In this document: positions 1 through 64,000 of the stretch, one piece after another
Numbering within the stretch: the first letter of the stretch is position 1
How the letters are laid out: each line of letters starts with the position of its first letter
NCBI GenBank assembly: GCA_963849325.1
Contig: CAWKHF010000005.1
Coordinates: forward strand, 416,001-480,000
Source: an uncultured Planctomycetota bacterium
Lineage (GTDB): Bacteria > Planctomycetota > Planctomycetia > Gemmatales > Gemmataceae
Direction: 5' to 3'
Length of the DNA stretch: 64,000 nt
Program-made: the position numbers and the translations under genes
Notes under the pieces: generated by a model
What the model saw: the letters and a program-made list of their open reading frames with translations, nothing else
Database searches by the model: none
What the model was told of the DNA's origin: nothing

Positions 1-56
1 AAGGCCGTCTCGGCAAAGCTCTGCTGGTCCCGATCTGCTGGCGTGACCGTGTTCAT
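1..56 (-). CDS. N-terminus of a gene running off the window edge (possibly acyl-CoA dehydrogenase family)
   Basis: ATG at 56 preceded by GGAAGGA RBS, reads MNTVTPADRDQQSFAETA. The product guess is from recall of planctomycete N-termini only. Confidence 0.4.
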   Translation of the reverse strand, partial: MNTVTPADRDQQSFAETA

Positions 57-464
57 CGTTCCTTCCGCCTTGTGCTTGAGGGAAACATTCGCCGAAGACG
101 ACCGTGGTTTTACACCATCCTCTATTTTCATTCTACGCCCGAGAGGCGAACGGGATCGCATCCGCAATTGTTCCCGATGATTGGCCCCTCGGCTCCGCCT
201 GGCGAAGTGGGGTAGACCTTGCCTGCCGGGGAAACTCACGCACAAAAGGGAAACCAGGCAGATCGAGACCTTTCGGCCTGCCGTGCCGGTGTCGCAGGCA
301 AGGATTGTGCATCTCAGGCACAACCGGAGGGTTGTTTTGAACGTATGATAGATTGAGAATAAATGGGTCGCGCCGGCTGTGGACCCCCGGCCTGGCCGCT
401 CGGCGTCCTCCTCGATAGACCATCACCCGACGCAACGGTCTCCACTCGAAAGGGGTTGTGCGTC

Positions 465-946
465 ATGCGTGCGTTGTCGTATCTCGGCCTGGCGGCCGTC
501 GCCCTCGTGGGTTTGGTCCCAGCCGCCCCGTGAAGTGTTTGCGCGTCTGCGGCAGTGCCGCCGCGCCGGCGGCGCAGACGGTGGTGCCGCCACCGCCCTC
601 GGTGCCCACTCTGCCCGACCCGGACAGCGCGCCGCTCCCGCCCGTCGTGACCACGCTGCCGCCTCCCGCGATGCTGCCGCCCACGGGAACGCCTCCGGTG
701 GTAATCCCGGTACGGCCGATGACCGTGAACGAATTCGTCGCCGCCTTCAAACCCTTGCCGGGGAAGTACGAGGTGCTCCTGATCCATCCCAAGACCGGCG
801 TTCCGGTCAAGGTACACTTCGCGCTGCCGCCCGGCTGCATTCGCACGGTGCGCGTCACTGCGCACAAGATCGCGTTCGTCTACGCCGGCCGCTGCGACGT
901 CGTGATCCGCTTTTTGCACAGCGGCAAGGTGTGGGTACGAGGCTAA
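465..946 (+). CDS. Small secreted Pro-rich hypothetical protein (frameshift near 530)
   Basis: ATG 465 gives a signal-peptide-like MRALSYLGLAAVALVGLVPAA. It continues in the 458..946 frame with a Pro-rich linker and a compact C-terminal domain. Confidence 0.6.
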
Positions 947-978
947 TCGCCCCGGACGGCCGCGAGGGAGATTAACCA

Positions 979-1779
979 ATGGCCACGGACGACCTGACGG
1001 CTTATCGCGAGGCGGCGTGCGAGGCGGCGCGGCGCGGGGCGGCGGTGCTGGAGGACTGGCGCAGCCGCTTCCAGGTCCGCGAGAAGGCACGCTTCGACCT
1101 CGTCACCGACGCCGACCTCGCTTCGCAGCGGACCATTTACACTTACCTGCACGAGCGCTTCCCCGACCACGCCTTCCTCGGCGAGGAGGAGGGCGCGTCG
1201 AAGGCGCGGCCGGCCGCCGACGCGCCGCCGACGTGGATCGTCGATCCGCTGGACGGCACCACCAACTACGTCCACGACTGCCCGATGTACTGCGTCTCCA
1301 TCGGTCTGCAAGTGGCCGGCGAGTTGGTCGTCGGCGTGGTGCTGGACCCACGGCAAAAGGAGTTGTTCGTCGCCGCGAAGGGACAGGGAGCGTGGCTCGG
1401 CTCGCGCCGTTTGCATACCAGTCCGGCTGCCACCTTGGAGGAGGCGCTGCTGGCGACGGGCTTTCCACCGGACCTGCGCGGTCAGGAGCGAACGCTGGCG
1501 TGGTGGCGTTACTTCTCGCTGCGGGCACGTTCGCTGCGCCGCACCGGCTCGACGGCGCTGAACCTGGCGTACCTGGCGGCGGGGCGTTTCGATGGCTACT
1601 GGGCCTTCGACAATCACGTCTGGGACGTGGCCGGCGGTGTCGTGCTGGTCCGCGAGGCCGGCGGCCTCGTCACCAACGTCGATGGCACGCCCTTCGACCC
1701 GTATACTCCCGATGGTTTGGCCAGCAACGGCCCGCTGCATCCGCTGCTGCTGGAGGCGCTGCGGAACGGGGCGGCGTGA
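979..1779 (+). CDS. suhB: Inositol monophosphatase family protein
   Basis: Motifs DLVTDAD, GEE, WIVDPLDGTTNY, WDVAGG. GAGGGAG RBS. Confidence 0.93.
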   Translation: MATDDLTAYREAACEAARRGAAVLEDWRSRFQVREKARFDLVTDADLASQRTIYTYLHERFPDHAFLGEEEGASKARPAADAPPTWIVDPLDGTTNYVHDCPMYCVSIGLQVAGELVVGVVLDPRQKELFVAAKGQGAWLGSRRLHTSPAATLEEALLATGFPPDLRGQERTLAWWRYFSLRARSLRRTGSTALNLAYLAAGRFDGYWAFDNHVWDVAGGVVLVREAGGLVTNVDGTPFDPYTPDGLASNGPLHPLLLEALRNGAA

Positions 1780-1800
1780 CCAGTCTCCGCCCGAGTCCCC

Positions 1801-3346
1801 TTATTTGTCCGGGCGGGCAAAGCGGTAAGTGACGAGCGATCGAGCGGGCAATGTGTCCGCAAAACTCCCGGCGCCTCTTGTGAGTTCCGGCAGGTCGGCC
1901 CTCTCTTCCGTGGCGCTGGTGCGGCTGCGCGTGGCGGTGGTCACGGGGGACCATTTGCCCGTCAGTTTGAGGGCGATGGAGGCGTCCTTGTCCTGCACGT
2001 TCACGATATGGACAACGAGCGTCCGGCCATCGGCGGAGAGAAAGCCCGTGGGCTTGACGCCGGCCTGGCCGTCGCCGCTCGCCCCCGGCCCGGTGAGACC
2101 GATTTCGACAACGCGCATGCCGGGCGTGAGTGGCTCGGCCCACTGTCGAAAGAGGTGGTAGGCCTTTGTCAAACGGTAATCCTTGCCCCAGTCCACGTGG
2201 ATCAGGGCTTCGCCGCTCTCGCGTGGCGGATACACCCAGTCATAGGCCATCCACACGTTCGCCCCGCCTTTGAACGCCTCGTGCATGGCTCGGCCGTATT
2301 CGGTCGCGGAGTTAATCATCCCCGGAGAGGCGTCTTTTTTCCGGGCACACCATTCGGTCATCCACACCGGACGTTCGCCGGCAAGTCGTCGCAAGGCACC
2401 CCAGCGGTCGCCGCGCGGGTCGTAATCGTGCGAGGCAACCACGCCGAGGTAGCGTCCGGCCGTTCTCAGAAGGGGTGGGACGTAATCCTGGGCTGCTCCC
2501 GGCGCACTCAGCGTATTCGGCCCGACGAGTTTGGGACGCGGGACCTCCGGGTGACGGCGGGCCATCTTTTCCAGATATTCTCCCACCGTCTTGAAAACCA
2601 CGGCGTGGCGCTGAGGAGTCCAGAAGCAGCCGGGCTGGGTGTGCGGCCAATCGGGTTCGTTGGCGATACAGAGGTACTGAATGGGAGCGCCATTCCGCTG
2701 CATGTGGGCGAGGAACGCCCACACGTACTCGCCGAGTTCCAGTTCCATGCCGGGTTTGAGTGTAGCGCGGGCTTCGCCGCCGCCGGAGGCGGCGTTGTTC
2801 GTTTTCATCCACGGCGGCGGCGTGGTGAGCGTGGCGAAGAGCTGAATGTCCTTTCGCCGTTTCAACGCCGCCTTGGCAATCCGCAGGGTGTGCGCAATAC
2901 GCGAAGTTCTTCTCGTCGAAAGCGGGCGTCCAGGGGTCGGCGTTATCGTTCTCCGGCTCATGGGTTTCGCGGATCATGAGCTGCAGGTATCGCGTGGGCA
3001 CGCGGGCGAACATATCGTCGTAGAGCTGCTGCTGCCGTTTGTCGTTGTCCCGCGCGGCCAGGCTGGTAATGTGCCCCTCGTAGAAGATTGCGCCCGCGCC
3101 GAGTCCTTGAAAAACCTGTCGGGTCCGTGCCGTCTGCACGGTGATGCGCGTCTCTTGCGAATGAGCGAAGCCGCAAAGAGGAGAAGCCAGCAGAGCGCAA
3201 CCAAATAGGAAGCCAACGCCCTGCCACGCCGCGGGTCGCGGCAGTAGCCGTCGGGCGGACTTGCTTGGGCGGGCTGAGGGATTCCGTCTCCGGACGATCT
3301 CTCGCCTCCGCGCAAGCCACAAGAGGGACGGAAGGATTCGGTACAT
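1801..3346 (-). CDS. Glycoside hydrolase family 30-like secreted protein (frameshift near 2890)
   Basis: N-part QVFQGLGAG after a signal-like segment. C-part has TPPPWMKTN, the NEPD acid/base and WMTEW nucleophile motifs, and a C-terminal beta-sandwich (LPARSLVTY). Confidence 0.8.
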
Positions 3347-3418
3347 GATTTGTCCTCGTATCGGCTATCCTTCTTGGCGGTTTCCCGCCGCGAAAGCTCC
3401 GACGTTGACGGCGCCCGC

Positions 3419-4375
3419 TCAGGAGGTTGACGCCTCCCGCTGCGCCGGGGTCGCCAGCACGATCCGCTGTCCTTCCGCTCGGCTGCGCGACGCCGCCCGC
3501 AGCCAGGTCAAGGCCTGGTAGGCATCCTCGAAACTCGGCCGCATCGTCTGTCCCGATCGGAGGGCCAGGATGAAGCGCTCCAGTGCCGCCTGCTCCGCCG
3601 TGCGCGGCGGCAAGCGCTGAGCGTGCTGGCCGTCGGCATCGCGCCAGCGCAGTTGTCGCGGCCATCCCGCCGTCGCCGTGCCCGTCTCCGCGACCACCTC
3701 GAACCGTCCCGGCGTCCGCCCCGTCGCGGCCGTCCACAGCGTCACCTGCGCCAGCCGTCCGCCGCCGAACGAGAGCACCAGCGTGGCGAACGATGCCCCT
3801 TCGCCTTCGACCGCCCATACGCTCCGCGGCGTATCGTCCAGCAGCCAGGCACAGCCGGCCAGGAGCGGCAGCACGACCGGATGGTGCAGCAGGTCGCGCC
3901 CCGAGCCGGCAGGGTCCACGGCCCAGTCCGCGCGCACCAGGCGCGCCTGCCCCAGTCGATGCGTCAACAATTCGCGCAGATACAGCGTTGCCGGTGACAG
4001 CACGGGGGCCAAGGCCATGAGCACGGGCAGGCCGCTGTCGTGGATTTGCTGGCGCAGAGCGTCGGCGTGCGCGTCGTCGCCGTCGAGCGACTGGGCGCAA
4101 AGGACCGGCTTGTTGGTCGCGCAGGCGCGTTCGAGTGGCCACAGACCGAACCACTGCGCGTCGAGCAGCAGCACCGCCTCGACGTCGGCGCGCTCGAGCA
4201 GTTCGACGGGTCCGCCCGCGACGGTGCAGCGCAGCAGTCGCGCCGCGGCCTCGGCGCGGCGAACGACCTGATCGCACACGGCCCGCACCTCAATGTGGTC
4301 GCCCAGCCGGGCCAGGACCGGCCGATACCGCCGCCAGCGTCGGCCCAGGCCAATCACTCCTACGCGCAGCCGCAT
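3419..4375 (-). CDS. Gfo/Idh/MocA family oxidoreductase
   Basis: MRLRVGVIGLG Rossmann start, AVCD, typical C-terminal PSFEDA. Confidence 0.8.
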   Translation of the reverse strand: MRLRVGVIGLGRRWRRYRPVLARLGDHIEVRAVCDQVVRRAEAAARLLRCTVAGGPVELLERADVEAVLLLDAQWFGLWPLERACATNKPVLCAQSLDGDDAHADALRQQIHDSGLPVLMALAPVLSPATLYLRELLTHRLGQARLVRADWAVDPAGSGRDLLHHPVVLPLLAGCAWLLDDTPRSVWAVEGEGASFATLVLSFGGGRLAQVTLWTAATGRTPGRFEVVAETGTATAGWPRQLRWRDADGQHAQRLPPRTAEQAALERFILALRSGQTMRPSFEDAYQALTWLRAASRSRAEGQRIVLATPAQREASTS

Positions 4376-4472
4376 AATCGCTCCCGTCCGTCCGGCGAAG
4401 TCCGCCGCTCGCCTTGTCGGCGAGCCTTCGATTACTGTATACTCCGCCGCGCGCTCGGACCATGCGGCCTCC

Positions 4473-5225
4473 TCATGAGAATTCATGAGAAGCGATTGAC
4501 CCCACGGCGGACCCTCGGTAACATGCCTGGATCGCGGCCCCTTCGCCAAGTGGTAAGGCAGCGGATTGCAAATCCGCTATCCCCGGTTCGAATCCGGGAG
4601 GGGCCTCTTGTCTCAATCCGTCGCAATCGCCCTCATCCACTCTCAAACCCTTCCCACGATCAAGACTTGCGCTGCAGGGCGTTCGGGGCACTTCCGCCGC
4701 CTCATCCTCAATCAATCTCAGCGAAGCGCAATCGCTATCAGATTTCTGTGTAAGCGCCGTGTAAGCGCCATCAACGATCATTGATGCGTCGGTGCCGGTG
4801 GGGCGGAGCGCCGCCGCCTCGCGGCCGGCATCCAGCGGCAAGAAGCTCGGCAACCGCTCAACGGCGCCGGCCAGGTCGTACAGGCGACGGTGCGCGTAGC
4901 GGGCCATCAGCGTCGGCGTCGAATGGCCGGCCAGTTCTTGCAATGTCCGCAGGTCGATGCCGGCGCGGGCGCCCAGCGTCAGGTAGGAATGCCGCAGACT
5001 GTGGAAGTCGGCGTACAGCGGGCCGTCCGGTCCCTCAATGGTGTAGGGAATGCCGGCCGCTTCCAGGTCGATCCGCAGCATTTCCGCCGCCTTCCAGTCC
5101 TTCGCCCATGTACCGCCCCAAACGGGCAGACCGGCCGGTTTATCGGCGAGGTAGTTCCGCAGTAGTTCCGCCACGTCCGGCGGCAGCGGCTGCACCTTGG
5201 TCTTGCGGCTCTTGTTCCGGCGGGC
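4473..5225 (-). pseudogene. Tyrosine recombinase/integrase, C-terminal half only
   Basis: FHSLRH (H-x-x-R), LAGHS and ARY (catalytic Tyr) are present; the N-terminal domain and first catalytic Arg are missing. The tail reads through the tRNA antisense. Confidence 0.85.
4536..4606 (+). tRNA. tRNA-Cys(GCA), copy 1
   Basis: GGCCCCT/AGGGGCC acceptor stem, GCGGA-TTGCAAA-TCCGC anticodon arm, GGTTCGAATCC T-arm, U73 discriminator. No encoded CCA. Confidence 0.96.
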
Positions 5226-5429
5226 CGGCCCCGCCCCGCTCGGTTCTGAGGACGAACGCGACGGAGCCGGCCAAAGGATCGATACAGTGTACGCGGACGG
5301 GGCGGACGAACAAAGGTCCGTAGGCGGTCAACGCAACCGGGATCGGCCTCACGGCGGGAGCGTCCAGGCCAGTGGCGGCGAACCGCTCCACGGTGTCCGA
5401 TCCAGCGTTCGCGTGTCTGCTCATCCTTC

Positions 5430-6100
5430 CTCACCTGGCTCGCGGCCGTGCGGCGCCGCCTGTTCGTGCGCTTCGCCGTTGTGGTCCTCCGCGCGCACAA
5501 AACCACAAAACCCCGCTCCCCCCTGAAAATCTGGCCTCTTTTCCAGCAGGTCGGGAGGTTTTGTGGTTTTGTGGCGCGGAGTCGGAAGCGCGCGGAGGGA
5601 CGGCCGCCGCGTGGCCCGCTGGTGCTGTCGAGCCAATCGCCGAGTCCCGCACCGGCCAATTCGTCGAGAGCGGCCTTGGCGCCATCGCTCGTGGGATAGC
5701 GGGAGCGCAGCCCCGCCTGGACGACCCTCACCGTCGTCTCGCCCCCGCGCGCCTCGATCCACTCGAACAGGTCGCGGAGGCGGCGTTCGTCCTCCGTTTC
5801 GCAGAGGACGGCATAGACGCGCTCGGCTTCGCCGGCAAACCACTCCGCCAGGCGGATACCGGCATGGATGGATTGCTCTCCCACGGGCCGAATGTCTCCA
5901 ACCTCCACCGCGACATGCGCCACCACCGAATGCACCAGCGCCAGCCGGGCGGCGTATCCTTCCAACTTGGAAAGTGCGGCCGCCTCGGCATCCCATGCGG
6001 CGGCCTGTTTCTCACCCCAACGGTTGAACCAATCCACAAAAACGGCTTTGGCCGCCGGTGTCAGGCTCAGGAAGTGGAGCCTCCGCGTCGCTCCGACCAT
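5430..6100 (-). pseudogene. DUF3987/YfjI-like (primase-associated) protein, C-terminal fragment
   Basis: LSKLEGYAARLALVH...AGIRLAEWF followed by a wHTH-like tail ending GGRPSARFRL. N-terminus absent. Confidence 0.65.
5496..5573. repeat. 17-bp perfect inverted repeat built from tandem CACAAAAC units (iteron/ori-like)
   Basis: CACAAAACCACAAAACC at 5496-5512 and GGTTTTGTGGTTTTGTG at 5557-5573. Confidence 0.85.
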
Positions 6101-6134
6101 CAGGTGGTCGGCACCGACCTCCCAAGCTCACCCC

Positions 6135-7354
6135 CTACTCGTCGAACAGACTGCTTCCTTGGCGCTTGGCTCTCGCAGCCTCGTACTCGACGTGAAGCTC
6201 AGGAAGCCCCGGAAAGACTTTCCGCGCCGCCTCCATGAATTTCTCGTCCGAAAGGAGTTCGTAGGTCACGCCTTTGAAAACAACCTTCAGCTTCATTTCC
6301 CCGATTAGTCGCTCTGGCGTACCAGACGCCTGGGCGATCTCCTTGTCCAGTAGTCTCCGAATCGTGTCGGGGTCGGGGGTCGAAGCGAAGTATTTGCGCC
6401 AACGGTCAGGAGGGCTATTCTTGACCGAGCGAAACAGGGCTTCCACCAGTGCCTCTCGGTTGCGATCCATCGCCTGAGCGAGATTCTTGATTACTGACCG
6501 CTTGAAGAGTTCGATGCAGCGCCGAAGCTGCTCGACCTTTTTCTCGAAGACCGGCTTCACCTCCCTCAGGACAACATTTCCGTAGCCCGGAATCGTGGCC
6601 AAGTACGTCTTCACCAGCCAGGTCTTCGCATGTCGCAGCCGCTCTCCAGAAAGTTCGTCTCGCTCATCAACTAGCCGAAAACTGGCCTTGAGCCGCCGCT
6701 TCGTCTCGTCGTCCTTTGTCAGCCCCATGAGTTCTGCGGGAATCGGGATCGTCATGTCGCCCGATGTGGGTGCCGGACATCTCGAATTCGACGAACTCGA
6801 AGTTGGCGTTGAAGACCCGTACCGTGCGAGCGATGTCGAATTTCTGCACGGGGTTCTTCCTCAAGTCGATCTCGACCCTCTCCACGTCAGTCGCAGTCGC
6901 TTTATCAAGCCCGATGACTTGGCCCTTGACGCCGTGTTCGCCGTGGCCCAAGTCCCGCTCGATCTCCGGCGGCGTCCCGCCAAACACGACGGCATTGGGC
7001 GTATCGGGGCTGGACGGGTCGGCCTCGATAAGTGCGGGTGTCCGAGACGATCAACCCGATTCTGATGCCCGGCTGCCGCTGGATTATCGTGCCGAGTTCG
7101 GCGGCGGTTGATTCGAGGATCTTCAGTCCGTCAAAATCCCCGTAGCCCAGCCGAAATACCTCTGGGTCGAGGTCCAGAATCACGTTCACCCCATTGCCGC
7201 CGAGCTGCCTCCATTTCTCACGGATGGCGGAAGCCACCGTCGTACTGACTGCAGGGGCCAGCACGACGAGCCGGCTGGCTGCCCGTGCGATGAGATCGCA
7301 CATTGCCTGATCGCTTGCGGCTGTGATAGACCGTTGTTGGTTGCTCATCGCCAC
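6135..7354 (-). CDS. Hypothetical ~400 aa protein with PLD-like N-terminal fold, split over three frames
   Basis: ORFs 6905..7354, 6667..6987 and 6135..6755 join into one protein. The N-part ARAASRLVVLAP...GVNVILD...RIGLIVSD follows PLD topology. Confidence 0.6.
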
Positions 7355-7433
7355 ATTCTCATTCTCTCAGATGCGACGCACGGCACGGCGTCCACAGTTT
7401 TGCGGCGCCGTCGGATGCTCCGCTAACGCATCT

Positions 7434-7850
7434 TTACTCTCTCCCGGCGGGATCAAGCCGACCGCATTCCTGCAAGCGCTGTTGCCTGTCTTCCCAATCC
7501 GGCATGTAAGCGAACAGGAAGCTCTTGAAGAGCTTGCCGTGATTCGGCGCCAGGAAATGCACTAATTCATGGACAATGACGTACTCGGCCAGTTCCTGCG
7601 AAATGCCGAGCAGATGCGTGTCGAGCGTCAGCCGCCCCTTCAAGGACACGGACCCCCATTTCGACTTCATCGGGCGTATGTGGATTTGCGCGGGTCGAAC
7701 GCCGATCCGCGTCGCCCAATGCCTCGCCGCCCAGCGCAGATCGTCAGCATCGCGCCAAGCGCCACCGTACCCCTGTCCGTTCTCGGACGGGGCGCGGCGG
7801 TTGCTCTTGGCACCTCTTGCCTTCGTTGTCCGTGCCTTCCGCTGGCTCAT
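7434..7850 (-). CDS. M48/YgjP-like (DUF45) zinc metallohydrolase
   Basis: MKSKWGS, YVIVHELVH, NHGKLF motifs. ATGA overlap with the hsdR stop. Confidence 0.88.
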   Translation of the reverse strand: MSQRKARTTKARGAKSNRRAPSENGQGYGGAWRDADDLRWAARHWATRIGVRPAQIHIRPMKSKWGSVSLKGRLTLDTHLLGISQELAEYVIVHELVHFLAPNHGKLFKSFLFAYMPDWEDRQQRLQECGRLDPAGRE

Positions 7851-10718
7851 ACGCGCTGCAACCTCAGCAGGGTGTTGGCGACTTCAATCAGCTTGGCCGG
7901 TCCCACGATGGGACGGAGCGCCTTGTACACCTCGGCGCGCAGTTGGCCCTTCTGTTGCTGGTCCCATTGGTAATCCGGGTATCGGTCGAAGATGCCGTTC
8001 AATGTTCCGGCTTGCTCGGTCGTGACGGCCGGCGCCACGAGCTTCACGGTGGTATAGATGGCAAAGGTGTTCTCATCGACACCGAGCCGCTGGCGGTCTT
8101 CGTCCGATTCGACGTAGCGCTGGGCCAGGTTCTGGAAGTCCAGCAAGACTTGCTGCGTGGTGAGCTGCCGGTCTTCATACGCTTGCGCCAACTGCTCGGC
8201 GCGCTCACCGATGGATGTCAGGAACGGCTTCGCCGCCCCGTCGCGCTGGACGGCTGCGGTCAGCAGCTTGCGGAGGTTCAGTATCTTGGCGACGTCGGAC
8301 GTGTCTGCCTGTTTCAGAGCGGCCAACTCGGCGGCGCCCAGTTCGTGGACCGCTCCCGGCAGTTGCACATACTGGCCGTCCGTGTGCTCGCGTAGCAGCT
8401 CGCGCGTCTTCGCGGTCATTTCCCGATCGACATAAGCGCGATCCGCATAGGCGTTGCGGATCAGGGCGAACAACTCGGACAGGGCCAGGTAATCCTCCAA
8501 GAAAGGCCGCAGGAACGCATCGGGGGAGAGGATGTCATACAGCCCTTGCAGCTGCTTGAAGAACTTGAAGAACTCTTCACGCTTCCCTCGCTCGGCAAAG
8601 TGATCGATGGCCCTCTCCTTGGCCTTGTCGTCGAAGCCGCGAGCAAGCGGCAGATAATCCGGCGCCGCTTCGCGCATCCAGGTGGCGAATAGCTTTTTCA
8701 GTACATCCACGTTTTGGATGACAGAGGCCACGATGTCGGAATCGAATGCCAGCGCCTGCTCCAGCTTCTCGAAGATGCCCACGAAATCGAGGACGAACCC
8801 GCACGGCTTCACCAGGCCATCCTCGTCCTCATAGGGCCGATTGACGCGGGCGATGGCCTGCAACAGCACATGGTCGCGCATCGGCTTGTCGAGGTACATG
8901 CAATAGAGGATCGGCGCATCGAAGCCGGTCAGCAGCTTCTCGGTGACGATCAGGATTTTCGGCAGTGCATCCTTGCGGACGAAAGCCTTGCGTACTCGCT
9001 TCTCCTCGTCGCTCTCCAGGTAATGCTCTTTCAAGTGCTCCTCGTCGTTGTGGCTCGGCGAGTACACAACGCGCGAGTAGTCAGGCGGAAGGTACTTATC
9101 GAGCGCCTGCTTGTACAGCACGCACGCCTCGCGGTCCACCGCGACCACGAACGCCTTGAACCCCATCGGCTCGACCGTGTTCCGGTAGTGCTCGGCGATG
9201 TAGCGGGCGATCGGCTCGATGCGCGTCCGCGCCTTCATCAACTCTTTCAGTTCCACGGCGCGATCGAGGATGGCGTTCAGTTCTTCCACGTCACTGATAC
9301 CCTGCGCCTCCGCCAGGTCCAGAAACCGCTTTTCCAGCGTTTCGCGGTCTACCAGCAGATGCGACGGCGCCAGGGCGTAATGGAGCTTGACCGTCGTGCC
9401 GTCTTCGATCGACTCGGCGATGGAATACTTGTCGAGGTAGCCCTGCTCATCGTCCACGCCGAACACCTTGAAAGTGCCCTTGCCCTGCGAGGTCCGGTCA
9501 ATCGGCGTGCCGGTGAAGCCGAGGTAAGTGGCATTCGGCAGAGCACCCATCAGGTAGTTGCCGAGATGGCCGCCAGTGGTACGGTGGGCCTCATCGACCA
9601 GAACGATGATGTTCTCGCGGCGGTTCAGGTTGGCGGGGATGTCGTCAAACTTGTGGATCATCGACACGACCAGGCCGCGATAGTCCGAGGCCAGGATGTC
9701 TTGCAGTTCGCGCTTGCTGTGCGCCTCGCACGGGCTGGAGATGCCGTAGTGGGCCAGGTTCTGTAAAAGCTGGCCTTCCAGTTCCAGCCGGTCCACGATC
9801 ATCAGCACAGTCGGCTTGTCGCCGCCCCGCGTCTCGCGCAGCAGCCGAGAGGCAATGGCGATCATCGTCAGCGTCTTGCCGCTGCCTTGCGTGTGCCAGA
9901 CCAGTCCACGACGCTTGACCGGATCGCGCGCCCTGCACGACCGCCTTCTCGACCGCGCGCGTCTGGTGCTGGCGCAGGATGATCTTGACCAGCACGTCAT
10001 CGCGGTTCAGGAAGACGAGATGTTCGCGCAGCAGACGCAGGAAGCGCGGCCGGTCGAAGAAGCCCTTGACCTTCCGCTCGTAGTCGCCCGGCTCTTCGTC
10101 CTTCCAGTTGAACAGTCCCTTGCGGGCCGTGTTCCAGGTGACGCCGTAGAAGAAATCGACCAGTTGCGTGACCTCGAAAACCTGGCTGGACGTGAACAGC
10201 TCCGGCGTCTCGTTGTGGTAGCGGCGGACTTGCTGGACGCCTTCCTCCAGACCGTCGGGCTTGGCGGCCTTCTTGGTTTCGGCCACGGCCACGGGCAGGC
10301 CGTTGATGAGGAATACCACGTCCGCCCGGTTGCGGTAGACGGCGCCGCGCTGCACCCATTCGTCGGTGACGTGGAAGAGGTTCTTGTCGGGGTTGTCGAA
10401 GTCGATGAGGCGGACGTTACGCTCGCGGTTCTCATCGGGGACGAAGATCGATTGCTCGCCGCGCATCCAAGAAAGGGCGTCTCGGTTGCCTTCAATGGTG
10501 GGGCGGAGCAGGTTGAGCCGACGGATGACCTCGGCGGCCCGGTCGCTGTCAAGGACGCCGGGGTTGAGGCGGACGAGTTGAGCGGCCAAGTCGTCGCTGA
10601 GGAACAGCCCGCGGTCGCCGCCGCGCCGGGCCAAGGCGTCGGCGGGAGAGACGTACTGCCAGCCGATCTCGCCGGCGTACTTGAGCATGGGATTCTGCAC
10701 TTCGGAGCGTTCGCTCAT
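7847..10718 (-). CDS. hsdR: Type I restriction endonuclease subunit R (frameshift near 9935)
   Basis: Nuclease [19 protein letters not shown], Walker [35 protein letters not shown]. Confidence 0.95.
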
Positions 10719-10884
10719 GGCTCGTTCTCCAGGGAGTTTTACGGCGTAGTAATGGAATAGCCCGGATTGAGTCGCTTAATGCAAGCTGTTTTATTATAAA
10801 GCAAGTTGCGTCATATACGATTGCTGCATTAGCTTCGCATTTTATGCGTTTGACCAGAGCAATTGCCGTTGTACAGTTCGTCCG

Positions 10885-11200
10885 CTAGATTCTTTCCCAG
10901 TGTCCTGTCCGTAGCTTGCCGACAAAGCGAACCCGGCCCTCTTCGCGTAACTCGTGCAGGAGGCGTAGGATTTGATTGCGGCTCAAGTCTTTCAATACGT
11001 CCAGAAACTCTTGCATAGTGCCTTGGTTCTCGTGATGCTCTAGGTGCTTGAGGATCAATTCTTTGTTGGTTTCCTTGTCGAGGCCGCGTTCGCGGGTGTA
11101 AATGCCTTTCTGCCCTGCCACCGACGTAATACTTCTTGGAGAGCATGTAGTGCGTGCCGCGTGCTCAGCCGATCTTTTCGACAAGTCGTAACTTAAGGAC
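10885..11200 (-). pseudogene. Degenerate C-terminal wHTH fragment paralogous to the adjacent HATPase-wHTH gene
   Basis: EKIG*ARGTHYMLSKKYY / ...EGRVRFVGKLRTGHWERI versus EKVGRTRGAHYTLS / ...AGRIRFVGTRRSGHWEKV in the neighbour. Confidence 0.7.
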
Positions 11201-11366
11201 GGTGGTGCGTTCGGTGCCGGACATAGCTCTCTCTCGAATAGGTGTATCAGAGATCGCAGGATTTCCGCCAATTGCCAAGCATTCTAAGTCGTTTCCAACA
11301 AAAACGTTGCGGCATTATCAATGCATGGTATTGCAGGGGGAGATACCATTCCCCGTCAATCCATCC

Positions 11367-12557
11367 TCAAACTTTCTCCCAGTGTCCTGAACGGCGGGTG
11401 CCGACGAAGCGAATACGGCCGGCTGATTGCAAGTCTCTGAGAAGCCACTGAAGCCGACCGCGTGTCAAATGGAACAACCGCTGCGCGAACTCGTGAAAGG
11501 TGGCCGTCCCGTGCTGGTCAAGGTAATCCAGGAGTGCTTGTCGGTCGGCTTCTCGGCCCGACGCCGGCGGGTGGACGGTCCCCCATTTCAGGGACAGGGT
11601 GTAGTGAGCGCCTCGGGTCCGTCCGACCTTTTCCAGGAGCCCCAGCTGGAGCAACCGCTGAACGCGGTCGTCGGCTTTCCGGACCTTGCGACGGTGCATT
11701 TCCTCAAGCAGGAGGAAATCGTAGAGGTCAAGGTTCAATTCTTCGTGCCGTGCGACCCGAGCCATGAAACTGGCAAAGTCGGTGTCCTGGAGGGAACAGT
11801 CGAGGCGGAGCAGGACGCGGTTGGCATCGCTGCCGCCGTAATCCGGCCGCCGCTTGCCTTCCGTGACCATCAGGCGGAACATCTTGTCTACCCCCTGGCT
11901 CGAGCGTTCGATCAGCCCGGCCTTTTGCAGCGCGTCGGCGAGCAGACGGTTCCGGCGGTACTGCCGCTGCAGGACGGTTTCGGGGGTGATGCTGTCTGGG
12001 AAACCGCCCGGACTCTCGACCTCCAGCCGTAAAGGATATTGCCGCACCAAGATGGATTCGCCGTTGCGGTAGTCGCGGTGGCACACGGCGTTGAGCAGCG
12101 CCTCGCGAACCACCTCCTCGTTGAAGGCGGGCACCTGGGTAATGACCATGCCGTCGCGAACCGGCTGGACCTCGTTGCGCAGGTTAATAAGATTCCATAC
12201 CTCGTCATCGTAGAGCAAATAGCCCTGGCGGTATTCTTTCCTCTGCTGATAGGGAATCGAAGAGAGCCTACTGCGGTACTCGAAGATCAGTTCCGCTGGG
12301 GCCAGGTGCCGGCGGATGGCCGCTTCCTTGCCCAGGAGGACCAACGCGGCGACGGTCACGCTTCCTGCGTGATCGATCAGCTCGGCATCCGCCAGGAGCC
12401 GGACGGCAGGCAGCTTGAGCAGTTCGCCGTTGCCGCTTTTGCGGTGCCAGAGAGAGCGGAAACGTTCGATGCCATCGGGATCAAGGTGGTCGATGTTCGC
12501 CCCGCTGAGAACCAGGGCGGAGAAGTCAGGCTGGCGTTCCGCGAAGATGGCCTGCAA
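11367..12557 (-). CDS. ATP-binding protein (HATPase_c_4 + wHTH, RecG-C-like) lacking its usual N-terminal AlbA_2/Schlafen domain
   Basis: VREALLNAVCHRDY, ESPGGF, RNRLLADAL, GVDKM motifs. Begins at LQAIFAERQPDFSA without a clear start. Confidence 0.8.
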   Translation of the reverse strand: MQAIFAERQPDFSALVLSGANIDHLDPDGIERFRSLWHRKSGNGELLKLPAVRLLADAELIDHAGSVTVAALVLLGKEAAIRRHLAPAELIFEYRSRLSSIPYQQRKEYRQGYLLYDDEVWNLINLRNEVQPVRDGMVITQVPAFNEEVVREALLNAVCHRDYRNGESILVRQYPLRLEVESPGGFPDSITPETVLQRQYRRNRLLADALQKAGLIERSSQGVDKMFRLMVTEGKRRPDYGGSDANRVLLRLDCSLQDTDFASFMARVARHEELNLDLYDFLLLEEMHRRKVRKADDRVQRLLQLGLLEKVGRTRGAHYTLSLKWGTVHPPASGREADRQALLDYLDQHGTATFHEFAQRLFHLTRGRLQWLLRDLQSAGRIRFVGTRRSGHWEKV

Positions 12558-12559
12558 GA

Positions 12560-12917
12560 ACGCCCGTATTCGAGAACCCGTTGGAGGAAGGATGTTTCGG
12601 CCACTCCCGGTTTCGCACGAAATGCTGCAATTCCGCGACCGATACAGTATTCTTGGTCAGCCACATTCATGCGCCCTGTGGTATTACCACGGACGCAGAA
12701 CAAGATGTCACCGGGTAAGCATAATCTCGTCGGGGCAAAGGTCCACTGAACTGGCTTGGGATAGTTTAGGCCAAACTCAGCGGGACCGTTGATTAGCGGT
12801 TTGCCGTTCCCTTCGACATTGTACGTCTCACCGGGCGGGGACTGCCCCATCACTATGGAGGCAGCTTCGCCCAGTTCGAACAGAGCGCCAGTAATCGGGT
12901 AATCTTGGCCTCGTCAT
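12560..12917 (-). pseudogene. hsdS: Type I specificity subunit, N-terminal TRD fragment only
   Basis: ATGA overlap with the hsdM stop, then LPDYWRSV / LGEAASIVMGQSP, GDILFCVRG, CIGRGIAAFR. About 120 aa, with no second TRD. Confidence 0.8.
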
Positions 12918-14587
12918 GGCTCGCTTGTTCCACTGAGGAGGCCGAGCATTGCCAAGAGCGTATCAAGCTCCACGTCCGCCTTCTCCCCCTCCACTCGTGC
13001 CGCCTGCAAGTCCGCTAGAATCTTTGCCAGGGAACGGTGATTCACCCGGTCGTTGACCTCCACGAACTGCGACGGGCTGAGGTTGTAGTCCGCCGCTTGC
13101 ACTTCCGCCAGCGTGACAATGCGGCTCAGCTTCGGCCGGCTCTCCCAGCGGCGGAACACCTCGGCCACCGCCTGAATGCCTTCCGCCGTCAGCACGTTTT
13201 TCGGCTTCTCCTTGCGGAAATGAGCGGAAGCGTTCACCAGCAGGATTTGCCCCTTCCGCGCCGCCGGCTTGCCGCGTGCCAGCACCACAATCACGCCGGG
13301 GGCCGTCGTGTTGTAAAACAGGTTCTCCGGCAGCAGGATCACGCCCTCGATCAGGTCGCCCTCCACGAATGCTTTGCGAATTTCGCGTTCCTTGTTCGTC
13401 TGCCGGCTGCCGGAGCCGCGCGACACGGCGCCGGTATCCAGCACCACCGCCGCCCGGCCCGTCTCATTCAGCGAGGCCAAGACGTGTTGCAGCCAACCCC
13501 AATCCGCTGAAGACCGTGGCGGGAAGCCGAACGTGAAACGGCGATAGGGGTCGTTATCGTAAAACGATTCGTCGTAGTTGTCCTGGTTCCACATGGGGTT
13601 GGCGATGACGTAATCGAACTGCTTCAAGCCGGCGCCGGGGGCCGAAAAGCTGGGATTGCGAAAGGTGTCGCCCAGGGCGATCCGGGCGCTCGTGTCGCCG
13701 TGCAGTACGAGGTTCATCCGCGCCATGGCGAACGTGGCCGGGTTCAATTCCTGACCGTACAGCTTCGGCGCCTGGCCCCACTTGTTCGGATAACGCTCCC
13801 GGTAGATGATGCGAGCTTTGATGAGCAGTCCACCCGACCCACACGCGCAATCGTAGACCTCCATGCGCGGCCGCGGATCGAGTACCTCGGCCATCAAGCG
13901 GCCGACCTCCATCGGCGTGTAGAACTCGCCGGCGCTTTGCCCCTGTCCCTCAGCGAACTTGCGCAGCAGGTACTCATACGCTTGCCCGAGCACGTCCGGC
14001 GCGGTGTCCTCCAACCCCAGGCGATGCCGACTGATGACCTCGACCAGGGCGGCTAGGCGATCGTCGTCGAGGATACGCTGGCCAGCCTGGCGCTCATTGA
14101 AGTCCTTCACGTCGAGGACGCCTTGCAGTTCCGGATTGAGCCGGGCGGTTTCGCGCAAGGCCAGGGTGATGAACTCCCCGAGTCGGCCGTCAGTAGGGTG
14201 GTTGCGCACGGCTTGCCAGTTGTAGGCGCAGGGAACATAAAAGCGAACAATCGGTGGCCGGTTGGAAGCAAGGGCGTCCGTGTGGTCGGCTTCGATGATT
14301 TCCCGCGCCACGGCCTCCTCGCCGAAGAGCTGGACTTTCTCTGCCAGCTCATCATCGAATACGTCCGAGAGGCGCTTGAAGAAGATCAGGGGGAGGATGT
14401 AATCCTTGAACTTGGGGGCGTCCGTGGCGCCGCGGATGGCGCAGGCGGCGTCCCAGAGCCAGGTTTCCAGACTGCTGAGATCGAGGTGTTCGTCTGAGGC
14501 AGAGGCTGACGATTCAGAGGGTTTCTGGCCGTTGTCAGTGGCGGCGTGTTTGTTGCTTCTTCGGCGGCGTGGTTTCTCTGCGGCCAC
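12914..14587 (-). CDS. hsdM: Type I DNA methyltransferase subunit M
   Basis: LWDAACAIRG, GEFYTP, DCACGSGG (SAM binding), ANPMW (catalytic NPPW variant), LPENLFYNT. Confidence 0.95.
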   Translation of the reverse strand: MAAEKPRRRRSNKHAATDNGQKPSESSASASDEHLDLSSLETWLWDAACAIRGATDAPKFKDYILPLIFFKRLSDVFDDELAEKVQLFGEEAVAREIIEADHTDALASNRPPIVRFYVPCAYNWQAVRNHPTDGRLGEFITLALRETARLNPELQGVLDVKDFNERQAGQRILDDDRLAALVEVISRHRLGLEDTAPDVLGQAYEYLLRKFAEGQGQSAGEFYTPMEVGRLMAEVLDPRPRMEVYDCACGSGGLLIKARIIYRERYPNKWGQAPKLYGQELNPATFAMARMNLVLHGDTSARIALGDTFRNPSFSAPGAGLKQFDYVIANPMWNQDNYDESFYDNDPYRRFTFGFPPRSSADWGWLQHVLASLNETGRAAVVLDTGAVSRGSGSRQTNKEREIRKAFVEGDLIEGVILLPENLFYNTTAPGVIVVLARGKPAARKGQILLVNASAHFRKEKPKNVLTAEGIQAVAEVFRRWESRPKLSRIVTLAEVQAADYNLSPSQFVEVNDRVNHRSLAKILADLQAARVEGEKADVELDTLLAMLGLLSGTSEP

Positions 14588-14779
14588 AGTCGAATCCCCT
14601 GTTGCCTATCCTTGGTGCCGGCTTCGTTGTCGCCCGCATGACAGCCTCCTCTGTGCGGCCCGAAATGACAGGCAATATGGTAGGGATGGGATGCTGGAGC
14701 ACCAGCGAACGCCTGTCCACCGTAAGGCGGCACCATGGGGGAGGGAGCATTCGTATTCATTCTACATCGTCCTGCCCGG

Positions 14780-15016
14780 TCAGCTTCGACGGTCGGCAAG
14801 GCGGCTGGCCTTCAAGGCCAGCAGCAGCTGGCTCAGGCTCAAAGCCTTCGGGTCGTCCATGAGGGTCCGTAGCGCCGCAGGGTTGCGACGGAAGGCGTCC
14901 ACCCGCTTATCGTGTTCCTGAGCACTGCGGTAGGTCAGTTCGTGGCAGTGCCGGCAACCGAAGTAGCGGGCGCTCGGCGGCAGATAGGGGCCTCTTTCGA
15001 CCTCTTCATCGCCCAT
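14780..15016 (-). pseudogene. Fragment of a Cys-rich hypothetical typical of mobile elements
   Basis: YLPPSARYFGCRHCHELTYRS motif, N-terminus apparently missing. Confidence 0.45.
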
Positions 15017-15235
15017 CCCTTCTGTCCAAACCTTGATGAGTTAACGGCCCGCTTCGCTTTCGCTCGGAGAGGGCGGCTGGCCCTCCGACGAAAGGCGGGC
15101 CGCGTTTTTATTCATTAAAAACGTTCGGCCTCTCGGTTTCCCCTTGCGAGGTCCGAAAACTCAACGTAGAACGGATACAGTTCGTACGCGGATTCACCTT
15201 CGTTCGACCCTCACCCCTGTCTCAAGAGGTGCCCG

Positions 15236-16627
15236 ATGAAGTGTCGCCTGCCTCGGAGGACGTGTCGCCTGCCCCGCTTGTTTCTAGCTGTTCTGCTCGG
15301 CTGCCTGGTGTTCGGTGTACGCGGGGCTTATGCCCAGGGGAAGGCCAACGGTGCTCGCATCGAGGAACGTCCGTTCTTGCTCTACGCGCTGGAAAGCATG
15401 TCGGTTCGACGCCCCACCGACACGAACCGGCCGGGCAGCCGCTGCGAATCGCCCCACGTGTTTTTGGCGCGGTACGTCGCGGAGCAACGTCTCGTCTGCG
15501 ATACCCTGCGACGTCACGTGCAGAAACGCAAGATCGAGGAACTCACGCCGCTGTTCGAGAACTATGAGAAGGAATTGAACGTGCTCGATGAATGGTTCAA
15601 GGCTCTCGATAAGCCGTGGGTCGCCTACAACCAGAAAATGTCGGCGGCGGCTTCGGTCTCCTCGACGCGAATGCTGGTGACCGGCCTGGGCTACGCCCTG
15701 GCCCCGGTCGCCGTGGGAGACGAGCGCAAGCATTTCGCCCGCAGCCTCAACGGCATGTTCCAGACCGCCATCGCCGAAGGACAGAGAATGCGCGTCTTCA
15801 GCGCCGCCGCCGGCGCCGAACTGAAGTCCAGCTTCCAAAGCGCCAACGAGCAATTTTCCCCGCGCTGGGAGAAAAGCCATCAGCAGTTTCAGACGCAATT
15901 CGAGGAGTTCGTCCAGACGAGCAAGACCGAGGACGCGGAGTTCGCTTTCCAGGTAGCCAAAAGCGATTTGCCTCCCGAGCGAAACCCGTTTTTGCGGACG
16001 GCGAAGGCGGCCGCGATCTTGAACAACAAGGACGCCAGCGTCAAGGAGCTGATGGAGCAGGCGGAAGTATGCCGGCAAGCCGCCGGCATGGTGCCCGCCG
16101 ATCGCGTTTTCAACCTCTACCGCGCGGCCTTCCTCGGCGTCGCCGGCACCATCGCCAACCGGGCCGCCGCCAAGGACCTCGGCGTCACCGGCTTCCCTGC
16201 CAGGCCGAAAGATGCCCCGGAAGCCGGAAAATTGGCCTACAAAATCTGGACCGCCTACGCCAAGGTCGAGCCGTTCGACACCAATTACACCGAGGAGGTC
16301 GTTCGCGCTTTCATCCTGGCCTGCGCCCAGGCGGGGTACGCGGCCAACGCCCAGGCCGTCATCCTCAAGGCCATCGTCATCCTCCGGGGTACCGGCCGAT
16401 TCCAAAACGCGATGCTGAACGCCAATGCCTCCGTGCGCCCGGAGTTCTGGTACGATTGCGCCCGTGTCTCCAGCTTTACCGGCAACACCCGTGTCAGCCT
16501 GGCCTGTCTCGGCCAGGCGGTGAAATTGGGTTTCCGCGAGATGGAGTCGGCCAAGGTCCATCCGGACCTCCGCAACGTCCGCGAGGATAGCGCCACGGCG
16601 GCGACGTTCAAACGCCTCTTCCCCTGA
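15236..16627 (+). CDS. Secreted helical protein with C-terminal TPR-like cap
   Basis: Signal peptide (..GAYA-Q), long open frame, C-terminal WYDCARV..LGQAVKLGF..DLRNVR TPR-end pattern. Confidence 0.75.
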   Translation: MKCRLPRRTCRLPRLFLAVLLGCLVFGVRGAYAQGKANGARIEERPFLLYALESMSVRRPTDTNRPGSRCESPHVFLARYVAEQRLVCDTLRRHVQKRKIEELTPLFENYEKELNVLDEWFKALDKPWVAYNQKMSAAASVSSTRMLVTGLGYALAPVAVGDERKHFARSLNGMFQTAIAEGQRMRVFSAAAGAELKSSFQSANEQFSPRWEKSHQQFQTQFEEFVQTSKTEDAEFAFQVAKSDLPPERNPFLRTAKAAAILNNKDASVKELMEQAEVCRQAAGMVPADRVFNLYRAAFLGVAGTIANRAAAKDLGVTGFPARPKDAPEAGKLAYKIWTAYAKVEPFDTNYTEEVVRAFILACAQAGYAANAQAVILKAIVILRGTGRFQNAMLNANASVRPEFWYDCARVSSFTGNTRVSLACLGQAVKLGFREMESAKVHPDLRNVREDSATAATFKRLFP

Positions 16628-16679
16628 AACTCCGCCTCGATGGCCGTCGCGCGGGTGTCGAGGAAGAAAGGGGGAATCC

Positions 16680-18253
16680 ATGATTTTCCGCTGTCCGCAT
16701 TGCCAGGGCGCCTGTTCGCTCCCCGAGGGTATGACCGCCCAGACCTGGGCCTGTCCTCGTTGCGCCAAACCGATTCCCGCGGACTGTTTCTCGGCGACCG
16801 CCGCTCCGGTTCCGTCCGAGACCAAGCCCGCGAGGCGCTCGGGCCTGGCTCCGGACGCCGCCAAGAAGCCGCTTCCGAAGGAGGCGACGAAGCCGGTAGC
16901 CGTGGGGGGCCGGAGAAACTCCAGTCTGGCCCGGCAAGTCCGGAGCGGGCCGTCGGAAGTTCCCACGCCGGTCGAGAAGGCCTTGTGCGATCCGGCCCCG
17001 CGCTGGCCGCGCCGTCTGATGACGCTGACGTGCCTGGTCCTGTCGGTGTCGCTGCTGGCGTCGTCGGCGGGATTGGCGATCTGGAAAGTACGAAAGAAAG
17101 GCGCACCACCCCCGGTCGCGCAGACTGCCAGCGAAGCCAGGGAAACGCCCCTCTCCCAGCCGGTGAAACCGGAGGCTCCCCCGAGTCGTCCCGAAGAGCT
17201 GTACGGTGGGATTGAGATTGGCTCCAAGGGGATCAAGTCCGTCGTGGTGCGTTTGCGCGAGTCGGGAAACCAGGGGCACGCTTCGGAGTTGGCCGCGCCC
17301 GTGCAAACGGCCAACACCACCCTGGTGACTCACTTGAGAGAGGCCGGCATCCTCGATCCCGACGCCTTGCGCGACACCGTGCGTGTCGTCGGCAGCTTCC
17401 ACGAGCGCCTGCGGCGCGATCATCAATTGCCTCCCGAACGCATCTACATTATCGCCAGCAGCGGCCTGTTCGCCTCCATCCAGGACAAGCCCGAGCAGAT
17501 CGAGACGAACAGCGCCATCTCACCGCCGCCGTGAAGCAGGCGACGGGGCAGGAGGTCGCTTTCCTGAACAAGGAGCAAGACCTGGAGTTGACGTTTCGAG
17601 CCTCGGTGCCGCCCGGCGACGCCGAGGAAGCGCTGCTGGTCGATCTGTCTGCTGGTAAGACCACGGTCTGCTACAGCGAGGGATCGCTGGCCCGTTTCGT
17701 GTCCCTGTCGTTTCCGTTTGGCGCCGTGCCGCTGACGGAGGAAGCGAATCAGCGTGTCGGCGAACGCGGAGGTTCATTCGTCGAGCGGATCGACGAACTC
17801 CTCAAGGACGGCGAAAAGCTGCAACCGTGGCGCGAGGGTCTGCAACGCCATCCCGGGCTGGTCAACCTGAAGCACGTTTACCTGACGGGAGGGCCGATCT
17901 GGGCCTTGGCGACGATCGCCCATCCCCAGGAGCGCGGCCCGCACGTCGCGCTGACCTTCGCCGACGTGGAGGCGTTGGCGGGCCAACTGCAAGGGCCGTC
18001 TGGCTCGATCCCGGAGCCGAAGTGGACGGGCGACAAGGAGGAGGCCGCGGCCCGCGCGGTCGAGGCCGCCATGCGCAGTGTGCGGAAAACGTACAATCGG
18101 GAACAACTTCTGGCCGGCATGAAGATCCTGCTGGCGCTGGGCGGCGACCTTGGTTTCCAGTCCTCCGCGGACAAAAAGATGCTGTTCGCGCGCGACGGCT
18201 ACCTGGGTCCGGTCCTCGGTTACGCCATGCTTCTGAAAAATAAAAGGCGATAA
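16680..18253 (+). CDS. Zn-ribbon + TM + Ppx/GppA-like (ASKHA) domain protein (frameshift near 17515)
   Basis: CPHC/CPRC, one TM helix, YGGIEIGSKGIK, ASSGL, LLVDLSAG, YLTGGPIWAL. Confidence 0.7.
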
Positions 18254-18311
18254 GTCCCTCGCCCCCGGAAGTGTCGAGGGATGGTCCCCACCTTCTTCGA
18301 GCACAACGACC

Positions 18312-21050
18312 ATGCCACGAGCCATTCTCTGCGAAGGATGCAAGCGGACTCACCTGATCCGCGATGAGCTGATCGGTCACAAGATCCAGTGCGATTGCGG
18401 CCGCATCCAGACGGCGCCGGACACGGCGCCGTACCGGCGTCCTCCGGCGCGGGGGCTGGATTCCTGCCTCATGCTGGGATTGTCGTTCGTACTGCTGCTG
18501 GGGAGTCTGCTGGTCGGCGGTGCGGTCGCCGCCTGGGTATTCGTGGACCACGGCGCCACGGACAATACGGCCATCGCGGCCGCTCCCGAGCGCGCCGGCG
18601 ACCGAAAAGGAAAAACAGCCGCCGGAGCGGAAAGCCAAGGAAAACGACCGGGAGAGATCCGACGCGAAGCAACGGGAGAAATCCGAGGAAAAGGAACGGG
18701 ATCGCCCCCAGTCGCCTGAGTCTCCTGTTCTGCGCACCTCCACCAACGCGGGACCACGCACTTATACCGAAAAGGAATTGCGCAGCGCCTTCTGCAATCG
18801 GTGGTATTGATCTACAACCGTGATGGTGGGAGCCTGGGGAGCGGAAGCGTTATCCATCGCGGACGAAGGTTGATCGTCACCAACCAGCATGTTGTGCTGA
18901 ACGAAAGGAAGGACCGACAAGGAAGAATCGTGAGCAAGGAGATCGTGCCTCGGGTCGAAGTGCTCTTCCCCCAGCCCGGTGAAGGAGGCGAGTTCATCAC
19001 GGACAAAGGATACTACTTAAACAGGATGAAAAGGGGCGAAGGCAAACCGGCCCGTGTCCTCCCCGGCAGCAGCGAAGATCCGGACCTGGCGGTGATTCAA
19101 TTGGAAAACGACATGCCGCAAGACAGTATCGCCCTGAAGCTGGCGCCACGGCCGGCCAATGGCGGCGAAAAAGTGGTGCTCGTGGGTAACTCGGGCCTTA
19201 GCAGCGGCTCCTTTGGTATAGCTCCGGGGTTGGTCAAGAATCGCCTGTCCGGGGTCGCGGGATGGAAGGTAACTCGGTCTCTCGAATCCCACATACCGAG
19301 TTTCGGAGGAGACAGCGGCAGCGCCGTGGTCAATTATCAAGGACAGATCGTCGGCGTACACTTCGGCGCTATTACTCTAAAAGGCGCATCGCTCCAGTAT
19401 GCCGTGGATCGAGACGAGGTGTTGACGTTCCTGAAAAAATACGATGTCGAGCCTGCGGAAGTGGTTGCCTCGGAGGTGCTGCCGCCGGCCAGCGCGGTGG
19501 TCCTGGACCTCCTCAAGCAACTGGACGATGCCGACCCGGAACGCTGTCGCAAGGCGGTCGAGGATTTGTCTGGGGTGGACCCGTTCGACGCCCGGCGGGC
19601 GATCCCGGCCCTGGTGCGCGCGCTGCAGCGTCATCCCGATTCGGGCTTTCGCCGGCGCGTGACGGAGGAACTGGAACGCATCGGCCCGCCCGTCAAGGAA
19701 GACATCGACTGCCTCGCCCCCGCGATGCGGATAGCGTACAAACCGCTGCGACTCTACGTCTTGCACGCGCTACGCGCAGTTGGGGCCGGACGCCAAACAA
19801 GCGATTAGCGTCTTGGCCCTGGGACTGAAAGACGCCGACAGCGAAGTACGTCAGAAGTCCGCCCTGATGGTGAAGACCCTCGGGCCGAAGCTCGGGCGCT
19901 CGCCTTCGCGCCGCTCTTGAAACTGGCCGACGATTCGGACGAGGAGGTGGCGCGGGCCGGCCTCGACGCCTTGCTGGAACTCGGCGCCTTGACCGAGGCG
20001 GAGATCAACGTCCTCACCGAAGCACTCGGGGATGTCAAACGGCGAGTCTGGGTGCGGCGCTTCGCCGCGCATCGTCTGGGATTGCAGGGCGAGAAGGCCG
20101 CCAAGGCCGTCCCGCACCTGGCGAAAGTGCTGGAGAAGGAAAAAGACCTCAATCTCCTGTCCCTGGCGATCGGCGCGTTACGAAGCATCGGCGACAAGCG
20201 GCCGGCGGCATGCGCCGCCCTGGTTTCGTTGATCGTCTCCCATCCGGAGGAGAAAATTCGCATGGAATCGCTGGAGGCCGTCGAGTCGCTCGATCTTTCC
20301 GCTTTCCCCACCGGCCAGATGTTGGAATGCTCGGTTACGGAAAAAAGCGAAAAGATGCGCGAGGCGATCGCCAAACGGTTAGGAATTCGTCTCGCCGCCT
20401 TGAAGCCCGAGCAGATGACCGAGTTCATCCCCTTATTCCGGCACAAGGAGCCGGCGATCGTTCTGACGGGCCTGAAGATCGTGCTGATGAAGAAGCGCGA
20501 CGCGGCCCCGATCGCGGCCGAGCTGGCGGGCCTGGTGAAGCACTCCGATGCCCGGGTGCGCCGCATGTCGTTCGACGCCTTGCAAGCGATCGGGCCGGCC
20601 GGCAAGGCCGCCGTGCCGCCGTTGCTGGAGGCACTCAAGGAAGTCCCCGAGTCCCAGCGCCTCGCCGTGGTCGTGACCATCGGGACTATCGAGTCCAAGG
20701 ATGCCAAGGTGGTCGAGGTGATGCTCCCCCACCTCCTCGCCGGGCTGCACCCGCGCATGAGGAAGACGGGGGCACCGACGACCGCGCAAGTCAACGCCGT
20801 GCTGGTAGCGATCGGACAGCCCGCCGTGGAGGAGATTTTCAAGCTCTTCGGTACGATCTCGTATCGCGGCACGGACAACATCAATCACCGTAAGAACCTC
20901 TTCCTGGCCCTGGAAAGCCTGGGACCGGGGTGCAAGTCGAAAGAGAACTACGACCAGGTCAAGTCGCTCCGCAACCGGGAAGGCGCGAGAATTACAAGGA
21001 CGTCCTCGCGGCCGCCCAGCGGGCGCTGAAGGAAATGGACCCGAATTAAG
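18312..21050 (+). CDS. Zn-ribbon + TM + trypsin-like serine protease + HEAT repeats (several frameshifts)
   Basis: CEGC/CDC, TM helix, GSGSVI, TNQHVV (His), DLAVI (Asp), GDSGSAV (Ser), then AVPHLAKVL/AVPPLLEAL HEAT repeats. Confidence 0.75.
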
Positions 21051-21075
21051 AGGCGCTAACCCAATGCAATTTTTG

Positions 21076-21261
21076 ACCACGGATAACACGGATGACACGG
21101 ATAAGAACCCCTAACTTTTTGGGCGAACGGCCGGCGTCAGCCGGCTGGTTTCTGGCCTCCACCAGCCGGCTGACGCCGGCCGTTCGCCATTTGGTTAGTG
21201 CCTCGAAAGAAGACCAGAACGCTCCTGGGGTTTTATCCGTGTTATCCGTGTTATCCGTGGT
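21076..21261. repeat. Nested inverted repeats: outer (ACACGGATR)n arms around an inner GC-rich REP-like hairpin (21122-21188)
   Basis: accacggataacacggatgacacggataa vs ttatccgtgttatccgtgttatccgtggt; inner ggcgaacggccggcgtcagccggctggt / accagccggctgacgccggccgttcgcc. Confidence 0.85.
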
Positions 21262-21324
21262 TTCAATTCATTTGGGGTAACCGTTCATCTCGTTGAGCCG
21301 CGCGGCCCTTCTCTTTCGCCGCGC

Positions 21325-21858
21325 TCACGGTTGGGGCCGATAGATCTTCACCCAGCCGCCCTTTTGCAGGTCGTCGAAGCGCAGCGTCGCCCGCTGGACG
21401 ACTCGTCCTTCCTTGTCGTCTGGACCGCCGACGTTCTGGTGCAGGATTTCCAGGACTTTGCCGTCGTTTTTCACCGCGGCGACGATGGCGGTGTGGTGCG
21501 GATAGCCGGCCTCGTAGGTGCCGCGCCGCGTCCGACCCTTGAAGATCGCATCGCGGAATTGCAGGATGTCGCCGGGCAGAGCCGGGCCGGTCAAGTTGGT
21601 GCCGGCCGTGACCGTGCGCACCAACTCACCCCAGACGTACTCGCGGCCGCGGAACGAGTACGAGGAGGGCGGCACGTCCGCCGCCTGCAAGGCCCGCACG
21701 ACCAACGTGGCACACTCGCCGTCGCCGACCTGCTTGCCCAATTGAGCTTCCACGAACGCCAGCACTTTCTTGTTTACCTCGGGCACCGCCGGTCCCTTCG
21801 AGGTGTCGGCCCCCAGCAAAAGGACCGCGGACAGCACCGAGAGAACGCGCACACGCAT
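21325..21858 (-). CDS. Secreted cysteine-proteinase-fold (CHAP/NlpC-like) protein
   Basis: Signal peptide, VGDGECATLV (Cys), PGDILQF, PHHTAIV (His), ILHQN. Confidence 0.7.
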   Translation of the reverse strand: MRVRVLSVLSAVLLLGADTSKGPAVPEVNKKVLAFVEAQLGKQVGDGECATLVVRALQAADVPPSSYSFRGREYVWGELVRTVTAGTNLTGPALPGDILQFRDAIFKGRTRRGTYEAGYPHHTAIVAAVKNDGKVLEILHQNVGGPDDKEGRVVQRATLRFDDLQKGGWVKIYRPQP

Positions 21859-22056
21859 GGCAGGCACCTCCCGAGAAGGACAAGGATCGAGACGATGTTG
21901 TCAATTTACCCCTTTCCCCTGGGCGACACACGCGGATTTTCCGCCGTGGCCAGACAGGGACTCGATACGCCCGACCGCACCGAAAAAGATCGCGGCGCGC
22001 TCAAGCTGCCCCTCGCGCCTTGCCGATAAAACGGGTGCTGACGCCCAGTCAGCGAT

Positions 22057-22128
22057 GGCCCTTTCGCCAAGCGGCTAAGGCAACGGATTGCAAATCCGTC
22101 ATCCCCGGTTCAAATCCGGGAAGGGCCT
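22057..22128 (+). tRNA. tRNA-Cys(GCA), copy 2
   Basis: GGCCCTT/AAGGGCC acceptor stem, ACGGA-TTGCAAA-TCCGT anticodon arm, GGTTCAAATCC T-arm. Confidence 0.95.
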
Positions 22129-22181
22129 CTTCTCCTTTCCCTTCACGCATCGTTCCCCGCGCCGGCCAACGGAGTCATGGT

Positions 22182-23015
22182 ATGAGTGGTTGGCTCAAGT
22201 CCTGTCCCTGCACGCAGGCCCGGCTCGAATCCGAAGCGTTCCAGCGCTGGATTCCGCGGTTCCGCGATCGGCCGCAATTGCATCGCAAGTTGTGGGAATG
22301 GAGTTTCATCAGCCAGGCCCTGTACGAGCGGGACATGCTGCGGCCGGGACGGAGAGGACTGGGCTTCGCCGTCGGACGCGAGCCGCTGGCGTCGCTATTC
22401 GCCATCCACGGCTGCGAGATTGTCGCCACCGACCTTGGCGAGTCCAACGCCCAAAAGGCCGGCTGGACCGATGGTTTGCAGCACGCCGCCGCCCTGGAGG
22501 CGGTCAACGAGCGCGAAATCTGTCCGTGGGAGGACTTTCGTCGCCGCGTCACTTTTCGTCCCGTCGATATGCGGCGCATTCCGCGCGATCTGTGCGGCTT
22601 CGATTTCGTCTGGTCGTCGTGCTCGTTCGAGCACCTCGGCTCGCTGCGCCGCGGCGAGCATTTCATCCACGAGATGACGCGCTGCCTCAAGCCGGGCGGC
22701 GTGGCCGTGCATACCACCGAGATCAACGTGCTGTCCAACACGCACACCATCGACCACACCAACGCCGTCGCCTACCGCCGCCGCGATCTCGAACGCATGG
22801 CCGACCGCCTGCGCCGCGCCGGCCACGGCATCGAGTTGGACTTCGACTTCGGTTCCCAGCTCGCCGATTGGTTCGTCTCGCGGCCGCCTTATAAGGATGG
22901 CCCTCATCTCAAATTGCAACTGGGCGAATACGTGTGTACATCCTATGGGCTGATTATCGAAATCGGCCATCGTCGCTCGGTATTCGACCGTCTGCTCGGG
23001 CGCCGCGCTGCCTGA
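22182..23015 (+). CDS. Class I SAM-dependent methyltransferase
   Basis: GLGFAVGREP, VATDL, VDMR, FDFVWSSCSFEHLGS, LKPGG. Confidence 0.85.
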   Translation: MSGWLKSCPCTQARLESEAFQRWIPRFRDRPQLHRKLWEWSFISQALYERDMLRPGRRGLGFAVGREPLASLFAIHGCEIVATDLGESNAQKAGWTDGLQHAAALEAVNEREICPWEDFRRRVTFRPVDMRRIPRDLCGFDFVWSSCSFEHLGSLRRGEHFIHEMTRCLKPGGVAVHTTEINVLSNTHTIDHTNAVAYRRRDLERMADRLRRAGHGIELDFDFGSQLADWFVSRPPYKDGPHLKLQLGEYVCTSYGLIIEIGHRRSVFDRLLGRRAA

Positions 23016-23033
23016 ACGATTGCGTCGCTTTTA

Positions 23034-23087
23034 TCCGAGCCTGAAGCGTTAGCGAAGAGTGCTCTTCGCTTACGCTTCAGGCTCGGA
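23034..23087. repeat. REP-like palindrome family A, copy 1
   Basis: TCCGAGCCTGAAGCGT(T/A)AGCGAAG-loop-CTTCGCTTACGCTTCAGGCTCGGA; five copies in the window. Confidence 0.9.
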
Positions 23088-23109
23088 AAGAATGTCCCTG
23101 GATCTTGCA

Positions 23110-24638
23110 CTAGGCGGACATCCGCAATCGTAATCCCTTCGGCACCACCAACCTCTCGATCCCCTCGAACAGCGCCTGCACCAGCAGGGCCATCGCCACG
23201 GCGGGGATGGCGCCTTCGAGGATCAGTCGATAATCGTTGCGCATGACGCCATCCATGATCGGTTCGCCGTAGCCGCCGGCGCCGATGAGACCGCCGAGCG
23301 TGGCGTAACCGACGTTGATGACCGCCGCCGTCTGGATGCCGGCCAGGATGGCCCGCGAGGCCAGCGGCAGTTCGATGAGGTACAGGCGCGGCCACGGCAC
23401 CAGTCCCAGCGCCTCGGCCGACTCGCGCAGCGGCAAGGGGATGTCGTGCAGTCCAGTGAAGGTGTTGCGGACGATGGGCAGCAGGCTGTACAGAAACAAC
23501 GCCGCGATGGCCGGCAGCGGTCCAATGCGGTTCAGCAGCACCAGCAGCAGTACCAGCAGGGCCAGGGCGGGAATGGTCTGCACGATGCCGATGGCCGCCA
23601 GCAGGACGTGGCCCAGGCGCGGCCGCCGTGCCGCCGCGACGCCCAGCGGCACCGCCGCGACAATCGCCAGCGCCAGCGACACGGACACCAGCACCAAATG
23701 TTGCCACGTCCGCAGCAGCACGCGCTCCGCCAGCGATTCGTCGCTCGCCTCGACGGACGAACCGACCGATTCGCTCAGGAACGCCGCCGCCGTCTGCCGT
23801 ACCGGCTTCTTCTCGATCACGACATGGGCATTGAGGTCGATCATCGCCTCTTCGCTGATGGTGCCTTCCAGCCGCAGCAAGTCATCGACCACCTGCGAAG
23901 CGCGGCGGTCCAGGTCGGCACGGTAGAGGATGACCGCGTTGTAGGACGGGAAGAAGTGCCGGTCGTCGGTGAGGACGATCAGGTCGCGCTGGCGGATGAC
24001 GGCATCGGTGGTGTACACGTCCGTGACGTCTAGAGTGCCGGCCGCCAATCCCTCGTAGGCGAGGGCGTGCTCCATACCGTCGCGCGTATCCTGCGGTAAG
24101 TCGTAAAATCTCCGCAGCGCTCGCCAGCCGTCGGGGCGGTCCAGGAACGGGCGCTGAGACCGATCTTCAATTCTCGATACTTTCGGAGGTCCGAAATGGT
24201 GTGTATGCCCAAGTTGCCGGCGCGCTTCCGCGTCATGCCCAGGCCATAGCTGTTGCTGAAGCCCAGCGATCGACTCATGCGCAGTCCGCGCCGCGCCAGC
24301 GCCCGCCGCAGTTTCCCCGGAGTGCCCACGTCCTCGCCGACCAGGAGCTGCTGCGTTAGCGTGCCGGTGTATTCGCAATAGGCGTCGATCTGACCGACGA
24401 GCAGGGCGTTCCACACCTTGCCGGTATCGCCCAGGCTTTGCAAGTCCTCCGTCTCGGCGCCGGCCTCGCGGGTCAGCAGGCGCAGCATCTCGCCGAGGAT
24501 TTGCGATTCGGGGAACGCCTTGGCGCCGATGCGCACCAGGGGTTTGTCGGGCAGTGCCCGCGGCCCGGTGCAGCCGGGCAGCGCCACGGCCAGCACGCCG
24601 AGCCATCCCCAAAGCCGCCGCCCATGTCGGGACATCAC
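23110..24638 (-). CDS. Glycine betaine/osmoprotectant ABC transporter, fused substrate-binding + permease (frameshift near 24155)
   Basis: Lipobox LPGC, GAKAFPESQIL, EYTGT, DVYTTD, QTIPALAL, EAA-loop ESAEALG, IGAGGYG. Confidence 0.9.
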
Positions 24639-24967
24639 GACACCACCACCAGATGCTCAGTCACTCCTGCGGCGACCTTCAACCGATCCTATAGAATAGC
24701 AGACTCCGGGGACAAGGAAGCGCAATACCCGAAACCGGAAACGTCTGTTCACGGAAGCAGGTAGCTTGTGTCGGCCCCCTCCGCTTGCTGCGGCGGCCGC
24801 CCTCTCTTCCCTCTTTGCGTCCGTGGTTGATACTGTATAGAAGGGTAGTGTTTTCGTGTGTTGAAGAAGTCCATGAAATACGGAGAGCACCCGCCGGGCA
24901 TTCCGGCGGCGCGCTGGCCCTGACACACGCATCGGAGTGTGCGTTCTCGAAAGGCGGTGGCGAACTC

Positions 24968-25189
24968 ATGAAGCTAAAAGTCATTCTGTCGCCAGAGGCG
25001 GAGGGGGGGTTTTCCGTGGCGGTGCCGGCGTTGCCGGGCTGCTATACCCAAGGAGAAACGGAGGACGAAGCTCTGGCTAATGCCCGCGAGGCCGCGGAAG
25101 CGTGGTTGGAAGCGAGCAACGACAACGACAGTCCTTTTGGCAACGGCAGTGTCGCCGTCGAAGAAGTCATACGCGAGATCGAGTTGTGA
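24968..25189 (+). CDS. hicB: HicB family antitoxin (short, no DNA-binding domain)
   Basis: EGGFSVAVPALPGCYTQGETEDEALANAREA. Confidence 0.9.
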   Translation: MKLKVILSPEAEGGFSVAVPALPGCYTQGETEDEALANAREAAEAWLEASNDNDSPFGNGSVAVEEVIREIEL

Positions 25190-25389
25190 AAGCGGTCTCC
25201 GGCAGGGAAATGTGCCGCGCCCTGGAGCGGCGGGGCTGGCTCCGGGACCGCATCCGTGGCAGTCATCACGTCTACAAAAACCCATCAGGCGGCCATGTCA
25301 GCGTTCCCGTTCATGGGAACACAACGCTCAAGCCCGGCACACAACGAGCGATTATGCGGGACGCCGGCTTGACCGAAGCGGACCTGTAA
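25186..25389 (+). CDS. hicA: HicA family mRNA interferase toxin
   Basis: LERRGW..RIRGSHHVYK..VPVHG..LKPGT..IMRDAGL. GTGA overlap with hicB. Confidence 0.9.
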   Translation: MKAVSGREMCRALERRGWLRDRIRGSHHVYKNPSGGHVSVPVHGNTTLKPGTQRAIMRDAGLTEADL

Positions 25390-25407
25390 AGCCGTAATAA
25401 TGGACCT

Positions 25408-26165
25408 TCAAGGTTCGCGGGCGTCTCGACTGGGAGTTGGTGATGCCGAGCGTTGAGCGTTGAGGAAGCGCGTCACAAAGTCGCTGGCAGGAGCGCGGAC
25501 GAGGTTATCGAACGTGTCGCGCTGCACGACGCGGCCAGCCTGCATCAAGACCAGCGTATCGCCAAGGAAGCCGGCCTCGCCGAGGTCGTGCGTCACCAGC
25601 ACGACCGTCTTGTGCAGCGCCTGGAAAATGCCGCGCAGATCCACTTGCAAGTCCGAACGAATCAGCGGATCGAGGGCGCCGAGCGGCTCGTCGAGCAAGA
25701 GCAGGGCGGGATCGAGCATGAGGGCGCGCATGAGGCTGACGCGCTGCCGTTGGCCGCCGGACAGCTGCACGGGGTAATGGTCGAGACGGTCGGCGGGGAA
25801 ACGAGTCAGGGCGGTCAGCTCGGCCAGCCGTTCATCGATGCGCCGCGGCCCCAGCCGAGATGGCGGGCCAGCAGCGTGACGTTGCCGCGCGCCGTCAGAT
25901 GAGGGAAGAGTCCGCCGTCCTGGACGACGAAGCCGATGCGGCGACGCATCTGCCGCGAGTTGGCCGGCGTGATGGGGACGCCCTCGAAGGTGACGACGCC
26001 GGCGTCGGGCTGGAGGAGACCGGCCATGAGACGCAGCAGCGTGGACTTGCCGCAGCCGCTGGGGCCGATCAGCACCGTTGTCCGCGCCGGCGCGATGGTT
26101 AGGTCCGTCGGTCCCAGGGCCGGTGTGCCGCCGTAGGACTTGCTGACGCCGATGAGCTGCAACAT
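25408..26165 (-). CDS. Osmoprotectant ABC transporter ATP-binding subunit (frameshift near 25845)
   Basis: GPSGCGKST, QDGGLFPH, LSGGQRQR, LLLDEP, VTHD. Confidence 0.9.
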
Positions 26166-26173
26166 GAGGCATC

Positions 26174-26342
26174 AAGAAAAGAGTCACCACCCAACACACG
26201 GAAAACACGGAAAAAAGACCACCAACATCCATCGAAGGCGAGCGTCAATCTTTTCGTGGTTGGGCGATGATGTCAAGCGAGGAGTTGTCTGGTTTTGTCT
26301 TTTTTCCGTGTTTTCCGTGTGTTCCGTGGTGACTCTTTTCTT
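26174..26342. repeat. Inverted repeat with (ACACGGAAA)n arms, related to the 21076-21261 element
   Basis: aagaaaagagtcaccac..acacggaaaacacggaaaaaagac vs gtcttttttccgtgttttccgtgt..gtggtgactcttttctt. Confidence 0.8.
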
Positions 26343-26485
26343 CCTCCTGTGCTGAATTCACATGCACGCGATGCCGGCAGTCCGGGCAGTGGTCCCAGGC
26401 CGATGCCCGCCGAGGTCACAAGTACCCTCGTATTTACCCTTTTCCCCGCAATTGTTTAGGCCACAATTGGCTCCCTTCTTCCCCT

Positions 26486-26501
26486 TGGCACGGTTGTTGC
26501 T
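26486..26501 (+). promoter_or_regulatory. Sigma54 (-24/-12) promoter upstream of amt
   Basis: TGGCACG-GTTG-TTGCT matches consensus TGGCACG-N4-TTGCW, about 90 bp before the amt start. Confidence 0.85.
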
Positions 26502-26588
26502 AAACGGGGTGCTCATTCGCCGACGATCCTCTCCCCCGATTGTGCTGCGTGCGCGGTGCTTTATCGGTAACGTCGAAGGAGTCAGTCC

Positions 26589-28287
26589 GTGAAGCGTTCC
26601 TCAATTGTGCTGCTGGTTGGCGTTTGGTTACTGCTGGTTGGATCGGTGGTCCGGGCGGAGACGCCCGCGGAGGCGGCGGGGCCAACGGCCCCAGCCGAAG
26701 CGCCCAAGACCGAACCGCCCAAGACCGATTCGGGCGACACGGCCTGGATGCTGACGTCCACCGGCCTGGTCATGCTCATGGTGCCCGGCCTGGCCCTGTT
26801 CTACGGCGGCATGGTCCGCCGCAAGAACGTCCTGGGCACGATGATGCACAGCATGGTCGCCCTGGCCATCATCGGCATCCAGTGGGTGCTGTTCGGCTAC
26901 GCCCTGGCCTTCGGCGACACGCACGGCGGCTGGATCGGCTGGAGTTCCTCGTTGCTCGGTCTGCAGGGCGTCGCTTCCGGCGATCCCTTCCCCGGCACGA
27001 ACATCCCCATCTTCGTCCACTGCATGTACCAGGGCATGTTCGCCATCATCACGCCGGCCCTCATCAGCGGCGCCCTGGCCGAGCGCATCCGCTTCGGGCC
27101 GTACTGCCTGTTCATCCTGCTGTGGGCGACGCTGGTCTATGATCCGCTGGCCCATTGGGTCTGGGCGGTCGACGCCGACGGCAAGCCGGCCGGCTGGCTG
27201 GGCGGCAGATGGGGCGCTCGACTTCGCCGGCGGCACGGTGGTCCACATCGCGGCCGGCTTCTCCGGCCTGGCCGCCATCCTCGTGCTGCGCAAGCGGCTC
27301 GGCTATCCCGAGCACGCCATGCACCCCAACAGCATGGTGCTGACGCTGACCGGCGCCGGCCTGCTGTGGTTCGGCTGGTTCGGCTTCAACGGCGGCAGCG
27401 CCCTGGGCGCCAATCCGCTGGCCGGCTCGGCCCTGACCGCCACGCAGATCGCCGCCGCCGCCGCCGGCGCTGAGCTGGATGCTCGCCGAGTGGGCCGCAT
27501 CGCGGCAAGCCGACCGCCCTGGGCCTGGCCTCCGGCCTCGTCGCCGGCCTGGTCGCCGTGACGCCGGCCTCCGGCTTCGTCCCGCCGCTCGGCGCCCTGT
27601 CCATCGGCCTGCTCGCCGGCGTCGTCTGCTACGTCGTCGTCTGCCTCAAGCCCTTCTTCAAGTACGACGACTCGCTCGATGCCTTCGGCGTCCACGGCGT
27701 CGGCGGCTTCCTCGGCGCCCTGCTGACGGGCGTGTTCTGCGTCAAGGCCATCAACGCCGGACAACGGCGGCCGACTGCCAGGCTGCTCGAGCAGTTCAAG
27801 ACCCAGGGCGTGGCCGCCGTCGTCGCCGTCGGCTTCGCCTTCGTCGTCACCTTCGTCCTGGTCAAGGCTATCGATGCGATCTGGGGCTTCTGCCTGGAAC
27901 CACAGGCGGAGAACGAGGGTCTGGACCGCAACCAGCACGGCGAGGTCGGCTTCGACCTCGAGCCTGGCCTACGAGCAGGTCCCCGAGACGCCGCCGCACG
28001 AGCCGCGGCCGGCCACGGTGCCGCCCAACGGCCAGCGGCGCTTCACCGTCGTCGTCGACGGCGCCCAGCACCGGCGATCTGATTCACACCTGGTCGGAGC
28101 TGTGCCAGAGCGGGCCGCAACCGGCCGCCGGCCGAGTTCCGGGCCGTCTACCCCTTCGTCACCACGGTCCAGGGCAACCGCTTCCACTTCCGCGGCGGCG
28201 ACCCGGCGACCATGCAGCGCCAACCTCGCGCGCCTGTTCGAGGGCCGCTTCAGCGGTCGCAAGATCCAGGCGCGCGTCGAAAGTTGA
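26589..28287 (+). CDS. amtB: Ammonium transporter with signal peptide and C-terminal extension (multiple frameshifts)
   Basis: GDTAWML, PGLALFYGG, FAIITPALISG, DFAGGTVVH, WFGWFGFNGGS, DDSLDAFGVHG, GLDRNQHGE. Confidence 0.92.
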
Positions 28288-28301
28288 TTACTTTCCCACT
28301 G

Positions 28302-28361
28302 GGCGAGCGGGGGCGTCAGCCCCCTGTTGCGCCAACAGGGGGCTGACGCCCTCCGCTCGCC
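28302..28361. repeat. REP-like palindrome between amt and glnK
   Basis: ggcgagcgggggcgtcagcccctgttg / caacagggggctgacgccctccgctcgcc. Confidence 0.8.
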
Positions 28362-28386
28362 TCCTCTCTGCAAGGATATCGAACGG

Positions 28387-28740
28387 ATGAAACTGATCGT
28401 CGCCATCATCCGCCCCGAAAGACTGGAGGCGGTGCAGAAGGCCCTCAACGAGCACGACGTCTACCTGATGACCGTCAGCGACGTGCGCGGCTGCGGCCGG
28501 CAGCGCGGCTACACCGAGGTGTATCGCGGCACCGAGTTCCAGGTGCGGCTGCTGCCCAAGCTGAAACTGGAGATCGCCGTCAACGACGCCTTCGTCGAGG
28601 CCGCCGTCGAGGCCATCGTCCACGCCGCCCGCACGCCCGAGACCGGCCAGGTCGGCGACGGCAAAATCTTCGTCCTGCCGCTGGAAGACTGCGTCCGCAT
28701 CCGCACCGGCGAGCGCGGCAGCGAGGCCATCGGACCGTGA
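28387..28740 (+). CDS. glnK: P-II nitrogen regulatory protein
   Basis: MKLIVAIIRP, GCGRQRG, YRG, LPKLKLE, GDGKIFV, RIRTGERG. Confidence 0.95.
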   Translation: MKLIVAIIRPERLEAVQKALNEHDVYLMTVSDVRGCGRQRGYTEVYRGTEFQVRLLPKLKLEIAVNDAFVEAAVEAIVHAARTPETGQVGDGKIFVLPLEDCVRIRTGERGSEAIGP

Positions 28741-28753
28741 GCGGGCCAAGCCT

Positions 28754-28807
28754 TCCGAGCCTGAAGCGTAAGCGAAGGGCTTTCTTCGCTTACGCTTCAG
28801 GCTCGGA
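28754..28807. repeat. REP-like palindrome family A, copy 2
   Basis: Same arms as 23034-23087. Confidence 0.9.
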
Positions 28808-28925
28808 TCGAAGCCGCAAGCGGCCGTCCCCTACCCGCGATCCCTCTTCCCCCTAGGATTAGGGGGATGTTTTCTCTCGGAAGGAATCCTCCTCTCCACT
28901 TGAAAGGTGTCCGAGTACCAAAGCC

Positions 28926-31110
28926 ATGAGTCACACGAACCTTCGCCAGGCGGCCCTGCGGGCCGTCGCCAGTACCGAGTATCAGCTGCAACGGGTCAAC
29001 TTCACGGAAACGCACATGAAGGACCTGTATGGAGAAAACGTCTTCAGCGAGGCCGTGCAGCGCGAACGGTTGCCCAAGCCGGTCTTCAAGGCGCTCCAGA
29101 AGACCATCAAGCAGGGCGCGCCATTGGACCCGGCCATCGCCGATACGGTGGCCGCCGCCATGAAGGACTGGGCCATCGAGCACGGCGCCACCCACTTCAC
29201 GCACCAGTTCCAGCCGATGACCGGCCTGACCGCCGAGAAGCACGACAGCTTCATGGCGCCGACCGGCGACGGCCGCGCCATCCTCGAATTTTCCGGCAAG
29301 GAGCTGGTGCGCGGCGAACCGGACGCTTCGTCGTTCCCTTCCGGCGGCATCCGCGCCACCTTCGAGGCGCGCGGCTACACCGCCTGGGACCCGACCAGTC
29401 CCGCTTACATCCTCGAAAGCCCCAACGGCGCCACCCTGGTCATTCCCACCGCCTTCCTCAGCTGGACCGGCGAAGCCCTCGACAAGAAGACGCCGTTGTT
29501 GCGCTCGATGGAAGCGCTGTCCAACCAGGCGCTGCGCATCCTGCGCCTGTTCGGCAACAACGAGGCCCACAAGGTCTTCACCACCGTCGGGCCGGAGCAG
29601 GAATACTTCCTCATCGATAAGAACTTCTACTACGCCCGGCCCGACCTGATCAACGCCGGCCGCACGCTGTTCGGCACGACGCCTCCCAAGGGTCAGGAGA
29701 TGGAGGACCAGTATTTCGGCCACATCCCCGAGCGCGTCATCGCCTGCATGGCCGACTGCGAGGCGCAGCTGTTCAAGCTCGCCGTGCCGGTCAAGACGCG
29801 GCACAACGAGGTGGCGCCCAGCCAGTATGAGATCGCGCCGATCTTCGAGGACTCCAACCTCGCCACCGACCACCAGATGCTCGTCATGGAGGTGATGCGC
29901 AAGACGGCGCCGAAGTACGGCCTGGCGTGTCTTCTGCACGAGAAGCCGTTCGCCGGCATCAATGGCTCGGGCAAGCACAACAACTGGTCGATGTCCACCG
30001 ACACCGGCGAAAACCTGCTCAACCCCGGCGACACGCCGCACGACAACGCGCAGTTTTTGGTCTTCTGCGTGGCCGTGCTCCGCGCCGTGGCCAAGTATCC
30101 CGAACTACTGCGCGTCAGCGTCGCCGGCGCGCACAACGACCATCGCCTCGGCGCCAACGAGGCGCCGCCGGCCATTATCTCCGTGTTCCTCGGCGATCAG
30201 CTGCAAGACGTGATCGATCAGCTCGAAAAGGGAGCGGCCAAGTCCACGAAGCAGGGTGGCCACATGGAGATCGGCGTCAGCGTGCTGCCCAAGCTGCCGC
30301 GCGACGCCGGCGACCGCAATCGCACCAGTCCGTTCGCCTTCACCGGCAACAAATTCGAGTTCCGCGCCGTCGGCGGCTCGCAGTCGATCGCCGGACCCAA
30401 CACGGTGCTCAACACCATCGTCGCCGAATCGCTCGATTACATCGCCACCAACCTGGAGAAGGCCAAGGGACAGGGCAAGGACATCAACAAGGCCATCCAG
30501 GACCTGCTGCCGGTCCTCATCAAGGAGAGCAAGAAGGTCATCTTCAACGGCGATAATTACACTCCGGAATGGCATCAAGAGGCCGAGAAGCGCGGCCTGC
30601 CCAACCTGCGCAATACGGTGGACGCCCTGCCGGTCATTCTCCGCAAGGACACCATCGAGTTGTTCGCGAAATATCGCGTCTACAGCGAGCGCGAGTTGCA
30701 CAGCCGCTTAGCCATCCTGGGCGAGAATTACGTCAAGACGGTCAACATCGAGGCGCGTCTGACGAGCATGATGGCGCGGACGATGATCCTGCCGGCGGCG
30801 CTGCGCTACCAGGGCGAGGTGGCTGGCGCCGTCAACGCCACCAAGACGGCCGGCGCCGACAACAGCGCCCAGGTCGATCTGCTCAAGAGTCTGACGGCGA
30901 CCATCACCGAGTTCCAGAAGGCGACCGGCGCTGGACCAGGCGCTGGCGCACCATGCCGAGGGCGACATACTCGCCCACGCCAAGTATTTCCGCGATAGCA
31001 TCCTGCCGTCGATGGCCGCCGTCCGCGCCCTGGGCGACAAGCTGGAGACGATGGTCGCCGACGATCTGTGGCCGCTGCCGACCTACCGCGAGATGCTGTT
31101 CATGAAGTGA
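28926..31110 (+). CDS. glnA: Glutamine synthetase type III (frameshift near 30928)
   Basis: [61 protein letters not shown]-terminal [12 protein letters not shown]. Confidence 0.95.
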
Positions 31111-31181
31111 TTTGTATTACGGAGTGGTCGTGACGCCGCGTGTCACGGCCACTCCGAATCTGTCCGAGGATGCTGCTGGCA

Positions 31182-34100
31182 TTACTGCTTCGCTTGGATG
31201 GTCAGCGTACCGTTGGTGTCGCCGCCATCGACGAACGAGCCGCCGGCATCGTGATAGGAAACCTTGATGGTGTAGGTGCCGACTGCCAGACCCTTGGGCA
31301 CGGTGAAGTTGGCCGAGGCGCTGCCGTTGCTCACGGTCCCTTGCACGGCGTTGCCCACCGGAACGTAGCTGCCGTCGTTTAGATGCTTGAGTACCGTGAA
31401 GGTCACCGTACCTTCGGAGACTGCCGGGCTGACGGCGGCGGTGAGCGTCACTGACTGGTCGCTGCTGCTGAAATTGGCACTGACGTTGCTGGCTGTGGTC
31501 GTGACGGGGGCGATGGTCAACGTGCCGCTGGTGTCGCCGCCATCGACGAACGAGCCGCCGGCATCGCTGTAGGACACCTTGATGGTGTACGTGCCGACCG
31601 CCAGGCCGCTCGGCACGGTGAAGCTGGCCGAGGCGCTGCCGTTGCTCACGGTGCCTTGCACGGCGTTGCCCACCGGAACGTAGCTGCCGTCGTTTAGATG
31701 CTTGAGTACCGTGAAGGTCACCGTGCCTTCGGAGATCGCCGGGTTGACGGCGGCGGTGAGCGTCACCGTTTGCGTGCTTTTGCTGAACGGAGTGGTGACG
31801 TTGCCGGCCGTGGTCGTGACGGGGGCGATGGTCAACGTGCCGCTGGTGTCGCCGCCATCGACGAACGAGCCGCTGGCGTCGCTGTAGGACACCTTGATGG
31901 TGTAGACGCCGACTGCCAGACCCTTGGGCACGGTGAAGTTGGCCGAGGCGCTGCCGTTGCTCACGGTGCCTTGCACGGCGTTGCCCACCGGAACGTAGCT
32001 GCCGTCGTTTAGATGCTTGAGTACCGTGAAGGTCACCGTGCCTTCGGAGATCGCCGGGTTGACGGCGGCGGTGAGCGTCACCGTTTGCGTGCTTTTGCTG
32101 AACGGAGTGGTGACGTTGCCGGCCGTGGTCGTGACGGGGGCGATGGTCAACGTGCCGCTGGTGTCGCCGCCATCGACGAACGAGCCGCTGGCGTCGCTGT
32201 AGGACACCTTGATGGTGTAGACGCCGACCGCCAGGCCGCTCGACACGGTGAAGCTGGCCGAGGCGCTGCCGTTGCTCACGGTCCCTTGCACGGCGTTGCC
32301 CACCGGAACGTAGCTGCCGTCGTTTCGATGCTTGAGTACCGTGAAGGTCACCGTACCTTCGGAGACTGCCGGGCTGACGGCGGCGGTGAGCGTTACCGTT
32401 TGCGTGCTTTTGCTGAACGGAGTGGCGACGTTGCCGGCCGCGATCGTGACGGAGGCGGTGCCGCTGATGGTCAGTGTGCCGTTGGTGTCGCCGCCATCGA
32501 CGAACGGGCCGCCGGCATCGCTGTAGGATACCTTGATGGTGTACGTGCCGACCACCAGGCCGCTCGGCACGGTGAAGCTGGCCGAGGCGCTGCCGTTGCT
32601 CACGGTCCCTTGCACGGCGTTGCCCACCTGATGGCCGTTGCCATCGAACACCGTGAAGGTGGCGATGCCGCCGGTGATCGCCGGGCTGACGGCGGCGGTG
32701 AGCGTCACCGCCTGGCCGCTGCTGCTGAAATGGACGCCGACGTTGCCGGCCGTGGTCGTGACGGGAGCGGTGCTGATGGTCAGCGTGCCGTAGGTGTCGC
32801 CGTTATCGACATACGAGCCGGTGGCGTCGCTGTAGGAGACCGCGATGGTGTAGGCGCCGACCGCCAGGCCGGTCGGCACGGTGAAACTGGCCGAGGCGTG
32901 GGCGCCGCTCACGTTCCCTTGCACCGTGTTGCCCACTTGGTTGCCGTTGCCGTCGAGCACCTTGAAGGTGGCGACGCCTTCGCTGATCGCCGGGCTGGTG
33001 GCGGCGGTGAGTGTCACCGTTTGCGTGCCTGGGCTGAACGACGTGCCGGCGTTGCCGGCCGCGATCGTGACGGGGGCGGCGTGATGGTCAGTACGCCGAG
33101 GACCTGGCTGCTTTGGACGGACGAACCGCTGATATCGTTGTAGGAGGGCACGATATAGTAGGTGCCGACCGCCAGCCCCTGGGGCACGGTGAAACTGGCC
33201 GAAGCGCTGCCGTTGCTGACGCCTCCTAGCACCGCATTGCCCACCGGATGATCGTTGATATCGACCACCGTGAAGGTCACGACGCCCTGGCCCGTGATCG
33301 CTGGGCTGACGCTAGCGGTGAGCGTCACCGTTTGCGTGCTTTGATGGAACGACGTGCCGACGCTGCCGCCCACGATCGCGACAGGGACGGGATTGATGGT
33401 CAGCGTGCCGCTCGTGTCACTGCCATCGGCGAACGAGCTGCCGGCATCGCTGTAGGAGACCGCGATGATGTAGGAGCCGACCGCCAGGCCATTCGGCACG
33501 GTGAAACTGGCCGAGGCGCTGCCGTTGCTGACGTTGCCTTGCACGGCGGTGCCGACCTGATAGCCGTTTTGCACCACCTGCTGATACACCGTGAAGGTCA
33601 CGGTGCCCTCGGTGACCGGGCTGGACCCGGAGACGGAGGCGGTGAGCGTCACGTTTTGGCCGTTCGCGCTGAAAGTGGCGCCGGCGTTGCCGGCCGTGGT
33701 CGTGACGGCGACGGGACTGAACTCGACGGCGCCGAGGTCCACGATCGAATGGACGACGCGGGAGAAGCCGGAGCCGCGCTGATCGTTCGGCCCGGTGGCG
33801 CTTTCGGTGCTGTTGTCGCCGCGGTCGATGGCCGGGCTGCCGGGCAGCAGCGCCATCGTCTGCGTCGGCCCGCCGTTGTTCCCGAGCGGCCCCAGCAGCG
33901 GATTGACCGGCGCGTTGGGCGTGCCCACGATGTCGCCGTTTTGCACGGCGCTGAAGCCGGTGGCGTCCTTGTCGTCGCCGATCAGCGTATGGTCGCTGGT
34001 GGTGACGGCGCCGGCGAAGTCGGGTCCGGTGGCGGCGACGTTGGTGGCGATGAGGGTGTTGGTCAGGTTGACGGGATTGCCGCCTTCGTTCCAGATGCCG

Positions 34101-35587
34101 CCGCCCTGGGTGGAGCCGATCAGCCCTTGCAGGCCGGCCGTGCCGCCGATGCCGCCGATGCCGGCGGCCCCGCCGCCGCCGGCTCCGACGAAGTTGCCGG
34201 CGATGGTGACGTTGAAGGTGTCGAGGATCTGGGCGTTGCCGATGCCGCCGCCCCAGGCCACGCCGCCGTTGCCGCCATTGCCGCCATAGTTGCCGCCCGC
34301 CAAGCCGTTGCCACCTCCGTTGCCGCCCGCGCCGCCCTTGCCACTATAGGGGTTGTTGTCGGCCACAGTGGTGTCGATCAGCGTCAGGGTACCCGTCTCG
34401 ATGTGGAAGCCGCCGCCGTCCGCTCCGCCCCCCTTGCCGCCGTTGCCGCCTTCGCGATTCGTATTGCTGTTGGCCGTCTCGGTGCTGCCGTTGCCGCCGT
34501 TGCCGCCATCGCCCCCCACGACGAAGTTGCCGGATGTCGTGCTGTCCCGCACCGTGACCTCTCCGGGACCGAGGCACACGCCGCCGCCGGCGGCGGGGCC
34601 GCCGTCGCCGCCGTTGTCCCCGACGAGGTCCCCGGTAAAGCCCTTGCCGCCGTCGCCGCCCCGGGCCGTATTGCCGGAGATCGTCGTGGTATCGATCTGC
34701 ACCGAGCCGCCGTTAACGTAGAGTCCGCCGCCGAGACCGGCGCCGCCGCCGCCGCCCTCACTCTGGCTCACCGTTCCATTGTTGCCGTGGCCACCGTTCG
34801 CTTGGTTGCCCGCGATCAAGCTATTGGCGATGGCCAAAAGACTGCCCTCGTCATCGATCCCCCCGCCTTCGGCAGACACATCGCCATGAGTGACCGAGGC
34901 GATGTTGTTCTGAACAACGGCATTCGTCAGCGTCAAGGTTCCGCCCGCGCTATAGATGCCGCCGCCGTACGCGGACCCAGCACTGGCGTTTGTCACCTGG
35001 TTGTTCTGCACCGCCACGTTGCTCAGCGTCACATTGCCGCCGTTATTGAGGATGCCGCCGCCTCGGCCGACGGAGAAGGTGTTTGTGCCGTCGTCCTGGG
35101 CATTGCCGCCCTGGATGACGAGGTTCTCGAAGAGGACCGTGACGCCGGGGGCGACCTGGAAGACGCGATCGTTCAGCTGGCTGGCGTCGATGACGGTGGC
35201 GTTGGGTCCACTATCGCCCGCGCCCTCGATGACGATGGTGCGCGTCGTGTTCGTGAGGTTCAGATCGCCTTGCGTGGCGCCCGTCGGGCCACTCGTGTTC
35301 TGGATGTTCAGCGTGTACATGCCGCCCTGGAGCTGGATGACGTCGGTGCCGCTACTGGCGGTGTCCTGGTTGGCGGCGATGACGGCGTTGCGCAGGGTGT
35401 TGACCTGGCTGTCGCCGCTGACGCCGTCGCCGAAGGTCGTTGGAGTAAAGGTACTCGGGAGGGTACGCTCCTCCAGGTGCTCCAGGTACGGCCGGAACCT
35501 CGGCCGGATCGGTGCGCGGCTGCGTTTGGGCTGGCGCGAGCCGAACAACCAACGCTGGATTTGACGTGTCCACCAAATGCGATACAT
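31182..35587 (-). CDS. Large secreted protein: LEPR-XLL-like leader, Gly-rich beta-helix/choice-of-anchor Q region, about 8 Ig-like repeats (frameshift near 33075)
   Basis: LEHLEERTLPS, GGGI repeats, LGPLGNNGGPTQTMALLPGSPAID..DQRG..DLGAVE, repeated TLTAAVSP..EGTVTF..GSASASF..GTYTIKVSY units. Confidence 0.85.
31190..32450. repeat. Four near-identical 315-bp tandem repeats encoding Ig-like domains
   Basis: ttgagtaccgtgaaggtcaccg recurs at 31387, 31702, 32017 and 32332. Confidence 0.9.
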
Positions 35588-35803
35588 AATGTCTCCTTCT
35601 AGAGACCCCGGCTGAGGGTCGTGCGAGGCTCGATGCCGCCAAGATTCCCCACGGTGGCAAACGTTGCCATCGCGGGGCGAAAAGGGAACGCGGCTCGTTT
35701 CCGCGGTACGCGCGGGAAAAGAGTCTGCATTCCTTTTTCTGTCTCTGTCCTCTTCCGTCCTTGCGGGGAAAGGGTTGCGTCCCTCCTCGCCGCGGAGGGC
35801 CGA

Positions 35804-37975
35804 TCACGACGACTTGTTGCCGCTGATGGCGTTGAAGGCCAGGTCCTCGCCCAGGAAGACCGCCACCTCGCCCAATTGCGTGGGGAACAGGATGTCGCTG
35901 TCAATCGCCGTCTGCAACTGGGCGATCGTCGCATCCAGGGAGGCATGGGGCACGCCCTGCAACGCTTCGATTTCGCTGAAGAGCGTATACAGCGTCAGCT
36001 CGAACTCCTCGATCACCAGGCCGAAGAAACCTGCGTTCGTCGGCGTCGGCGTCGGCGTTGGGGTGGGTGTCGGTGTCGGCGTCGGGATCGAAACCTGGAC
36101 GGAACCCAGGTCGATGGGGCCGCCGGACGGGCGCGATCGTCCGCGCTGATCGAGGCCGGGGCTGACGACGGGGTTGCCCTCGCCGAGGACCGGACTGTTA
36201 GCGGCGGGCAGCAGGGTTTGCGTCAGGCCGCCGTTGTTTTGCAGCGTGCCGAGGTTGGGGTTGAGCGAACTGAGGATGACCCCCGGTGCGATGCCGCCGG
36301 TATTCGTCACCAGCGTGTTCATCACCAGGTTGGAGGTGCCGCGTACCGAGGCCAGGTTCGTCCCCCCGCCGTTGATCGCCTGCGAGGCGAGGTCGCTGCC
36401 GCCGGCGGTGGTGGCCAGGATGCTGTTGTTCAGGAAGAGCTGGGCCGAAACCGGGTTGCCGGTGTCGATGTCGTCGCCGATGGCCAGGTTGTAGACCGCG
36501 CCGCCGTCGGCGCTGGCACCGGTACCGACGTTGGCCTCGACGTTGTTGCGGGCCAGGGTGTCATTGGTCAGGATGGTCTGACCGTCGAGGTTGAAGAGGG
36601 CGCCGCCGAAGGCGCTGCCATCGCCGGCGCTGACGGAGGAGCCGGTAGGCTTGGCGCCGAGGCCGCCCACAGCGCTGTTGTTGGTGAGCGTGCAGTTGAC
36701 GATGGTGACCAGGCCGCTCTCGTTATCCTCGGAGTCGGCCCCCATGCTGAAGATGGCGCCCCCGAAACCGGCACCACCGCCGCCGCCGCTGGCGCCGGCA
36801 TTGCCGCCGATGCCGGAACCGCCGCCGAAGCCGCTGAAGCCACCGGCGCTGGACCCACCGATGCCACCGGCGCCGCCACCGCTGCCGAAGCCCCCGCTGC
36901 CGCCTGCGCCTCCGGTCGTGTTGGCGAGGGAGCCTCCATTTCCACCTGCTCCTCCGCCGCCGCCGAAGCCCCCGTTGCCGCCGTTGCCGCCGTTGTTAAC
37001 GGCGGTGTCACCGCCACCGCCGCCGCCACCGCCGCCGACGCCGCCGCCGCCGCCGCCGACAGGGAAGCCGCCGAAGCCGCCACCCCCGCCGCCGCTGAAG
37101 TTGCCGCCGAAGCCGCCGAAGCCGCCAACGCTGCCATCGCCGCCGATTCCATCCTGCGCGGATAAAGCCGTCACCGCCGAAGCCGCCGGAGTCGCCGGAG
37201 CTGTCGCCGCCCTTATCCTCCTTGTGGAAGCCACCGCCGCCGCCGCCGCCAGGGGAGGCGCTGGTTCCACCCTCGCCGCCCAGGCCGGCGAGACCGGGAC
37301 CGAAGCCGCCGCCATTGCCGCCGCCCGAACTATTCGTTGAGGCATCCGTACCCATGCCGCCGCCACCGCCGCCGTTACCGGAGATGGGGGAGATATCGGC
37401 GGCGCCGCTGCCGCCCTCCGCCTCATTATTGGTCAATGTCACAGCGTTCAGGTTCAGTACGCCCTGGTTGAAGATCGCACCCCCCGCGCCCATGCCGCCG
37501 CCGCCGCCGTCCCGGCCATTGCCGCCCACGGCCAGGCCGCCCTCCAGTGTCACGTTGACCAGCGCCAGGTTGCCCTGGGGCAGCTCCAGGCCGCCCGACA
37601 CGTAGAACAGCCGGAAGGCGGGCGCGAGCGGATCGCGGGCGATGGTGGCGCCGTTGCCTTGGATGACGACGTTGCCCTCGACGGCCGGCAGGCCGGTGGG
37701 GCCGTACCAGGAGTTGTTCACCGCCGTCAGCGTGTAGGTGGTTCCCGCCTGCAAGTTGATGATGGTCGTGATCCCCTGAGTCTGCGCGAAATTCAGGTCG
37801 GTGATCAGGTCCGCCGTGTTGGCCGCATTGAACGTCTGCGTCGTCGGCACCAACCGGCTTTCCAGTTGCTCCAGGACCGGCCGGAACCTCGGCCGACTCG
37901 CGCGCGGCGCCGTTTCGGCCCGCGCGAGCCGAACAACCAACGCTGGATCTGACGCTGCCACCCCATGCGACACAT
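35804..37975 (-). CDS. Secreted Gly-rich protein with LEPR-XLL-like leader and choice-of-anchor Q region (frameshifts)
   Basis: MCRMGWQRQIQRWLFGSR..LEQLESRLVP, PE-PGRS-like Gly runs, LQNNGGLTQT..DQRG..DLGSVQ, PT linker. Confidence 0.8.
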
Positions 37976-38232
37976 GATGTCCTCTTTTCCTCGGACGCTC
38001 CCGCAGGAGCGTGCGCCGCTGGCTAAGAGGGAGAGAAAACGAGGTGATCGCTTTCCCTTGGTCTCCTCAAAGCTCAAGCCAACGCCTCAAGAATTCGGCC
38101 ATCTTCTTCACGCTCTCTCCCTAGACCCGGAAAGAGCGCCTATCGCGCCGCGCTCCGATCCATTTTTTTTCGCGGGGAGGAAAAAAGAATGCGACAGCGT
38201 TCGGACGACTTGACGTGAAGTGCTAACTTTTC

Positions 38233-38311
38233 GAGGGTCTTCTTTCCGAGCCTGAAGCGTAAGCGAAGGGATACCCTTCGCTTACGCTTCAGGCTCGGAA
38301 AGAAGACCCTC
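38233..38311. repeat. REP-like palindrome family A, copy 3 (38-bp perfect arms)
   Basis: gagggtcttctttccgagcctgaagcgtaagcgaaggg-ata-cccttcgcttacgcttcaggctcggaaagaagaccctc. Confidence 0.92.
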
Positions 38312-38345
38312 CGAGCCGCCGCTCGGAAACCGTTTCCAAACTACG

Positions 38346-38397
38346 AGCCCGGAGCGCCAGCGACGGACGGAAAAATCCGTCGCTGGCGCTGCGGGCT
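38346..38397. repeat. REP-like palindrome (GAGCGCCAGCGA family)
   Basis: agcccggagcgccagcgacgga / tccgtcgctggcgctgcgggct; related to 48469-48524. Confidence 0.8.
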
Positions 38398-38443
38398 AAT
38401 GGTGTGGAAACCGCTCCGCTCCGAAATCGGGAAGAGAATTCGG

Positions 38444-41400
38444 TCAGGGCGGCGTGGCCGAGTCCACTTGGATCCGCAAGGGCTTGCTGTCCGCGCTCTC
38501 CCCGCGCGACGGATAGGCAGGGAGATGCCAGTCCAGCCCCATCGCGGCCAACTGCCGGCGGATCGCTCGCAGATCCCAAACGCGAATCCAGGCGCCGGGC
38601 CCCGCGCCGGCGGTCAGCAACTGTGTACCGTCCGGGCTGAAACAGATCCAGGCGACGCGAACCTGGTCGGGGTCTTCCAGCCGGGCGTACTCCCGGCCTG
38701 TGTCCGGGTCCACCAGCCGCAGCGCGCCATGGCCGGTCTCCGTCGCCAACAGCTTCTCGACCGGCGAAAAGGCGAAGGCGGCCCCGGGGATGCCGCCGAG
38801 GCGAGGCCCTTCACGCCACGAGCCGACGGCCCATAACCGCAAGCCGTTGCCGCGGGCCGCCAGCCAGCGGCCGTCCGGACTGAAGCCGACGCGCACCCAG
38901 CCTTCCGAAGACAACAGCTCCTTTTCCAGCCGGCCGGTGCGGGCGTCCCACACCTTGGCGCCGGTGCCGTGCTGGCTGCCGGTGGCAACCCAGCTGCCGT
39001 CGGGACTGACGGCGACCGCCCGCGCGTCCTCGTGCGGCTTCAGCCGGATCGGCCGACCGGGGTAGTCGTCGTGCAGCACCCAACCGCCCGCGCCATCCGC
39101 GCTCGCCAGCACCCGGCCATCGAGGCTGCAAGCGATTTGCCCGCCCGCGGTCTCCGGCAGAGGAAGCCGCCGCGGCGGACCGAGCCGCACCGTCCCCACC
39201 AACGCCGGGTCCGACCGGAACGGCCAGCGGAAGGTCCCGGACGGCCCGCTGGTCAACAGCGCGCCCGACGGCTCAAACGAGACGACGTCCAGGGGGGAAG
39301 CTACCGAGGCGGAGGCGAGCCGTTCCCCCGTGCGCGGATCCCAGAGGCCAAACCCGTCGGGCGTGCAGGCGGCCAGGACGAGGCCGTCGGGACGGACCGC
39401 GAATGGACCGTACGGCGCCCGCCCCCAGGCCGGGTTCTGAATCAGCCGACGACACTCCCGGCCCCGGACGATTTCCCAGAAGCGGAGCTTGTTGTCCTTG
39501 ACGTCCGCCGCCAGCAGGCGGTCCTTCGCGCCGAAGCGGAGGGACGCGCCGGTGAAGCGTGCCGGCGTATGAAACACTTCCAGGCCTGTGCGCGGGTCCC
39601 ACAGCCGCAGCATGTGCTCCCAGCCGTAACTGGCCAAGAGATCGCCCGCGCGGTTGAAGGCGATCCGCAGTCCACCGTTCTTCCATCTCCGCAGCTCGGC
39701 GGCTTTCCGCGGCGCCGCCACGTCCCAGACGTGAATGCCCTGGTCGCTGCTCACCACCGCCAACGTCTGGCCGTTGGGGTGCCAGGCCAGGCGCTCGGCG
39801 CCCGCCTGGGGCAGATCGTTGCGGACATCTCCCGTATCGAGGTCGCGGACCTGAACGCCCTCGGCATGGGAAACCGCCAGCCGCCGACTGTCGGGATGGA
39901 AAGCGGCGAACGCGATCGGGTGCGGACCGGCCTTCAACCGCCGGACGCGCTGGCCGGAAGTCAGGTCGTACAGGCTGATCGTACCATCGCCATGGACGAG
40001 GGCGGCCCGCCGGCCGTCCGGGCTGAAGTCATGGGCGACGCAGTCCAGTTCGGAGGCGACGACCACGGGCTTGCGGCCGTCCAGCTTCCACAGCTCGCAC
40101 CGGGGCGAAGTGGCGAGCGTCAGGAACGCGCCGTCCGGGCTCAGCCGGGGCCGCGGGTCCCGCATCCCGGAAGCGAAGTGATGGAGTAGCGTATCGTCGG
40201 CCACGCGGCCGATGCGGACGCCGCCGGCGCGGTCGGTGCGAACGTAGCGCTCCAGGGCGGCGTCGAAATCGACATGCGCGCTGCCGGCCGGCCAGCCGTC
40301 CCATTCCCGGGCGATGCGCACGTCGGGCAAGGCCAGGCAGGCAATGACCTGGTTGCGGAGTTCGAGGACATCGCTCTCGGGCAGGTTCATCTCGCGGGCC
40401 ATCTGCGTCGCTTCCGCCAGGAGGTCCAGGCTGTCGAAGCGCTGCCCCATGCGTCGGCTCAGCCGGCCGGCCCGCGCCTGGGCCACCAGCGCCGCATACA
40501 GCCGTCGCATCGCTTGGCCTTCGGCCCGTTCGGTAAGTTGCAATTGCTGCCGGGTAGCCTGCTGCTCCTCGTGCAGCCAGAACGCGGCCAGCGAGGCGAT
40601 AACGGCGATCGTCGCCAGCAGCAGGGCCGCCGAAAGCAGCGCCGTCCTCGTCACGCCCTTGTGCCGCCGCGACCAGCGGCGTACTTTCTGCGCCAGCGTG
40701 GGACGCCGAGCGCAAATGGCCCGGTCCTCCAGATAGCGCCGCAGGTCGTTCGCCAACTCCTGAGCCGTGGCGTAACGCTCGTCGGGATGCTTGGCCAACG
40801 CCTTGAGCACCACCGTCTCCAGGTCCGCCGGGATGGCCTTGTTCCAGCGCCGCGGCGCGTGCATCTCTTCCAGGGCGATCTGCCGCAACAATTCTTGCCG
40901 GTCCCGGCCATCAAAGACCGGCTCCCCCGTCAACAACTCGTAGAGCACCGCGCCGAGCGAATAAATGTCGGTGCGGTGGTCGATGCCGACGCGCTGCGCC
41001 AGCGCCTGTTCCGGACTCATGTAGCGGAGCGTGCCCATCAGATCACCCGTCATGGTCAGTCCGGCCTGGTTCTGGCAATGGGCCAGGCCGAAGTCGGTGA
41101 TCCACAGGTTGCCGCAGCCGTCCAGCAGCAGATTGGCCGGCTTGATGTCGCGATGCACCACGCCCAGCTGATGGGCGTGCTCCAACGCCTCGGCCACCTG
41201 GATGCCCAGCCGTGCCACCATACGGAAGAACGCCGGGTCTCGCGTGGAATGATCGACGACGACGGCAGGGACCGCCGCGGGGACCGTGGACGCATAAACC
41301 TCCGTGGCTTGCGGATCGAACACCGGGGCCGTCCCGCGCGAAGCGGATCCCTCCCTCGCGTTGGCGCCCACTCCCCGCCGCAGTTCGTGGATGAGGCCGG

Positions 41401-41968
41401 CCAGGGTCTGACCGTCGATGAACTGCATGGCGTAATAATGCACGCCGCGCTCGCAGCCGACGCCGTAGACCGGGACGATGTTCTGATGATGCAGATGAGC
41501 GGCCGACTGGGCTTCGTTCTTGAAGCGCTGCAGTTGCCTGGCGTCGAGGGTGGACGCGAAGGGCAACACCTTGAGGGCGACGCGACGGCCCAGGGACATC
41601 TGCACGGCTTCGTAGACCACGCCCATGCCGCCACGGCCGACCTCGCGGACGAGGCGGTAATCGCCCAGGGGGGCCTCTGGCTCGACGTTTGCTGCCGCGG
41701 ACTGGTCCGCGGGGAGGGGCACGGACGGATGCAGAAGCGGGGCGGCCGCTTGAATGAACTCCAGGCCATCCAGGCAATCGGCCAACGCCGCCGCGATGTC
41801 CGGATAGCGGGCCAGGAACTCGTGTCGCTCTGGCCCGTTCCCCGCCTGGTGCGCGGCCAGATACTCCTCCACGGCTTGCAGCACCCGCGGATCCTCCAGA
41901 GACGGCTCGATCGGTGGGCCGGGTGAGGGAGGAACCGCGACGGGATGGAAGTCTTCCGTGTGCTTCAT
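38444..41968 (-). CDS. Ser/Thr protein kinase with WD40 repeats
   Basis: GRGGMGVVY, VALKVL, HRDIKPAN, DFGLA, GTLRYMSPEQ, a TM helix, and multiple FSPDG/WD repeats. Confidence 0.95.
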   Translation of the reverse strand: MKHTEDFHPVAVPPSPGPPIEPSLEDPRVLQAVEEYLAAHQAGNGPERHEFLARYPDIAAALADCLDGLEFIQAAAPLLHPSVPLPADQSAAANVEPEAPLGDYRLVREVGRGGMGVVYEAVQMSLGRRVALKVLPFASTLDARQLQRFKNEAQSAAHLHHQNIVPVYGVGCERGVHYYAMQFIDGQTLAGLIHELRRGVGANAREGSASRGTAPVFDPQATEVYASTVPAAVPAVVVDHSTRDPAFFRMVARLGIQVAEALEHAHQLGVVHRDIKPANLLLDGCGNLWITDFGLAHCQNQAGLTMTGDLMGTLRYMSPEQALAQRVGIDHRTDIYSLGAVLYELLTGEPVFDGRDRQELLRQIALEEMHAPRRWNKAIPADLETVVLKALAKHPDERYATAQELANDLRRYLEDRAICARRPTLAQKVRRWSRRHKGVTRTALLSAALLLATIAVIASLAAFWLHEEQQATRQQLQLTERAEGQAMRRLYAALVAQARAGRLSRRMGQRFDSLDLLAEATQMAREMNLPESDVLELRNQVIACLALPDVRIAREWDGWPAGSAHVDFDAALERYVRTDRAGGVRIGRVADDTLLHHFASGMRDPRPRLSPDGAFLTLATSPRCELWKLDGRKPVVVASELDCVAHDFSPDGRRAALVHGDGTISLYDLTSGQRVRRLKAGPHPIAFAAFHPDSRRLAVSHAEGVQVRDLDTGDVRNDLPQAGAERLAWHPNGQTLAVVSSDQGIHVWDVAAPRKAAELRRWKNGGLRIAFNRAGDLLASYGWEHMLRLWDPRTGLEVFHTPARFTGASLRFGAKDRLLAADVKDNKLRFWEIVRGRECRRLIQNPAWGRAPYGPFAVRPDGLVLAACTPDGFGLWDPRTGERLASASVASPLDVVSFEPSGALLTSGPSGTFRWPFRSDPALVGTVRLGPPRRLPLPETAGGQIACSLDGRVLASADGAGGWVLHDDYPGRPIRLKPHEDARAVAVSPDGSWVATGSQHGTGAKVWDARTGRLEKELLSSEGWVRVGFSPDGRWLAARGNGLRLWAVGSWREGPRLGGIPGAAFAFSPVEKLLATETGHGALRLVDPDTGREYARLEDPDQVRVAWICFSPDGTQLLTAGAGPGAWIRVWDLRAIRRQLAAMGLDWHLPAYPSRGESADSKPLRIQVDSATPP

Positions 41969-42581
41969 GAGGAGTCTCCTACCAAATGGCGTAAGCGTGC
42001 CAGGCCGCGCAGCCACACGTTTTTGACGCTATCCAGAGTGCGGCCGAGGCGGCGGGCCACCTCGGGCATGCTCAGCCCTTGCAAGTGATGCAGGATCAGC
42101 ACCTCGCGATAATCGTCGGGCAACTGCCGCAGGGCGTCGGCCAGCAACACGGCCTGCTCGCGTCGCACGGCCCGCTGGCTGGGAGAACTGCCTGGGGCCG
42201 CCAGCCCCTGATCGAGGAGGCGCGACGATTGATCCAACTCCATCGCCAACTGGCGCTCCAGCGCACGTCTCGCCGCTGGACGCCGCAATAGTGGCGGATC
42301 AGCTTCTCCAGCCGGGAGGCGAGAATGTGCCGTAGCCAGCTGACCAGCTCCCCCTCGCTGGTCCCTCGGAACTGGACGAAACAGTCGTGCGCTTGCAAGA
42401 ACGTGTCCTGAACCAAATCGGCGGCATCGACCTTTCCTCGCAAGCGTCGGCCGATTTGCAGGCGGGCCAGTAGTTCCAGATAGCCCTGGTACAACTCAAA
42501 CAGCTGCCCCAGGGCCGAACCGTCGCCGGCACGGGCCAGACGCAACAGCTGTTCCGGGTCCGAATCGGGGAGACGGTTCAT
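41965..42581 (-). CDS. ECF sigma-70 factor, planctomycete STK-associated type (frameshift near 42270)
   Basis: DAADLVQDTFL, WLRHIL, LPDDYREVLIL..GLSMPEVARRLGR. ATGA overlap with the kinase start. Confidence 0.9.
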
Positions 42582-42660
42582 GGAGATGGTCCTCTTCGCT
42601 ATTAGACCCGGAATGAGTGGCCTTCGCGCCGCAATAATACCGATTTTCTCGCCAACCTGT

Positions 42661-42713
42661 CCGAGCCTGAAGCGTAAGCGAAGGACGTCCCTTCGCTTAC
42701 GCTTCAGGCTCGG
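42661..42713. repeat. REP-like palindrome family A, copy 4
   Basis: Same arms as the other copies. Confidence 0.9.
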
Positions 42714-42868
42714 TTGAGGATGCGATTCTGCCGGCCTTAGCAGATGTAGCTTCTCGTGAAGATGGAAAATCCGCGAAGGCTGCGGGACGTGCTTCGTTTG
42801 TGCGGCGGCTTGGAATACAGTAGGTCTACTCTCGAATTCCCGAAATCGGAACAGGGAGACCCACTCGC

Positions 42869-43822
42869 ATGTCCGACGCCATCCCACATCGGCGCGTGTT
42901 GCTGGCCGCCGAACCCGGTGAGCGCGCCGCCTTCCGGGAGTTGTTCCAAACCGAGCCGTTACGCCACTGGGACGTCGTCGAGGCCGACAGCCTGGAGCGC
43001 GCGCGATTCGTGCTCCAGCTGGACCCCTGCGACGTTCTGCTGCTGGACGGCGGCCTGTATCGCGGCGGCGGCCGCGACGATTTCGCCTGGTTGGACGGCC
43101 AGCGGCAGGCGCCGGTGCTGTTCCTGGCCGACGGCGAGCCGGAGACGCTCGCCGCCGCCCTGCGGCAAGGGGCGCATTACTGGCTGCCGCGCAACGTGGC
43201 TCGGCGACACGCCTCGGTCCTTGCACTCATGCTCGGGCAGGCGGCGGCGTTCGGCGACGGCCAGAGGCGCGGCCGCGAGACCAGCGCCGCCCTGGAGGAC
43301 ACGCGCCGCCAGGTCAGCCGCCTGGTGAACCTGCTCTGGGAGGCGGTGCCCGGCGAGGGACGGGCACGCTGGTTCACCCAGCGGCACATGCTCGAACGGC
43401 TGGAAGAGGAAGTGACGCGCGCTCAGCGCTATGGCGGCCCGCTGGCGGTGGTCCTGGGCGAAATCGAAGGTCCGTCCTCCGATCGCGCCGCCGAGGAGGA
43501 CGCCGCGACGGAGGCGGCCTGGACCGCCGAGCAGGTCAGCCGAGTCAAGCGCCGTTCCGATGTGGCCGGGCAGTACGGGCTGCAAGGCTTCATGATGCTG
43601 CTGCCGCAGACGAACGAGGCCGGCGCCGTCGGCTGTTGCCGCCGGCTGCGTCCGCTGCTGGAACGGCCGGACCAGGCGGCCGGCCCGTTCGGCCGGCGGC
43701 ACGTCTCGTTCGGCATCGCCTGCTTCGGCCCGGATACGGCTTCGGTCCAAAGCCTGCTCCGCCGGGCCGAAGAGCGCCTGGAACGCATTAAACTCGGCAC
43801 GGCGGACGCGGTCGATTGTTGA
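42869..43822 (+). CDS. Receiver-like + degenerate GGDEF domain protein
   Basis: DVLLLD, ALRQGAHYWLP; GGDEF fold (LEEEVTRAQRY, RRSDVAGQYGLQGFMMLLP, VSFGIA) with a non-canonical active site. Confidence 0.8.
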   Translation: MSDAIPHRRVLLAAEPGERAAFRELFQTEPLRHWDVVEADSLERARFVLQLDPCDVLLLDGGLYRGGGRDDFAWLDGQRQAPVLFLADGEPETLAAALRQGAHYWLPRNVARRHASVLALMLGQAAAFGDGQRRGRETSAALEDTRRQVSRLVNLLWEAVPGEGRARWFTQRHMLERLEEEVTRAQRYGGPLAVVLGEIEGPSSDRAAEEDAATEAAWTAEQVSRVKRRSDVAGQYGLQGFMMLLPQTNEAGAVGCCRRLRPLLERPDQAAGPFGRRHVSFGIACFGPDTASVQSLLRRAEERLERIKLGTADAVDC

Positions 43823-43893
43823 CCCGGACGGCTTTGTAGGCCACACTTGCATGGCCGCGCCGTTCCGGCGGGTCCCAAGGGAGTGACTCACCG

Positions 43894-46482
43894 ATGGCCC
43901 TCGAGTCCGTGCTCGCTCGCATTGTCCACGACCCGCACCTGCCCACGCCGGCGCCGTTGGCCCTGCGCGTGCTCGAGAAGGCGAGCCGACCCGACTGCTC
44001 TCTGGCCGACATCAGCGATCTCATCAGCCACGACGCCGGCCTGTGCGCCAAGCTCCTCAAAATCGTCAATTCCGCTTTCTTCGCCCTGCCGCACAAGGTA
44101 ACGGTCATCGGCCGGGCCTTGAATTTGCTGGGCCTGAAGCGCGTCCGCGCCCTGATCCTCGGCCTGTCGCTGCCGTCGATGCAGAAGCGCACCGCCGGCG
44201 ATGCCCGCATGAGCGATCACTGGAAGATCTCGGTCGCCACGGCCATGGCCGCCCGCGAGTGGGCCCTCGCCATCCACGACCCCGATCCCGAAAGCGAGAT
44301 GGTGGCCGCCCTGCTGTGCGACCTGGGCGCCCTCATTCTCCGCGAAGTCTGCCCCAATGAGTACGCTCGCGTGCTGGCCCATCCCGTCGAGGTCTTCGTC
44401 CGCCGCCAGTGCGAGCTGGAAGAGGAATACATCGGCGCCAACCATGCCGAGGTCGGCGCTCATCTGCTGCGCGGCTGGGGGCTGCCCGAAGACATCACCG
44501 AGGCCATCCGCCATCATCACCGCCCCGAGACGCTCAGCGGCCAAAGCCCGGTGGTGATCGGCCGCGCCTTCCGTCTGCATTTCGCCACGCTGATCGGCCA
44601 GCTCCAGATCGCTCCTGGCGAGCCGTCCCTGACCGCCGCCCTGCTGAAGTTGGCCAGCGAGCGCTTCCACCTCGACGATCAGCTGCTGCAGAAGTTTCTG
44701 GAGCCGCTGCACGAGAAGATCGACGAGTTCGCCGGCCTCATCAACGTCGAGATCGGCACCGCCTTGCAATATTCCTCGTTGCTGACGCGCACCACCGAAC
44801 AGCTGGCCCAGCTGGCCTCGGAGACGGCCCTGGAGAACATCCGCGTCCGCGAGGAGAAGGAGCAGACCGACTTGCTGCTCCAGCGCAGCGAGGAGGAGCT
44901 GGCGCGGTTGGCGCGCCAGCACGAACTGATCCTCCATGCGGCCGACGAAGGCATTTTCGGCGTCGATCGGCAGGGAATCATCACCTTCGCCAACCCGGCT
45001 GCGGCGCGCATGGCCGGCTGGTCTCGTGAGGAGCTGATCGGCCAGTTCCAGCACGACGTTCTGCGGCCGGCCGCAGCCGATCAGCCGACGCCCGCCTGGG
45101 AGGAGTCGCTGATTCACGCCGTCCTGCAAGACGGTCAGACGCGCCATCTGGAGGAGGGCCGCTTCACGCGCCAGGACGGCAGCCTGTTCCCGGTTCGCTG
45201 CACCTGCGCTCCGATGCACGAGCAGGACGTCCTCGTCGGCGCCGTCGTCACCTACCGCGACATCAGCGAGGTGAAGCAGGCCCGCGAGGCGCTGCGGCGC
45301 AGCGAGGAGCAGCTGCGACAGGCGCAGAAGATGGAGGCCATCGGCCAGCTGGCCGGCGGCGTCGCCCACGACTTCAACAACTTGCTGACCATCATCACCG
45401 GCTATAGCGATCTCCTCCTGGGCGGCGTGCTGGAACCGTCCCATCCGGCCCGCGAGTCGGTCCAGGAGGTCCTCAAGGCGGCCCACCGCGCCGGCACCCT
45501 GACGCGGCAGCTCTTGGCCTTCAGTCGCCGGCAGGTGATGGCCCCGCAACTGCTCGCGCTCAACAGCGTCGTGCAGGACATGGACAAGATGCTCCGCCGA
45601 CTCATCGGCGAGGACATCCAGCTGAGCAGCACCCTGTCGCCCGATCTCGATCCGGTGCGGGCCGACCCCGGCCAGATCGAGCAGGTCTTGCTCAACCTGG
45701 TCGTCAACGCCCGCGATGCCATGCCGCAGGGCGGCAACCTGACCATCGAGACGGCCAACGTCGTGCTCGACGAGACCTACGTGCGGATGCATCCGGGGAT
45801 TCGGCCGGGGCGTTTCGTGATGCTGGCGGTCACGGACACCGGCTGCGGCATGGATGAGGCCACGCAAGCGCGCATCTTCGAGCCGTTCTTCACGACCAAG
45901 GAAGTCGGCAAGGGCACCGGCCTGGGGTTGGCGACGGTCTATGGCATCGTCAAGCAGTCGCAGGGTTCCATCTACGTCTACAGCGAGCCGGGACGCGGCA
46001 CCTCGTTCAAGATTTACCTGCCGCGCGCCGAGGAAACAGCCGTCGCCGCGCCGCGACCCGCCGTCGCGCCGCCGCTCGCAAGGACGGGCGGCCACGAGAC
46101 GCTTCTCGTCGTCGAGGACGACGACGCCGTCCGCGCTCTGACGCGCACGGTGCTGCGCAACCACTCCTACGACGTCATCGAGGCGATCGATCCCGACGAC
46201 GCCCTGCGCTGGGTTGCCGAGCACGACGACCCCATTCACCTGCTGGTGACGGACGTGGTGATGCCGGGCATGAGCGGCCGGGTGCTGGCCGAGCGCTTGA
46301 CGGCGCTGCGGTCGGACCTGAAGGTGTTGTACGTCTCCGGCTACACCGACGATTCGGTGGTGCGTCACGGCTTGCTGGAAGCGGAGGTCGCGTTCTTGCA
46401 GAAGCCGTTCTCGCCCGACGCGCTGGCCCGCAAGGTCCGCGAAGTGCTCGATCAAGGCTTGTCCGGGAATAACCTCGTTTAG
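43894..46482 (+). CDS. Hybrid histidine kinase HDOD-PAS-HisKA-HATPase-REC
   Basis: [10 protein letters not shown] (HDOD), [41 protein letters not shown]. Confidence 0.93.
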
Positions 46483-46532
46483 CCGCGACGCGCAGCGGAG
46501 CGCGCTGCTCGCTGCGCGTCGCGGCTAAACGA
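46475..46532. repeat. REP-like palindrome / likely bidirectional terminator
   Basis: tcgtttagccgcgacgcgcagcg / cgctgcgcgtcgcggctaaacga between convergent genes; contains the kinase stop codon. Confidence 0.8.
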
Positions 46533-46543
46533 AGGAATCGAAA

Positions 46544-48359
46544 CTATTCACGTCCCTGCGATGCCTTGGCCTCCAACTCCTGCCAGCGGGCATAAAGGCG
46601 CTCGACGACACCCTGGGCTTCCTCCAGCGCCCGGCAGGCGTCGGCCAGGGCGACATGACCGGCCGTCGCGGCGCGCTCCACCTCGGCCTGGCGCCCGACG
46701 ACCACCTCCTCGGCGGCGAGGATGGCGTCTTCCATCTGCTCCCACTCCTGCTGCTCGCGGTAGCTGAGCTTGCGCGGTTTCGGCGCCGCGAGAGTCGGGC
46801 GCGGAGTGGGCGACGCCGCCGGCTTGACGGTCTCCGTCGAGACACGCTCGTAAGCCGACAGCCATTGGGCGACGCTGCCGTACAGCGCCGCGCCGCCGCG
46901 ACCGTCGAGTCCGATCACCTCCGTGCATAGCCGATCCGTCAATTCGCGGTCGTGGCTGACCAGCACCAGCGCCCCGGAAAACTCCGCCAGGCTGTCTTCC
47001 AGCACCTCCAGGGCCGGGATGTCGAGGTCGTTGGTCGGCTCGTCGAGCAGCAGCAGGTCGGCCGGCCGCAGCATGAGCTGGGCGATGCGGACGCGGGCCT
47101 GCTCGCCGCCGGAGAGCGAACCGACCGGCACGTCCAGCTGCTCCGGACGAAAGAGAAACTGCTTGGCCCAGGCGGCGACGTGCAGCCGACGGTCGCCGTG
47201 GATCACGGTGTCGCCGTTGGGGCATAGCGCTTGCCGCAGCGTCGCCGACGGATCGAGCGCCGCTCGTCCCTGCTCGAACATCACCGTCCGCAACCCCTCG
47301 GCCCGCGTGATGCTGCCGGCGTCGGCGTCGATCTCGCCGGCCAGGACGCGCAGCAGAGTGCTCTTGCCGCTGCCGTTGGGGCCGAGCAGTCCGAGTTTGG
47401 TACCCGGCGACAGCGTCAGGTCGAGGCCGGCGAACAGCGGCCGACCGCCGAGCGACTTGGCGATGCCGGCGGCGGTGAGCAGTTTGCGCGTCTGCCGGCC
47501 GGTGGCGACGAAGTCGATGCCGGCCGAGCCGGCCGCGGCATTGCGGTACTTCAACTCCTCCAACTCCTCGCGGCGTCGGGCGGCGTCGTCGATGCGAAAG
47601 CCGGCCTTGCGCGTCTGCGCCGCCGCCTTGCGTCCCAGCCACTCCGTCTCGCGGCGAACCTGGTTGGCGACCGATTCCTGCCGGCGCGCCTGGGCGTCGA
47701 GGAACTCCTCGCGGCGCTCGAGCGAACTCATCGTAGGGGCCGGCCGCGCGGAAGGAGCCGCCGGGATAGACGCGGCTGATCTCGAGGATGTCGTCGGCCA
47801 CCGCGCGCAGAAAGGCCCGGTCGTGCGTGGCGACGACGTAGCCGAAAGGAGCGGCGCGCAGCAGCCGTTCCAGCCAGACGATGCCGGGCAGGTCGAGATG
47901 GTTGGTCGGTTCGTCGAGCAGGAGCAGGTCGGGCCGGCGCACCAGCTCGCGGGCCAGCGCCAGCCGCTTGCGCCAGCCGCCGGAGAGAACGTCGGCCGGC
48001 TGCTCGGGGTCAAGAAAGCCCATCTGCGTCAGGGTGATGGCGGCGCGGGTCTCGCGCTCGTGCTCCTCGATCGGTTCGCCGATGAGGGCGGCGAGCAACA
48101 CGTCATGGACGCTCTGCCCGTCGGTGAAAACGTCGTCCTGGGCGAGGTAGCCGAGGCGGACGGTTCGGCGCAGAGAGCGCGTGCCGGCGTCCGGCTCCTC
48201 GCGTCCGGCCAGCAGACGCAACAGCGTCGATTTGCCGGAGCCGTTGGGACCGATCAGGCCGACGCGCTCGCCGGCGCGGAGGTCGAGAGACAGGTCGGTG
48301 AACAGCGGCCGAGGGCCGTAGCCCTTGGTCAGCCCTTGTACGCTCAGCAGCACGGTCAT
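46544..48359 (-). CDS. uup: ABC-F family ATPase Uup-like (frameshift near 47725)
   Basis: Two GPNGSGKST / LSGG / LLDEPTN cassettes and a C-terminal KLSYREQQE..LYARWQELE coiled-coil domain. Confidence 0.9.
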
Positions 48360-48468
48360 GTCAGCCCCAACCGCGGGACGGTCTTTCCCCGGCGAGACGG
48401 CCCCGCCGTGTTCCTCTTTTATTGCTCGCAGAACGGGGAGGCCGCGGCAAGGGCGAACATCTCGGGAT

Positions 48469-48524
48469 ACAAGCCGCGAGCGCCAGCGAGCGGCGGCCAC
48501 CGCTCGCTGGCGCTCGCGGCTTGT
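48469..48524. repeat. REP-like palindrome
   Basis: acaagccgcgagcgccagcgagcgg / ccgctcgctggcgctcgcggcttgt. Confidence 0.85.
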
Positions 48525-48579
48525 GCCTGCTTTTCCGCCGTGTTATCGTGACAATAACTTCTGAGGTCTCGCCGCCGCG

Positions 48580-49664
48580 ATGATGCCGCAGTTTGCCAAT
48601 CCTGTTTGTCTCTGGTTGATGCTGATCGTACCACTCCTGCTGGGGTGGTCGCTGCGCCGGCGGCGCAACGCCCTGCGGCATCCGGTCGCCGGTTTCCTGA
48701 TCGGGACTGCCGGCCGGCAAGGCTCGCCTCGCCCGCTGGGGTCCCGGCATCCTGCGCGGGCTGGCCCTGCTGTTGATCGTGATGGCCCTGGCCGGCCCGC
48801 GCTGGCCGGACCTGCGCACGCGCATCGACACCGAGGGCATCGCCCTCGTCATGCTCGTCGATGTCAGCGGCAGCATGGCCGAACGCGATTTCGACTGGCG
48901 CGGCGAACCGATCGGCCGACTCGACGCCGTCAAGAAGGTCTTTCACCTGTTCGTCTCCGGCGGCGCCGGTCCCGAGGACACGGGAGATGGGACCGATCTG
49001 TCCGCTTTCCAGGGCCGGCCGACCGACCTCATTGGCCTGGTGACGTTCGCCACGCGGCCGGAGACCGCCTGTCCGCTGACACTCAGTCATTCCGTCCTGC
49101 TGCGCCTGCTCGATGACGAGCAGCCGCGCCGCATCCCCGGCGAGTCGGAGACGAACCTCAGCGACGCCGTGGCGCTGGGGCTGCATCGTCTCCACGCCGC
49201 CGGGCCGCGCCGCAAGGTGCTGGTGCTGCTCAGCGACGGCGAGCACAACGTCCCGCAGCCGCGCTCCGGCTGGACGCCGCGCCAGGCCGCGCAGGTGGCC
49301 AACGGCCTGCACGTTCCCATCTACGCCATCGACGCGGGCGGTCCCGGCGCCTCGGTGACAAAACTGGCTGCGAAGGAAGCAGAGAGGAGCGAAGGCGTCG
49401 CCAGTCCGGGCGAGGTCCGCGCCCAGGCGGTGCGGACGCTGGAAGAGATGGCCCACATCACGCACGGGCAGTATTTCCAGGCCCGCGATACGAAGGGCCT
49501 GCTGAGCGCCTGCCGCGCCATCGACGCCCTGGAGCGCAGCGACATCCGCAGTTTCCAGTACCGCCGGTATCATGAAGCGTATCCGTGGTTCGGCCTGGCG
49601 GCGTTCGCGCTGTTGGCGGTGCGCCCTGGGGCTGGAACGAACGGTATGGCGGCGAATCCCGTGA
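48580..49664 (+). CDS. batA: BatA-like vWA membrane protein (frameshifts)
   Basis: FANPVCLWL, ALAGPRW, MIDAS DVSGSM, LLSDGE, IDALE. Confidence 0.85.
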
Positions 49665-49695
49665 CGGGGTTGCTTGCGGCGAAAGACATCCGGAT

Positions 49696-50741
49696 ATGTT
49701 GCGTCACGCATTTGCCCATCCCTGGACTGTTGTGGTTCCTGGCGGTGTTGCCGCTGCTGGGGGTGCTGGGGTTGTGGAGTGCGCGGCGGCGACGGTGGGC
49801 GTTGGCGCGGCTGGGCGAACCGGCGGCGGTCGAGATGCAGCTGACGGCGCGACCCGGTTGGCGATGGCTGCGCGGCCTGTGTTTGCTGCTGGGCCTGCTT
49901 GGCCTGGGCCTGGGCATGGCCGGGCCGCAGTGGGGACGCGATTGGGACCAGTCGGCGGCGCCGGGCCGCGATCTCGTCGTCGTCCTCGATTGCAGTCGCA
50001 GCATGCTCGCCGAGACGCCCAGCCGGCTCGAACGGGCGCGGACGGCCCTGCTCGACCTGGCCAACGCGGTCGAGACAGCGCGGCGGCCATCGCCTCGCCC
50101 TGGTCTTCTGCGCCGGCAAGGCGCGGTTGGCCTGCCCCTTGACGCACGATTACGACCACTTCCGCTCTCGATTGGATGACATCGAGTCCGCGGCCCGCGA
50201 GCGCGACCTGGAGCCAGGTCCGGGCCAGCCCTCCGGCACGCGCCTGGGGCAAGCCCTGGCCCTGGCCGTCGTCGCCGATGAGGGACGCTCGCCGGAGACG
50301 CGCGACGTCCTGCTGCTCTCCGACGGCGACGACCCGGCCCGCGACGGCGAATGGCGACAGGGCGCTCGCATCGCCGTCGCTCTCGGCATCCGCATCCACA
50401 CCATCGGTATTGGCGACCCGAACACGGACAGCGTTATCCGTCTCGACAGCGGCCCCCTGCTGCACGACGGTCAACCCGTCCACACGCGCCTCGAAGAAGC
50501 GCCTCTACGCGAGATCGCCGAGTTGACCGGCGGCGTCTACGTCCCGGCCCGCACTCGCGCCTTGCCGCTGGGCGCGCTGTACCTCGATACCATCGCCAAT
50601 CAACCGCAGCGCGAGGACAGCGATGACGCTCTGCCCACGTATCAACAGCGCTATGCGTGGTTTCTCGGGCCGGCACTCGGTTTCCTGGCGCTGGTCCTGT
50701 TCCTCGGCGATGGCTCCATGCGGATGAAAGCGATCCGGTGA
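49696..50741 (+). CDS. batB: BatB-like vWA protein (frameshifts)
   Basis: FAHP, AGPQWG, LDCSRSMLA, PLTHDY, LLSDGD, HTIGIG. Confidence 0.85.
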
Positions 50742-50747
50742 GTCGTA

Positions 50748-50840
50748 ATGAAAAATGAAAAATATAAAATGAAAAATGAAAAATGGAAGAGACGAAGAAT
50801 ACCGCGCCTCCTTGTCTCCTTGTCTCCTTGTCTCCTTGTC
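50748..50840. repeat. Tandem 7-mer (ATGAAAA) and 8-mer (CCTTGTCT) microsatellites at the batC 5' end
   Basis: atgaaaaatgaaaaatataaaatgaaaaatgaaaaatg; ccttgtctccttgtctccttgtctccttgtc. Confidence 0.85.
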
Positions 50841-51660
50841 TTGTTCCTGCTGGGCGCGTCGTCGCGGGGCGATCCGCGGCAATTGCTGCAACAAGGACAC
50901 GCGGCGTTCGCGCGCGGCGACTACGCCGGAGCGGCGATGTGGTACGAACAGGCCGAGCTTTGCAGTACCGATCCGGCCGAGGTAGCGTTCTATCTCGCCG
51001 CCGCGAAGTATCACCTGGCCGCGAAGACGGAAGGACCGTCGCCGGAATTGCGCGAGGCGGAGCAACTGTATCGCTGCTGCCTCGATCCAGCGGACCCGCG
51101 CCGACCACGCGCCTTGTACGGCCTGGGCAACTGTCTGCTGCGCCAAGCGGCCGACCGGCGACGCCGCCGGCTTGCGCACGGCGATCACTTGTTACGATCA
51201 GTGCTTGCAGAGCGCCGGCGACGACGAAGCGTTGACCGCCGACGCCCGCTACAATCGAGAGAAGGCTCGATTGCTGCTGTCTCAATACCAGCCGCCTCCC
51301 GGCGGCCCACCAGGCGACAAGCCGCCCAGCGATGAGGCGAATCCGCCGCCGCCTCGACCCGATTCGCGTCCGAATGCGCCCGTGACAGGTGGCGAGCAAG
51401 GCACCGACGGCAACGCCGACCCCCGAGCCGTGGACGGCACCGTCAAACCGGAGCCAGGAACAGCCACGACGACCGACGCGCCGCCGCCACCGGGCAAAGG
51501 CAACCTGCCGCCGGTCCCCGATCAGGTGGACGTGCCGCCGCTGTCGGCCCACGACGCCGCCGAACATCTGGAGTCGGCCGCCCAGAAAGTGCGGCAAGAA
51601 CGGCAGGCGCATCACCGCCGCGGCGAACGCGCTTCCGCCACGGGAGTGAAAGATTGGTGA
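50748..51660 (+). CDS. batC: BatC-like TPR protein (frameshift near 51155)
   Basis: GHAAFARGDY, ALYGLGN, DARYNREKAR, Pro-rich linker, C-terminal KDW. Confidence 0.75.
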
Positions 51661-51670
51661 AACAGACCTC

Positions 51671-52696
51671 ATGCGCACGGCTCGCTTCGCTCTAGTCCTG
51701 CTGACGCTGCTCGTCCCGAGGGCCGAGCCGGACGAGAAGGCGCAAGCCGACGACATCCCCGTGGTGGGCCGGCCCAGCGATCTGCCTTTCAGCGAAGCCA
51801 GCGGATGGTTCACGGTACGAGCGCAGGCTGAACCGATCACCGTGGAAGCGGAAACGACCCTCACGTTCACGGTCTCGGTGCGCGCCACGCGCCCGGCGCG
51901 GCGGCCGCCGCAGCGGATCGACCTCCGCCAACTGCCGGCGTTCGCCGAGCGCTTTTACATCGAGGAACCCGGCAGCGACGAACCCGAGCGGCCCGATGAC
52001 CGCACCTGGGAGTTCCGCTACCGTCTCAAGCCGCGCCGCACCGGCGTGACCGAGATCCCCAGCGTGCCCTTCGTCTACTTCAACCCGTACCTGCGAACCG
52101 CCCGCAAGGGCTTCCAGGTCCTCTACACCGACCCCATCCCTCTGCACGTTCTGCCGCACGAAAGTGTACAGGTGCCCGTGCAGGCGCCGGACAACGCCTT
52201 CGTCCTCGCCACGGGGCCGAAACTGCTGGAGCGATGGACGACGTGGACGCCGGGAATCGGGACGAGCCTCGCCCTGTTGCTGGCGCCGCCGATTAGCTGC
52301 GTCCTCTGGTACGTCTGCTGGCGCCGGTTGTATCCGGACGCGGCGCGGCAGGCGAAGCAACGGCGCAGCCGCGCCGCCCGGCAGGCGTTGGCGCTGCTGT
52401 ACGCCGTGCGCCGGCTCGGCTCGGCCGAGCGCGCCACACGGACGGCCGCCATCGTGGCCGACTACCTGCGGCAGCGTCTCGACCTGGCCATCGCCGAACC
52501 GACGCCGGGCGAGGTCGCCGAGTTGTTCGCACAGCGGGGCCGTTCGCCGACGCTGGCCGAGCAGGCCGTCCGCTTCTTCGAGCAGTGCGACCGTCGTCGC
52601 TTCCTGCCGGCGTCCGGGACTACACAATCGGACCTGCCGGACATCGCCTCCCAGTTCATCCTCGCCGTGGAGGAAGGTGACAAGGTGACAAGGTGA
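51671..52696 (+). CDS. batD: BatD-like protein
   Basis: FRYRLKPRRTGVTEIPSVPFVYFNP..TDPIPL, TM helix, C-terminal helical domain; position in the operon. Confidence 0.75.
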   Translation: MRTARFALVLLTLLVPRAEPDEKAQADDIPVVGRPSDLPFSEASGWFTVRAQAEPITVEAETTLTFTVSVRATRPARRPPQRIDLRQLPAFAERFYIEEPGSDEPERPDDRTWEFRYRLKPRRTGVTEIPSVPFVYFNPYLRTARKGFQVLYTDPIPLHVLPHESVQVPVQAPDNAFVLATGPKLLERWTTWTPGIGTSLALLLAPPISCVLWYVCWRRLYPDAARQAKQRRSRAARQALALLYAVRRLGSAERATRTAAIVADYLRQRLDLAIAEPTPGEVAELFAQRGRSPTLAEQAVRFFEQCDRRRFLPASGTTQSDLPDIASQFILAVEEGDKVTR

Positions 52697-52824
52697 CAAG
52701 GTGACAAGGTGAGAATTATGGCGGGAAAAGTAAACAATCAGCTACATCCGGAGTTGGGGAAGACTGGCTTCTGTCTTTGTCTCCTTGTCACCTTGTCACC
52801 TTGTCACCTTGTCACCTTGTCACC
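52677..52824. repeat. Inverted pair of (GGTGACAA)n / (CCTTGTCA)n octamer arrays at the batD/batE junction
   Basis: About 4 units at 52677-52712 and about 5 units at 52783-52824. Confidence 0.9.
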
Positions 52825-53560
52825 ATCAGAGGTGGCCGAGTGCGCCGTAAGTGCCTTTCAGGAGGGCGTGCGTCTGCGCCAGGCCGCGGACCAGGCTCGA
52901 CCGCACTTCCGCGCCGCCGCCGCCTCGTTTGACGAACTGCGTCGTCGCGGCGTCCACAATCCCGCTCTGTATCGCAACCTGGGCAATGCCTCCCTTCTGG
53001 CCGGCGACCTGCCTCGTGCCATCCTGTCCTACCATCGCGGTCTGCGTCTAGCGCCGAACGATCTCGCCCTGCGCGAGGGTCTCGCCGAGGCGCGCGAACG
53101 GGTGGTGTATCCGGCGTCGGGCAGCCTGGGCCGGCCGCTCAGCGATCCGCGCCCGCCGTGGCTACCGCAGCCGCGAACGGAGTGGCTGCTCACGGCGTCG
53201 GCCCTCTGCTACACGTTGGCGTGGACGTGGGCGACGCGCTGGCTGATGGTGCGCCGCGGCCGGCTGCTGGCCGGGGGAATGGTTGCCCTGCTGCTCGCCG
53301 GGCTGCTGTCGGTTTGGCTGCTCACGCTCACACGGGAGGAGAGGGACCGGGACGAGCATCCGCTGGTGGTGATCGCGCGCGACGGCGTTCGCCTGCGCCG
53401 CGGCAACGGCATGGTGTTTCCGGCGCGCTATGACACGCCGATCCCTCGCGGCGTCGAGGCGCGGCTGCGGTTCGAGCGCGGCGGTTGGGTGCGGATCGAG
53501 CTGTCCGGCGGCGAAATCGGCTGGGTGCCGCGCGACGCCGTGCTGGTGGACTCTCCTTGA
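52709..53560 (+). CDS. batE: BatE-like TPR + SH3 protein
   Basis: LYRNLGNA..AILSYHRGLRLAP, two TMs, GWVRIEL..GWVP. Confidence 0.8.
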   Translation: MRIMAGKVNNQLHPELGKTGFCLCLLVTLSPCHLVTLSPSEVAECAVSAFQEGVRLRQAADQARPHFRAAAASFDELRRRGVHNPALYRNLGNASLLAGDLPRAILSYHRGLRLAPNDLALREGLAEARERVVYPASGSLGRPLSDPRPPWLPQPRTEWLLTASALCYTLAWTWATRWLMVRRGRLLAGGMVALLLAGLLSVWLLTLTREERDRDEHPLVVIARDGVRLRRGNGMVFPARYDTPIPRGVEARLRFERGGWVRIELSGGEIGWVPRDAVLVDSP

Positions 53561-53734
53561 CCGATACCGCTCACCGGGGTTGAAATCGCATCTCTCCCCT
53601 ATCAGCGACCCACCCCTCGGGATACAATACGAGTTGGAGACGACACCGCGATTTGCTTGCGCGGAGGCCCACGGACGAGCGGCAATGGCGCCATCGGCTC
53701 TCCTCACGCCAGCTGAAGCCGAAGGAAACCCATC

Positions 53735-55302
53735 ATGCCCGAAGTCCATCCGGAACGGCCGGCTCCCCATCTGCGGCACACGAGCGACCGGGAGATCCGC
53801 CGCTTGCTGGAGGTCATGCCGGCGGCGGCGTATACCTGCGACGCCGAAGGACTCATCACCTACTTCAACCGACGCGCGGTCGAGATTTGGGGGCGCGAGC
53901 CGACGGTGAACGATCCCATCGACCGCTACTGAGGCTCGTTCAAGCTCTTGACGATTGGTGGTTCACCAATCTTGCACGACCGCTGCTGGATGGCCCTGGC
54001 GCTCCGCGAGAACCAGGGCTACAACGAACAGGAAATCGTTATCGAGCGCCTCCGACGGCAGCCGCCGCACGGCCCTGGCCCATGCCAACCCCTTCTACGA
54101 CGAGTCCGGCCGGCTCGTCGGGGCCGTCAACATTCTTGTGGACATCACCGAGCGCAAAAAGGCGGAAGACGCCGTGCGCGAAGCCGATCGCCGCAAGAGC
54201 GAATTCCTGGCGCTGTTGGCCCATGAGCTGCGCAACCCCTTGGCTCCCCTCCGCAATGGCTTGCAGATCATGCGGCTGGCGAGCCACGACCGGACGGTTG
54301 CGGATCAGGCGCGGACCATGATGGAGCGCCAACTCGGACACATGGTTCGGCTCATCGACGACCTGCTCGACCTGTCGCGCATTACCAAGGGCAAGATCGA
54401 GCTGCGCAAAGAGCGGATCGATCTGGCGGCGGCGGTGCGCGACGCCGTGGAGACCAGCCGTCCCCTCATCGAGGCGTCCGGCCACCAGCTCACCGTCACG
54501 CTGCCGTCACGGCCGATCTTCGTGGATGCCGACCGCACTCGGCTGTCCCAGGTGTTCGCCAACCTGCTCAACAACAGCGCCAAGTACACCGATCGGGGCG
54601 GTCACATCGCGGCTGCGCGTCGAGCCGGAGGGCAGCGATGTCGTCGTCAAGGTCCGCGATGACGGCCTGGGCATCCCCGCCGACGTCTTGCCTGGTATTT
54701 TCGAGATGTTCACCCAGGTCGATCGCTCGCTGGAACGGTCGCAGGGCGGCCTGGGCATCGGACTGAGCCTGGTGCGTGCGTTGGTCGAGATGCACGGCGG
54801 CCGCGTGGACGCCCACAGCGGCGGTTGCGGAAGAGGAAGCGAGTTCGTTGTGCGCTTGCCCGTCTTGCTCTCGACCGCCCGAAAGACGCGGCCGGAGCAT
54901 GGCGCGGAGGAGGATGGGCATCGCTCCTCGAAATACCGTATCCTGATTGTGGACGACAACAAGGACTCGGCGATCAGCCTGGGTCTGATGCTGAAGATCA
55001 TGGGGCACGATACGCAAATGGCTCACGACGGCCTGGAAGGCGTGGCGATGGCGGCGGCGTTCCGGCCCGACGTGGTGCTGCTGGACATCGGCCTGCCGCG
55101 CTTGAACGGCTATGACGTTTGCCGCCGCATCCGCGAGCAGCCGGGCGGCGAGCGCGTGGTTATCCTCGCCCTGAGCGGCTGGGGCCAGGACGAGGACAAA
55201 CGCCGCTCCAAGGAAGCGGGCTTCAACTTTCACATGGTCAAGCCGGTAGACCCCGCCGAGCTGGAGAAGTTCCTGGCCGGACTGCTGCTGGCGCCGGCCT
55301 GA
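53735..55302 (+). CDS. PAS-HisKA-HATPase-REC hybrid kinase with in-frame TGA (53930-53932); candidate selenoprotein (indels near 54050 and 54610)
   Basis: PAS (AAYTCDAEGLITYFN..DRY*GSFKL..HDRCWMALAL..NPFYD..GAVNILVDITERK), AHELRNPL, NLLNNSAKYT, GLGIGL, LLDIGLP. The frame is intact across the TGA. Confidence 0.85.
53936..53979 (+). promoter_or_regulatory. Putative bacterial SECIS hairpin
   Basis: Perfect stem GATTGGTG(53953-60)/CACCAATC(53964-71) with a GTT loop starting after 28 nt downstream of the TGA. Possible lower stem TCGT-CAAG / CTTG-ACGA. Confidence 0.55.
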
Positions 55303-55308
55303 GTCCTA

Positions 55309-55360
55309 TCCGAGCCTGAAGCGTGAGCGAAGATCTCTTCGCTTACGCTTCAGGCTCGGA
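55309..55360. repeat. REP-like palindrome family A, copy 5
   Basis: Same arms; supplies the stop codon of the convergent MBL gene. Confidence 0.9.
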
Positions 55361-56284
55361 AAGATGGTTGTCCAGTCCCGGCAGCAATGGCTGGACCGGC
55401 TGTGCGCGGGAGGAGCGGCGTCCCGAGGACCGTCGCGCACGAACGGATCGAGCGGCGGCGCTCAGATGCAGCGTCGCGCCGGCGGCATCTTGCGCGGCGG
55501 TGCGCAGCTCGACGGGGAAGCCCAGCTCATCCAGCAGCGCCTGCGCCGCCGCGCGGGCCAGGGTCGGACGGTTGCAATCGCGGCTCAGGTGCAGCTGCAC
55601 CAGGTAGCGAAGCCGATCAGGCGTTGAGCGCTCCAGCACCGCCCGCACCAGGCCGACGGCCTGGGCGTTGGACAGATGGCCGTCGTCGCCCAGGACGCGC
55701 TCGATCAGCCGCGGCATGCGGCCGCTGGAACGCTGCAAATCCACGTCATGATTGAACTCGACGGCCAGCAAATCGACATCGGCTAGGTGGCCGGCCAATT
55801 CGTCATCCCAGCAACCCAGGTCGGCGACGTAGCCGATCGTCCCGCGTCGGCCGAACAGGTCCGCCGTTCCCTCTAGCCGAAAACCGAAGGTGGCGCCGCT
55901 ATCGTGTCGCACCGGCAGCGCCCGGCAGCGCAGCCCCGGCGATGGCTCGAAGTCCTGGTGCGACTCGAAACAGCGGACCCGGCCGGCGTCGTGCAGGGCG
56001 AGGAAGCCGTCGGAGTAGGTGCGCAGGACGGTGTGATGGGCGGCATGACACCACAGGGGGATCCGGTGGCGATGCAGGTGCAGGATAGAGGCATCCTTCC
56101 AATGGTCGGAGTGCGTGTGCGTCAAGAGGACAGCATGAACGGCGGCCCACGAGAGTCCGGCCGCCGACAGGCGGGCGGCCAGCTGCCGCGGTCCCAGGCC
56201 CACGTCGATGAGTACGCCGAAGCCGCCGGACTCCACCAGGCAGGCATTGCCGCCGCTGCCGCTGGCGAGTGTCGTGAACCGCAA
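55343..56284 (-). CDS. MBL-fold metallo-hydrolase (YycJ/WalJ-like)
   Basis: LASGSGGNA, THTHSDH, VRHD, EFNHD, GHLSN, HLS..N. Confidence 0.9.
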   Translation of the reverse strand: MRFTTLASGSGGNACLVESGGFGVLIDVGLGPRQLAARLSAAGLSWAAVHAVLLTHTHSDHWKDASILHLHRHRIPLWCHAAHHTVLRTYSDGFLALHDAGRVRCFESHQDFEPSPGLRCRALPVRHDSGATFGFRLEGTADLFGRRGTIGYVADLGCWDDELAGHLADVDLLAVEFNHDVDLQRSSGRMPRLIERVLGDDGHLSNAQAVGLVRAVLERSTPDRLRYLVQLHLSRDCNRPTLARAAAQALLDELGFPVELRTAAQDAAGATLHLSAAARSVRARRSSGRRSSRAQPVQPLLPGLDNHLSEPEA

Positions 56285-56460
56285 GCCGATCCCTCCTTAC
56301 GCAAGGCGTTCCCCGGACGATTCGATTATGGTAAACCAAATCGAGCGCGGGACCAAGCCAAGCCGCCAGCGACGAATTCGACGCCCTCACTCCGCGTTCC
56401 CCCCTCCGGGCGGCTGTGCTACTCTAAGAGAGAGCGGCGCCCTTTCACAAAGGAGGGTTC

Positions 56461-56934
56461 ATGGCGTTCGACTCCCTGGCTCAGCGGCGCATCATGGGAC
56501 ACTTCGCCACCGGCGTCACGGTGGTGACGGCGTACCAAAATGGCGAAATCCAAGGAATGACGGCCAACGCGGTGACCTCGCTGTCGCTGCATCCGCCGCT
56601 GATCCTGGTGGCCGTGGGCAAGACGGCGGCCATGCACGCCACCCTCACGCAGAGCCGCTGTTTCGCCCTCAACATGCTCAGCGAAGAGCAAGAGCACCTG
56701 TCGCGCCGCTTCGCCATGCGCGGGGCCAAGGAAGTGAAAGACCTGACGTGGATTCATGCGGCCAGCGGCGCTCCGATCCTGGCCGACGCCCTGGCCTACG
56801 TCGATTGCCGGCTGACCGACATCCTGCCGGGCGGCGATCACGATATTTTCCTCGGCGAAATCCTGGCCGGCGACAGCCGCGACGGCGCGCCGCTGTTGTA
56901 CTTCGGCGGCAAATATCGACGCCTGGCCGAGTGA
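56461..56934 (+). CDS. Flavin reductase family protein
   Basis: FATGVTVVT, GMTANAVTSLSLHPPL, GGDHDIFLG, PLLY; strong AAGGAGG RBS. Confidence 0.93.
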   Translation: MAFDSLAQRRIMGHFATGVTVVTAYQNGEIQGMTANAVTSLSLHPPLILVAVGKTAAMHATLTQSRCFALNMLSEEQEHLSRRFAMRGAKEVKDLTWIHAASGAPILADALAYVDCRLTDILPGGDHDIFLGEILAGDSRDGAPLLYFGGKYRRLAE

Positions 56935-56956
56935 ACGGATTACGGAGCGTAGAATC

Positions 56957-57748
56957 GTGGACGATCTCCTCAATCTGGTGCCCCGCTACAAACGTCGCCG
57001 CTCTGCTGGTAAGGCCGTCAACCACGCCCTCGTGGAGCGGCTAAGCAAGGACGTTCTCGACGAAGGGGCAAAGAAACTCGGCATCCTTCAGGGCAAGACC
57101 CTTGTCCTGGATTCGGAAGATGAGCTGGCGATCCTCATGGACTTTTGCATCCATGATGTCCGCCGCAACGGACGCACGGCCGTGGAGTCGTTCTTTCCCC
57201 ACGCGCCCTACCCTCCCGATTCGGAGGAAATGGCCTATCTGACCACCCTGAAACAGGCTCAGTATTCCGTGTTCCTCATCGAGCGTGTGGAACGCGGTTG
57301 CGGTATCGAGGTGCGCGACCTGTGGCGGGACGGCACGAAATTCATCATGGACGTCAGCTTCGGCAACACGGCAAGCCCTCGGATGGTGCTCGCCACGCGC
57401 CTCGTTCCCTTTGAATCGGTGTTCACCACGACCGGCGCGCCCCTTCCGCTGGGCGTACTGCCCAACACCTGGGCCGCATCGCCGTTGCAGGGCTTGCTCG
57501 AAAAGATGAAAGGAGTAGACGGGACCGGCCGGTCGGCGGAACAAATCAGCGAGTCGGTCGCCACCCTCCTTCGGACTTTCCTCAAGGCGGGCGCGGGCGA
57601 GAACGTGAGGTATGCGAACCCGGACGAACTTCCTTCCCCGCGGCGCCGACCGTCTTCTCCCGCTCCGAGCGGGCACGTCGGCCGCAACGATCCCTGCCCT
57701 TGCGGTAGCGGCAAGAAATTCAAGAAATGCTGCGGACTTGGCAAATGA
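56957..57748 (+). CDS. SEC-C motif (zinc-binding) protein
   Basis: C-terminal GRNDPCPCGSGKKFKKCC. Confidence 0.85.
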   Translation: MDDLLNLVPRYKRRRSAGKAVNHALVERLSKDVLDEGAKKLGILQGKTLVLDSEDELAILMDFCIHDVRRNGRTAVESFFPHAPYPPDSEEMAYLTTLKQAQYSVFLIERVERGCGIEVRDLWRDGTKFIMDVSFGNTASPRMVLATRLVPFESVFTTTGAPLPLGVLPNTWAASPLQGLLEKMKGVDGTGRSAEQISESVATLLRTFLKAGAGENVRYANPDELPSPRRRPSSPAPSGHVGRNDPCPCGSGKKFKKCCGLGK

Positions 57749-57847
57749 TGTCTTCCCTCATCCGGTGGATGGCCGGTGCTCATCTCCCTATGAGCTATAG
57801 TTGAAACAAACCTCACGGCCCCAGCGTTCTCGGCAGGCGGAGATGAT

Positions 57848-59003
57848 ATGTCCTCTTGGCTGCGCGTCGCGGTCGTGGCCGTCCTCATCCACCAGGCGGC
57901 GCGGCTGGCCGATCCGGCGGTGCTGGGCACGACGGATTATGTCGAATACTGGTCGGCGGGACGGCTCTGTTGGCGCGGAGAGAATCCCTATTCCGCCGAG
58001 TTGCTCTTTCCGCTCCAGCGGCCGTGCGGCTGCCCCGACGAGTGGCCGGTCATGATGTACAATCCGCCGTGGACCTTGCCGTTCGTCATGCCGCTGGGCC
58101 TGTTCGACTTCGGCGTCAGCCGGCTGCTGTGGCTGCTGCTGAACCTGGCCGTGGTCCTGCTGTGCTGCGGCGCCCTGTGGCGGTTGAACGGAGGCCCGCC
58201 GCGAGGACAGGGGATGGCATTGCTGGTTGGCCTGTGCGCCGTTTCCCACGTTGATCGTGCTGCGCATGGGGCAGATCGGACCGTTGGTCTTGCTGGGACT
58301 GGTCGGATTTCTGTGGGCGATCCGCCGGGGCAGCGACGGCTGGGCCGGGGCGGCGACGGTCCTGGCGGCGATCAAGCCGCACCTGGTCTTTCTCTTCTGG
58401 ATCGCCTTGCTTCTGTGGACGTGGGACCGCCGCCGCTGGGACGTGCTCATCGGCGCGGCTGGTGCTCTTCTGGCGGCGACGACGATCGCCCTGGCCTGTA
58501 ATCCGCAGGTGATCGGCCAATACGCCGACCTCATGACCCACAATCCGCCGTCGCGCTGCCTGTCGCCGAGCCTGGGGGCGGTCCTGCGGATCGTCTTCGG
58601 CCTGGATCGCTTTGAATTGCAGTTCGTGCCTCCGCTGCTGGGACTGGCCTGGTTGCTGCCGTACTGGCTGCGGCACCGCCGGCATTGGAACTGGAATGAG
58701 CGGATGCCGATGCTGCTGCTTGTCTCGGTGCTGACCACGGCGTATGGCGCCTGGGCGTTCGACCTCGTTGTGCTGCTGCCGGTGGTGATCCAGGCAGCGG
58801 TGGGGGTGTGCCGGGCTGGTCGGCCGCGGCTCGCCGTCGTGGCGGCGAGTGCGTATTTCGCCGTCAACGGCCTGGCCCTGGCGATGGACCTCGGCGGCAT
58901 CGACGCCTTCTGGTTCATCTGGATGACGCCTGCCCTGATGCTCGGATACGTGCTGGTCCGCTCCGCGCCGGTGCCTCTGGCCATTGTGGAAGGGCTGGGC
59001 TAA
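57848..59003 (+). CDS. Glycosyltransferase family 87-like membrane protein (frameshifted)
   Basis: DYVEYWSAGR..GENPY, YNPPW, GQI, AIKPH, multiple TMs. Confidence 0.8.
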
Positions 59004-59133
59004 CGAAACAAACCCCACACGCCCAGAATCCACGCACGCCTCCGCCGGGGCATCGCAAACACGTATCGGGGTGCGTGTGCCGTCAAACTTCGTTAAAATG
59101 ACGATCTCACTGAAGTGGGGTGATATACCCGTG

Positions 59134-59999
59134 ATGCAGCGCGCGAACATTCTGGTGCTGATCGTCCTCGCTCCCTTGCTGGGCTGCAGTGCGGAGACGA
59201 AGAACGCGCCGAAGTCCACGGCCAAAAATGCGGCCGGCGCGGCGCAGTGCCTGCCGCTGACAAGGCGACGCCGCGCAAGATCATTTACACCGGCCAGGTG
59301 GATCTCGTCGTCGAGGACTTCGACCGGACCGAGCAGCAGCTACGGCAACTGGTCGAGGAACACGAGGGCTACCTGGCCAACTCCGACATCCACAACCAGC
59401 CCGGCGTGCCGCGCTCCGGGACATGGACGGTGCGCGTGCCGACGGGGCACTTCAACGATTTCCTGCAGGCGGTCGTCAAGTTCGGCGAGGTACGCAATCG
59501 CAACACCAACTCGCAGGACATCACCGACGCCTACCACGACAAGGCCGCCCGTCTCAAGGCCGACGAGACGGAAGAAAAGAGCTTGCTGGCGCTGCTGGAG
59601 AAGACGCAGGGCAAGGTCGAGGACATCCTGCGCATGCGCGAGCAGCTGCGGGTGGTGCGCGGCCAAATCGAGGAGGAAAAGAGCCAGATCCAACGCTGGG
59701 ACAAGGACGTGGACCTGGCGACGGTGACGGTCAAGCTGCTCGACCGCCGCGACTACACGCCGCCGCTGCTGCCGGACTTCGGCAGCACGGTCGGCCGCAC
59801 CTTTCAGAATTCGATTGACGCCCTGGTCCTCTTCGGCAAGACGCTGGTACTGATCGTGGTGGCGTTGGCGCCGTGGCTGGCGGTGCTGGCCGTGCTCGCC
59901 GCGCCGGGCTTCGTGATCTGGCGACGGCGACGCGCCGCCGTCAAGGCCCGGATAGCGGTCCTTGCGAGCGGCGATCGACCGGGAGTCCCAAGGCCATGA
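59134..59999 (+). CDS. DUF4349 family lipoprotein (frameshift near 59245)
   Basis: Lipobox LLGC, RKIIYTG, TVRVP, QDITDAY, ATVTV, C-terminal TM with PW. Confidence 0.85.
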
Positions 60000-61579
60000 G
60001 TCGGCCGTTGACTGTCGCGGCGCCCGCTGCCTTCCTCCTGGGAGCTTGCCTGGTCTACGCCGTCTGGGCGGCGTCCATCGGTTGGCACAACACCGTGCTC
60101 GACTTCCTCGGCTTTCGCCAGGCGCAGACGGCGCTCACCGCCTACTTCATGGTGGGCCGACCCCCGCGTCTGGCCTACGAAACGCCCGTCGTGGGTCCGC
60201 CCTGGTCGATTCCGTTCGAGCTGCCGGTCTACCAGGGGATCGTTGCCGCCATCGTCACCCTCTGCGATACGCCGATGGACGAGACCGGCCGTGCTGTCAG
60301 CCTGTCGTTTTTCCTGCTCACGCTGCTGCCGGCTTATCGTATCCTTGCCTGGCTGGGGTTGGCGCCGGGGCATCGACTCCTCGCCCTGACGCTGTTGACC
60401 GTCAGTCCGTTTTACCTGTTCTGGTCGCGGACGTTTCTCATTGAATCGACGGCCCTGTTCTTCAGCGTCGGTTACCTGGCGGCGGCCCTGCCGGCCGTGG
60501 ACAGACCCCGTCTCGGGCGGATAAGCGCCGCCGTCCTGTTCGGCGTGCTGGCCGCCCTGGTCAAGATCACCACCTGCTTCGTCTTCTCCCTGCTGCTTCT
60601 GCTCTACCTGGTTCACGTCTGGCGAGGCCGGGGAAGCGGCCGATTCAAGCCGGCGGTGCTGGGCCGGCAGGCACTGCTCTCCCTGCTCCTGCTCGGCGTG
60701 CCGTTCGCGGCCGGCTGGATGTGGACGCGCTTTGCCGACGAGCAGAAATCGCGCAACCCCATCGGCCGGCACCTGACGACCTCGGCCGACCTGATGCGCC
60801 AGTGGAACTACGGCACCTTCGAGCAGCGCCGCACGCCGGCCACCTGGAATACGGTCCTGACCTCGGCGCACTATGCGCTGGGACACGGCGCCGTCCTCGC
60901 GTTCGCTCTGATCGCCATGCTCCTCACCCGGCGTCGTTGGCGGCCGTTTCTGGCGTGCCTGCTCGTCTACCCTATCGCTCCCCTCGTTTTCACGAACCTG
61001 TACTGGTTCCACGAATACTATTCGTTCGCCAACAACGTACTGCTGCTGACCGCGGCAGCCCTTGGTCTGACCGCCCTCCTGGAGCACGGCGGCGCTTACC
61101 GCCGTCTGGGTCTGGCGGCCCTGGCCGGCTTCCTCGCACTGGCCGTCTGGCGCCATCAGGAGCATTACCGGCCGATCCAGGCGCATAACCACGAGGAGCT
61201 GAACGCCGTCAGCCGCACGATCCAGCAGGTAACGCGGCCGGAGGACGTGCTCGTGGTCCTCGGCTGCGATTGGTCGTCGGAATTGCCCTACTCCAGCCGG
61301 CGCCGCGCGTTGAGCATTCCGTTCTGGCTGGACCCAAGTCTGGAGAAGCTGCCCGATTATCTGGCCCTGGAGTCGCCGTATCCCGTCGGTGCCGTCGTGA
61401 TTCGCACCAGTTGGCTACCCTTCGACCGGGCGGCGGTGGAGGAGACGATTCGGCAAGCGGGCTTTGAGGTGCGCTATCACCGCGCGGACGAGGAGTTCGA
61501 GGTTTATGCCGTGAAACGAATGCCAGCGGACACGACCGAGCCGCGACCGTCAGGGAGCGGGGAATTCTCCGCTCCCTGA
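59996..61579 (+). CDS. GT-C (ArnT/PMT-like) membrane glycosyltransferase
   Basis: FRQAQTA, PFELPVY, GRAVS, SRTFLIE, LVK, HEYY; many TMs. Confidence 0.75.
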   Translation: MSRPLTVAAPAAFLLGACLVYAVWAASIGWHNTVLDFLGFRQAQTALTAYFMVGRPPRLAYETPVVGPPWSIPFELPVYQGIVAAIVTLCDTPMDETGRAVSLSFFLLTLLPAYRILAWLGLAPGHRLLALTLLTVSPFYLFWSRTFLIESTALFFSVGYLAAALPAVDRPRLGRISAAVLFGVLAALVKITTCFVFSLLLLLYLVHVWRGRGSGRFKPAVLGRQALLSLLLLGVPFAAGWMWTRFADEQKSRNPIGRHLTTSADLMRQWNYGTFEQRRTPATWNTVLTSAHYALGHGAVLAFALIAMLLTRRRWRPFLACLLVYPIAPLVFTNLYWFHEYYSFANNVLLLTAAALGLTALLEHGGAYRRLGLAALAGFLALAVWRHQEHYRPIQAHNHEELNAVSRTIQQVTRPEDVLVVLGCDWSSELPYSSRRRALSIPFWLDPSLEKLPDYLALESPYPVGAVVIRTSWLPFDRAAVEETIRQAGFEVRYHRADEEFEVYAVKRMPADTTEPRPSGSGEFSAP

Positions 61580-61593
61580 CGGTCGCGGCTCGG
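61536..61593. repeat. REP-like palindrome overlapping the 3' ends of two convergent genes
   Basis: ccgagccgcgaccgtcagggagcgg / ccgctccctgacggtcgcggctcgg. Confidence 0.9.
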
Positions 61594-62314
61594 ATCGCAT
61601 CAGGTCGCGCTCGAGCTGTCCCGAGGGGGCCGGCCGGCGTTCCAGGCCGGGGTGGCTGGTAAACAACGCCGTGCGCTCGAAGGGGAAGGCGGCGGTGAAG
61701 TGTTCGAGCAGGCGCTCACGGACCAGGGAGGGCCGCAGCGGCCCGCGCCGCTCGCGCGCGAGAGACGTCATCGGCTCGCGTTCGTCGGGATCGCTGCGGA
61801 GGATGCGGAAGGGCAACAGGTCGGGGTTGACGTTCAGCACGGCGCCGAAGTAGGCCACCCAGTCGCGCACGGCCACGCCCACGCCGGCGAGGAGTCGCGG
61901 CCCGACCCATACGCCGGGACGCCCCGGCCGCGTGACGCCCTCTACGCCGAAGTCGTCGAGTACGTCCACGAGGATGCGCTGCAGGCGCGCCAGGTAAGCC
62001 GCCAGGCCCAGGCCGTGCCAGTCCAGCGGCACGATCGGATAGATGGCGAGCTGGCCCGGCAGATGCAGAAACGAGCCGCCGCCGCGATTGACCCAGCGCA
62101 CCGGCCAGCGTCGTACCCGCAGCTGGTCGAAATCGCAGAGGATGTCCGCCGGCGAGCCATCGCGGCCGATGGTGAGGAGCGGCGGATGTTCGCACAGCAG
62201 CAGCGCGGCCGAGTGCCGCTCGCCCGCCGTCTGGTACGCCAGCATCCGCTGCAAGCTCAACGCCGCCTCGAACTCGATCGAGCCGAGCAGGTAGACGCGC
62301 AGGGCCGAACCCAT
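61550..62314 (-). CDS. LipB-like (BPL/LplA/LipB family) protein, catalytic residues apparently absent
   Basis: LLLCEHPP..TIGR, NRGG..HLPGQLAIYPI, GVWVG, LNVNPDL, MTSL; lacks the KI and PCG motifs. Confidence 0.8.
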   Translation of the reverse strand: MGSALRVYLLGSIEFEAALSLQRMLAYQTAGERHSAALLLCEHPPLLTIGRDGSPADILCDFDQLRVRRWPVRWVNRGGGSFLHLPGQLAIYPIVPLDWHGLGLAAYLARLQRILVDVLDDFGVEGVTRPGRPGVWVGPRLLAGVGVAVRDWVAYFGAVLNVNPDLLPFRILRSDPDEREPMTSLARERRGPLRPSLVRERLLEHFTAAFPFERTALFTSHPGLERRPAPSGQLERDLMRSEPRPSGSGEFPAP

Positions 62315-62456
62315 CGCCGTCGCGCCCCCGCAGCTCGAGTGGTCCAGGTGCATGAGCATCCATCCGTTGCCACGACACCGTCGTATCCGAAACCGAAACG
62401 GATGCTCCACCATAGCAACGCACGCATGGCGCCGGCAAGGGGATTGGCGGGTCGGC

Positions 62457-63887
62457 TCAACGGCAGAACAGCGTGACGGTGGTGAAATCGAACTCGCGCC
62501 GTTCGCAAGGGCGCCAACCGGGCGGGGCCAGGTGGCCCGACAGGCGGACGCGCTCGTCGCCCGGCAGGGCGGCGGTCAGGACCACCCATATTCGCTCGCC
62601 CGGCGGCGACGGGGGCCGAGGCCCTTCCAGCAGATGAAAGGCTGGCCCCAGGTGCCGGAAATAATACTGCTGTGCCACGTCATTGCCGAGCACGAAGTCC
62701 TCGGGGTGCCGCCGCGCCTGCACGTAGGCGGCGGCGGCAGGGACGTCCGCCTCGCGCCAGGTATACACAACCTGCTCCAGCGACGAGATCGCCGGCAGCA
62801 CCAGTACACCGGCCAGGGCCGCACACGCTACTCGACTGCGAACGGCCAGCCAGGCGAACATCGGCGGCACGCCGGCGGCGCCGAGCAGCAGCACCGCCGG
62901 CGTCGCATACGCCATGACTCGCGCGCCGCCGAACGGATAACGGTGGACACACGCCGCGGCCAGGGCCAGGGCGAGCGGCGCCGTCAGACGCAACACGGCC
63001 GTTCGTTCGCCGCGCCGCCACAGGACCAACACCCCCGGCACGGCCAGCAGCGTCAGCACCTGTCCCAGCGGCTTGCAGCAGTAGCGGCCCACCTCGAACG
63101 GCGCCAGTAGCAGCCAGCCGGGCACCGTCCACGGCCGCTCCCAGTTCGGCATGCAGGCGATCCAGCAGGAGTGGATCTCGGCATCGTGCTGACAGCGCAC
63201 GGGACCGGCCACCAGCCACAGCCCGACCGCCCCCGTCGCCGCCGTCAGCGCTCCATAGGCCAGCCAGAGACGCCCTTGTTTGCGTTGGCACACGGCCGGC
63301 AGATAGGCGAGAAGCAGCCCGACGTAGAGAAAACAGGCGGGATAGGATGACAATAAAAGCAGCGGAGCCAGCAGGGCGTAGGCGAGCAGCTGACGCCCGA
63401 GCGCTTCGAGCCGGCCCCAGCAGGGCACGGCCAGCATGACGACGGCGGCCAACACATCGACAGAGTACGCCTTGGCCTCGGACCCATGCCACAGGAGCTG
63501 TTCGGAGACGGCGAACAGAAGCACGGCCCAGGGGACGGCCGACGGCGTCAGCAAGCGACGAGCCAACGGCACGAACAGCAGCAGGGCGGCGCAGCTGGCC
63601 AGAAACGACGGCAGACGCAGGGCACGGCTGCCGTCGCCGAGGACCAGGCTGACCGTTTTCAGCAGACACAGGTACAGCGGTGGAGCGGCCTGGTGATAGT
63701 CGAGGCGGCCCAGGAACAGGTCGCCGAAGCCGCGCGCCGTCACCGTCAGCAGCAGCCCCGCCTCGTCCTGCCAGACGGCCCGGTCGCGCAGGTAGTGGAA
63801 CGACCGCAGCGCCAGTCCCAGCAGCAACAAGCCAAGGAGGAGCCAGGCCCGCCTTCGGGCACCCATTGTCATCTGGATCGGCCTCAT
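62457..63887 (-). CDS. GT39/ArnT-like membrane glycosyltransferase
   Basis: WQDEA, QAAPPLY, ALRLPS, EAKAYS, YPFGGAR; many TMs. Confidence 0.8.
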   Translation of the reverse strand: MRPIQMTMGARRRAWLLLGLLLLGLALRSFHYLRDRAVWQDEAGLLLTVTARGFGDLFLGRLDYHQAAPPLYLCLLKTVSLVLGDGSRALRLPSFLASCAALLLFVPLARRLLTPSAVPWAVLLFAVSEQLLWHGSEAKAYSVDVLAAVVMLAVPCWGRLEALGRQLLAYALLAPLLLLSSYPACFLYVGLLLAYLPAVCQRKQGRLWLAYGALTAATGAVGLWLVAGPVRCQHDAEIHSCWIACMPNWERPWTVPGWLLLAPFEVGRYCCKPLGQVLTLLAVPGVLVLWRRGERTAVLRLTAPLALALAAACVHRYPFGGARVMAYATPAVLLLGAAGVPPMFAWLAVRSRVACAALAGVLVLPAISSLEQVVYTWREADVPAAAAYVQARRHPEDFVLGNDVAQQYYFRHLGPAFHLLEGPRPPSPPGERIWVVLTAALPGDERVRLSGHLAPPGWRPCERREFDFTTVTLFCR

Positions 63888-64000
63888 TCATCGTCCCCGC
63901 GGCATCATTTTTGCCTTCACAGTAAGTCTCCCGGCTATACTCGCGGGCCACGGGCGCGACAAGGTCGCTCCTCCCTAGGTGTCCGCCGCCCGCACGAAAA

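Follow-up and report, generated by a model that had tools for sequence, protein, structure and literature searches.

In-frame TGA in a hybrid sensor histidine kinase gene of a Gemmataceae genome is very probably a genuine selenocysteine (Sec) codon that is decoded as Sec. The earlier note had proposed this decoding, and the proposal passes the tests that were run on it: the genome has the Sec machinery, the TGA column is shared with other genomes, other homologues have Cys in that column, and the hairpin that follows the codon covaries. Judged from sequence comparison, the family comprises cytoplasmic PAS hybrid histidine kinases of Gemmataceae, for which we found no earlier description as selenoproteins, and Sec appears to have taken the place of the Cys that is most conserved in a very widespread PAS subfamily. 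If true, this would be the first selenoprotein sensor kinase, and selenium biology would be extended to signal perception.

Layout of the kinase gene and its two frameshifts

The kinase gene is located in the window, the whole stretch of 64,000 nucleotides that was analysed. It starts with an ATG at 53735 and ends with its own stop, a TGA at 55300-55302. The frame of this ATG reads NDPIDRY-TGA-GSFKLLTIGGSPILHDRCWMALAL, with no frame change around the TGA, which places the in-frame TGA that the earlier note had reported from the PAS domain at codon 66. That note had listed the whole interval as a candidate Sec-containing kinase. The TGA is in frame, but the interval is not one open frame even when the TGA is read through, and two downstream frameshifts had gone unmentioned. 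The window copy is read in three frames, and no uninterrupted frame for it was found in the assembly.

Features of the candidate selenoprotein kinase gene in the window
Feature	Position	Strand	Evidence
Hybrid sensor histidine kinase gene, PAS-HisKA-HATPase_c-REC	53735..55302	+	Translations; Pfam on the pieces and on intact orthologue P0005; DNA alignment to orthologue L023
PAS domain (PAS_8/PAS_4 matches), split by the first frameshift	53795..54158	+	Pfam: P0004 residues 21-62, P0002 residues 21-68
Cys35 codon (AYTCD), nearly invariant in the subfamily	53837..53839	+	Alignment A3, column C18
In-frame TGA, codon 66, proposed selenocysteine codon	53930..53932	+	Translation; same column in 17 distinct sequences; Cys in other homologues
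SECIS-like hairpin	53953..53971	+	Stem 53953-53960 / 53964-53971; loop GUU 53961-53963
His81 codon, nearly invariant in the subfamily	53975..53977	+	Alignment A3, column H63
Cys84 codon (CWMA), 18 residues past the Sec codon	53984..53986	+	Alignment A3, column C66
First frameshift: extra T, CGCC[T]CCGAC	54051	+	Alignment to closest orthologue L023 (79% identical)
HisKA phospho-acceptor domain, H-box LAHELRNPL	54195..54389	+	Pfam: P0002 residues 81-145, E = 1e-13
HATPase_c domain, split by the second frameshift; start estimated from the orthologue	54528..54864	+	P0003 residues 28-113; orthologue residues 264-375
Second frameshift: one extra G within GCGG, exact base ambiguous (about 54611)	54609..54612	+	Alignment to L023
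Response-regulator receiver domain	54940..55269	+	Pfam: P0003 residues 139-248, E = 1.7e-21

Pfam matches to PAS_4, PAS_9 and PAS were all above the cut-offs in the intact orthologue, and the HisKA, HATPase_c and receiver domains were found both in this orthologue and in the pieces of the window copy. No paralogue of the kinase was found in its own genome with this query. The neighbouring genes encode a TPR protein, an MBL-fold protein and a protein with a SEC-C motif, and offer no functional hint. A search for sequencing runs listed one run, with a word share of 0.06, and no RNA data; the pieces were mostly less than 90% alike and came from other organisms.

The two 1-nt insertions are most likely errors of an indel-rich assembly, because rpoB is broken in the same way: in the same assembly it lies in four frame pieces, and selA in three. 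Alternatively, the family could truly be one of selenoproteins while the window copy is a decaying pseudogene, with real insertions and a product that is no longer made. Such decay would account for the three frames that are needed to read the gene and for two insertions relative to an orthologue that is 79% identical. The fragmentation of selA and of the essential rpoB speaks against it, as breaks of such density are therefore typical of this assembly; besides the two inserted bases, moreover, no indel or stop interrupts the reading against the orthologue, and all domains are still detected in the window copy. We therefore regard a pseudogene as unlikely.

The TGA column across homologues

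Of the 252 Gemmataceae species genomes, 10 have TGA in the same column, nine of them other than the genome studied here, and it also occurs on metagenome contigs. Two of 47 genome-contig loci and eight of 80 metagenome loci have it, while Cys is encoded in 44 and 71 of these loci, respectively. Overall, the TGA forms represent 17 distinct 60-nt sequences. When the column is pooled (153 rows), it contains Cys in 130 rows, TGA in 20, and Trp, Leu and Tyr in one row each. The Cys motif that the earlier note had given for this PAS subfamily was right. The Sec-form kinases belong to Gemmataceae, which are soil planctomycetes.

In an assembly as rich in errors as this one, the TGA might be suspected of being a mistake of sequencing or assembly, or else a nonsense mutation that arose only once. 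Both are effectively refuted by the same-column TGA in other genomes, and we give them next to no probability: the TGA recurs in a further 16 distinct sequences, which come from independent assemblies, short-read MAGs and a 119-kb metagenome contig among them.

In five orthologues (L023, L024, L026, L027 and L029), 453-456 unbroken codons follow the TGA and run through PAS, HisKA, HATPase_c and REC. Among 136 pairs of Sec forms, pN/pS was 0.24 for the part before the TGA and 0.40 for the part after it. Across species, the UGA and the frame to either side of it are thereby shown in silico to be conserved by purifying selection.

Trees were built with FastTree (150 rows) and, as a quick maximum likelihood (ML) tree, with IQ-TREE (65 rows), and the trait columns were kept in. 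The second tree leaves out 88 of the 153 rows, which were duplicates, shorter than 330 aa, less than 60% identical or, in the case of Sec forms, shorter than 150 aa. The Sec forms do not make up one clade in the quick ML tree, which has 10 label changes, at least four of them forced by well-supported branches. Because both trees are poorly resolved, no order of events was drawn from them.

The downstream hairpin and the selenocysteine machinery

Past the TGA of the window copy, GATTGGTG and CACCAATC form a perfect 8-bp stem around GTT, with a loop that begins 28 nt after the TGA; the minimal hairpin has a folding energy of -8.7 kcal/mol. The hairpin consists of the last base of the Thr73 codon and of codons 74-79, which encode I-G-G-S-P-I. 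Its codons are rare ones for a genome of 64.9% GC: ATT accounts for 12.6% of Ile, GGT for 9.7% of Gly, TCA for 2.4% of Ser and CCA for 5.3% of Pro, and the joint probability of this codon choice is 1.5e-6. Folding and codon usage thus agree with what the earlier note had described, namely a perfect 8-bp hairpin with its loop at 28 nt, built from codons atypical for the genome.

As given in PMC13188914, the published bSECIS model has a loop of 3-9 nt, a stem of 4-16 bp, a spacing of 16-37 nt and a minimal free energy of at most -7.5 kcal/mol, with a G in the first two loop positions and G[G|U] at the loop start. The window hairpin falls within this geometry with its GUU loop, 8-bp stem, 28-nt spacing and -8.7 kcal/mol. 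A loop of 3 nt is the lower limit of the consensus. Taken as a single sequence, the hairpin is weak evidence and unremarkable by chance, because 8,180 of the 178,988 TGA triplets of the genome (4.6%) also precede a hairpin of at least 8 bp in bSECIS geometry (0.5% for 3-nt loops). The 71-nt stretch has a folding z of -1.14, and 26 of 200 shuffles fold equally well.

The comparison of homologues gives strong evidence. The window copy and all 16 other Sec forms have a stem of 6-9 bp whose GTT loop lies 25-32 nt past the TGA, and the G[G|U] loop signature is kept in all 17 sequences. Of the 114 non-Sec forms, 85 had a best stem, whatever its kind, of 3-5 bp, 27 had one of 6-7 bp and two had one of 8-9 bp, and none of the 114 had a GTT-loop stem of at least 8 bp at the SECIS place. 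Pairing was counted on the 15 rows of group A, and the two hairpins of group B are described separately, because MAFFT misaligned both of them. Within group A, 111 of 112 cells were paired; in two pairs both partners had changed (U-A to C-G), and in three a change of one partner had given a wobble. Control positions obtained by sliding paired in 25-61% of cases, and the covariation score was reached by one of 500 shuffles. Group B (L102 and L173) has a different stem, GACGGATC/GATCCGTC, with the GUU loop unchanged. Covariation in homologues, which the earlier note had put forward as a check, is thus present as compensatory changes in a conserved stem. Together, the covariation, the alternative stem and the rare codons show in silico that the hairpin is maintained at the RNA level. 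It would provide a natural example of a coding-region SECIS that shapes its protein, with Asp-Gly turned into Gly-Gly at a beta-turn and with two alternative stem solutions.

The Sec machinery named in the earlier note is all present in the genome: selD (387 bits), selA (287 bits), selB (314 bits) and a tRNA-Sec with the anticodon TCA (UCA; 72 bits). Both selA and selB lie in frame pieces, consistent with indel errors of the assembly. A canonical FdhA gene (G000:C10:540688-543804) has an in-frame TGA in ARI-U-HSASV, followed by a hairpin with a GGUCU loop. All 10 Sec-form genomes have selA, yet so do 234 of the 252 Gemmataceae genomes, and therefore the co-occurrence with selA does not discriminate. 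A change of the genetic code was rejected because TGA ends the Sec-form kinase genes themselves (the window copy, L023, L024, L026, L027 and L112).

This use of UGA as the normal stop of the same genes, like the frequency of chance hairpins after TGA, would also suit a true stop at codon 66. UGA would then terminate a 65-residue peptide, perhaps along with an N-terminally truncated kinase, and the hairpin would be a regulatory RNA that acts in pausing, re-initiation or mRNA stability. We find this highly improbable: one PAS fold takes in the 65 codons before the TGA as well as the sequence after it, purifying selection acts on both sides in one and the same frame, 130 of 153 homologues have Cys in the column, the hairpin conforms to the bSECIS consensus and the genome has a complete Sec system.

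The UGA might also be read through in a selenium-free manner by a near-cognate Trp or Cys tRNA, with the hairpin merely stimulating the event. Read-through stimulated by structure is known in other systems, and one homologue (L186) has TGG (Trp) at the column, so another residue is tolerable there. In the tree, however, that homologue falls among the Cys forms rather than among the Sec forms, and both the SelB-type loop signature, retained in every Sec form, and the nearly universal Sec machinery of Gemmataceae make selenium-free read-through very unlikely.

Under the preferred reading, insertion of Sec, the complex SelB-GTP-Sec-tRNA(Sec) would bind the hairpin and insert Sec at the UGA, as expected from known bacterial Sec insertion. 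The product would be a complete kinase of about 520 aa. If selenium or the hairpin were lacking, translation would halt after 65 residues.

The PAS domain as a candidate sensor and its known relatives

A structural model of an orthologue (pLDDT 95.3) has a single PAS fold that spans the TGA position. Foldseek returned only generic PAS and LOV matches, with LOV structures among the best (E about 1e-6, TM 0.6-0.7). Against solved structures, a sequence search gave no match and a profile search nothing close; in the sequence-profile search, the stretch with Sec, the beta-hairpin, His81 and Cys84 aligned to no solved chain. The PAS subfamily includes 1,226 proteins at E <= 1e-30, from many phyla and with many output domains. 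Its members have only generic names, such as 'PAS domain S-box protein' or 'sensor histidine kinase'.

It is well established that Sec/Cys pairs point to cysteines that are redox-active or bind metals, and for this reason one residue stands out as the probable sensing site in a PAS subfamily that is large and uncharacterised. From this rule and from the nearly invariant Cys35, His81 and Cys84, we tentatively suggest that the selenol could be the sensing residue of the PAS domain and could act as a redox switch. Several Sec forms count against this switch mechanism, as one has Ser in place of Cys84 (L145), the partner that the earlier note had proposed for Sec, two have no His81 (L029 and L135) and three have no Cys35 (L026, L111 and L173).

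Sec66 might serve as a redox or electrophile switch by forming a selenenylsulfide with a neighbouring Cys, or an intermolecular link as in ArcB; alternatively, it might be a ligand to a metal or cofactor. The state of the selenol would set the autophosphorylation of the kinase and the phosphorelay through its C-terminal receiver. The kinase may be the first natural two-component selenoprotein, a possibility to which we give somewhat less than an even chance, in which the selenol of the PAS pocket would be a hyper-reactive, reversible sensor of peroxide, electrophiles or metal, the UGA and hairpin would tie synthesis to selenium supply, and the same column would hold an unrecognised sensing Cys in a subfamily of more than 1,000 members. 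The signal of a PAS subfamily without a solved relative would become experimentally approachable.

To our knowledge, nearly all selenoproteins known from prokaryotes are oxidoreductases or handle metals. In a catalogue from 2026, Table 1 lists 119 families of prokaryotic selenoproteins, and kinases, PAS proteins and two-component sensors are all absent from it (PMC13188914). The kinase gene resembles selenoprotein genes of the FdhA type in its in-frame UGA with Cys at the column in homologues, in a hairpin 16-37 nt further on whose small apical loop begins with G, and in its predicted dependence on selA, selB, selC and selD. Unlike these genes, it encodes a signal-transduction sensor and not an oxidoreductase or metal enzyme, and its GUU loop is at 28 nt, whereas the GGUCU loop of FdhA is at 18 nt.

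The non-Sec homologues of the Cys type share 46-73% identity over the PAS domain, the motifs AYTCD, DR[FY]-C-GSFKL and H..CWMA, and often the same HisKA-HATPase-REC output. They differ in having TGC or TGT at the column and no conserved hairpin, and they mostly have D-G where the Sec forms of group A have G-G.

In LOV and photoactive-yellow-protein domains, a single Cys between PAS helices does the chemistry. LOV structures resemble the kinase PAS domain by fold, yet share only 12-22% identity with it, and no cofactor is known for the kinase PAS domain. The best analogy for a chalcogen switch on autophosphorylation is E. coli ArcB, a PAS hybrid kinase that senses redox state and in which PAS cysteines form quinone-dependent intermolecular disulfides. 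Both are hybrid kinases with conserved PAS cysteines. The match to the ArcB equivalog model NF008302 (196.9 bits) was below its cut-off of 838, and the Gemmataceae kinase differs from ArcB in having no membrane anchor, no Hpt domain in the Pfam result, and Sec as its putative reactive residue.

The TGA codon and the reading frame around it

The kinase gene lies in an assembly of 8.16 Mb in 14 contigs (84.7% complete, 64.9% GC), of which the window is C5:416001-480000. From its ATG the frame runs through 65 sense codons to the TGA and continues, unchanged, as GSFKLLTIGGSPILHDRCWMALAL. Re-reading of the frame and folding bore out the in-frame TGA and downstream hairpin described in an earlier note, which had proposed that UGA is decoded as selenocysteine (Sec); the isolated hairpin has a folding energy of -8.7 kcal/mol. 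The assembled gene is readable only by using three frames, and alignment to the closest orthologue (L023, 79% identical) places an extra T at 54051 and an extra G at about 54609-54612. Because the essential gene rpoB is broken into four frame pieces and selA into three, roughly one single-base indel per kb is a trait of this assembly, and any frameshift in the window is therefore to be judged accordingly. The two insertions in the kinase gene are quite probably errors.

Comparison of 136 pairs of Sec forms (homologues with TGA at the codon 66 column) gave a pN/pS of 0.24 upstream of the TGA (codons 24-65) and of 0.40 downstream of it (codons 67-104). A model of the orthologue domain, built from a 105-sequence alignment (pLDDT 95.3), forms one PAS fold across the TGA. 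Judged from the substitution pattern and the model, both halves are coding. Reassignment of TGA is ruled out, because the kinase genes themselves terminate with this codon (the window copy, L023, L024, L026, L027 and L112).

No cognate response regulator adjoins the kinase among its neighbour genes. The palindrome that follows its stop codon sits between the kinase and the convergent MBL-fold gene. One arm occurs eight times in the genome, both strands counted, and contigs from a different metagenome pile up at this site as well. The element may be either a bidirectional terminator or a palindromic repeat.

Features of the kinase region, the same genome (G000) and homologous loci
Feature	Position	Strand	Remark
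TPR protein gene	52709-53560		kinase neighbour
Kinase gene	53735-55302	+	
In-frame TGA	53930-53932	+	codon 66
Hairpin GATTGGTG-GTT-CACCAATC	53953-53971	+	perfect; starts 20 nt past TGA
Palindrome	55309-55360		24 bp, -51.8 kcal/mol; directly 3' of kinase stop
MBL-fold protein gene	55343-56284	-	kinase neighbour
Gene for protein with C-terminal SEC-C motif	56957-57748		kinase neighbour
rpoB	G000:C1:334967-338611		same assembly
selA	G000:C12:1294158-1295519		same assembly
FdhA (formate dehydrogenase alpha subunit)	G000:C10:540688-543804		in-frame TGA, ARI-U-HSASV
Group-B hairpin GACGGATC-GTT-GATCCGTC	L102:1693-1752 (G107); L173:261-320		encodes D-G-S-L-I-R-H
Nearest Cys form	L025:1378-1761 (G054)		

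Sec forms among homologues and Sec machinery

A six-frame search with residues 1-104 as query found no paralogue in the same genome. Thirty-three of 252 Gemmataceae species genomes contained matches at E <= 1e-20, and in 10 of these, the window's genome counted, the match held a single TGA; each was checked, and all 10 share the identical column, DR[YF]-TGA-G[ST]F. Homologues with TGA at the same position, as decoding of UGA would lead one to expect, thus exist, with 17 distinct Sec-form sequences overall once duplicates were removed. Past the TGA, L023, L024, L026, L027 and L029 remain open for 453-456 codons through PAS_4, HisKA, HATPase_c and Response_reg, and L096, L102 and L105 are open up to the locus end; L099, from a genome of 10 contigs that is 64% complete, reaches a stop after 135 codons. 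Of 47 loci on public genome contigs, 44 have Cys at the column, two have TGA and one has Leu; of 80 loci on metagenome contigs, 71 have Cys there, eight have TGA and one has Trp. The metagenome Sec forms are open for 453 codons (L110, L112) or up to the contig end (L120, L111, L145, L173), or end after 402 (L135) and 242 codons (L115).

Two matches, both without a stop, came from a sample of 400 non-Gemmataceae Planctomycetota genomes. No Sec form beyond Gemmataceae was found in this sample or in the contig scans, which were run with peptide patterns that failed to pick up most of the Sec-form genomes. Single homologues carry Trp (TGG, L186), Leu (TTG, L090) or Tyr (TAC, L036) at the Sec column, and the Sec/Cys residue is therefore dispensable in some lineages.

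A search of the genome for Sec machinery, on which the proposed decoding would depend, found selA, selB, selD and a tRNA-Sec with anticodon TCA. FdhA, with a GGUCU-loop hairpin 18 nt downstream of its classical TGA, is a canonical selenoprotein of the same genome. Since 234 of 252 Gemmataceae have selA, all 10 Sec-form genomes among them, co-occurrence of this gene with Sec forms is consistent and non-discriminating.

A quick ML tree, built from 65 rows, places the window gene together with L023 and L112 at a support of 99. On this tree the Sec label changes 10 times, and at least four of these changes are forced by well-supported branches. A single Sec origin followed by reversions or recombination is not established by trees, and is favoured because the group-A hairpins (Sec forms sharing the window-type stem) all have one sequence.

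The hairpin downstream of the TGA

On the window sequence alone the statistical weight of the hairpin is weak, and only the codon choice stands out. The 71-nt stretch folds with z = -1.14 against shuffles, 26 of 200 being equally good, and a hairpin of at least 8 bp in bSECIS geometry follows 8,180 of 178,988 TGA triplets in the genome (4.6%; 0.5% when restricted to 3-nt loops). The codons ATT, GGT, GGT, TCA and CCA are, as the earlier note held, atypical for the genome, with a joint probability of 1.5e-6 under its own codon usage. The geometry falls within the consensus bSECIS model of PMC13188914 (section 5).

All 16 Sec forms compared have a stem of 6-9 bp (G-U allowed) with a GTT loop starting 25-32 nt past the TGA; the set left out the window copy, which has the same hairpin by a separate fold. 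Of 114 sense-codon forms, 85 had a best stem, of whatever kind, of 3-5 bp, another 27 one of 6-7 bp and the remaining two one of 8-9 bp; none had a GTT loop on a stem of at least 8 bp at that place. Pairing holds in 111 of 112 cells across the 15 group-A sequences; in two pairs both partners change, from U-A to C-G, and in three a change on one side gives a wobble. Slid pairings gave 25-61%, and 1 of 500 shuffles reached the covariation score. These stem changes are synonymous (GTT/GTC with CCA/CCG; GGT/GGC with TCA/TCG). The different stem of group B (L102 and L173) lies 4 nt further downstream of the UGA, has an identical GUU loop and contains a mismatch in L173. Group A encodes Gly-Gly where Cys forms (TGC or TGT at the column) mostly have Asp-Gly, the price of its stem; the model puts this site in a small beta-hairpin, at the turn. 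In L025, the closest Cys form, the hairpin is retained but for one mismatch, GAT for GGT, and this looks like a SECIS remnant after a Sec-to-Cys change, or a SECIS precursor.

Novelty and proposed function

Full-text searching for any link of selenocysteine or selenoprotein to histidine kinase, sensor kinase or PAS domain yielded two genome papers, in one of which the terms stand separately; a further search gave none. The main texts of PMC13188914, PMC13326102 and PMC12013277 do not contain 'histidine kinase', 'two-component', 'sensor' or 'signal transduction', and Table 1 of PMC13188914 (119 families) has no kinase or PAS entry. 'Kinase' is absent from the supplement of PMC12013277 and from the available part of that of PMC13326102, as is 'histidine kinase' from the main text of PMC4807772, on planctomycete selenoproteins. 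No NCBIfam model scored the kinase over its own cut-off, and source names are generic among the best 120 of 1,226 homologues. From these results we therefore regard the Sec-form kinases as a selenoprotein family undescribed in the literature searched, which combines two known kinds of protein, bacterial selenoproteins and PAS sensor kinases.

Pfam scans of the orthologue and the window pieces gave an N-terminal PAS followed by HisKA, HATPase_c and a receiver, and listed no further domain. The Cys-form PAS module has only generic names and lacks a solved relative (P0006-P0125, the best 120 of 1,226 homologues); in these proteins, from many phyla, it is fused to HisKA, HisKA_3 and HWE/HisKA_2 kinases, GGDEF, STAS and CheB/CheR fusions.

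Nearly invariant residues in the 105-sequence alignment, numbered as in the window copy, include Cys35, Sec/Cys 66, His81, Cys84, Trp85 and Met86. In the model, residue 66 is in the loop following the short helix after the first two strands, and His81 and Cys84 run into the next helix. Sec/Cys pairs in selenoproteins are established markers of redox-active or metal-binding cysteines, and because of this we infer that the selenol may be the sensing residue of the PAS domain, acting as a redox or electrophile switch or as a metal or cofactor ligand. The Sec form L145, which has Ser at Cys84, and variation of His81 and Cys35 in a few Sec forms each count against an obligatory Sec-Cys84 pair. Given how Sec insertion works, kinase synthesis would be expected to depend on selenium. 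The PAS cysteines of ArcB are the nearest mechanistic analogue of the proposed selenol switch.
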